Positions 1-32,000 of a stretch of DNA of 32,000 nucleotides are shown here, piece after piece; position 1 is the first letter of the stretch; every line of letters begins with the position of its first letter. This DNA comes from an uncultured Bacilli bacterium (GTDB lineage Bacteria; Bacillota_I; Bacilli_A; RF39; UBA660): NCBI GenBank assembly GCA_910586295.1, contig CAJUGE010000062.1, forward strand, positions 1-32,000, written 5' to 3'. Position numbers and translations under genes: made by a program. The notes beneath the pieces are model-generated. The model was not told the origin of the DNA. It was given only the letters and a program-made list of their open reading frames with translations, and did no database searches.

Positions 1-140
1 AAGTTACTTATTAACATATTAGTTGCATTGTATTTTCCTGTAGATATAGTAAATACACCATATGTTAATCCTATTACTGTGGTTAGTACACAAGTCATTA
101 TTAAGCTTAAAGTTACTTTACTTTTTATTCTTCTTCTCAT
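1..140 (-). CDS. Partial CDS, N-terminus only, running off the left edge. A basic N-terminus is followed by a hydrophobic segment, so this is a membrane or secreted protein.
   Basis: Too short in the window to appear in the ORF track. The reverse strand has ATG at 140..138 preceded by a GAAGGAGAG RBS. It reads MRRRIKSKVTLSLIMTCVLTTVIGLTYGVFTISTG... and stays open to base 1. Confidence 0.4.
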   Translation of the reverse strand, partial: MRRRIKSKVTLSLIMTCVLTTVIGLTYGVFTISTGKYNATNMLISN

Positions 141-174
141 ATCTTCTCTCCTTCGTCTCTTTTTTTAGAGACTA

Positions 175-396
175 TCAACGTAAAAAAATATCGTTATATT
201 GCACTTCTAATGCCTTAAGTATTTGTATAACTTCCTCTGGTGTAAAATCTACTGTGACATATTTCTTGCCATTTTTTTCTTTATAAGAACACATTTCTTT
301 TTTATTATAGATTTCTGGAGATATATTTATTAATCTTGCCATATCCTCTTGGGTTAAACCTTTTTTCTTACGAATTTCTATTAACTTTTTATACAT
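175..396 (-). CDS. XRE-family helix-turn-helix transcriptional regulator (73 aa)
   Basis: ORF track. LIEIRKKKGLTQEDMARLINISPEIY is a typical Cro/cI-type HTH. A GAGGTGA RBS lies just upstream of the ATG. Confidence 0.75.
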   Translation of the reverse strand: MYKKLIEIRKKKGLTQEDMARLINISPEIYNKKEMCSYKEKNGKKYVTVDFTPEEVIQILKALEVQYNDIFLR

Positions 397-433
397 TTTA
401 AATCACCTCTAGTCTCTAATTTTGGCTACTTAT

Positions 434-462
434 AATATAACACTCACGAAACGATTTGTCAA
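434..462 (-). promoter_or_regulatory. Sigma-A type promoter for the 175..396 regulator
   Basis: Reverse strand: TTGACA (462..457), a 17-nt spacer, then TATATT (439..434), with TG at the extended -10 position. Confidence 0.55.
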
Positions 463-585
463 TTAAACTAACAATTTATTTCTCAAAAAGATTTTTTGTT
501 GGTTTTTAGGGTACAATAAATGGTATTATAATGTTGCTTTTTAGATACTTTTAACTTATAATTTAATTGGAAGGTGTATGATAAC

Positions 586-885
586 ATGGCAAAAGACAAT
601 AACCTTGATAGAGCTTTATATATTGCTATAGCGACTATTTTAAAAAGAATAAGAATTGAAAAGGGTATAAGTTTAGAAGAACTTGCTAATAGAATGGATA
701 TATACACTACTAAGCAAAATTTATCAAAATATGAGAATGCTTTACTTAGAATAAATGTTCAAACATTTAATTCCTATTGCTTAGCATTAAATGAAAATCC
801 TGGAAAAGTATGGCAGGAAATTAACGAATTTTATTATACTTCTAACTTTAAGGATATAAAACATAAAGGAGATTCAAATCATTGA
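586..885 (+). CDS. XRE-family helix-turn-helix transcriptional regulator (99 aa from ATG 586)
   Basis: The track ORF starts at GTG 574, which lies inside the GGAAGGTG RBS, so ATG 586 (9 nt downstream) is the better start. ILKRIRIEKGISLEELANRMDIYTTKQNLSKYENA is an XRE-type HTH. The gene is divergent from 175..396. Confidence 0.75.
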   Translation: MAKDNNLDRALYIAIATILKRIRIEKGISLEELANRMDIYTTKQNLSKYENALLRINVQTFNSYCLALNENPGKVWQEINEFYYTSNFKDIKHKGDSNH

Positions 886-899
886 ATCTCCTTTATTTA
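868..899. terminator. Bidirectional rho-independent terminator between convergent genes
   Basis: Perfect 10-bp stem GGAGATTCAA/TTGAATCTCC (868..877 and 882..891) with a 4-nt loop. T-rich tracts follow it on both strands. Confidence 0.65.
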
Positions 900-1271
900 T
901 TATTCTACTTTCTTTATTTTCGCTTTAGCTACAAATGACATTCTCCACATATTTGTAGATATTGTAAATTTAATTTCTCTCTTGTCATCGCTAAGAGTTA
1001 TTTCCTTATTTGCTTTATCACCAATTTTATTAAAATATACTTGATGAGTTCCATAAGGGACATCAAAAGTTAATGTTTCTCCATTGCTTATTGTTCCCAT
1101 TTCTCTTTCATCTATGAATATTTTAAATGGTATAGCACATCCATAAAAATTAGATTTTCTGTGTACTATTATTTTTCCAAATTTCATGTCAGCATATTCT
1201 GTTTTTGCTCCACAACCTTGGCAAAATTTTTCTCCTACAGTAACTTCTACTCCACATTTTTTACATTTCAT
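900..1271 (-). CDS. Zinc-ribbon domain protein (123 aa)
   Basis: ORF track. N-terminal CxxC-x10-CxxC (MKCKKCG...FCQGCG), followed by a beta-rich domain of unknown function. Confidence 0.6.
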   Translation of the reverse strand: MKCKKCGVEVTVGEKFCQGCGAKTEYADMKFGKIIVHRKSNFYGCAIPFKIFIDEREMGTISNGETLTFDVPYGTHQVYFNKIGDKANKEITLSDDKREIKFTISTNMWRMSFVAKAKIKKVE

Positions 1272-1861
1272 TATTTTTCACTCCCTTGTATTTCTTTAAC
1301 TTCTTTTACTACTTTGTCTAATTTCTTAATTTTAATGAGTATTAGAACACTATATATTATATTACATATTTCTGAGACTAGCAATATTACTCCAGAAGTT
1401 ATTACAACAATTTCTGTTGTTTCAAATGGATTTAAGATTATTACTATACCTAAGATAATTGCTAGACTAGATATAATTACACCTAAAAACCAGTTTGAAT
1501 ATTCTATTTCTTTTAGGCTTAGTGATATTTGAAGTTTAGATACATTTATAAATATTATAATAAGTCCTATTATTATGAAGAATAAGTCTCTAAGTATTTC
1601 TCCTTTAAATATAAAAAGTATTCCTATTGAAAGTTCCATAAGTCCTTTAAGTAGTCCGTAGTTAAATAGTCTTTCATCTTCTGGTGCTCTAAAGTAGTTC
1701 ATAAAATCTATTGTTCCTATAAGTATAAGTACTATTCCAATTACTTTTATTAAGTTAGATATTATTTCATTTGGTCTCATTATTATAAATACTGATAATA
1801 GAATTAATAATAATGATATAAATATTCCTTTAATTTCTCTTTTTTTAATTATTTCTTTCAT
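1271..1861 (-). CDS. DUF308/HdeD-like multi-pass membrane protein (196 aa)
   Basis: ORF track. About six hydrophobic helices in the repeating pattern typical of HdeD-like proteins. Its stop abuts the start of the downstream zinc-ribbon gene. Confidence 0.55.
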   Translation of the reverse strand: MKEIIKKREIKGIFISLLLILLSVFIIMRPNEIISNLIKVIGIVLILIGTIDFMNYFRAPEDERLFNYGLLKGLMELSIGILFIFKGEILRDLFFIIIGLIIIFINVSKLQISLSLKEIEYSNWFLGVIISSLAIILGIVIILNPFETTEIVVITSGVILLVSEICNIIYSVLILIKIKKLDKVVKEVKEIQGSEK

Positions 1862-1912
1862 TACATTTCTCCTTCTTATGATTATTATAACACGAGTTCT
1901 ATGCTTTTTAAA

Positions 1913-2662
1913 TTAGTGATGAAAATATAATTCATTTTTATAAATTACTTTATTAAGATATAGTCCCTTGGGACTTGCTTTTATTCCTAAAGAAGTTCTA
2001 TTTTTACTTTCTAAGATTTTTGGAATATCTTGTATAGTTTTTTTATTCTCATTTATATCTATGAATAAACCTATTATGTTTCTAATCATGTACTTTAAGA
2101 ATCCATCTGCACATATAGATATTTTTATTAAATTATTTTCTTCTTCTATCCTTATATATTCGATTGTCCTTGTGTAGTCCTGTTTTTCGTCATCTGATGT
2201 AAAACTTTTAAAGTCGTGTGTTCCTATAAGATAGTTGGAAGCATTTTTTAATAAGTTTATGTTCAATGATTTGTTGTATTCTAATTCATAGTTTCTTTTT
2301 GTTACTGAGTATTCTCCTTGATTAATTATATAAATATATTCTTTGGATTTTACATTATATCTTGCATGAAAATCATTTTCAACTTTTGTTATTCCAAATA
2401 TATGTATGTCTTCTGGTGTTATTTTTTCTAGACTATTAGTAAATTTACTTTCGTCTATATTTTTATCTGTATCAAAGTGAAAATAAAATATATTAGCATG
2501 TACTCCTTTGTCTGTTCTTGAGCAAGGTGTTATATTGCTCTTTGTGTTCAATATTTTAGAAATACATTCTTCTAATGTTCCACAGACAGTTCTTTTGTTA
2601 GGTTGTTTTGCAGAGCCATAGAATGCTAGCCCATCATAACTACAAGAGCATAGGTATCTCAT
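1913..2662 (-). CDS. truA: tRNA pseudouridine(38-40) synthase TruA
   Basis: ORF track. Contains the catalytic-Asp motif SRTDKGVHA. It sits immediately after ecfT, as in many Firmicutes, with a 4-nt overlap with ecfT. Confidence 0.85.
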   Translation of the reverse strand: MRYLCSCSYDGLAFYGSAKQPNKRTVCGTLEECISKILNTKSNITPCSRTDKGVHANIFYFHFDTDKNIDESKFTNSLEKITPEDIHIFGITKVENDFHARYNVKSKEYIYIINQGEYSVTKRNYELEYNKSLNINLLKNASNYLIGTHDFKSFTSDDEKQDYTRTIEYIRIEEENNLIKISICADGFLKYMIRNIIGLFIDINENKKTIQDIPKILESKNRTSLGIKASPKGLYLNKVIYKNELYFHH

Positions 2663-3414
2663 ATTATACCTACTTCTATTACATATGATGCTATGAATAC
2701 GATGTGCACTGCTGTTATTAGTAAATCTAAGAATCCAATAGGATTAGTCCTTAAATTTGTTCTAAATTTTGTTATTTTGTACATCCTTAGTTCACTAGCA
2801 AAACTTTCTTTTTTTATTTTTTCTAAAGTTAGTCTTAATGTGTTTTTAAATGAACTTATTAGAACATTAATTCTTGCTATTATATCGGAATGAAAGTAGT
2901 CTAGTCCTCTTTCTGAAGCACTTTTTAGTACATTATATTCTGTTGTAAATAGTAAAGGAAAGAATCTTATTATACTTACAATTGTATTAGAAACTTTTCC
3001 AAGATTAAAGTTGAATAGATTGAATGGACTTAAAGTTTTTTCTATTCCATATTTTAATTCACTTGGACTTGTTGTGTAGAATATAAGTGCTAAGTATTCT
3101 ATTATTGAAGTGAATTTTATAAGTATTACTAGTGCTTCTTCTAATGATAGGCCTTTACTTGCTAGTGAGAAAAGTATTATTATGTATATATATCTTAGGC
3201 CATATAGCATATCTAAATAGAATTTAAGTGGTACATTACTTGAATATATTAGCATAAATATAAAGAACAGTATTACAATATGTAGTTTTAAAGACATGCT
3301 TCCTATCATTGGAATTATGAATAAAAATAGGCATATGAATTTCATTATTGGATTTAATTTATGTATACTGCTTTCTACTGGGTAAAATGAACCAAAATAT
3401 TTATTACTTTGCAT
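2659..3414 (-). CDS. ecfT: Energy-coupling factor transporter transmembrane subunit EcfT
   Basis: ORF track. Polytopic membrane protein with an ERG coupling-helix-like motif (SASERGLDYF). Conserved ecfA-ecfA-ecfT-truA order with overlapping, translationally coupled junctions. Confidence 0.8.
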   Translation of the reverse strand: MQSNKYFGSFYPVESSIHKLNPIMKFICLFLFIIPMIGSMSLKLHIVILFFIFMLIYSSNVPLKFYLDMLYGLRYIYIIILFSLASKGLSLEEALVILIKFTSIIEYLALIFYTTSPSELKYGIEKTLSPFNLFNFNLGKVSNTIVSIIRFFPLLFTTEYNVLKSASERGLDYFHSDIIARINVLISSFKNTLRLTLEKIKKESFASELRMYKITKFRTNLRTNPIGFLDLLITAVHIVFIASYVIEVGII

Positions 3415-4246
3415 TTCTATATACCTCCTTTATTAAGTCTAGTATGTTATTAGTGTAAGATAAGTTTATGTTTTTCTTTTGAGCTAAGCTTATAAATTTT
3501 ACTATTTCTGGTGCTTTAAGTCCATATGTATTTAGAAGTGTTTCGTCATTCATTAAGTCTCTTGTTCCACTTGATACTAGTGTTCCTTTATATAGAATGT
3601 GCACTTTTTCTGCTACAGCATAAGCGAAGTCTGTATCTTTAGTTAGTATTATAACTGTCTTTTTATATTTTTCTTTTAGTAGTTTTATTAATTTTTTTAG
3701 TTCTTCTTTTTCTTTTGAACTTACGCCTATTGTTGGCTCTTCTAAAATTATAACTTTAGGATTAAAAATTAGTATAGAGGCTAAAGCTATTTTCTTTTTT
3801 TCTGTTAATGATAAGGAATTTATTTTTCTGTCTAGGTAGTCTTCAGTAAGTCCTACTAGTTTGAGTGCTTCTGTACATCTTATGTCTTTTTTGTTTAGTT
3901 TGTATTTAAAGTATGTGAGTCCAAATGATAATTCTCCTCTTACTGTCTTGTTAAATAGCATGTCATTTGGGTTCTTCTTTACATGTCCAACGTTCATTCT
4001 TAGAGTGTTTACATTTTTTATTTTTTTTCCATCGTTTTGAAATTTTCCTATTTTGATAGTTCCAATATAAGGAAAATCAATTGCATTTATGAGGTTTCCT
4101 ATTACTTTTATTCCACTTAGAGAATCACCAAGAAATGTAGTTATTTCTCCTGAATTTATTTTGCAAGAGAAGTTTTTTAGGTGCGTAAGTTCTAGCGGTG
4201 TTCCAATGTTTTCTTTGTATGTTACATTATTAAAACTTATATCCAT
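3404..4246 (-). CDS. ecfA2: ECF transporter ATPase subunit homolog (EcfA2 position) with degenerate catalytic motifs
   Basis: ORF track. The ABC ATPase fold is recognisable (Walker B-like VIILEEPT and the C-terminal EcfA-type helical extension). The other motifs are degenerate: Walker A reads GDSLSGIK, the signature reads LSLTE, the Q-loop Q is K, and the H-loop H is K. Confidence 0.7.
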   Translation of the reverse strand: MDISFNNVTYKENIGTPLELTHLKNFSCKINSGEITTFLGDSLSGIKVIGNLINAIDFPYIGTIKIGKFQNDGKKIKNVNTLRMNVGHVKKNPNDMLFNKTVRGELSFGLTYFKYKLNKKDIRCTEALKLVGLTEDYLDRKINSLSLTEKKKIALASILIFNPKVIILEEPTIGVSSKEKEELKKLIKLLKEKYKKTVIILTKDTDFAYAVAEKVHILYKGTLVSSGTRDLMNDETLLNTYGLKAPEIVKFISLAQKKNINLSYTNNILDLIKEVYRNAK

Positions 4247-5004
4247 ATTGATTTCACCAAGCTTTCATATGATAGATTGTAGTCTCTTATTAGTTCATAA
4301 TCTTTTAAGTATTTATTTAGTTGAATAATAAATGGTAGGCTATACCCTAATCTTTTCATGAGTTTTTCTTCGTTTAGAACACTCATAGTGTTTCCACTTA
4401 GTAATACTTTCTTATCACTAGTGATTATTATGTCAGTTCCAAGTAAAGTTTCTTCTATTTCTGTTGTAAAGTTTAATATTATACCATTGTTTTTTGTGTA
4501 TTGTTTGAGTGCTTTGTAAACTTTTTCTTTGTCGTTTTCGTCAAGTAGTGACAACATATTGTCTATTACTAATATTCTTGGATTTGTTACGAGACAGCTT
4601 GCTAGAGAAAGTTTCACTTTGGCAGAGTCACTTAAACTTTTAGGACTTTTTTCCAAAACTTTTGTTAAGCCAAACATTATAGATATACTTTCTATTCGAC
4701 TCATCATTTCATGTTTTGGAATAGCTAGGCTTTCTAAACCATAGGCTAGTTCATCTCTTACTGTTTCTGCTAAAAATGTTTCAAACATGGAAAAGCAAGA
4801 AAACGTTACTAGTCTTCTTAGTTTATCAATAGTTTTGTTAGTTATTTTTGCATAGTTAATAACAATATATTCGTTAGGAGTTTTATACATTAGATTATCT
4901 ACTATCTCTTTGTTTTTTTCTCCTAAAATTGTTATAAAATCCCCTACATTAGCACCAAAACTCATTTCGTCGTTCTCGATGTATTCAAAATATTTAAAGT
5001 TCAT
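4237..5004 (-). CDS. ecfA1: ECF transporter ATPase subunit homolog (EcfA1 position) with degenerate catalytic motifs
   Basis: ORF track. Collinear with EcfA1 (AETVRDELAYGLES, LPFIIQL tail). The Walker A region reads GEKNKEIV, the signature LSDSA, Walker B ILVIDN (catalytic E is N), and the H-loop FTTE. Confidence 0.65.
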   Translation of the reverse strand: MNFKYFEYIENDEMSFGANVGDFITILGEKNKEIVDNLMYKTPNEYIVINYAKITNKTIDKLRRLVTFSCFSMFETFLAETVRDELAYGLESLAIPKHEMMSRIESISIMFGLTKVLEKSPKSLSDSAKVKLSLASCLVTNPRILVIDNMLSLLDENDKEKVYKALKQYTKNNGIILNFTTEIEETLLGTDIIITSDKKVLLSGNTMSVLNEEKLMKRLGYSLPFIIQLNKYLKDYELIRDYNLSYESLVKSIWI

Positions 5005-5022
5005 TTATTACCACCTAGGTTT

Positions 5023-5052
5023 ATTATACTATGCTAATGTAGTTTTAGTCAA
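5023..5052 (-). promoter_or_regulatory. Sigma-A type promoter of the ecf-truA operon
   Basis: Reverse strand: TTGACT (5052..5047), an 18-nt spacer, then TATAAT (5028..5023). An AGGTGG RBS and ATG 5004 follow. The -35 element overlaps the stop codon of the upstream MutS-like ORF. Confidence 0.55.
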
Positions 5053-5459
5053 AGTGTATTTAGAAATTCTAATAGTTTGTCATAATTTACAAAGCTAGTT
5101 TTAATTTTGTCTTCTACTAAAGATTTTATTTCGCTTAGTTTTCCATCTGTTTCATAATTGCTCATTGCACTTGTTTTGTAGTCTTTGTATGTATTTTCTC
5201 CAGTTGATGTGTAGTTATTTATGTCACTTTCGTTATTTACTACTACTACACTTATTCCAAGTCTTGTGAGTTTACTTACGACACTTGCGAATACTGATAT
5301 TGGAAAACAAACCCTGCCTTCTTTGACTAGATAACCAAATAATCCCCAGAGAAGTATTGCATCGTTATCGAATGTTTTGTAGAAATTTCCACTTTTTACT
5401 AATACTACTTTTTCTTCGTTTTGCATTTTTATTAATTTGTATAAACTTTCTTTTGTCAT
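5049..5459 (-). CDS. Small MutS-domain-I-like protein (136 aa), probable accessory ORF of the RT cassette
   Basis: ORF track. VVLVKSGNFYKTFDNDAILLWGLFGY...RVCFPISVFASVVSKLTRLGISVVVV follows the MutS N-terminal mismatch-binding domain pattern (GDFYE-F--DA......L-----------P-------Y---L---G--V). It starts 12 nt after the RT stop and has its own GAAAGGAAA RBS. Confidence 0.55.
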   Translation of the reverse strand: MTKESLYKLIKMQNEEKVVLVKSGNFYKTFDNDAILLWGLFGYLVKEGRVCFPISVFASVVSKLTRLGISVVVVNNESDINNYTSTGENTYKDYKTSAMSNYETDGKLSEIKSLVEDKIKTSFVNYDKLLEFLNTL

Positions 5460-5470
5460 ATTTTTCCTTT

Positions 5471-6598
5471 CTATAATTCCATCATTTTTTGATAAAGGCT
5501 AGTGTTACATTTTTGCAAGTAGCCTTTGTAGCTAGATTTACTTTTTTCATATTTTTCGTAATCAAATCTTTTTAAGTTTTTTAGTCTTCTTTTTATTCTT
5601 TTTGCTGTTTGAGCGTTATATCTTATATATAGTTTAGTAAATTTTTTGTTGTTTTTAAATGTATAACCAAGAAATGATACTCCATTAGATAGCCTATATA
5701 AGTTGCTCTTCTTATTGGTTTTAAGTTTTAAGCTTTCTATTTTTTCTTTGATTTTTATGTATCCTTCTTTAAGTCTATCTTTGTCAGTGTCCATTATTAT
5801 AAGGTCATCCATGTAGCGTATGTAATTTTTAAATTTTAATTTTTCTTTTATGTAATGGTCTACTTCACTAAGGTAATAGACTGCTAGTATTTGGCTTGTC
5901 ATATTTCCGATTGGTAAACCTTTTTTGTTATAATACATTGGAATTGAGTCTAAGGTTTCGATTTTGTGCTTTTTTGAATTTTCTGCTATGTTAAGGTTAT
6001 TTACTCTTCTTTTTTCTTTTGTTACTAATCGTTTTACTTCGTTATTTATGTAAGCATAGTTTGTAGTGTCTATGATATCGTCTATTATCTTGAGAGCGTA
6101 TTTATCTTTTATTTTTTTTCTTACTAGCATTTTACATATTTCGTGGTCTATGTTATAAAAGTATTTAGATATATCGATTTTCAAAATATATATTTCTTTT
6201 TTCTCTCTAAATAGTCTATTTGAATATTTTAAGAATAGTTTAAAAGCATGTGCACTTCCTTTTTCGTATCTTGTTGCAACGTTAGAATCAATAAGTGAGG
6301 AGTCTAATGTAGGTAATAGTATGTATTTTGCTACTAAGTGATTTACTATTTTATCTTCTATTTTTTCACTCATGATTAATCTGTATTTTGGCTCGTTTAT
6401 TATGAATATTCTGTATTTATCAAATTTATAGTTCAATGTTTCTAACTTTTTTATTATTTCTTGAATGTTTTGGTTTAAATTTAGTGAGAAACGATATACT
6501 TCTTTTTTGTTTTTACAGTTGTGTTTGATTGTATTATACATTTCTAATGCGTGTTCAGTTTTTAATATTTCTTTATATAGATGATTCTTTCTCTTCAT
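5471..6598 (-). CDS. Reverse transcriptase, diversity-generating-retroelement (DGR) type (375 aa)
   Basis: ORF track. Motifs seen: FIINEPKYRLI...EDKIVNH (RT1/2), LKIDISKYFYNIDHE (motif A), GLPIGNMTSQILAVYYL (motif B, with the I/LGxxxSQ signature typical of DGR RTs; 5891..5911), YIRYMDDLII (motif C, YMDD at 5804..5815) and FLGYTF (motif E). Confidence 0.85.
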   Translation of the reverse strand: MKRKNHLYKEILKTEHALEMYNTIKHNCKNKKEVYRFSLNLNQNIQEIIKKLETLNYKFDKYRIFIINEPKYRLIMSEKIEDKIVNHLVAKYILLPTLDSSLIDSNVATRYEKGSAHAFKLFLKYSNRLFREKKEIYILKIDISKYFYNIDHEICKMLVRKKIKDKYALKIIDDIIDTTNYAYINNEVKRLVTKEKRRVNNLNIAENSKKHKIETLDSIPMYYNKKGLPIGNMTSQILAVYYLSEVDHYIKEKLKFKNYIRYMDDLIIMDTDKDRLKEGYIKIKEKIESLKLKTNKKSNLYRLSNGVSFLGYTFKNNKKFTKLYIRYNAQTAKRIKRRLKNLKRFDYEKYEKSKSSYKGYLQKCNTSLYQKMMEL

Positions 6599-6926
6599 TG
6601 TTTATCCATCCATATGTCATTTTTCTTATTTCATTTAAGCAGTTGATAAATGAGTCAAAGCGTTTTTTCTTTATTATTCCTTTGTCTAGTATGCGACCTA
6701 TGTAGTAATCAATCAAACTTATATTGGTTAGTATTTCTTTTTGATATTTGCTTCTTATGTTTCCTTTGTTTAGATTTGCACGTATGCAGTTTTCTATTAG
6801 TGAGTACATGTTGTCTTCTAATTTTATTTTTAGGGCTAAGTGTATTTTGGGAAATGATGTAAATACATAGTTTTCGGCATAGTCAAGTAGCCATTTGACT
6901 TTGTCTAGTATTTTAAATTCTTTCAT
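6573..6926 (-). CDS. avd: Avd-like four-helix-bundle protein (117 aa, accessory variability determinant / 23S-IVS protein family)
   Basis: ORF track. Size, basic charge and the pattern ...FPK..L.....L......I.E.I..AN........Q......L...........I.KM..GW match Avd-type proteins. It overlaps the RT start by 26 nt. Confidence 0.65.
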   Translation of the reverse strand: MKEFKILDKVKWLLDYAENYVFTSFPKIHLALKIKLEDNMYSLIENCIRANLNKGNIRSKYQKEILTNISLIDYYIGRILDKGIIKKKRFDSFINCLNEIRKMTYGWINNEEKESSI

Positions 6927-7009
6927 GTTCTCCTTTCTTTATTACATCTTCTATAATAAAAGAAAGATAGTAATAAGCTTACTACCTTTTTTACTACCTT
7001 TATATAAAA

Positions 7010-7038
7010 ATTTTATCATAATTTGTCTGATAACGCAA
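7010..7038 (-). promoter_or_regulatory. Sigma-A type promoter of the avd-RT-MutS-like cassette
   Basis: Reverse strand: TTGCGT (7038..7033), a 17-nt spacer, then TAAAAT (7015..7010) with an extended -10 TG (TGATAAAAT). This leaves a leader of about 75 nt containing a hairpin at 6966..6986. Confidence 0.5.
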
Positions 7039-7134
7039 TAGTCATTTGTTTAGTGATTTCATAAAATTAATTTTATGTTCTTGCTTTCTTTCTTATATTT
7101 TTATAATATAAGCTATAGGAGGAGGTTTTGCTTT

Positions 7135-7866
7135 ATGAGAGATGTGTTGTTATTATATTCTGGTGGGCTTGATTCATTATTATCTCTTTGTCGTTTGGTT
7201 AGTGAGGGTTATAATGTGTATTTTATTCATTTTGATAATGGAAGTAGTATAGGTATAGAAAGAGTTAGTGAAGGAGCTAAAATTATTGAAAAGCGTCTTG
7301 AAGGAAGGGCTAGATATCTAGGCGTTGTTTCGACAGTTGGAATTTTTAATAGCTTTAAGCAAATTGAAAATTTAAGTTTTTCTGATATTGCTAATAAGTA
7401 TGGGAATGCTAGTATTTCACAATATCAATGTTTACTTTGTAGAAGCGCTATGTATGAAAGAGCTATTGGAATTGCACTCCAACATAATATTCACTATATT
7501 GCAGAGGGTGCTAGAGTATGTCAGAAGTTTGCTATAGAACAAGCACCTATGATAGAAGAATATAGGAGACTTGTAGAAAGATATGATATTAAACTTCTTA
7601 CACCTGTATGGGATTTAAAAAATGATTATGATAGACTTCTAGAGATTTCAGATTGGGGGTTTGATTTAACGCCTTATGAGGGACGATGTTTTTTAGGATA
7701 TCCAATTGACGAAAATCATCCTGTAGATAAAAATGTCGTTAATGATATAGTTAGAATGTTTAGAGATTTAGTACTTCCATGTATAGAAAAAGATATGAAT
7801 AGTGAGTATAGAATTGGACATTATAAACATTTGCAATTAGGACACGATAAAGTCTTTTGGCTATAA
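7135..7866 (+). CDS. PP-loop (adenine nucleotide alpha-hydrolase superfamily) ATPase, QueC/TtcA-like (243 aa from ATG 7135)
   Basis: The track ORF starts at 7075, but ATG 7135 has an AGGAGGAGG RBS about 8 nt upstream. N-terminal LLLYSGGLDS is the SGGxDS PP-loop. The later CLLCRSAMYERAIGIALQHNIHYIAEGAR resembles the CxxC..R....A.....I..G segment of TtcA/TilS-type enzymes. Confidence 0.7.
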   Translation: MRDVLLLYSGGLDSLLSLCRLVSEGYNVYFIHFDNGSSIGIERVSEGAKIIEKRLEGRARYLGVVSTVGIFNSFKQIENLSFSDIANKYGNASISQYQCLLCRSAMYERAIGIALQHNIHYIAEGARVCQKFAIEQAPMIEEYRRLVERYDIKLLTPVWDLKNDYDRLLEISDWGFDLTPYEGRCFLGYPIDENHPVDKNVVNDIVRMFRDLVLPCIEKDMNSEYRIGHYKHLQLGHDKVFWL

Positions 7867-7868
7867 AG

Positions 7869-7896
7869 AAAATGCTTTACTTATGTAGAGCATTTT
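7869..7896. terminator. Bidirectional terminator hairpin between the PP-loop gene and the sigma factor gene
   Basis: AAAATGCTTTAC / GTAGAGCATTTT stem (one mismatch) with a TTAT loop, flanked by T-rich sequence on both strands. Confidence 0.5.
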
Positions 7897-8496
7897 TTAA
7901 TTATTAAGTTTTAATTTTATTTTTATTCTTTGTATAGTATTTTCTATGCTTCTTGTAGTCTTTTCGAGTATTTTTGATATTTCTTTGTTTGATTTGCCGT
8001 CTAATTTTAGTTCATATACTTTTAGTTCAAAGGGAGTTAGAAGTTTTACTATTTCTACTCTATTTTCTAGGTCTATTAATTTTATTTCGGGAGTTATATC
8101 GTTTCTTTCTACAACGCTATACAAGCTTTGTTGTTCTTCTATAGAAAAAGTATCAAGAGAAATAGCACTGTTAAGTGAATGATATTTGATTCTACTATGA
8201 GATTTTATTATGTCTTGTATATATCTTTCTATTAAAATGTTAGCATATGTTCTAAATGAAGCTTCTTTTATACTGTCATAAGTTTTGACAGCTGTTGTAA
8301 GCCCTATTAAACCTTCTTGTTTTAAGTCTTTTATTTCTAGACCAATGCTATTCGCTTTATTTTTATATTTGTTTATTACGTTTTGTATTACAGAGTTGTA
8401 TCTTTCTATTAGTGTTTCAAATGCTTGTTCATCGTTTTCACTTATTAAAAATAATAGTTCATTATCGTCCATATTTTTGTGCATCTTTACCTCCAT
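7897..8496 (-). CDS. sigH: RNA polymerase sigma-70 family factor, SigH-like
   Basis: ORF track. Region 2 (LKQEGLIGLTTAVKTYD...SFRTYANILIERYI) and a region 4 HTH (GKSNKEISKILEKTTRSIENTIQRIKIKL). It lies directly after rlmB, as sigH does in Bacillus-type gene order. Later in-frame ATGs could be the true start. Confidence 0.7.
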   Translation of the reverse strand: MEVKMHKNMDDNELLFLISENDEQAFETLIERYNSVIQNVINKYKNKANSIGLEIKDLKQEGLIGLTTAVKTYDSIKEASFRTYANILIERYIQDIIKSHSRIKYHSLNSAISLDTFSIEEQQSLYSVVERNDITPEIKLIDLENRVEIVKLLTPFELKVYELKLDGKSNKEISKILEKTTRSIENTIQRIKIKLKLNN

Positions 8497-9182
8497 GTTG
8501 CTACTTCATAGATTATTATGCCTGCCGCGACTGAAGCATTCAGGCTATTTACTTTTCCTTTGATAGGAATACTTGCTATTATATCACAAGTTTCTCTAAC
8601 TATGTGTTTTAAACCAAATCCTTCACTTCCAATTACTAGTGCAGTTTTTCCATCATAGTCAATTTCTTTATAATTTTTACCATCTGCATCTGTTCCTATA
8701 ACCCAATATCCTAATTTTTTTAAGTTTGTTAGTGTATTTCTTAAGTTTGAGACTTTTACAATTTTTACGTTTGCTAGTGCACCAGAGGATGTTTTTACTA
8801 CCGCGGGTGTTATTTCCGAATTACCTTTGTTTGGAATTATTATGTAGTCTACTCCTGCACATTCACATGTTCTTATTATAGCGCCAAAGTTTCTAGGATC
8901 TTCAATATGGTCTAATACGACTACAAAGTTGGCGGATTCATCTTTTTTTATAGTTTCAAAGTCAAGAAATTTATAATCATCTATTTTTATTATTATTCCT
9001 TGATGAGGTTCTGTGGTCATTAAAGACATTTCGCTTTGTTTTTTTGTTTGTGGGGTTATGTTTTGTCTTTTTATTAGATTTAATAATTCTTGGTTGTTAA
9101 ATGTTTCTAATAAGTAGATTTCCTGTATTTTTAAGTTACTGTTTAATATTTCTCTTGCAACATTTTTTCCGTATACTAGCAT
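8487..9182 (-). CDS. rlmB: 23S rRNA (guanosine-2'-O)-methyltransferase RlmB / TrmH-family SPOUT methyltransferase
   Basis: ORF track. SPOUT motifs VVLDHIEDPRNFGAIIRT, LVIGSEGFGL and IPIKGKVNSLNASVAAGIIIYE. Confidence 0.8.
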   Translation of the reverse strand: MLVYGKNVAREILNSNLKIQEIYLLETFNNQELLNLIKRQNITPQTKKQSEMSLMTTEPHQGIIIKIDDYKFLDFETIKKDESANFVVVLDHIEDPRNFGAIIRTCECAGVDYIIIPNKGNSEITPAVVKTSSGALANVKIVKVSNLRNTLTNLKKLGYWVIGTDADGKNYKEIDYDGKTALVIGSEGFGLKHIVRETCDIIASIPIKGKVNSLNASVAAGIIIYEVATWR

Positions 9183-9212
9183 AAGACCACTCCTTTAAGT
9201 TTATATTATATA

Positions 9213-10097
9213 TTATTTTTCTAGTTCTGTTAAGTATTTTTTTGCTTTTGTTGCTGATAAGGCACCTTCACTAGTAGCTGTTACAATTTGGTATAAATCT
9301 TTTTTTATTATGTCTCCACACGCAAATAGTCCAGGTACTAAAGTTTCTGTTTCTTTTGTTTCTATATATCCAGTTGATTCTAAAATATTTAGATTACTTA
9401 GATATTCTGTCATTGGAGAATACCCTATATACGAAAATATTCCATCTACTTTTATAGTATTATTTGGAGTTATTACTTTATAGGCTTCATTTTCTGTTAT
9501 GACATCTTTTATTTCTTCTCCTTCGATGATAGTTATGTTTTCTTTGTTTTTAGCGGTTTCTACCATTTCTTCATCAGCTTTTACTTCGCTTCTTGCAAGT
9601 ATTGTTAGGTGGTTTGCAAATTCGCTTAGATATATTCCTTCTTCAAATGCTGAGTTTCCTGCTCCGATTACTAACACATCTTTTTCTTTGTAAAGTGGAG
9701 CATCACATATAGCACATCTTGATATTTTAAGATCACTTAGTTTTTCTTCTAAGTCTAGTTTTCTTGGTTGACGTCCCCCAGCTAGGATTACTGTTTTGGC
9801 TTCATATTTATTTTTGTTTGTTTCTATTTTAAAGATATTGTTATCTTTTGTTATTTTTTTTACTTCTTCTATTTTGTATTCTACTTCATTATTTTTTACA
9901 TGTTCAAACATTTTCATTGCTAGCTCTGGGCCTGTAATATTGTCGTATCCTAGATAGTTATCTACTAAGTTAGTTATATTTATTAGCCCACCTGGTGTAT
10001 TTTTTTCTAATATTATTGTTTTTAAACCACTTCTTTTTGCATATATTCCTGCACTCATTCCTGCAGGTCCCATTCCTACGATTAAACAGTCGTACAT
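9213..10097 (-). CDS. trxB: Thioredoxin-disulfide reductase
   Basis: ORF track. FAD site IVGMGPAGMSAG, redox-active CAICD, NADPH site VIGAGNSAFEEG and the C-terminal GLFACGD. Confidence 0.85.
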   Translation of the reverse strand: MYDCLIVGMGPAGMSAGIYAKRSGLKTIILEKNTPGGLINITNLVDNYLGYDNITGPELAMKMFEHVKNNEVEYKIEEVKKITKDNNIFKIETNKNKYEAKTVILAGGRQPRKLDLEEKLSDLKISRCAICDAPLYKEKDVLVIGAGNSAFEEGIYLSEFANHLTILARSEVKADEEMVETAKNKENITIIEGEEIKDVITENEAYKVITPNNTIKVDGIFSYIGYSPMTEYLSNLNILESTGYIETKETETLVPGLFACGDIIKKDLYQIVTATSEGALSATKAKKYLTELEK

Positions 10098-10109
10098 TTT
10101 ATTCCTCCT

Positions 10110-10928
10110 TTAAAAATTAACTATTTCTATTTTTTCTTCGGTTTTATATAAGTTTTCTAGTTTTGGTCTTCTTATTGGAAGTAAGTATAAGACTAATCCT
10201 GCTATAAACATTATTATACTCATTATTTGCGCAACTTTAAAGTATCCAAACATTAGGCTATCTGTTCTTAGGCTTTCTATGAAGAATCTTCCTACACTAT
10301 ACCACATAAGATATACACCTATTTGTTGTCCAACACGAGTGTATTTTAGTTTTCTTATTATAAGGATAACTATGACTCCAAGTAAACACCAAAGTGATTC
10401 ATAGTAGAAAGTTGGCGTTCTATAGTAACCATCTATGTGCATGCCATATATTACAAAGTCTGGTATTATTTTTAGACTTTTTAAGTGTTCAAATGTTGTT
10501 ACAGGACCAAATGCTTCACTGTTCATGAAGTTACCCCATCTTCCTATCGCTTGTGCTAGTAAGATGTATGGAGATGCAATATCTAACATTCTAAGTCCTG
10601 AGACTTTATATTTTCTTGAGTACAGTATTACTACTAGCGCACCTGCGATTAGTCCACCATGTATTGCGAGTCCTCCATTCCATATTTGCCAAATTTCATT
10701 TATGTTAGCACTATAGTAATCCCAGTTAAATGCTACATAATAAGTTCTAGCTCCTATAATACCGAATACTACTGCCCAAAATATCAAGTTAAGTAGAAAA
10801 TCTTTTTTTATTTCAAATTTTCTTGCTTCATTGTTTACAAAAATCCATGCTAGCATTATTCCTGCTAATATGAATATGCTATACCATTTTATATTGATTC
10901 CATGAAACTGTATTGCATACGGATTCAT
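10110..10928 (-). CDS. lgt: Prolipoprotein diacylglyceryl transferase
   Basis: ORF track. Typical Lgt architecture and motifs (GIIGARTYYV, GGLAIHGGLIAG, GRWGNFMNSEAFG). Confidence 0.9.
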   Translation of the reverse strand: MNPYAIQFHGINIKWYSIFILAGIMLAWIFVNNEARKFEIKKDFLLNLIFWAVVFGIIGARTYYVAFNWDYYSANINEIWQIWNGGLAIHGGLIAGALVVILYSRKYKVSGLRMLDIASPYILLAQAIGRWGNFMNSEAFGPVTTFEHLKSLKIIPDFVIYGMHIDGYYRTPTFYYESLWCLLGVIVILIIRKLKYTRVGQQIGVYLMWYSVGRFFIESLRTDSLMFGYFKVAQIMSIIMFIAGLVLYLLPIRRPKLENLYKTEEKIEIVNF

Positions 10929-11350
10929 AATATACTCCTTTCTTTAAATGACTGTACTACACTTTTATTTAGTACTTCTGTTACTAAGCTTATAAATATT
11001 GATATAAAGAATGGTAGAAACCATCCATTTACAATGAATGAACTACCCATTAGTGCACTTGCAAGTTTTAGAATAATTACGTTTACAATTGGATGAAGTA
11101 GTCCTAGTGATAGTATGGTTACTGGTAATGTTAGTAATTCTAGAAGTGGCTTTATAGTGGCGTCTAGAACACTTATTAATAATGCAGTTAATATCGCATA
11201 CAGAAAGTTTTCCACATAGAATCCTTTGAATATTGTCGAAGCTAGCATTAGAGTTAGCGCGCTTACTATAAGTTCTAATAACATAGTTATTAGTGTATTA
11301 TTTTTTGAATATACTTTTATTTCTTGTCCATTTCTATATATTTTAGTCAA
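10925..11350 (-). CDS. DUF360 / holin-4-like (YvlD-type) small membrane protein
   Basis: ORF track (TTG start with an AGGTGA RBS). Four hydrophobic helices. TIKPLLELLTLPVTILSLGL is typical of the family. 4-nt overlap with lgt. Confidence 0.55.
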   Translation of the reverse strand: MTKIYRNGQEIKVYSKNNTLITMLLELIVSALTLMLASTIFKGFYVENFLYAILTALLISVLDATIKPLLELLTLPVTILSLGLLHPIVNVIILKLASALMGSSFIVNGWFLPFFISIFISLVTEVLNKSVVQSFKERSIL

Positions 11351-11436
11351 TATATCACCTACTTACATTAATATTATACACTAAAAAATATAAATATTAA
11401 ATAATACTTGTCTATAGTTTACTCTTTTGTAACAGA

Positions 11437-11479
11437 AAAATGTAAGGTTATTTTATAATTCTAATAACTCTTACATTTT
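11437..11479 (-). terminator. Long hairpin, probable terminator of the 11483..12172 gene
   Basis: AAAATGTAAG/CTTACATTTT outer stem plus an inner GTTATT/AATAAC stem, starting 4 nt after the stop codon. The U-tract is mostly inside the stem, so this is weaker than a canonical terminator. Confidence 0.45.
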
Positions 11480-11482
11480 AGT

Positions 11483-12172
11483 TTATTTTAATTTTAAAAC
11501 TGATGGGATTTCATTACTGCTTAGTTCTTCCTCTGTTGGTAAGGATTTTCCGTTAAAGTCAAATCCAGTTATTTCTATAGTTCTATTTTCAAGACTTTTT
11601 CTTCTATCAACATTAAGCAAATATGTTGGTGTACTCTTAGGTCCATTAGAAAGTTCAAATAACCAGCGTACTTCACATCCATTTATCTTAGCATTTCTAT
11701 CATGAAAATCAAATTGACCATCTGTGTAATACTTTCTAGTTATCATTGCTCGTGTTTGGGAAAGTCTACACATTTCAAAATAATAATATCTATTTAATAA
11801 TTCCCTTAATTTTGTTATTTCTACTCTGTCTACTTTAAGTTCTTCTAACATTCTCATGTTTTCTATGTATGTTTCTAAGATTCTTGGATTGTTGTTTGCA
11901 AGTTTTAGAGCGTTAGTTATAATTTCATAGTTACTAAATATGCTTCGAATGTCAAGTTTATATTTTCTTAGAAATTGTATTACACCTTTTTTATTTTTTA
12001 CTAAAGATAAAGTTTCATGTATTCCACCTAGGACTGCACTCGTTACTAAATCTAATCTTTTCAATTCTTCCATTTGACTAAATAAGTTAAGTGTTTCTTC
12101 TATTCCGTTATTCTTTGCACATTCAAATATTCTTTTGTATCCTGTACTTTCTTTGTATTCTGTTATTATCAT
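11483..12172 (-). CDS. Hypothetical protein (229 aa), no motif recognised
   Basis: ORF track. Long ORF with normal local codon composition, followed by a hairpin. Confidence 0.5.
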   Translation of the reverse strand: MIITEYKESTGYKRIFECAKNNGIEETLNLFSQMEELKRLDLVTSAVLGGIHETLSLVKNKKGVIQFLRKYKLDIRSIFSNYEIITNALKLANNNPRILETYIENMRMLEELKVDRVEITKLRELLNRYYYFEMCRLSQTRAMITRKYYTDGQFDFHDRNAKINGCEVRWLFELSNGPKSTPTYLLNVDRRKSLENRTIEITGFDFNGKSLPTEEELSSNEIPSVLKLK

Positions 12173-12250
12173 TTTTTAAACCTCCATCAGATTCATTATA
12201 ACATTTTAACTTACTAAATGTATATGAAAAAATTATTTTTTAGAAGGCGA

Positions 12251-12450
12251 TTCGAATTAGCCAGTGTGTCCACTTCGGAAAAGCCAATATATATACTTCG
12301 AATTAGCCATAACATATAATAAGAAAAAGTTAGAGTTTTTACCTTCTAACTTTTACAATACATTTTTCAAGTATTTTCCTGTGAAACTGTCTGGATTCTT
12401 TGCTACTTCTTCTGGGGTACCTGTGCAAAACTATATTCCCACCTAAGTCT
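12251..12450. repeat. Direct repeat copy A (about 200 bp), pairing with 13794..13992
   Basis: The core 12296..12450 aligns to 13838..13992 with 3 substitutions and a 1-nt indel. The outer 45 bp is more diverged but keeps the doubled motif TTCGAATTAG(C/T)C. Confidence 0.85.
12353..12450 (-). pseudogene. Duplicated 3'-terminal fragment of uvrA (last ~32 codons plus stop), non-functional
   Basis: Nearly identical to uvrA 13896..13992, but with an extra A (GCAAAACT vs GCAAACT) and no upstream coding continuation. A copy of the uvrA terminator hairpin follows. Confidence 0.8.
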
Positions 12451-12507
12451 ATTATTTAATTGCTAATTTTATATTTCCAATTAGATTCAGTTTGTTTTCC
12501 ATAGTAT

Positions 12508-13734
12508 TTATTTCTCATTGTTTTTTGCATTTAAAACCGACGACACTGGTATTATAAAATTATTTTCGTCTAAATGCATTAACGTATCATATAAGCATAT
12601 TATGCCACCCTCACCTAGCTCTTTAGTGCCAAGTTTTAATTTTTCAAACTTTTTTATCATTTCTTTTGTAGGAGATGCAGTCTTTTTTATTTCAAAAGGA
12701 TATAATTTATTATTTTTAAATATTATTAAATCTATTTCGTTTTTATCTTTATCTCTGTAATAAGATATATTTGGTTCGATTCCTTCAGAGTTATATGACT
12801 TAATGATTTCGCTTACTATATATGTTTCTAAGTAATGTCCAGATGTTTCACTTAATTGAAGTTCTCTAGCAGAGTCCCATCCTGCTAAGTACGCACATAG
12901 TCCTGTATCCATAAAAACTATTTTTGGCATGTGTGTCACTCTTTTTAATTTTGAATTCATATATGGTTCAAGTAAATAAATAATTCCACTTGTAACTAGA
13001 ACATCAACCCAAGTCCTAACAGTATTATCAGACACACCTATATCATTGGCAATATTTGTGTAATTAAGTTGTTCTCCATTTCTTGAGGCCATTGCTATTA
13101 TAAATTTTCTAAATAATAATAAATCTTTTACATCTACTTGTTCTTTCACATCTCTAGAAATATATGTTTTAACATAACCTTCAAAAAATTTTTTTCTATT
13201 CATGTTTGGAATATTATAGAGTTCTGGATATCCGCCTTTAAATATTAATTCAAATAATTCATTAACATTTATTTCAGGAGTTTTCTTTAGATTAGTGGGA
13301 TTAAATAAAACTTTATCTTTAATGTTTTGGTTTATTTCTCTATAAGTTAAACTATTTAAATTTACTATTCCTACTCTACCTGCTAAACTTTCTGTAACAT
13401 TTTTCATTAGTACAAATTGTTGTGAACCTGTTAACCAATACATTCCTCTTTCATTTTTTTCGTCTACTATCATTTTTATATACGGAAATAATTCAGGAGC
13501 GTATTGCACTTCATCTATTAATAGTGGATAAGGATGCTCTTTTAAAAATAGTTTTGGATCTTCTTTGGCCTTTTGTCTTAGAATTTTATCATCCAATGTT
13601 ACATAATTCATGTTTTTAGGCATATTCTGTTTTAATAATGTGGTTTTACCTACTTGTCTAGGGCCTGTTACTAATAATACTCTAAATGTTTCTGATATAT
13701 TTTTTACTGTGTTTAATGCTTCTCTTTCTATCAT
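12508..13734 (-). CDS. AAA+ ATPase with a C-terminal DUF4143 / PD-(D/E)xK-like domain (COG1373-type)
   Basis: The track ORF starts at TTG 13788; ATG 13734 (MIEREALN...) is more plausible. Walker A LLVTGPRQVGKTTLL, Walker B LLIDEVQYAP, and C-terminal EIDLII...PFEIKK. Confidence 0.8.
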   Translation of the reverse strand: MIEREALNTVKNISETFRVLLVTGPRQVGKTTLLKQNMPKNMNYVTLDDKILRQKAKEDPKLFLKEHPYPLLIDEVQYAPELFPYIKMIVDEKNERGMYWLTGSQQFVLMKNVTESLAGRVGIVNLNSLTYREINQNIKDKVLFNPTNLKKTPEINVNELFELIFKGGYPELYNIPNMNRKKFFEGYVKTYISRDVKEQVDVKDLLLFRKFIIAMASRNGEQLNYTNIANDIGVSDNTVRTWVDVLVTSGIIYLLEPYMNSKLKRVTHMPKIVFMDTGLCAYLAGWDSARELQLSETSGHYLETYIVSEIIKSYNSEGIEPNISYYRDKDKNEIDLIIFKNNKLYPFEIKKTASPTKEMIKKFEKLKLGTKELGEGGIICLYDTLMHLDENNFIIPVSSVLNAKNNEK

Positions 13735-13793
13735 ATTATCACTCTTTCTACACCAAATAATAACATATAATTTGTAATTAATCAACAATTAAC

Positions 13794-13992
13794 TTCGAAT
13801 TAGTCGTGATTGTTACTTCGAAAAAGTCAACATATTCACTTCGAATTAGTCATAACATATAATAAGAAAAAGTTAGAGTTTTTACCTTCTAACTTTTACA
13901 ATACATTTTTCAAGTATTTTCCTGTGAAACTGTCTGGATTCTTTGCTACTTCTTCTGGTGTGCCTGTGCAAACTATATTCCCACCTAAGTCT
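13794..13992. repeat. Direct repeat copy B, containing the authentic uvrA 3' end and terminator
   Basis: See 12251..12450. Confidence 0.85.
13861..13896 (-). terminator. Rho-independent terminator of uvrA
   Basis: AAAGTTAGA/TCTAACTTT 9-bp stem with a 10-nt loop, followed on the minus strand by TTCTTATT. A copy is present in repeat A. Confidence 0.6.
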
Positions 13993-16706
13993 CCACCTTC
14001 TGGTCCTAAGTCTATTAAGTGGTCAGCTACTTTTATTATGTCTAGGTTGTGTTCAATTACTATAACTGTATCTCCGTTGTCAACTATTCTGTTAAGTATT
14101 TCAAGTAATTTTTTTATGTCGTCTGTGTGAAGTCCTGTAGATGGTTCGTCAAGTATGTAAACACTTTTTCCAGTTGGCTTTTTTTGAAGTTCTTTTGCTA
14201 GTTTTACACGTCCTGCTTCTCCTCCAGATAGTGTTACTGCATTTTGCCCGAGTCTTACATATCCTAGTCCTACATCGTGCATTGTATCTAGTATTCTTTT
14301 TACTTTTGGTACACTTTCAAATATTTCTAGTGCCTCGTCTACTCTTAAGTTTAATACATCTGCAATATTTAGTCCTTTAAATTTTATATTCAGTGTTTCA
14401 TTATTGTATCTTTTTCCATGGCATACGTCACAAGGTACATACACATCTGGAAGAAAGTGCATTTCGATTTTCTTTACACCATCTCCATTACAGGCTTCAC
14501 ATCTTCCACCTTTTACATTGAATGAGAAACGACTTTTGTTGTATCCCCTCATTTTTGCTTCTTTAGTTTCAGTGAATACATCTCTAATTAAATCAAATAG
14601 TCCAACATATGTTGCTGGGTTACTTCTTGGTGTTCTTCCTATAGGATCTTGACTAATATATACAACTTTGTCTACATCATTATCACCTTTTATTGTTTTA
14701 AATTTCCCTGGTTTGTCTTTAGAACGATATAGAGTACTTGATAACTTTTTGTAAAGTATTTCGTTTACTAGACTACTTTTTCCAGAGCCACTTACACCTG
14801 TTACACATGTAAATGTTCCTTTAGGGAATTTTACGTTTATGTTTTTTAAGTTGTTTTCACTTGCACCTTTTATTTCTATGAATTTTCCATTTCCTTTTCT
14901 TCTTTTCTTTGGAACTTCTATTTTCATTTTTCCACTTAAATATTGTCCAGTAATACTTTTTTCATTTTTCATTACTTCTTCTGGTGTACCTGTCGCGATT
15001 ACATAGCCTCCATGTTCTCCTGCGACTGGACCTATATCTATAATGTAATCACTTGCTAGCATAGTGTCTGTGTCATGTTCTACTACTATAAGAGTGTTTC
15101 CTAAGTCTCTCATTTCTTTTAGAGACGCGATTAGTTTGTCGTTGTCTCTTTGGTGAAGTCCTATGCTAGGTTCATCTAAGACATAGAGTATTCCAGATAG
15201 TTTACTACCTATTTGTGTTGCTAGACGTATTCTTTGTGATTCTCCACCAGATAGTGTTCCTGCACTTCTACTTAGTGTTAAATAGTCTAGTCCTACATTG
15301 TGTAAAAATTTAAGCCTTTCTTTTATTTCTTTTAATATTAGAGAAGATATTTCTTCTTCTTGCTTAGTAAGTTTCATTTTTTCAAAGAATGGCACTAGTT
15401 CTCTAATTGACATATCTGTTATGTCTTTTATGTTCTTTTTATTTATGAAAACATTTAGTATTGGTTTAGAAAGTCTTGCGCCTTTACAAGTGTCACATGG
15501 AAGTTCTGTCATGTAGGTTTCTATCCATTCCCTTATGCTTGGGCTATTGGTTTCCATGTATCTTCTTTCTAAGTTGGTTATTATTCCTTCAAAGTAGTCA
15601 TGACTTTTTAATACACTTCCTGTTCTTGTTTCTACTTTAAAGTCTATTTTATCTTTTGAACCATAGAATATTGTATCAAACTCAAATTTTGTGTAGTCTT
15701 TTATTGGCTTGTTTAAGTCTATGTTGTAATGTTGTGCTACTATTGCTAATTTTCTGTATGCTATTTGAATTGTCTCTCCACTTTGGAAAGAAGCGACTGC
15801 ACCTTCAAGTATGCTTTTTGATTTGTCTGGTATAAGCAAATCTACATCTATACTCATTTTTACTCCTAGTCCTTTACATGTAGGACATGCTCCGTATGGA
15901 GAGTTGAACGAGAACATTCTTGGTTCTAATTCTGAAATGCTATAGTCACAGTCTGGGCAAGCATAGGATTCACTCATAAGTATTTCTTTATCTCCTATTA
16001 TATTTATTATTACTTTGCCACTTGCTAGTTTTGTGCTAAGTTCGATTGCTTCAAATAGTCTACTTCTTGATTTTTCATTAATTACTATTCTATCAATAAC
16101 TACTTCAATTGTATTTTTTATGTTTTTTTCTAAGACTATGTCTTCTGAAAGATTTTGTATTTCTCCATCTACTCTTACACGAGAGTATCCATCTTTTCTC
16201 AGGTCATCTAATAATTCTTTATGTGTTCCTTTTTCTCCTCTTACTATTGGAGATAAAACTTCAAGTTTAGTTCCTTCTGGGTATTCTAAGATTTTATTTA
16301 CCATTTCTTCTATAGATTGACTTTTTATAGGTGTTTTATGATTTGGACAGTAAGGAATACCAATTCTAGCGTATAATAATCTTAAGTAGTCATATATTTC
16401 TGTTACTGTTCCTACTGTACTTCTAGGGTTTTTGTTTGTTGTTTTTTGGTCAATTGAGATGCTTGGAGATAATCCATCAATCGAGTCTACGTCTGGCTTT
16501 TCTGAACCGCCTAAGAATTGACGTGCATAAGCACTTAGGGATTCTACATATCTTCTTTGACCTTCTGCATATATTGTGTCAAATGCTAGACTACTTTTTC
16601 CTGAACCACTTACTCCTGTCATTACTACTAGTTTGTTTTTGGGTATTTCTATATCGATATTTTTTAGGTTATTTTCTCTTGCGCCTTTTATTACTATTTT
16701 ATCCAT
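13896..16706 (-). CDS. uvrA: Excinuclease ABC subunit A
   Basis: ORF track, 936 aa. Two ABC modules (GVSGSGKSS twice, LSGGE twice) and zinc-finger Cys clusters. Unmistakable UvrA collinearity. Confidence 0.95.
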   Translation of the reverse strand: MDKIVIKGARENNLKNIDIEIPKNKLVVMTGVSGSGKSSLAFDTIYAEGQRRYVESLSAYARQFLGGSEKPDVDSIDGLSPSISIDQKTTNKNPRSTVGTVTEIYDYLRLLYARIGIPYCPNHKTPIKSQSIEEMVNKILEYPEGTKLEVLSPIVRGEKGTHKELLDDLRKDGYSRVRVDGEIQNLSEDIVLEKNIKNTIEVVIDRIVINEKSRSRLFEAIELSTKLASGKVIINIIGDKEILMSESYACPDCDYSISELEPRMFSFNSPYGACPTCKGLGVKMSIDVDLLIPDKSKSILEGAVASFQSGETIQIAYRKLAIVAQHYNIDLNKPIKDYTKFEFDTIFYGSKDKIDFKVETRTGSVLKSHDYFEGIITNLERRYMETNSPSIREWIETYMTELPCDTCKGARLSKPILNVFINKKNIKDITDMSIRELVPFFEKMKLTKQEEEISSLILKEIKERLKFLHNVGLDYLTLSRSAGTLSGGESQRIRLATQIGSKLSGILYVLDEPSIGLHQRDNDKLIASLKEMRDLGNTLIVVEHDTDTMLASDYIIDIGPVAGEHGGYVIATGTPEEVMKNEKSITGQYLSGKMKIEVPKKRRKGNGKFIEIKGASENNLKNINVKFPKGTFTCVTGVSGSGKSSLVNEILYKKLSSTLYRSKDKPGKFKTIKGDNDVDKVVYISQDPIGRTPRSNPATYVGLFDLIRDVFTETKEAKMRGYNKSRFSFNVKGGRCEACNGDGVKKIEMHFLPDVYVPCDVCHGKRYNNETLNIKFKGLNIADVLNLRVDEALEIFESVPKVKRILDTMHDVGLGYVRLGQNAVTLSGGEAGRVKLAKELQKKPTGKSVYILDEPSTGLHTDDIKKLLEILNRIVDNGDTVIVIEHNLDIIKVADHLIDLGPEGGDLGGNIVCTGTPEEVAKNPDSFTGKYLKNVL

Positions 16707-16708
16707 TT

Positions 16709-17494
16709 TTACACTTCCTTACTTTTATTTTGTACATTTTTACAATATATATTTAGTGGACATTCACTACATTTTTTCTTAGTACATAATGTAGCACCTA
16801 ATTCCCATAAGTATTTATCTATATTACTTGGACTGATATTTAGGTCATTACCTGATTCTACATAAGCATTTGACAAGTCTTCTATTTCTTTATCATTCAA
16901 TTTTAGTTTGTTTGTAATACCAGTTAAGTAACTTATCTCTATGTCATGCCTATCTATTGGGATTGATTCGATTTCTTCTGTAAAATTACATATTTTAGAA
17001 TCTCTAATCATTCTTATTAAAAGGTTACCTGTCTTCCTCCCGTAGCCTTTAATTCCTTTTATAAATTCATTTAATTCACCAATACTTTTTAAGATTTTCA
17101 AATCATCTGGCAAATTTTTGTATTGAATTAATTGTTTAGAAAGTTCCATCCACTTTCTTGTTCCTACGTTAGGATATCTAGGGTGTATATTTTTTATTAA
17201 TTGGCTTTTTAGTGATTCCTCATTTAGTGTTATTATGTAATTGGGATTAAATAAATTTGGAACATCTTTGTAAGTATTTATTAAGTTTTGATTGTAAACT
17301 TTAGAGCGCATACCATAGTTTAAAAGGCAAGAATAAAATATGTAAAGGTAATATTCATGAGAATTGATTATAATATTCGATGGAAATTCTATATTCGCTA
17401 AGTCTTTATTACCTTTGTAGTAATCATTTAATGATTTAACTACGTTCTTGCATTTTTCATAATTTATATTTTTTTCTATAGTTTTGTTCATCAT
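16709..17494 (-). CDS. HhH-GPD superfamily (endonuclease III-like) DNA glycosylase-like protein with a C-terminal Cys cluster
   Basis: ORF track. HhH-like IKGYGRKTGNLLI, then PIDRHD (compare VDTH), and C-terminal C-x4-C-x2-C-x5-C (CTKKKCSECPLNIYC) resembling the Fe-S cluster loop. Its stop is 2 nt before the uvrA start. Confidence 0.6.
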   Translation of the reverse strand: MMNKTIEKNINYEKCKNVVKSLNDYYKGNKDLANIEFPSNIIINSHEYYLYIFYSCLLNYGMRSKVYNQNLINTYKDVPNLFNPNYIITLNEESLKSQLIKNIHPRYPNVGTRKWMELSKQLIQYKNLPDDLKILKSIGELNEFIKGIKGYGRKTGNLLIRMIRDSKICNFTEEIESIPIDRHDIEISYLTGITNKLKLNDKEIEDLSNAYVESGNDLNISPSNIDKYLWELGATLCTKKKCSECPLNIYCKNVQNKSKEV

Positions 17495-17604
17495 ATACTT
17501 CCTATCATTTATTTAATATCTTGTTTGTCGGTTCAAATTCAGTAAGTGATTTGCAGGTCTTTTTCACTTGCTTTTACAGGTGCAATCAACTGTAAATCAA
17601 TAAT

Positions 17605-17633
17605 ATGATAGCAAACGTTTTTATGTCTGTCAA
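17605..17633 (-). promoter_or_regulatory. Sigma-A type promoter of the glycosylase-like/uvrA operon
   Basis: Reverse strand: TTGACA (17633..17628), a 17-nt spacer, then TATCAT (17610..17605). The leader to ATG 17494 is about 100 nt. Confidence 0.55.
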
Positions 17634-17663
17634 CGCGAACTTAACTAAATTAAAGAAAAACAA

Positions 17664-17885
17664 TTAAGATCTTTTTCTTAATTGCCTTGTCATATATTCT
17701 TCATATGTTTCTTCTTTGACTCTTTTGTATGATACTTCGCCTTTTTTTAGTTCTACAGGTACTCCAGTTGTTACTATTGCTTCTCCATATTTTTCCTTAT
17801 AGCCTATAATTATGCTTCTAGCAGATTTTAGTGTTTTTATTCTTGGACTTTTACTAAAATCAAACATACTTTCTTTTTCTAGCAT
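17664..17885 (-). CDS. Hypothetical small protein (73 aa from ATG 17885)
   Basis: The track ORF starts at 17906, but a GAAGGGGGAAG RBS precedes the second ATG at 17885. No motif recognised. Confidence 0.45.
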   Translation of the reverse strand: MLEKESMFDFSKSPRIKTLKSARSIIIGYKEKYGEAIVTTGVPVELKKGEVSYKRVKEETYEEYMTRQLRKRS

Positions 17886-17934
17886 ATTTTCTTCCCCCTT
17901 CAACATCTTGATTGTACCATACTTCCCCCAGGTG

Positions 17935-18672
17935 TCAATTTAATTTTTTATTTAACTTTTTGCTACGAAGATATTTTGACTTTATTACTTGTACTAAATA
18001 TCCAACTTCCATTCCTTCTATGTCTGGTCCATTTTCTTCAATAAAATTCATGAAAGATGACACAGCAGTAGAGAGATTATCATCTTGTAAGTAAAATACC
18101 ATTGGATGATAATGCCCTAGTGATTGTTTGTTAGGTATGTTTAAACGTTTAGTCATATATTCATCATTCCCTACTAAAATCATAGAAAATCCTTGCTTGT
18201 ATATATCTAATAACATCTTTTGTGTTAGAGATGGTAGTTTTTTAGAAGAATCAAATTCTTTTAAAGAGGATTTTTCTGCAAGTATAGTAATCTCTCCAGT
18301 ATATTCTTCGGTTGTACGATATCCATGACGTTCACTACTATCAAATGCTATATAAGTTAATGTTTTAATTTCATATTGTACTGTTTCATTACTTGCTAAC
18401 TCCTTTAAAACTTCAAGTGCTTTTTGATAATCTTCTATTTTAGCATTGTTTACATCTTTCATAGAGTTTTCATAGTGATATTTTTGAGTTTTTATTCCTC
18501 TTTCTATCAATCTGCTCATTCTTTCTAATAATTCTAATTTTTTTACTAATTCTTGCGAGACTTCTTTTCTTCCTAAAATCATATGTTGATAGTCTCTTTC
18601 TAAACTTATAAATTCGTTATAGAGATCATAAAAGTCTCTAATATCTTCTTCTGTTATAGCGTGCTCCATCAT
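17935..18672 (-). CDS. Hypothetical protein (245 aa): N-terminal helical/coiled region and a C-terminal globular part
   Basis: ORF track, with a GGAGA RBS upstream. No motif recognised. Confidence 0.5.
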   Translation of the reverse strand: MMEHAITEEDIRDFYDLYNEFISLERDYQHMILGRKEVSQELVKKLELLERMSRLIERGIKTQKYHYENSMKDVNNAKIEDYQKALEVLKELASNETVQYEIKTLTYIAFDSSERHGYRTTEEYTGEITILAEKSSLKEFDSSKKLPSLTQKMLLDIYKQGFSMILVGNDEYMTKRLNIPNKQSLGHYHPMVFYLQDDNLSTAVSSFMNFIEENGPDIEGMEVGYLVQVIKSKYLRSKKLNKKLN

Positions 18673-18932
18673 TTTGTCATAATCTCCAGGTTTTAAATTT
18701 AATAGAGTTTTTCGGAAATTGAAACATGATATAAATATTAGCTTAGATAGGCTATTAAAATTAGTATAAATGGAATGTTTATTACTACTGATTATGGCAA
18801 TTTTATTACCAAATCCAATTTACGAACAAGTCTAATAATAACATTAAAAATTACAAAAATATATTAATTACCTATTTTTTTTATTTTCAATTATAAATGC
18901 TTAAAAAAATGTGAAATTTTTATGAAAATTAA

Positions 18933-18961
18933 TTGAATTTCTTTTTACAAAGTTTTATACT
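18933..18961 (+). promoter_or_regulatory. Sigma-A type promoter of the 19038..21812 operon
   Basis: TTGAAT (18933..18938), a 17-nt spacer, then TATACT (18956..18961), within a 365-bp AT-rich intergenic region. Confidence 0.55.
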
Positions 18962-19037
18962 TATTTTAAAAGAAAGTATATGTTAAAAAATCACTTAGAG
19001 TGCATTATGTTTTAATTTATTAGGAAGGAGGTTAATT

Positions 19038-19475
19038 ATGACAAAAACTGTAAAGATTACTTTAGTAGCTTTAGTTGTAGCATTGGTAACATCTGTAGTT
19101 AGTGCTAAAGCTGTTGGAAGTTTTGGTGTAGTTGGTGTAAATTTACCCAGTCTTTCTGGAACTACAAGTTTAAAGCAATATACAAGAACTAGAACATCAG
19201 ATATTACACCTTTACAAGGTTATTGGAATGGTGGAACAGTTACTAATTCAGGTGAGGAACTCGTTTCTGTTAGTGTAAGAACTAAGGAAGACTCAAAACT
19301 AGCTCCTACATCATATTGGTTGAATTTGGGACATCACCAACAAAATACTTGGGGTTTAACTTCAAATAATAGTAATTACTTGCCAGGAGATTATTATTTA
19401 CAATTAAAGACAACTTCATCGTATTTCTTTGGCGCAAGTACATCTGGTGTTTGGTATTACGATCAACAGATGTAA
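19038..19475 (+). CDS. Secreted protein (145 aa) with a Sec signal peptide; possible bacteriocin-like or other exported beta-rich protein
   Basis: ORF track. Strong AGGAAGGAGG RBS. Signal peptide MTKTVKITLVALVVALVTSVVSAKA with an AKA|VG cleavage-like site. The mature part is rich in G/T/S/W/Y/N/H and poor in K/I/E, unlike its neighbours. Confidence 0.65.
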   Translation: MTKTVKITLVALVVALVTSVVSAKAVGSFGVVGVNLPSLSGTTSLKQYTRTRTSDITPLQGYWNGGTVTNSGEELVSVSVRTKEDSKLAPTSYWLNLGHHQQNTWGLTSNNSNYLPGDYYLQLKTTSSYFFGASTSGVWYYDQQM

Positions 19476-19515
19476 ATTCCTATATACTTTCCCTTAATAT
19501 TTTTAGAGGTAATAA

Positions 19516-20448
19516 ATGAAAAAAAGAAAAATTATATTTATAGTTACTATTATTATAATAGTAGTATTTGCGTTTATAAACTATTTGAGTTATAAAAGTG
19601 AGTTAGATGGACTTAATTATAATAATAAATTGATATATGATTATTGTCTTGACAATGAAAACATTGATAATGATGAAACGAAAGTTTTTTGTGAAGAAAG
19701 AGTTGAAGAATTTGAAATGTTTTTGTCTTGTGAAAGTGATGATGCTAATGATAAATGTGAAGAATTGAAAAAAAAGTATGATATTTATTATAGTCAGAGT
19801 TTTGAAGATTTTTTAATTGGACTTTTATACAGTGATTTTATGACCTATCAGCCATTTTTTTGTATAATTCTTATTGCTTTTATAGTATATGAATTATCAT
19901 ATTACTATACATATTCTACTATTAAAAATTTTTTAACAAGGGAAACTTATAAAAAATATATAATTAGGACATATAAATCTGCGTTAAAATATATTGCTAT
20001 TATTCCTATATTTATATTTTGTACAATTATTTTTGCTTTTATTTTATCTTATAAATTATCTTTTGAGTATATTCTTTCTAAAGAATTTATATGTGCATAT
20101 TTTTTAAATGTTATTTTTCAAACGATTTTTTATATAAATATTTCTTTGATTTGTACTAGAGGCAGTAAGAGTTATATAATTACTTTTGTAAAAACTTTTA
20201 TTGTTTATGGGATTTTAATTTATGTTACTTCTAATGTTTCCACTTGTTTAAAATTATTTAATATAGTTATTTCACAAATTAATATTTTTGATTTATTTCA
20301 TTATTTATCAAATTTTTCTATTTATGTAGCTTTAATTTGTAGTTTTGTTTTAGTGGTTGTATCATATTTTATTATTTATGTAACATTTAAAAATAAGGAA
20401 AAGGTATTGATATCTTTGGAAAAGGGTGAGTTGGATTATGATAATTGA
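19516..20448 (+). CDS. Polytopic membrane protein (310 aa): N-terminal TM, acidic Cys-containing extracytoplasmic segment, then about 6 TM helices (ABC-2-like permease)
   Basis: ORF track. Hydrophobicity pattern. Five Cys between residues ~40-85. Confidence 0.55.
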   Translation: MKKRKIIFIVTIIIIVVFAFINYLSYKSELDGLNYNNKLIYDYCLDNENIDNDETKVFCEERVEEFEMFLSCESDDANDKCEELKKKYDIYYSQSFEDFLIGLLYSDFMTYQPFFCIILIAFIVYELSYYYTYSTIKNFLTRETYKKYIIRTYKSALKYIAIIPIFIFCTIIFAFILSYKLSFEYILSKEFICAYFLNVIFQTIFYINISLICTRGSKSYIITFVKTFIVYGILIYVTSNVSTCLKLFNIVISQINIFDLFHYLSNFSIYVALICSFVLVVVSYFIIYVTFKNKEKVLISLEKGELDYDN

Positions 20449-21076
20449 GATAAAAAATTTAAAAAAGTCTTTTAAAGAAAATATTGTATTTGATAATGTT
20501 AATGTGAGTTTTGAAACTGGAAAAATATACGGGATTGTTGGTAAAAATGGTAGTGGTAAAAGTGTTTTTTTAAAATTATTATGTGGTTTTTATTATCCCA
20601 CGAGTGGTACAATTTTATTTGATAAAACAAATTATATAAATGAAAAAAGTTTTCCAAAAGAATTACTTGCGCTAATAGAAAAGCCTTCTTTTTTTCCAGA
20701 TTTGACAGCTTTTGAAAATTTAAAAGTATTAGCTAATATACAAAATAATATAGATGATGAGCAAATACGTGAGATGTTAGAATTAGTAAATCTAGAAAAT
20801 AATAAGAAGAAATTTTATCAATTTTCTGCTGGTATGAAGCAAAAATTGGGAATAGCAAGTGTGTTAATGGAAAATCCAAAAATAATAATTTTAGATGAAC
20901 CTTTTAACGCAATAGAAGAAGAAACAGTAAATAAAATAAAGGAATATCTTAAATCTATAAAAAAAGATAAAATTATAATTGTTTCATCACATCATAAAGA
21001 TGATTTAGAAGATTTAAAAGCTGAAATTATTTATAAATTTAATGAAGGAAAAGTGGAGAAAGTAAATGAAATATAG
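20438..21076 (+). CDS. ABC transporter ATP-binding protein
   Basis: The track ORF starts at GTG 20426; ATG 20438 is preferred. Walker A GKNGSGKS, signature FSAGMKQK, Walker B IIILDEP, and H-loop SSHH. All intact. Confidence 0.85.
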   Translation: MIIEIKNLKKSFKENIVFDNVNVSFETGKIYGIVGKNGSGKSVFLKLLCGFYYPTSGTILFDKTNYINEKSFPKELLALIEKPSFFPDLTAFENLKVLANIQNNIDDEQIREMLELVNLENNKKKFYQFSAGMKQKLGIASVLMENPKIIILDEPFNAIEEETVNKIKEYLKSIKKDKIIIVSSHHKDDLEDLKAEIIYKFNEGKVEKVNEI

Positions 21077-21812
21077 ATTATGGTATGAAGTTCGTCAGAT
21101 GATGAAGTCTAAAAATTATATAATTGCTGTACTATTATCATTATGTTTATCTTTCTATTTTTTATTTACTTGTGTTTCAGATAGAAGAAATGTTTTTACT
21201 AATTATCTTGGTAATGCTACTGGTGTATGGTTTGTTTTTTCTATAATAATTATTACTTTAATTATCTCTAATAAAATTTTTGATGAAATTAGAGTTAATT
21301 ATAATTATCTTATAAGATTTCAAACTAAAAGAAAGGCATACAGTAATTTTATTAAAATAGAAATAATATTGAATGTAATCTTATTATTAGTAACATACTT
21401 AATTCCTTTATTTCTTTTAATAATTACTAAAAAAATGCCTGTTGAAGTAATAAGATACAATAACTATTCAATAAATTATGTTATTTATATAATTTACTAT
21501 TTAATAAAAGTAATATTTTTAATAAATGTACTAAATTTAATGTTTTTTGCTATTAGATGGTTGACAAGCAAAAGAATTGCTTATATAGTATATGGCACTC
21601 TTTTAATTTTTATTCCATTGTCTATTACCAATTTAGAAGTTATAACAGGATTGAGTAATATGTATATAAATCCAAAGTACTATTTTATGATTATGACATA
21701 CTCACATTTTATTTTAGAAATTTCCATTTTTATATTTTATATATGTATTTTGATATTAATTTTTAATTTATTAATAAATATATTTTATAAAATTAATAAA
21801 GATTTAATTTAA
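21066..21812 (+). CDS. Polytopic membrane protein (248 aa), ABC-2-type permease-like
   Basis: ORF track. About 6 TM helices. 11-nt overlap with the ATPase gene. Confidence 0.55.
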   Translation: MKYRLWYEVRQMMKSKNYIIAVLLSLCLSFYFLFTCVSDRRNVFTNYLGNATGVWFVFSIIIITLIISNKIFDEIRVNYNYLIRFQTKRKAYSNFIKIEIILNVILLLVTYLIPLFLLIITKKMPVEVIRYNNYSINYVIYIIYYLIKVIFLINVLNLMFFAIRWLTSKRIAYIVYGTLLIFIPLSITNLEVITGLSNMYINPKYYFMIMTYSHFILEISIFIFYICILILIFNLLINIFYKINKDLI

Positions 21813-21820
21813 TAGATTTT

Positions 21821-21853
21821 AACTACTTCACTGCTTAGTTGAGGTAGTTTTTT
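21821..21853 (+). terminator. Rho-independent terminator of the ABC operon
   Basis: AACTACTTCA/TGAGGTAGTT stem (one G-U pair), a 9-nt loop, then TTTTTT. Confidence 0.65.
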
Positions 21854-22320
21854 GATAATTGAAAAGTTTTGTCTCTTATGAACATTTGACTGATGGAACT
21901 ATTCAAACACCATCCACCATTTTCACTAACATCCACTGGCATACTTCTCTTACATATATTTTTATTTTTTAAAATTAGAAATTTGTATCAGTGAATATTG
22001 GTACATTTCTTTATTTTGTTTTAGCTATTCAACTGTGTATCTTAATATTTTTCTAAATCTAAACAAATCTAAGTATTCTTGTAAGTGTCTTGTTGATAGA
22101 CCTCTTGTTTTTAATAAAAGTACATCCAACTCTGCCATCAATGAATTTAATTCTCCATAAATGAAAAATAGCATATATTAACTTACTTATATAGAATTCA
22201 TACTTACTACTTTCTAATTCTACTTTTATTTATATCTGACATTTATATTATACCTTTTATTATGCGAATATTTAATCTCTATTAGTCAAATTGTTCATAA
22301 GACAATCTTTTTATTATTGA
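21852..22320. mobile_element. Decayed insertion sequence / MITE-like remnant bounded by about 40-bp imperfect inverted repeats
   Basis: The left end TTGATAATTGAAAAGTTTTGTCTCTTATGAACATTTGACTGAT (21852..21893) matches the reverse complement of 22281..22320 (TCAATAATAAAAAGATTGTCTTATGAACAATTTGACTAAT). Inside, a 49-codon minus-strand ORF (22025..22174) reads ...NSLMAELDVLLLKTRGLSTRHLQEYLDLFRFRKI, resembling the C-terminus of IS1595/ISXO2-type transposases. Confidence 0.45.
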
Positions 22321-22330
22321 CTAAGATTAA

Positions 22331-22624
22331 TTACATAAATAATACAGTGCTAACTAGAATTACAATCATAATAATAAGAATTATAAGTAAAAGAAAGTGT
22401 TTTGTTTTTTTCTTTATACTTGAAGTATTGGTATTAATTTTAGTTTTCTCTTTTAAATTTTGTGCTATATTTCTACCATAATTGTTATCGATATTATATA
22501 TGGTTTTTTGATTAGCTTTGTTTTCTTCTATAAATCTGTTATTTAATGAATTAATTTGAAGTCCACATGATTTACATATTTTATCTCCTATTTTTATAGG
22601 ATACCCACATCTTTTACAATTCAT
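22331..22624 (-). CDS. Zinc-ribbon protein with a C-terminal transmembrane anchor (97 aa)
   Basis: ORF track. CxxC-x10-CxxC at the N-terminus (MNCKRCG...ICKSCG). C-terminal helix HFLLLIILIIMIVILVSTVLFM. Confidence 0.55.
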   Translation of the reverse strand: MNCKRCGYPIKIGDKICKSCGLQINSLNNRFIEENKANQKTIYNIDNNYGRNIAQNLKEKTKINTNTSSIKKKTKHFLLLIILIIMIVILVSTVLFM

Positions 22625-22681
22625 TTTTATTTCCTTCTCTCATAATAAAATCAAGTGTTTTTTGATTAATTTATTTAGTTT

Positions 22682-23056
22682 TTATTGTAAATCAAATTCG
22701 TGCACTATAACACCATTTTCGTCTAGGTGAGACATAACACATAAATTGCCTGGTATTCTTTCATTTGTGGTTGGATTTATTAGGTCTGTTTTTAATAAAC
22801 CTTCATTTTGTAAAACGTAGACTCTAGTACATCTTGATTCTACTTCTCCGTTAAGAAGTGCATTTCTATGTACTTCGTTATTGCTATAATAAACATCTGT
22901 AGCTAGTCTAATTTGTCTTAATACTTCTTCTAATCTTTTTTCTCTAACGCTTTCTGATATTTCATCTATTCCTAGAATTGAACCACCAGTTATTACTACT
23001 AATAATACTATTACTACTAAGAGTTCAACTAATGTAAATCCTTTTTTATTCTTCAT
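22682..23056 (-). CDS. Type IV pilin / pseudopilin-like protein with a prepilin-type N-terminal cleavage/methylation motif
   Basis: ORF track. MKNKKG|FTLVELLVVIVLLVVI is the canonical class III signal (G-F-T-L-x-E). Confidence 0.75.
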   Translation of the reverse strand: MKNKKGFTLVELLVVIVLLVVITGGSILGIDEISESVREKRLEEVLRQIRLATDVYYSNNEVHRNALLNGEVESRCTRVYVLQNEGLLKTDLINPTTNERIPGNLCVMSHLDENGVIVHEFDLQ

Positions 23057-23096
23057 TTCGACTTCACCTATTATTATAATATCATAATTTTATTAA

Positions 23097-23135
23097 AGAA
23101 AAAAGAGACAATATTAGTTTGAACTTTATGTCTCT
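23097..23135 (-). terminator. Probable terminator after the tandem ATPase/nuclease genes
   Basis: AGAGACA/TGTCTCT 7-bp stem with a large loop, followed on the minus strand by TTTTTT. Confidence 0.45.
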
Positions 23136-23236
23136 AGTTTCTCCGTTTATATTATTAATTTTATATCATTCCATTTATAATTCTTAGTTTGTAATTTTCT
23201 TTGTTTCTAAATATTATCTTATTTATCGTTTTATCA

Positions 23237-24886
23237 CTATCTTACTATTGCTTTCTTTCCGTGGAATACTATAACTATCTCTTTTATGTTTGTTACTTTA
23301 TCAAGTATTAATTCTTTATAGTATTCTTTCTCTTTCATTTGGGTTATGCCTTCCCTTGCTTTATTTTCCATGTTCTCTTCACTATCACTTATTTTTACTT
23401 CTATTACTATACCTACGCTTTTGTCTTTTCTTTCTATTAACAAGTCACATCTTTCTGAACCTGTTTCTCTGTTTGACTTTGTAATATAGTTTTTGTTTAG
23501 TGCCCAGGAAAATAGTCCATATAAGTATCCATGATAGTAACTTTCTAGTGTGTCATGATAACTCATTCCCATTATTGTACTATTTATGAACTTTTCTATT
23601 TTTTCTTTTTCTCCATTTATCATGTTGTTTTTTAATTCTCTAAAGGTATCTTCTGTTTCTATGTCTTTGTTAAAGGCTATTGTTTGTATTATGTTTATTA
23701 ATTCGTTTCTTACTTCGTCATTTGGAACTTTAAAATAATTAGTTATTACATCATCTTCGTCTATTTCTTGTTTTGAGAATGTTAAGTAACCACTAAATAA
23801 TAGTAAGTTTAGTATACTGTTAAAGTCATTGTACATTTCTATATTTTCGTAGTTTAAACCTTCTCTATATGTGAATGCAATTGAATTACTTTGTAGCAGA
23901 GTTTCTAATTTTATCTTTTCATCTTCTTTTAAGTTTATTAGTAAGTCTTTTAATAGTTTATTACTTCCTGTGTTTATCCAGTATGGTTTTAGTACTCCAC
24001 TTTCTGCATAGTTTAGTATACTCCAAGGGTTATATATCTTCGTACTATCTATGTTATAACCATCATACATTTCACTTACTTTGTCTGTTAGTTCTAGACC
24101 GTAGTATTCTAATAATTCTTTTGTTTCATTTTTTGTGAAGCCAAAATATTCTCCATATCCTTTGCTCATTACATCATATATTTTAGGATTATTGAATGTA
24201 CTAAATAGACTTTCTTTTGCTACTCTAAGTACTCCTGTTAGTACTCCCATTTTTAATGAGTCATTTCCTTTTAGACTGCTAGATAGTATTGGTCTAAATA
24301 GTTCCATTACTTCTTCATAATATCCATTTGCATGGCCTTCATTAATTGGGGTGTCATATTCGTCTATCAATACTACGACTTTTTCTTTGTAGTAGTTCTC
24401 TAACATTTTTGTTAGAAAGGTTATTGAATTTTGTAGTTCTTCGATACTTGCTTCTCTATTTTTAATAGAATCATAAATTTTTAAATTATCTAAATCTTCT
24501 ATACTTTCTCTTATATATAATTTTGATTTATATGCATCACTTATAATAATTTTCAACTTATTATAAATGGTTTCATATGAACTTCCTTTTAATTCTTTAA
24601 AGTCTAGTCTTATTACTGGATATTTTCCAAAATAACTAAAGTATTCACTTTCACTTATGTATAAATCATTAAATAAGTTTTTGTTACTTTCTTTGGTTTC
24701 TATGTTAAAAAAGCAATCTAGTGTTGATAATAATAGGCTTTTTCCAAAACGTCTTGGGCGTGTATATAAAGTTACTTCTGCATTTGTTTTCATTAAATCT
24801 TCTATAACCATCGTCTTATCTACATAGTAGCAATTTTCTTCTATTATCTTTTTAAAGTCTGTCTTACTTATTGGTATCGATTTCAT
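23237..24886 (-). CDS. AAA-ATPase-like N-terminal domain plus C-terminal PD-(D/E)xK nuclease-like domain protein (549 aa), copy 1
   Basis: The track ORF starts at GTG 24895 inside the GGAAGGTG RBS; ATG 24886 (MKSIPIS) is preferred. Motifs: YVDKT, RPRRFGKSLLLS (P-loop-like), VVVLIDEYDTP (Walker B-like), and C-terminal CDLLIE...IVIEVK (D..ExK). Confidence 0.8.
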   Translation of the reverse strand: MKSIPISKTDFKKIIEENCYYVDKTMVIEDLMKTNAEVTLYTRPRRFGKSLLLSTLDCFFNIETKESNKNLFNDLYISESEYFSYFGKYPVIRLDFKELKGSSYETIYNKLKIIISDAYKSKLYIRESIEDLDNLKIYDSIKNREASIEELQNSITFLTKMLENYYKEKVVVLIDEYDTPINEGHANGYYEEVMELFRPILSSSLKGNDSLKMGVLTGVLRVAKESLFSTFNNPKIYDVMSKGYGEYFGFTKNETKELLEYYGLELTDKVSEMYDGYNIDSTKIYNPWSILNYAESGVLKPYWINTGSNKLLKDLLINLKEDEKIKLETLLQSNSIAFTYREGLNYENIEMYNDFNSILNLLLFSGYLTFSKQEIDEDDVITNYFKVPNDEVRNELINIIQTIAFNKDIETEDTFRELKNNMINGEKEKIEKFINSTIMGMSYHDTLESYYHGYLYGLFSWALNKNYITKSNRETGSERCDLLIERKDKSVGIVIEVKISDSEENMENKAREGITQMKEKEYYKELILDKVTNIKEIVIVFHGKKAIVR

Positions 24887-24903
24887 TTGTAACACCTTCC
24901 TTT

Positions 24904-26553
24904 TTATCTTACTATTGCTTTCTTTCCGTGGAATACTATAACTATCTCTTTTATGTTTGTTACTTTATCAAGTATTAATTCTTTATAGTATTCTTTCTCT
25001 TTCATTTGTGTTATGCCTTCTTGGGCTTTATTTTCCATATTATCTTCATCAGATACTTTTAATTCTATTATTATTCCTAGGGTTCTGTCCGTTTTCTCTA
25101 TCATTAAGTCAAATCTTCCTAGTCCTGCTTCTCTGTTTGATTTTACTATATAATTTTTATTTAGAAATCCTCCAAATAATCCTATCATATATATGTGATA
25201 AAATGCTTCTACTTCATCATAATAACTTGTTGTGTTTAATGACATATTTATGAATTTTTCCATGTATTCTTTATTTTCGTTTACTATTGATTTTAAGAAT
25301 TCTTCATATTCTGGGGTTCTCATTATATCTGTTTTAAAGGATATATCTTGTACTATGCTTAATATTTCTTTCTTTACTTCGTTATTTGGGATTTTAAAGA
25401 AGTCTATGTTTTCTTCACTTATTTCACTTATTATACTTTTATCATATGTTAAGTATCCACTAAATAATAGTAAGTTTAGTATACTATTAAAGTCATTATA
25501 TGTATCTATATTTTCGTAGTTTAAGCCTTCTCTATATGTGAATGTTATGCTTTCGTTTTTAAGAAGTGTTTCTAGTTTTATCATTTCATCTTCGTTAAGG
25601 TTTATTAGTAAGTCTTTTAATAGTTTATTACTTCCTGTGTTTATCCAGTATGGTTTTAGTACTCCACTTTCTGCATAGTTTAGTATACTCCAAGGGTTAT
25701 ATATCTTCGTACTATCTATGTTATAGCCATCATACATTTCACTTACTTTATCTGTTAGTTCTAGACCATAGTATTCTAATAATTCTTTTGTCTCATTTTT
25801 TGTGAAGCCAAAGTATTCTCCATATCCTTTACTCATTACATCATATATTTTAGGATTATTGAATGTGCTAAATAGACTTTCTTTTGCTACTCTAAGTACT
25901 CCTGTTAGTACTCCCATTTTTAATGAGTCATTTCCTTTTAGACTACTAGATAGTATTGGTCTAAATAGTTCCATTACTTCTTCATAATATCCATTTGCAT
26001 GTCCTTCATTAATTGGAGTGTCATATTCGTCTATCAATACTACTACTTTTTCTTTGTAGTAGTTCTCTAGCATTTTCGTTAGAAAGGTTATTGAATTTTG
26101 CAGTTCTTCAATGGAACATTCTCCACTTTCTATTAAATTATAGTTTTTTAAATCATTGGCATTTGCTATAGATTTCTTTATGTATGACTTTTCACGATAA
26201 ACAGTACTTATAATAATTTTCAACTTATTATAAATGGTTTCATATGAACTTCCTTTTAATTCTTTGAAATCTAGTCTTATTAGTGGGTATTTTCCAAAAT
26301 AACCAAAGTATTCACTTTTACTTATATATAAGCCATCAAATAAGTTTTTGTTACTTTCTTTGGTTTCTATGTTAAAAAAGCAATCTAGTGTTGATAATAA
26401 TAGGCTTTTTCCAAAACGTCTTGGGCGTGTGTATAGTGTTACACTAGCACCTGTTTTTATCAAATCTTCTATAACCATCGTCTTATCTACATAATAATAA
26501 TTTCCTTCTATTACTTTTTTAAAATTATCTACACTTATTGGTATCGATTTCAT
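24904..26553 (-). CDS. AAA-ATPase-like plus PD-(D/E)xK nuclease-like domain protein (549 aa), copy 2
   Basis: ORF track. Same motifs as copy 1 (RPRRFGKSLLLS, VVVLIDEYDTP, FDLMIE...IIIELK). It lies 17 nt upstream of copy 1. Confidence 0.8.
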   Translation of the reverse strand: MKSIPISVDNFKKVIEGNYYYVDKTMVIEDLIKTGASVTLYTRPRRFGKSLLLSTLDCFFNIETKESNKNLFDGLYISKSEYFGYFGKYPLIRLDFKELKGSSYETIYNKLKIIISTVYREKSYIKKSIANANDLKNYNLIESGECSIEELQNSITFLTKMLENYYKEKVVVLIDEYDTPINEGHANGYYEEVMELFRPILSSSLKGNDSLKMGVLTGVLRVAKESLFSTFNNPKIYDVMSKGYGEYFGFTKNETKELLEYYGLELTDKVSEMYDGYNIDSTKIYNPWSILNYAESGVLKPYWINTGSNKLLKDLLINLNEDEMIKLETLLKNESITFTYREGLNYENIDTYNDFNSILNLLLFSGYLTYDKSIISEISEENIDFFKIPNNEVKKEILSIVQDISFKTDIMRTPEYEEFLKSIVNENKEYMEKFINMSLNTTSYYDEVEAFYHIYMIGLFGGFLNKNYIVKSNREAGLGRFDLMIEKTDRTLGIIIELKVSDEDNMENKAQEGITQMKEKEYYKELILDKVTNIKEIVIVFHGKKAIVR

Positions 26554-26617
26554 TTATAACACCTTCCTTGTTACTTTTATTATACTTCATGACTTTGTTT
26601 TAGTAAAGAAAAAGAGA

Positions 26618-26881
26618 CTATTTAGCCTCGATTATTAGTTTAATAGCTGTTCTTTCTTCACCTTCAATTGTGATGTCACTGAAGGCAGGTATGCAAACTA
26701 GGTTCTTTCCAGTAGGAGCTACATATCCACGTGCGATTGCGACTGATTTTATTGCTTGATTTAATGCTCCTGCACCTATTGCTTGCATTTCTACCGAATC
26801 ACTTGATTCACGAAATAAATTTGCTATTGCACCTGCAACTTTTTGTGGTGCACTTTTACTTGATACTTTTATTATATCCAT
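26618..26881 (-). CDS. spoVS: Stage V sporulation protein S
   Basis: The track ORF starts at 26956, but a GGAGGG RBS precedes ATG 26881. MDIIKVSSKSAPQKVAGAIA...MQAIGAGALNQAIKSVAIARGYVAP...CIPAFSDITIEGEERTAIKLII is nearly collinear with Bacillus SpoVS (86 aa). Confidence 0.85.
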   Translation of the reverse strand: MDIIKVSSKSAPQKVAGAIANLFRESSDSVEMQAIGAGALNQAIKSVAIARGYVAPTGKNLVCIPAFSDITIEGEERTAIKLIIEAK

Positions 26882-26976
26882 TTTTAAAACCCTCCTCAGT
26901 TTAATTATACTCTTTAAGGGTGTCTTTATTACAATGATTTTAGTAATTTTAAACATTCTATGTTTCTATTTATTTT

Positions 26977-28186
26977 TTATTCAATTTTACCTTTTAAAGC
27001 AAGAAGTTCACTTAATATTAGAAGTTCTATTTGTAGATTTTTATCTTCTAGAATTATTCTTTCTTGTACTTTTATTTCATTTTCATCTTGTTTTAAAGAT
27101 TTTACAAGCATATCTGGCTCGTTTAAGTAGTTAAGACATTCGTCTTCTTCTGTTTCAATTTTAGATTTCCATCATTAATTAAGCTATTTATTTAAATTAT
27201 AGTTTCTAAAAGAATATTATCTTTTGCTTCAACATTGCTGTTTTGTTCTAAAACGTTTAGGCATTTATCTATTTACTCTTTTACTTTATTCAATGATGGT
27301 ACTGTTTTGATTGTTATAATTTTAGCCATAAAAGGTAATAATTCTCTTCTTAAGTCTAGCTCGATTGTATCTAATTTTATTGTCTTATCGCCTAATAATA
27401 TGTTAAAGTATTTTTGTATTATATTTGAAAGTTCTTTTAGAGACCATTCTTTATCATTTTTGCTAAATTCATTTATTATATTTAATAATGCCTTGATGTC
27501 TTTGCCTAATTCTGTTTGATTTTTTCCTTTTAACGTTTCTTCTATTTCTTTTCTTCTTGATACTTCTAAGTAAAGATTAGATATTTCAGTCTCAAATTTT
27601 GTGTCTATGTCTTCTAAAACAAGTAATGGGGTATTATCAATGGATGACGGTGATATGTTTGAAATTTTTGTTTTGTATTAGATAGTATTATTTCAAGAAT
27701 TCCTAAATATCTTTTTTCAGAAGTGAAGGAGTTAAATATTATAAATTTTATTTTGTCTTCCACACTAATGATTTCATTTGGAACTGTAGGTTTAATATCA
27801 TTTTTTAACCATGTTTCATAATCATCTATTTTCATTAATAAGTCATTATATTTGTTTTGATATGTGCTTCTATATAGGCTTTCTAGTTTTATTATAAAGC
27901 CTTCTCTTATCATTGAAGGAGAGACTGGTGTTAATTCAAGTGTTTCATCTAAATTAAAGTTATTTTTTGTATCTTCTAATTTTTGTCTGTATTCTCTGGT
28001 TAAAATATATATTTTATTTTCAATATCTTCTTTTTGGTTTTCGCTCCAAGATTTTGTGATATGTCTTATTTTGTTTAATAGTTCAAGTGCTTCTTCGTCT
28101 TTTACTTCTTCTATTTTTTGTTCTTCTTGCTTTGATTCAGGTAACATTAAAACATTTTCTTCTAATGGTTGTAACTTTTTTACCAT
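26977..28186 (-). pseudogene. Fragmented coiled-coil protein gene (about 400 codons broken into at least 4 pieces)
   Basis: The 190-aa track ORF (27614..28186) stops at TAG. A second frame, open from about 27675 to the stop at 27273..27275, continues with plausible protein (ISNISPSSIDNTPLLVLEDIDTKFETEISNLYLEVSRRKEIEETLKG...) but lacks any start codon. Two more open fragments follow, down to the TAA at 26977. The frame switch lies at an A-rich tract (27662..27677). Confidence 0.5.
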
Positions 28187-29023
28187 ATAATCTTTTTAAT
28201 GAAGCTAATTCAAACAGATTTAATGGTTCACCTACTATTTTAATTTTCTGTAACAAAATTATAGAATGTGTTCTTCGTAAATCTAAAAGTAAATTATATG
28301 CGTTTCCAGTATTGACTATAGTGATTTCTTGTAAGTTAACTTCAAAACAATTTACACCTATCTTTTCTAAACTATCATATATTGTTAAGAACTTTGTTGT
28401 GCTAAGCGGAATGCTTCTGCCGACACTATTCTAACGGTTTTAGGAATAGTTAAATTCGTTATAGTTTCTATAAAAGCTCGGCATCCTATTACTTCAACAG
28501 TAGGAGGTATATTAAAGCCTTTTAATCCACTTAGTCCCTCTATTTTTTTACCATCTTCTAATTCTGTGTAATTCTCATTTATAATATTACATTCTGGAAA
28601 CAATTCTTTTATTCTTAATTTTTCTTTCTCAGAGATTTTAGTTTCAGTTACTCTTATTTCTTTTAAGTTTTTCATCGCGGAGTAAAAGCTGTATTGTAAT
28701 TTTTCTAATACATATACTGCATTTCCATAGGAGTTTTTTATTTCTATATATTCAAATGTCTGGAAAAAAGCATTGATTCTTATTATCTCGATACTATCAT
28801 GTATTTTTACTACATTAACATTACATAGGTTACCTTTATAAAAAGCTTCTTCTTCTATACAAAGTAAACTTTTAGGTAAGACGATTCCTTCTAATTGCAC
28901 TTTACTTTCAAATTATTTACTTATTCTTTCTATACCTTCTGGCACTACCATAAATTGTGATGAACCAGTATAAGCAATCAATGTTTTTCCTTTTACTTTA
29001 AAATCACTTCCATATTTATTCAT
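28137..29023 (-). pseudogene. BspA-type leucine-rich-repeat (LRR_5-like) protein gene, disrupted by one in-frame stop and one frameshift
   Basis: ATG 29023 (GGGGG RBS) gives MNKYGSDFKVKGKTLIAYTGSSQFMVVPEGIERISK, then TAA at 28913..28915, and the same frame continues as the track ORF 28385..28900 (IPPTVEVIGCRAF...IPKTVRIVSAEAF). After about 28400 the repeat pattern continues in another frame (TTKFLTIYDSLEKIGVNCFEVNLQEITIV...) to the TGA at 28137..28139. Confidence 0.6.
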
Positions 29024-29092
29024 AATTACCCCCATTAATTAGAAGTTATTGTACCACAAGAAATACATAAAGTTAGATAAAAAGAAGTCCAA

Positions 29093-30217
29093 TTATTTTG
29101 AACTTATCTTCTTAGGTCTTCCTGGTTTCTTAGTTGTTTCTTTCGCAACTTTTTTTGTAGTAGTTTTCTTATTTGTTACTTTTGAAGTAGGCTTTTTTGA
29201 AGAAGTTTCTTTCTTTTCCTTTGAAAGTGTTTTTGAAGCTTTTGTTTCTGTTTTTGAAGTAGTATTTTTAGTTACTTTTACTTCTTTTTTAACTTTAGGT
29301 TGTGCTTTTTTCTTTTCAACTATTTTTATTTCTGATTTTTTGCTTTCTTTCATAGCAGCTTCTTTTTTTGGACGACCTGCTTTTTTTGTTTCTGTTTTTT
29401 CTTTAGTTTGCATCGAATCTTTTACCGTTTTCGTATTTTTCTTTTCTTTCTTTGTTTCAACTGCTTTTTTCTCTTCTTTTTTGATTCCTACTTTTTTACT
29501 TTCTTTATTGTTTGTACTTTCAATAACTTTTGTTTCTTCTTTTTTGGACTTTCCAGTTACTTTCTTTTTTGGTGTTTCTTTTATTGTAGCAGTTACTACT
29601 ACTTCTTCTTTGATCTCTTCTAATTCTTTTGTTTCCTCATCTATTAATTTCGAAACTATTTTATTAAATGCACGGTCTGTTACAAATAATTCTATCGCGC
29701 TTTCTATAGTCATTAAAACACCAGTAGATATGAAATAATAACCCATCATCATAGTCTGTACAGTTGTTTCGTTAAATAAGTTTATAGTTGTAAGTATTCC
29801 AACAAATGCTAGTAAAAATGTCATAATGAATTTTACTGTCCAAACAAAATTATCTTGATTTTTTAACATAAGAACTTTGTATCCACGGTTCGCAACCATA
29901 AGTATAGTATAAACTGTCATAGCAGAACCTAGTATCATAGGTAGATTATCGTTTTGAAATACAAACATGTAAGTTGCAACAATTATATTTATTAGCGATA
30001 ATAATAATAGTTCATAATCTCCTTCTCTTCTTTTTATAAAGTATGCAATTATACTAAAGAAGGCAAATATGTAGAATAAAATAGATACATATAGAATTAT
30101 GTCTGTTAATCCAAAAGCCTTAAATATCATAATTATTATTCCCATTATTAGTACAATTACAGATAGTATTAAATTTGCAATTAAATGTAAATCAATACTT
30201 TTTAAATTCTTTTTCAC
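29093..30217 (-). CDS. Membrane protein (DUF308/HdeD-like N-terminal half) with a long Lys-rich C-terminal tail carrying two GRPKK AT-hook-like cores
   Basis: ORF track (GTG start with a GAGGTGG RBS). About 6 TM helices in residues 1-185. The rest is K/E/T-rich low complexity containing KKAGRPKKE and KKPGRPKKI. Confidence 0.65.
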   Translation of the reverse strand: MKKNLKSIDLHLIANLILSVIVLIMGIIIMIFKAFGLTDIILYVSILFYIFAFFSIIAYFIKRREGDYELLLLSLINIIVATYMFVFQNDNLPMILGSAMTVYTILMVANRGYKVLMLKNQDNFVWTVKFIMTFLLAFVGILTTINLFNETTVQTMMMGYYFISTGVLMTIESAIELFVTDRAFNKIVSKLIDEETKELEEIKEEVVVTATIKETPKKKVTGKSKKEETKVIESTNNKESKKVGIKKEEKKAVETKKEKKNTKTVKDSMQTKEKTETKKAGRPKKEAAMKESKKSEIKIVEKKKAQPKVKKEVKVTKNTTSKTETKASKTLSKEKKETSSKKPTSKVTNKKTTTKKVAKETTKKPGRPKKISSK

Positions 30218-30243
30218 TTTTAGCCACCTCTATCCTAAGATTA

Positions 30244-30272
30244 ATTTTACAAAATTTTCTATAGCTTGTCAA
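30244..30272 (-). promoter_or_regulatory. Sigma-A type promoter of the 29093..30217 gene
   Basis: Reverse strand: TTGACA (30272..30267), a 17-nt spacer, then TAAAAT (30249..30244). Confidence 0.55.
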
Positions 30273-30390
30273 TTATAACTGTTCGCCTTTTGATTTTTTT
30301 CGACATTTTTTATAATCTTTAAGTTTAGGAGATTTTTCCTTTTTGATTTTATTAATTTTTAGGAATTATTTTCTTTGTACATTTATATAA

Positions 30391-31289
30391 TTAATATGTA
30401 ATTTTGATGTAGTACATGTTATAATAGAGAACATTATTTTTAAAGAGTTAAGTAATAAGATTAAAAGAGATTTAGTTATTTTAAGTTTTAGTAATTTACA
30501 AATTGACAGAAATTTCAATTTTAATATACTTAAAGTGTTAATTGATAAAGCATGCAAAACTAATCCACACATTATTTGTTTTGTTGGAGACTTGGTAGAA
30601 GACGCTAATGTTTTTAATGATAGACATATAAAGGGAATAATTTTTGATTTTTTTAGAGCATTAACTTCAGTTGCACCTGTATATGTTGTAAGAGGTGATC
30701 ATGATTTATTAACTATGGAAGACAAAAAATGTAAAAGTTTAAACAATGATGCTTTTTTAAAAATCTTAATAATATTAGCAATCTACATGTGCTTTTTAAT
30801 GAATCAAAAGAAACTAGTTTTCCTAATGTTAGTGTCTCTGGCCAAGATATAGGAAGGAACACTTATCAATATTATTATTTCCATAAAGAATCTTTGGAAT
30901 CATATTTTTATTATGTTTCTCCTTATATAGTAAATATGGAAAGAAATTTAAGTATGGATGATTTTAATATTTTGTGTATTCACTCGCCTACCCACTCTTT
31001 TGATAGAGAGTTTTCTAATTTTTCTCTTGTTATTTCTGGACATATGCATAATGGTGGCTTGCCAAATTTTTTTAATTCAATCTTGCCTAGTAATTTTGGA
31101 ATAATTTACCCTAGTACAAATCTTAAGCTTTTTCCAAGGTACTCTAGAGGATTAGTAAAGCTGGACATAGAAGCACACGGTGTTATTTGTCCACCAATAA
31201 ATATGTCAGCCAAATTTTCTGGAAATTGTTTAGTCAAGAAATTTTATAAACCTGGAGTTAGTTATATAAATGTTAAAAGTCAAAAATAA
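30391..31289 (+). pseudogene. Calcineurin-like metallophosphoesterase gene, apparently inactivated (no start codon, degenerate first metal motif, one frameshift)
   Basis: The frame is open from 30391 with no ATG/GTG/TTG before GTG 30535. The first motif reads FSNLQ where DxH is expected. GDLV, RGDHD, IHSP and SGHMHNG motifs are present. The reading frame changes at the T6A5 run 30753..30765, joining track ORFs 30535..30852 and 30789..31289. Confidence 0.55.
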
Positions 31290-31313
31290 AAGCGGATTAC
31301 TCCACTTTATTTT

Positions 31314-32000
31314 TTATTTCATTCTTTGACTAATCATTTGTTTTTTTGATAATACCCATTCATGGTTACTACTTATTACAGTTGAATTACAGTAAGGGCA
31401 AATTGATGTTGTGACATTATCAAGTGGTGCATTGCAGTTTGGACATTTGTTATCTTTTTCTTCAAGACCTTTTGTAAATGTCATTTCATAGTTGTATACT
31501 ACTTTTCTTAATTTGTTTCCTCGTATTACTTCTTCATTTTTATTTACTACATAGTCTAAGCAACTTACAGTCATTCTAACTTTTATTGAGATATTATTAT
31601 TTCCTTTTTCCATATCTATAATATTAAAGCTTTCTAAATTGAAATCAGACATAATATTTTTTTGTTTCTTTATTTTTAGTGCATTCAACTCTGATTTATA
31701 AAGATTATATAGTTCATTGGTTGTGTATTTCTTTAATTCGTCATGGTCAAAGTTCATCCAAGAATTTTGTATGTTTTTATAAATTTCATATGTCTTCTGT
31801 CTAAATTCTTGAACGTTAAAGTTTGGTAATATCTCTTTTATCTTATTAATATCAAATCCAGATATATTGTTCGTGTTACTTAATATATTCGTTTTGGTTT
31901 TAGATTTAGAAGCTTGAGAAAGTATTAATACTGTTATTCCTATTCCCATTATTATAAATATTCCTAGTGCGATTAAGGCGGCTCCTACATCTTCGCTCGA
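31314..32000 (-). CDS. Tim44-like domain protein with a C-terminal zinc ribbon; 5' end runs off the right edge
   Basis: The track ORF is 31314..31949, but the frame stays open to base 32000 (SSEDVGAALIALGIFIIMGIG...), giving an N-terminal TM helix. The middle (FRQKTYEIYKNIQNSWMNFDHDELKKYTTNELY) fits the bacterial Tim44-like domain. The C-terminus has CPNC...CPYC. Confidence 0.6.
   Translation of the reverse strand, partial: SSEDVGAALIALGIFIIMGIGITVLILSQASKSKTKTNILSNTNNISGFDINKIKEILPNFNVQEFRQKTYEIYKNIQNSWMNFDHDELKKYTTNELYNLYKSELNALKIKKQKNIMSDFNLESFNIIDMEKGNNNISIKVRMTVSCLDYVVNKNEEVIRGNKLRKVVYNYEMTFTKGLEEKDNKCPNCNAPLDNVTTSICPYCNSTVISSNHEWVLSKKQMISQRMK

Follow-up and report, generated by a model that had tools for sequence, protein, structure and literature searches.

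The avd, RT and msl genes found within a 32,000-nt (32-kb) stretch of DNA from an uncultured bacterium of the Bacilli, hereafter the window, are a genuine DGR core that encodes an Avd protein, a reverse transcriptase (RT) and a MutS-like protein (Msl). We think it probable that they form the active core of an Msl-type DGR, chromosomally fixed and vertically inherited in uncultured low-GC gut Bacilli, with scattered parts and a template RNA gene that is not linked to the RT. A DGR with a non-adjacent target is favoured since a gene of target type lies 4.9 kb away, a second copy of it is found elsewhere, and its segment resembling a variable repeat (VR) has apparently been rewritten. It may well be the first documented DGR with the RNA gene for the template repeat (TR) unlinked from both the RT and the targets; to our knowledge, no DGR described so far has its TR unlinked from the RT.

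Gene Products and Transcription of the Cassette

On re-reading the window, avd, RT and msl all proved to be real and corresponded to three intact ORFs of the minus strand. The gene avd (accessory variability determinant; 6573-6926) encodes a basic protein of 117 aa (pI 9.3; 9.28 unrounded). As had been predicted, it overlaps by 26 nt with the gene of the RT (5471-6598; 375 aa), and 11 nt separate the latter from msl (5049-5459; 136 aa, pI 6.3), which encodes a stand-alone protein resembling MutS domain I. The three genes form one operon located directly upstream of ecfA1-ecfA2-ecfT-truA.

The RT contains the motifs NEPKYRLI, LPIGNMTSQ (motif B) and the catalytic YMDD, the last two intact, and matched the RVT_1 profile with 59.6 bits; its best match in the PDB was the Bordetella DGR RT (8ub7_A, E 7e-28, vs. 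5e-9 for group II RTs). Motif B, YMDD and this match, together with relatives having adenine-specific TR/VR pairs, place the RT in the DGR clade. Msl scored 30.6 bits against MutS_I (PF01624; cut-off 20.6), and a profile of 11 Msl sequences matched domain I of MutS/MSH in the PDB (1ewq, E 3e-4), in agreement with the stand-alone MutS domain I initially proposed. The motif G-x-F-Y was invariant, the Glu of Phe-X-Glu was missing in all Msl proteins, and natural RT::MutS_I fusions occurred among members of the family. The scores of Avd were under the curated cut-offs both for PF22296 bAvd (32.5 bits, E 1.3e-7) and for NCBIfam Avd (NF033474; 34 bits, E 2.7e-8), and its sequence profile gave no match in the PDB, so that a comparison of folds was needed. 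An AF2 model (single-sequence, pLDDT 84) was a four-helix bundle that superposed on Bordetella Avd (4dwl) with TM 0.80-0.87 and rmsd 1.8 Å, and Foldseek retrieved the Avd of 4dwl and the Avd chains of 8ub7 (TM 0.75-0.87). A basic Avd with this fold is encoded together with the RT. The original prediction of a DGR-type avd-RT-MutS-I cassette was borne out by the motifs, by RVT_1, by MutS_I above its cut-off, by the Avd fold and by the TR/VR pairs of relatives; the profile searches that it had proposed supported the Avd (under curated cut-offs) and MutS-I assignments and showed the RT to be closest to a DGR RT.

The intergenic region between avd and the gene of a PP-loop ATPase has 208 nt, of which the transcribed leader, previously estimated at about 75 nt, takes up about 75-80 nt. 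Promoter and 5' leader of the operon (6927-7038, minus strand) comprise a -35 box (TTGCGT, 7038-7033), an extended -10 (TGATAAAAT, 7018-7010), a hairpin at about 7001-6958 (AAAGGTAGT...ACTATCTTT) followed by a T-run, and an RBS. Hairpin arms and -10 were unchanged across five lineages while the surrounding sequence varied, the folding of the leader had z = -2.9, and in the L018 homolog the base pairing is maintained by replacement of C-G with T-A (read by eye). The ecfA1 promoter (5023-5052, minus strand; TTGACT-18-TATAAT, sigma-70 11/12) was kept in orthologs, and its -35 overlaps the msl stop, as originally described. No terminator-like sites were found in 4900-7200, hence none between msl and ecfA1. 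The PP-loop ATPase (7135-7866) was ruled out as a component of the system, being absent from L005-L008.

Conservation and Relatives of the Core

At saturated dS, the ratio dN/dS came to 0.02-0.10 (avd), 0.06-0.16 (RT) and 0.05-0.24 (msl), and the three genes were intact in at least seven lineages. Identity between the window and L007 reached 90% for avd, 77% for RT and 73% for msl (57% for ecfA1 and 60% for ecfA2); among the TR-less lineages, Avd was 89-97% identical at the amino acid level where ecfA1 was 57-88%. Judging from these sequence comparisons, the three core genes are under strong purifying selection, with a conservation equal to or above that of the flanking ecfA genes, and the core appears to be functional. 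Wu et al. described avd as "very poorly conserved" (PMC5758913).

RT homologs with 30-57% identity were located in DGR loci having adenine-specific TR/VR pairs. The mismatches between TR and VR fell on TR adenines in 24/24, 26/26 and 15/16 cases in L012, L014 and L015 (RT identity 54-57%, layout target-Msl-TR-Avd-RT), in 12/13 in L009 (43%) and in 10/12 in L011 (30%). The avd gene of the window is orthologous to avd of complete DGRs. The closest TR-bearing relatives, L017 and L018 (RT identity 63-64%), have the gene order avd-RT-msl of the window and AAC-rich TRs upstream of avd, and L018 also shares the ecf synteny. Two TR units of L018 appear upstream of the promoter-like sequence of avd itself (read by eye), so that the TR RNA may already be transcribed separately there. 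In the RT relatives, the TR is directly followed on its 3' side by a covarying structured RNA of roughly 120 nt. The comparison of neighbourhoods suggested in the original prediction thus separated TR-bearing loci (L009, L011, L012, L014, L015, L017, and L018) from loci without TR (L001-L008).

Search for the Template Repeat

BLAST with VR queries gave no match and no VR-like second copy in the window, a repeat search found no copy of any cassette segment anywhere in the 32 kb, and a scan for GC/AAC islands in the window yielded no TR-like island. R1, a covariance model built on the 3' end of the TR and the downstream structured RNA of relatives, did not exceed 12 bits in the window vs. 77-122 bits in its own training sequences, and detected nothing either in L001-L008, the orthologous loci, or in the surroundings of the further target copies L037-L039. 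Neither BLAST nor reading of the sequence disclosed a TR in the 10 kb upstream or 211 nt downstream at L040, or in the 365 nt upstream or 162 nt downstream at L041. The early statements that no cassette segment has a second copy in the 32 kb and that no TR lies in or beside the cassette therefore held, the latter by BLAST, R1 and GC-island scan alike. No TR adjoins the RT or an accessory gene in the window or in L001-L008, and the absence of the TR from the window and from five orthologous lineages is real.

Several places and sequences were considered and rejected. The 208-nt region between avd and the PP-loop gene contains only the promoter (with its conserved extended -10) and the hairpin; the spacer at this position in L008 has 104 nt in total. 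A TR concealed in the coding sequence of the cassette was discarded because synonymous sites vary freely (pS 0.44-0.70) and no VR query matched in the window. A 158-nt repeat (12272-12429 and 13815-13972) was ruled out as a TR/VR pair since its mismatches are not A-specific; it is the duplicated 3' end of uvrA flanking an inserted AAA_14/DUF4143 gene, the insert being missing in L002-L004. Tandem paralogs of 552 and 549 aa were ruled out as targets, these being AAA-ATPase_like + PDDEXK_9 proteins, and a weak R1 match at L007:523-640 was ruled out as it falls within a small coding ORF (288-602) read as SpoVS-like.

One metagenome scan for the TR-associated RNA gave 17 matches, none from this clade; sixteen were L012-type DGRs or contig fragments thereof, and the true matches on long enough contigs all lay directly beside msl-avd-RT. 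Matches without a nearby cassette gene, L020 (unmatched by R1) and L029 (24.5 bits), were set aside as chance. Scans of a viral contig collection with the RT and with the 3' flank of the VR found nothing. Three VRs would point to a TR with the putative sequence ATGAGTCCGWATAACTTCAACWGGAATAGTAGCGCTAATAACAACGCGAACGTGTTCAATGTGAACGGTTCTAATAACCCTGGCAACTTGAATAACAACAATGTCAACAATAGTGGTANCGTCGTTCGTCC. A peptide presumed to be encoded by the TR retrieved nothing in a protein search.

A Distant Target Gene with a Variable Segment

The first 46 codons of a gene of DGR target type (copy A) occupy positions 1-140 of the minus strand, the remainder lying beyond the window; positions 140-3 encode MRRRIKSKVTLSLIMTCVLTTVIGLTYGVFTISTGKYNATNMLISN, the first 46 residues of the N-terminus. 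The absence of a target gene stated in the original prediction is thus not confirmed and, like the purely housekeeping neighbourhood that it had described, was an artefact of the window edge: the target, which could not be recognized because the gene runs off the window, lies downstream of msl in the same orientation, its start 4.9 kb away, and some eight genes separate it from the core, namely those of the ecf operon, truA and another four small ones. The complete gene in the orthologous contig (L001:16459-19371) encodes a 970-aa surface protein in which a signal/anchor peptide is combined with a VR-bearing C-terminal domain, and its C-terminal 256 aa displayed 44% identity (E 3e-51) to the VR domain of the proven DGR target of L012. 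The VR is located at L001:19162-19293, and that of L041 at 2985-3113. A second target copy, with a different signal peptide, is present at another locus. Assembled contigs break off at the target paralogs.

The VR-equivalent island of copy A showed GC 0.53, A 0.17 and GC3 0.57, as compared to a gene-wide GC3 of 0.19. Across the target genes the VRs had GC 0.49-0.53 and A 0.17-0.18, and the genomes of relatives, at 25-29% GC, contain proven VRs with a GC of 0.50-0.63 and an A of 0.08-0.22. The VR-like segments of the window species and L008 presented GC3 0.55-0.57 in genes with GC3 0.19, whereas the truncated target adjoining avd in L007 had decayed to 0.21, which shows that such GC islands do not persist unaided. 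Same-species variants that were 99-100% identical over 600 aa had different residues at roughly one half of the positions of the core VR (counted from the alignment), and between L040 and L037a there were 7 nt differences in the 264 codons upstream vs. 45 nt in 35 VR codons. Differences within the VRs of the window species favoured codon positions 1-2, whereas position 3 dominated upstream. With respect to the TRs of L017 and L018, which are not the cognate ones, VR variation was enriched only 1.1-3.9 fold at A sites. The VR-equivalent segment has the composition of a bona fide VR and differs sharply between near-identical genes; it looks recently rewritten and freshly hypermutated. Some between-strain variation spans the whole C-terminal domain and a 4-aa length difference also occurs, so recombination between paralogs contributes.

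Sequence homology links the VRs to the TRs found in L017 and L018, the closest RT relatives. A 29-nt VR 3' flank was identical in four separate loci (L001, L037, L039, and L040); the targets of L037, L039, and L040, known here as target loci alone, are only about 47-53% identical to that of L001 outside the C-terminal domain.

Comparison with Known Systems

Msl is already published as a DGR accessory in Architecture D, where it has 112-283 aa and a near-neutral pI and co-occurs with avd, without HRDC (Wu et al. 2018; PMC5758913), and it is also found in Bacteroides DGRs (bioRxiv 10.1101/2024.11.15.621889). The MutS-like accessory mentioned in the original prediction was correct and, having been defined in that earlier work, is no novelty. 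The window encodes such a small near-neutral MutS-like protein along with avd and without HRDC, and shares with the Msl-containing DGRs (Architecture D; Legionella; Bacteroides Bfr/Bth/Bun) the trio of basic Avd, DGR-clade RT and small near-neutral Msl, as well as the target type, a surface protein whose variable domain is C-terminal and ends in ...VRPV.SLKS. Moreover, relatives have homologous targets whose VRs are proven to be A-specific. In contrast with those DGRs, neither TR nor TR-adjacent RNA lies beside RT or avd, the genes follow one another as avd-RT-msl instead of (target)-msl-TR-avd-RT, about eight genes lie between core and target, and the core is vertically inherited at a fixed chromosomal position and unusually conserved.

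The DGR of the Bordetella phage BPP-1 (PDB 8ub7-8ube, 4dwl) has in common with the window the RT homology (E 7e-28) and the four-helix-bundle fold of Avd. The RT of the window retains the residues aligned with R74 and I181 of bRT, which we take to be fidelity determinants. BPP-1 carries an Sp region 3' of the TR, the position of the covarying RNA in the RT relatives. However, its DGR is phage-borne, with the order target-avd-TR-brt and no Msl, whereas that of the window is cellular, has no relatives in the viral contig collection and does not have TR and Sp-like RNA in cis.

With defence RTs (UG17/DRT10, Drt3a, AbiK) and retrons, the RT shares only the generic RT core. PADLOC scored it at 82 bits for RT_UG17 and 55 bits for Drt3a, matches which do not discriminate because PADLOC has no DGR RT model; NCBIfam values were 35 bits for retron St85 (cut-off 235) and 45 for Drt3a (cut-off 200). 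All scores for retron and UG/Abi family models stayed far under the cut-offs, and TIGR04416 of group II RTs/maturases reached 93 bits (cut-off 300) over palm/thumb only. Rfam gave no match in the window, neither msr/msd-like RNA nor group II intron. Unlike the defence RTs and retrons, this RT has neither effector partner nor msr/msd-like RNA, its partners being Avd and Msl, for which PADLOC gave no match.

Proposed Mechanism and Alternatives

In the mechanism that we favour, a template RNA gene, made up of the TR and the structured RNA of roughly 120 nt, would be encoded elsewhere in the genome and act in trans. RT-Avd would bind the template RNA and produce adenine-mutagenised cDNA, which would in turn replace the VR of the target gene or genes. 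Msl, which of the whole of MutS has only a mismatch-binding domain, probably protects the heteroduplex of cDNA and VR, with its dense mismatches, against the mismatch repair of the host; in Bacteroides, host MutS cuts DGR retrohoming 5-10 fold (bioRxiv 10.1101/2024.11.15.621889).

It is unlikely that the core was exapted, with the TR lost in the ancestor of the clade, retrohoming ceased and Avd-RT-Msl kept for defence, repair-linked cDNA synthesis or regulation. Such a history would fit the lack of both TR and TR-associated RNA in five lineages, the long-standing strong purifying selection on the core, L006 with neither target nor TR within ±10 kb, L019 (an RT::Msl fusion) with only a short A-poor TR remnant and no VR on its 11-kb contig, and the RT matches to UG17 (82 bits) and other defence-RT profiles, which are of generic level. 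However, if retrohoming had stopped before the lineages split (dS is saturated), all VRs should resemble that of L007, whereas the segments of the window species and L008 are compositionally fresh (GC3 0.55-0.57 vs. 0.21 in the abandoned L007 copy). The hypervariability of the VR between near-identical genes and the lack of PADLOC matches for Avd or Msl also argue against exaptation, and keeping a mismatch-binding accessory fits heteroduplex formation. The two possibilities initially raised thus fared differently: a remote target with an unusually placed TR is favoured, while repurposing of the RT module, be it for defence or for repair-linked cDNA synthesis, is unsupported, since all three proteins have their orthologs in complete DGRs and PADLOC matched no partner.

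Quite unlikely, too, is that the VRs are diversified by another complete DGR of the same genomes, chromosomal or prophage-borne, avd-RT-msl being redundant or serving other targets. The TR unlinked from the RT is compatible with this, as is the finding by Wu et al. (2018) that some 10% of the genomes with a DGR have several, and the 29-nt flank shared by divergent target genes suggests a shared or mobile template. Against it, purifying selection acts on the cassette at least as strongly as on the housekeeping genes beside it, the VRs show homology to TRs of the closest RT relatives, the target fossil of L007 is immediately upstream of avd, the ancestral DGR position, and neither the RT nor the VR flank appeared in the viral contig collection. 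We regard as very unlikely a clade truly without a dedicated TR, in which Avd-RT-Msl would template cDNA from, e.g., the mRNA of paralogous targets, the copies rewriting each other; if true, template-repeat-free targeted hypermutation would be kept as a host function. A decaying, inactivated element is scarcely credible in spite of the missing TR and of inactivated DGRs being common (Wu et al. discarded over half of their candidates as such; PMC5758913), given the ORFs intact in at least seven lineages (dN/dS 0.02-0.24, dS saturated), the 89-97% identity of avd where ecfA1 has 57-88%, and the intact catalytic YMDD and motif B.

Implications

The cassette is best read as a known type of system in a new arrangement, a DGR core without TR in cis that has been under lasting purifying selection across genomes whose ecfA proteins are 57-88% identical. 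A DGR is reportedly defined in myDGR, DGRscan, MetaCSST and by Roux et al. 2021 by a TR/VR pair near the RT; DGR surveys that require such a pair silently discard cassettes of this type. R1, with its covarying TR-adjacent RNA, and the natural RT::Msl fusions offer handles on the role of Msl. If the TR is unlinked, the numbers of the DGR census would be underestimates, recognition between RT-Avd and its RNA must work fully in trans in vivo, and the element would be a stable set of host genes rather than a mobile cassette.

Organization of the Cassette

The cassette comprises three genes on the minus strand: avd (6926-6573, 117 aa), the RT gene (6598-5471, 375 aa), which overlaps avd by 26 nt, and msl (5459-5049, 136 aa), a stand-alone MutS-domain-I-like gene starting 11 nt past the RT stop. 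The -35 of the ecfA1 sigma-70 promoter (11/12) overlaps the msl stop, and no terminator was found between msl and ecfA1. ORF coordinates, overlaps and promoter placement agreed with the genes, spacing and motifs of the original prediction.

Upstream of avd is a spacer of 208 nt, beyond which lies the divergent gene of a ThiI-like PP-loop ATPase. In an alignment of five orthologous lineages (the window and L005-L008) this spacer contained a conserved extended -10 promoter, a hairpin with a T-run after it and an RBS, and nothing else; in one lineage the whole spacer upstream of avd is 104 nt. The hairpin (6958-7001, minus strand) has arms, AAAGGTAGT and ACTATCTTT, that are invariant across the five lineages, and it recurs in the related locus L018 (1005-1035), where, read by eye, a C-G to T-A change keeps one pair intact. 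In appearance the hairpin resembles a terminator or attenuator of the leader, or a site bound by protein. The ATPase (7135-7866, plus strand), ThiI/QueC-like with a partial match to ThiI (30.6 bits), is confined to the window's own species, with a shorter gene call in L004; it is absent from L005-L008 and therefore was ruled out as a DGR component.

Two further features of the window involve duplicated sequence. A 158-nt direct repeat, 95% identical (12272-12429 and 13815-13972), consists of copies of the uvrA 3' end flanking an AAA_14/DUF4143 ATPase gene (12508-13788); gene and duplication occur in the window and in L001 but not in L002-L004, so this insertion, with its long target duplication, is strain-specific. 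Tandem paralogs of 552 and 549 aa (23237-24895 and 24904-26553, minus strand; AAA-ATPase_like plus PD-(D/E)XK, PDDEXK_9) share blocks of 144-300 nt at 91-95% identity amid more diverged stretches, which suggests recent gene conversion.

Protein Identities and TR-Bearing Relatives

In family profile searches the RT matched RVT_1, and its best solved relative came from the Bordetella DGR ribonucleoprotein (8ub7, chain A; E 7e-28, vs. 5e-9 for group II intron RTs). Its homologs number in the thousands, part of them fused to MutS_I. TR/VR pairs were found at five loci of relatives, L012, L014 and L015 (54-57% RT identity), L009 (43%) and L011 (30%), with mismatches falling on adenines of one copy in 24/24, 26/26, 15/16, 12/13 and 10/12 cases, respectively. 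On this evidence, the window RT is a member of a real DGR family, as had been proposed.

The 117-aa protein (pI 9.3) gave good E-values against bAvd and the NCBIfam Avd model, under the curated cut-offs of both, and its sequence profile found no match in the PDB. The single-sequence AF2 prediction (pLDDT 84) shows a bundle of four helices, superimposing with TM 0.75-0.87 on 4dwl, the Bordetella Avd, and on the 8ub7 Avd chains. The MutS-domain-I assignment of the 136-aa protein was confirmed, since it scored above the Pfam MutS_I cut-off and a profile from 11 Msl orthologs had nothing but MutS/MSH domain I among its leading PDB hits. The mismatch-stacking Phe (G-x-F-Y) does not vary among Msl; the Glu of Phe-X-Glu is missing from every one, in DGRs with and without a TR. 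Msl is an already published DGR accessory (MSL, Architecture D; Wu et al., 2018, PMC5758913), found also in Bacteroides DGRs (bioRxiv 10.1101/2024.11.15.621889).

The order in L012, L014 and L015 is target-Msl-TR-Avd-RT. Of the relatives with a TR, L017 and L018 are the closest (RT identity 63-64%); their order is already avd-RT-msl, in L018 also with the ecf synteny of the window, and both loci carry AAC-rich TR sequence and a structured RNA upstream of avd. Two tandem TR plus RNA units in L018 (292-551 and 655-908) lie, as read from sequence, apparently upstream of promoter-like sequence of avd itself, and three occur in L014 (7334-7689, 7778-8128 and 9179-9539); the units differ from one another at positions other than A, suggesting that one RT is served by several templates.

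The structured RNA covers ~120 nt directly 3' of the TR and is conserved among loci with RTs 55-65% identical to that of the window (L012:9040-9160, L014 in three copies, L015:9390-9514, L017:193-312, L018 in two copies, L019:3096-3223). It folds, with compensatory double changes at 11/17 pairs, and lies where the Sp region does in Bordetella; the window scan returned no Rfam family for it. L019 (3291-5373 and 3020-3223) encodes Avd and an RT::Msl fusion (584 aa) between housekeeping genes; it retains the RNA, its TR is reduced to a short A-poor remnant, and no VR was found on the 11-kb contig, possibly reflecting independent TR decay with core retention. Further RT::Msl fusions are P0057, P0073, P0078, P0086, P0092 and P0096.

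Target Gene and Variable Repeat

The original prediction found no target gene; its 5' end does lie in the window. Positions 140-3 (minus strand) encode the first 46 residues of a protein complete in L001 (RT 100% identical), where an ORF of 970 aa follows msl on its strand at a distance of ~5 kb. Over its C-terminal 256 residues it aligns with the domain of the L012 target that bears the VR (44% identity, E 3e-51), and the alignment continues through the proven VR. A second target copy (L038, L041) has another signal peptide and another upstream neighbour: the two versions differ in promoter and signal peptide (MRRRIKSK... and MKRSKSK...) and are identical from ...KYNATNM on (junction at window 1-140, minus strand, and L001:16459-16600 vs. 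L038:374-470 and L041:285-366). The window and 3/4 orthologous contigs from other samples stop exactly where the copies become identical, so there are two or more copies in the genome, and it is here that assemblies break. Among the other lineages, the target ortholog of L005 is multi-domain and downstream, the L008 homolog lies 6 kb upstream on the opposite strand, and none occurs within 10 kb in L006. L007 (8269-9546) carries an N-terminally truncated homolog of 425 aa, without signal peptide, 126 nt upstream of avd, which appears to be a fossil of an ancestral target-TR-avd layout with the TR deleted.

Window GC is 27%, and the L001 target gene has an overall GC3 of 0.19 and A of 0.43. Its VR-equivalent (132 nt) shows GC 0.53, A 0.17 and GC3 0.57, against GC3 0.20 in the preceding 300 nt; L041 and L008 have a similar island. 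All three match proven VRs of relatives in equally AT-rich genomes (GC 0.50-0.63, A 0.08-0.22). In the truncated L007 copy the VR-like segment has fallen back to the genomic composition (GC3 0.21), so VR islands are lost within the time that separates these lineages.

Over their first 600 residues, three variants from one species (a single 90% cluster) share 99-100% identity, but about half of the core VR positions differ between them. The near-identical target genes L040 and L037a differ at 45 nt within the 35 VR codons, compared with 7 nt within the 264 codons that precede them. VR differences in the window's species favour codon positions 1-2, with the reverse pattern in the flanks, and the 29-nt VR 3' flank is identical at four loci (L001, L037, L039, L040) whose proteins are otherwise down to ~47% identical. 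These features give the VR the look of recent rewriting. Enrichment of variation at A sites was only 1.1-3.9 fold when scored against the TRs of L017 and L018, which are not cognate. Part of the between-strain variation covers the whole C-terminal domain, indel included, so paralog recombination contributes too.

Searches for the Template Repeat

The predicted lack of a TR in or beside the cassette held in every search. No second copy of the cassette and no GC- or AAC-rich island were found within the 32-kb window, and R1, a covariance model of the TR 3' end and adjacent RNA of relatives, gave at most 12 bits over the full 32 kb with filters off (77-122 bits for its own training sequences). 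No TR was found in L005-L008, where RT identity is 76-87% and avd-RT-msl lies directly upstream of ecfA1 in each. Near the targets, none was detected in 67 nt downstream (L001), 365 nt upstream and 162 nt downstream (L041), ~1 kb downstream (L039), within ±10 kb (L037), or in 10 kb upstream and 211 nt downstream (L040). One metagenome scan for the TR-associated RNA gave 17 matches, the true ones all from L012-type DGRs, with the RNA adjoining msl-avd-RT wherever the contig was long enough. Viral-contig scans for the VR 3' flank and for the RT, and a protein search with the inferred TR-encoded peptide, gave no match.

Discussion

Taken together, we consider this probably an active, vertically inherited Msl-type DGR with dispersed parts, the template RNA gene being unlinked and provided in trans. 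The core lies upstream of the ecf operon, targets lie 5 kb from it and elsewhere, and the template RNA gene would act in trans from another, unlinked position. Msl may plausibly shield mismatched heteroduplex from MutS; in Bacteroides, MutS restricts DGR retrohoming 5-10 fold (bioRxiv 10.1101/2024.11.15.621889).

Exaptation of the core after TR loss, set beside both the TR-less surroundings of the cassette and the rewritten appearance of the VRs, is unlikely. Diversification of the targets by another DGR seems slightly less likely still. Decay of the cassette, for all the missing TR, is highly improbable, being contradicted by dN/dS among TR-less lineages (avd 0.02-0.10, RT 0.06-0.16, msl 0.05-0.24; dS saturated) and by conservation between the pairs that are farthest apart (Avd 89-90% and RT 76-77% identity vs. 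57-65% for the adjacent ECF transporter ATPases), with ecfA1/ecfA2 about as conserved as RT and Msl in the closest pairs; by these measures avd-RT-msl is not decaying.

For the favoured DGR with dispersed parts, what is new is the architecture, while the kind of system is known; a cassette of this sort would by construction escape standard DGR finders.
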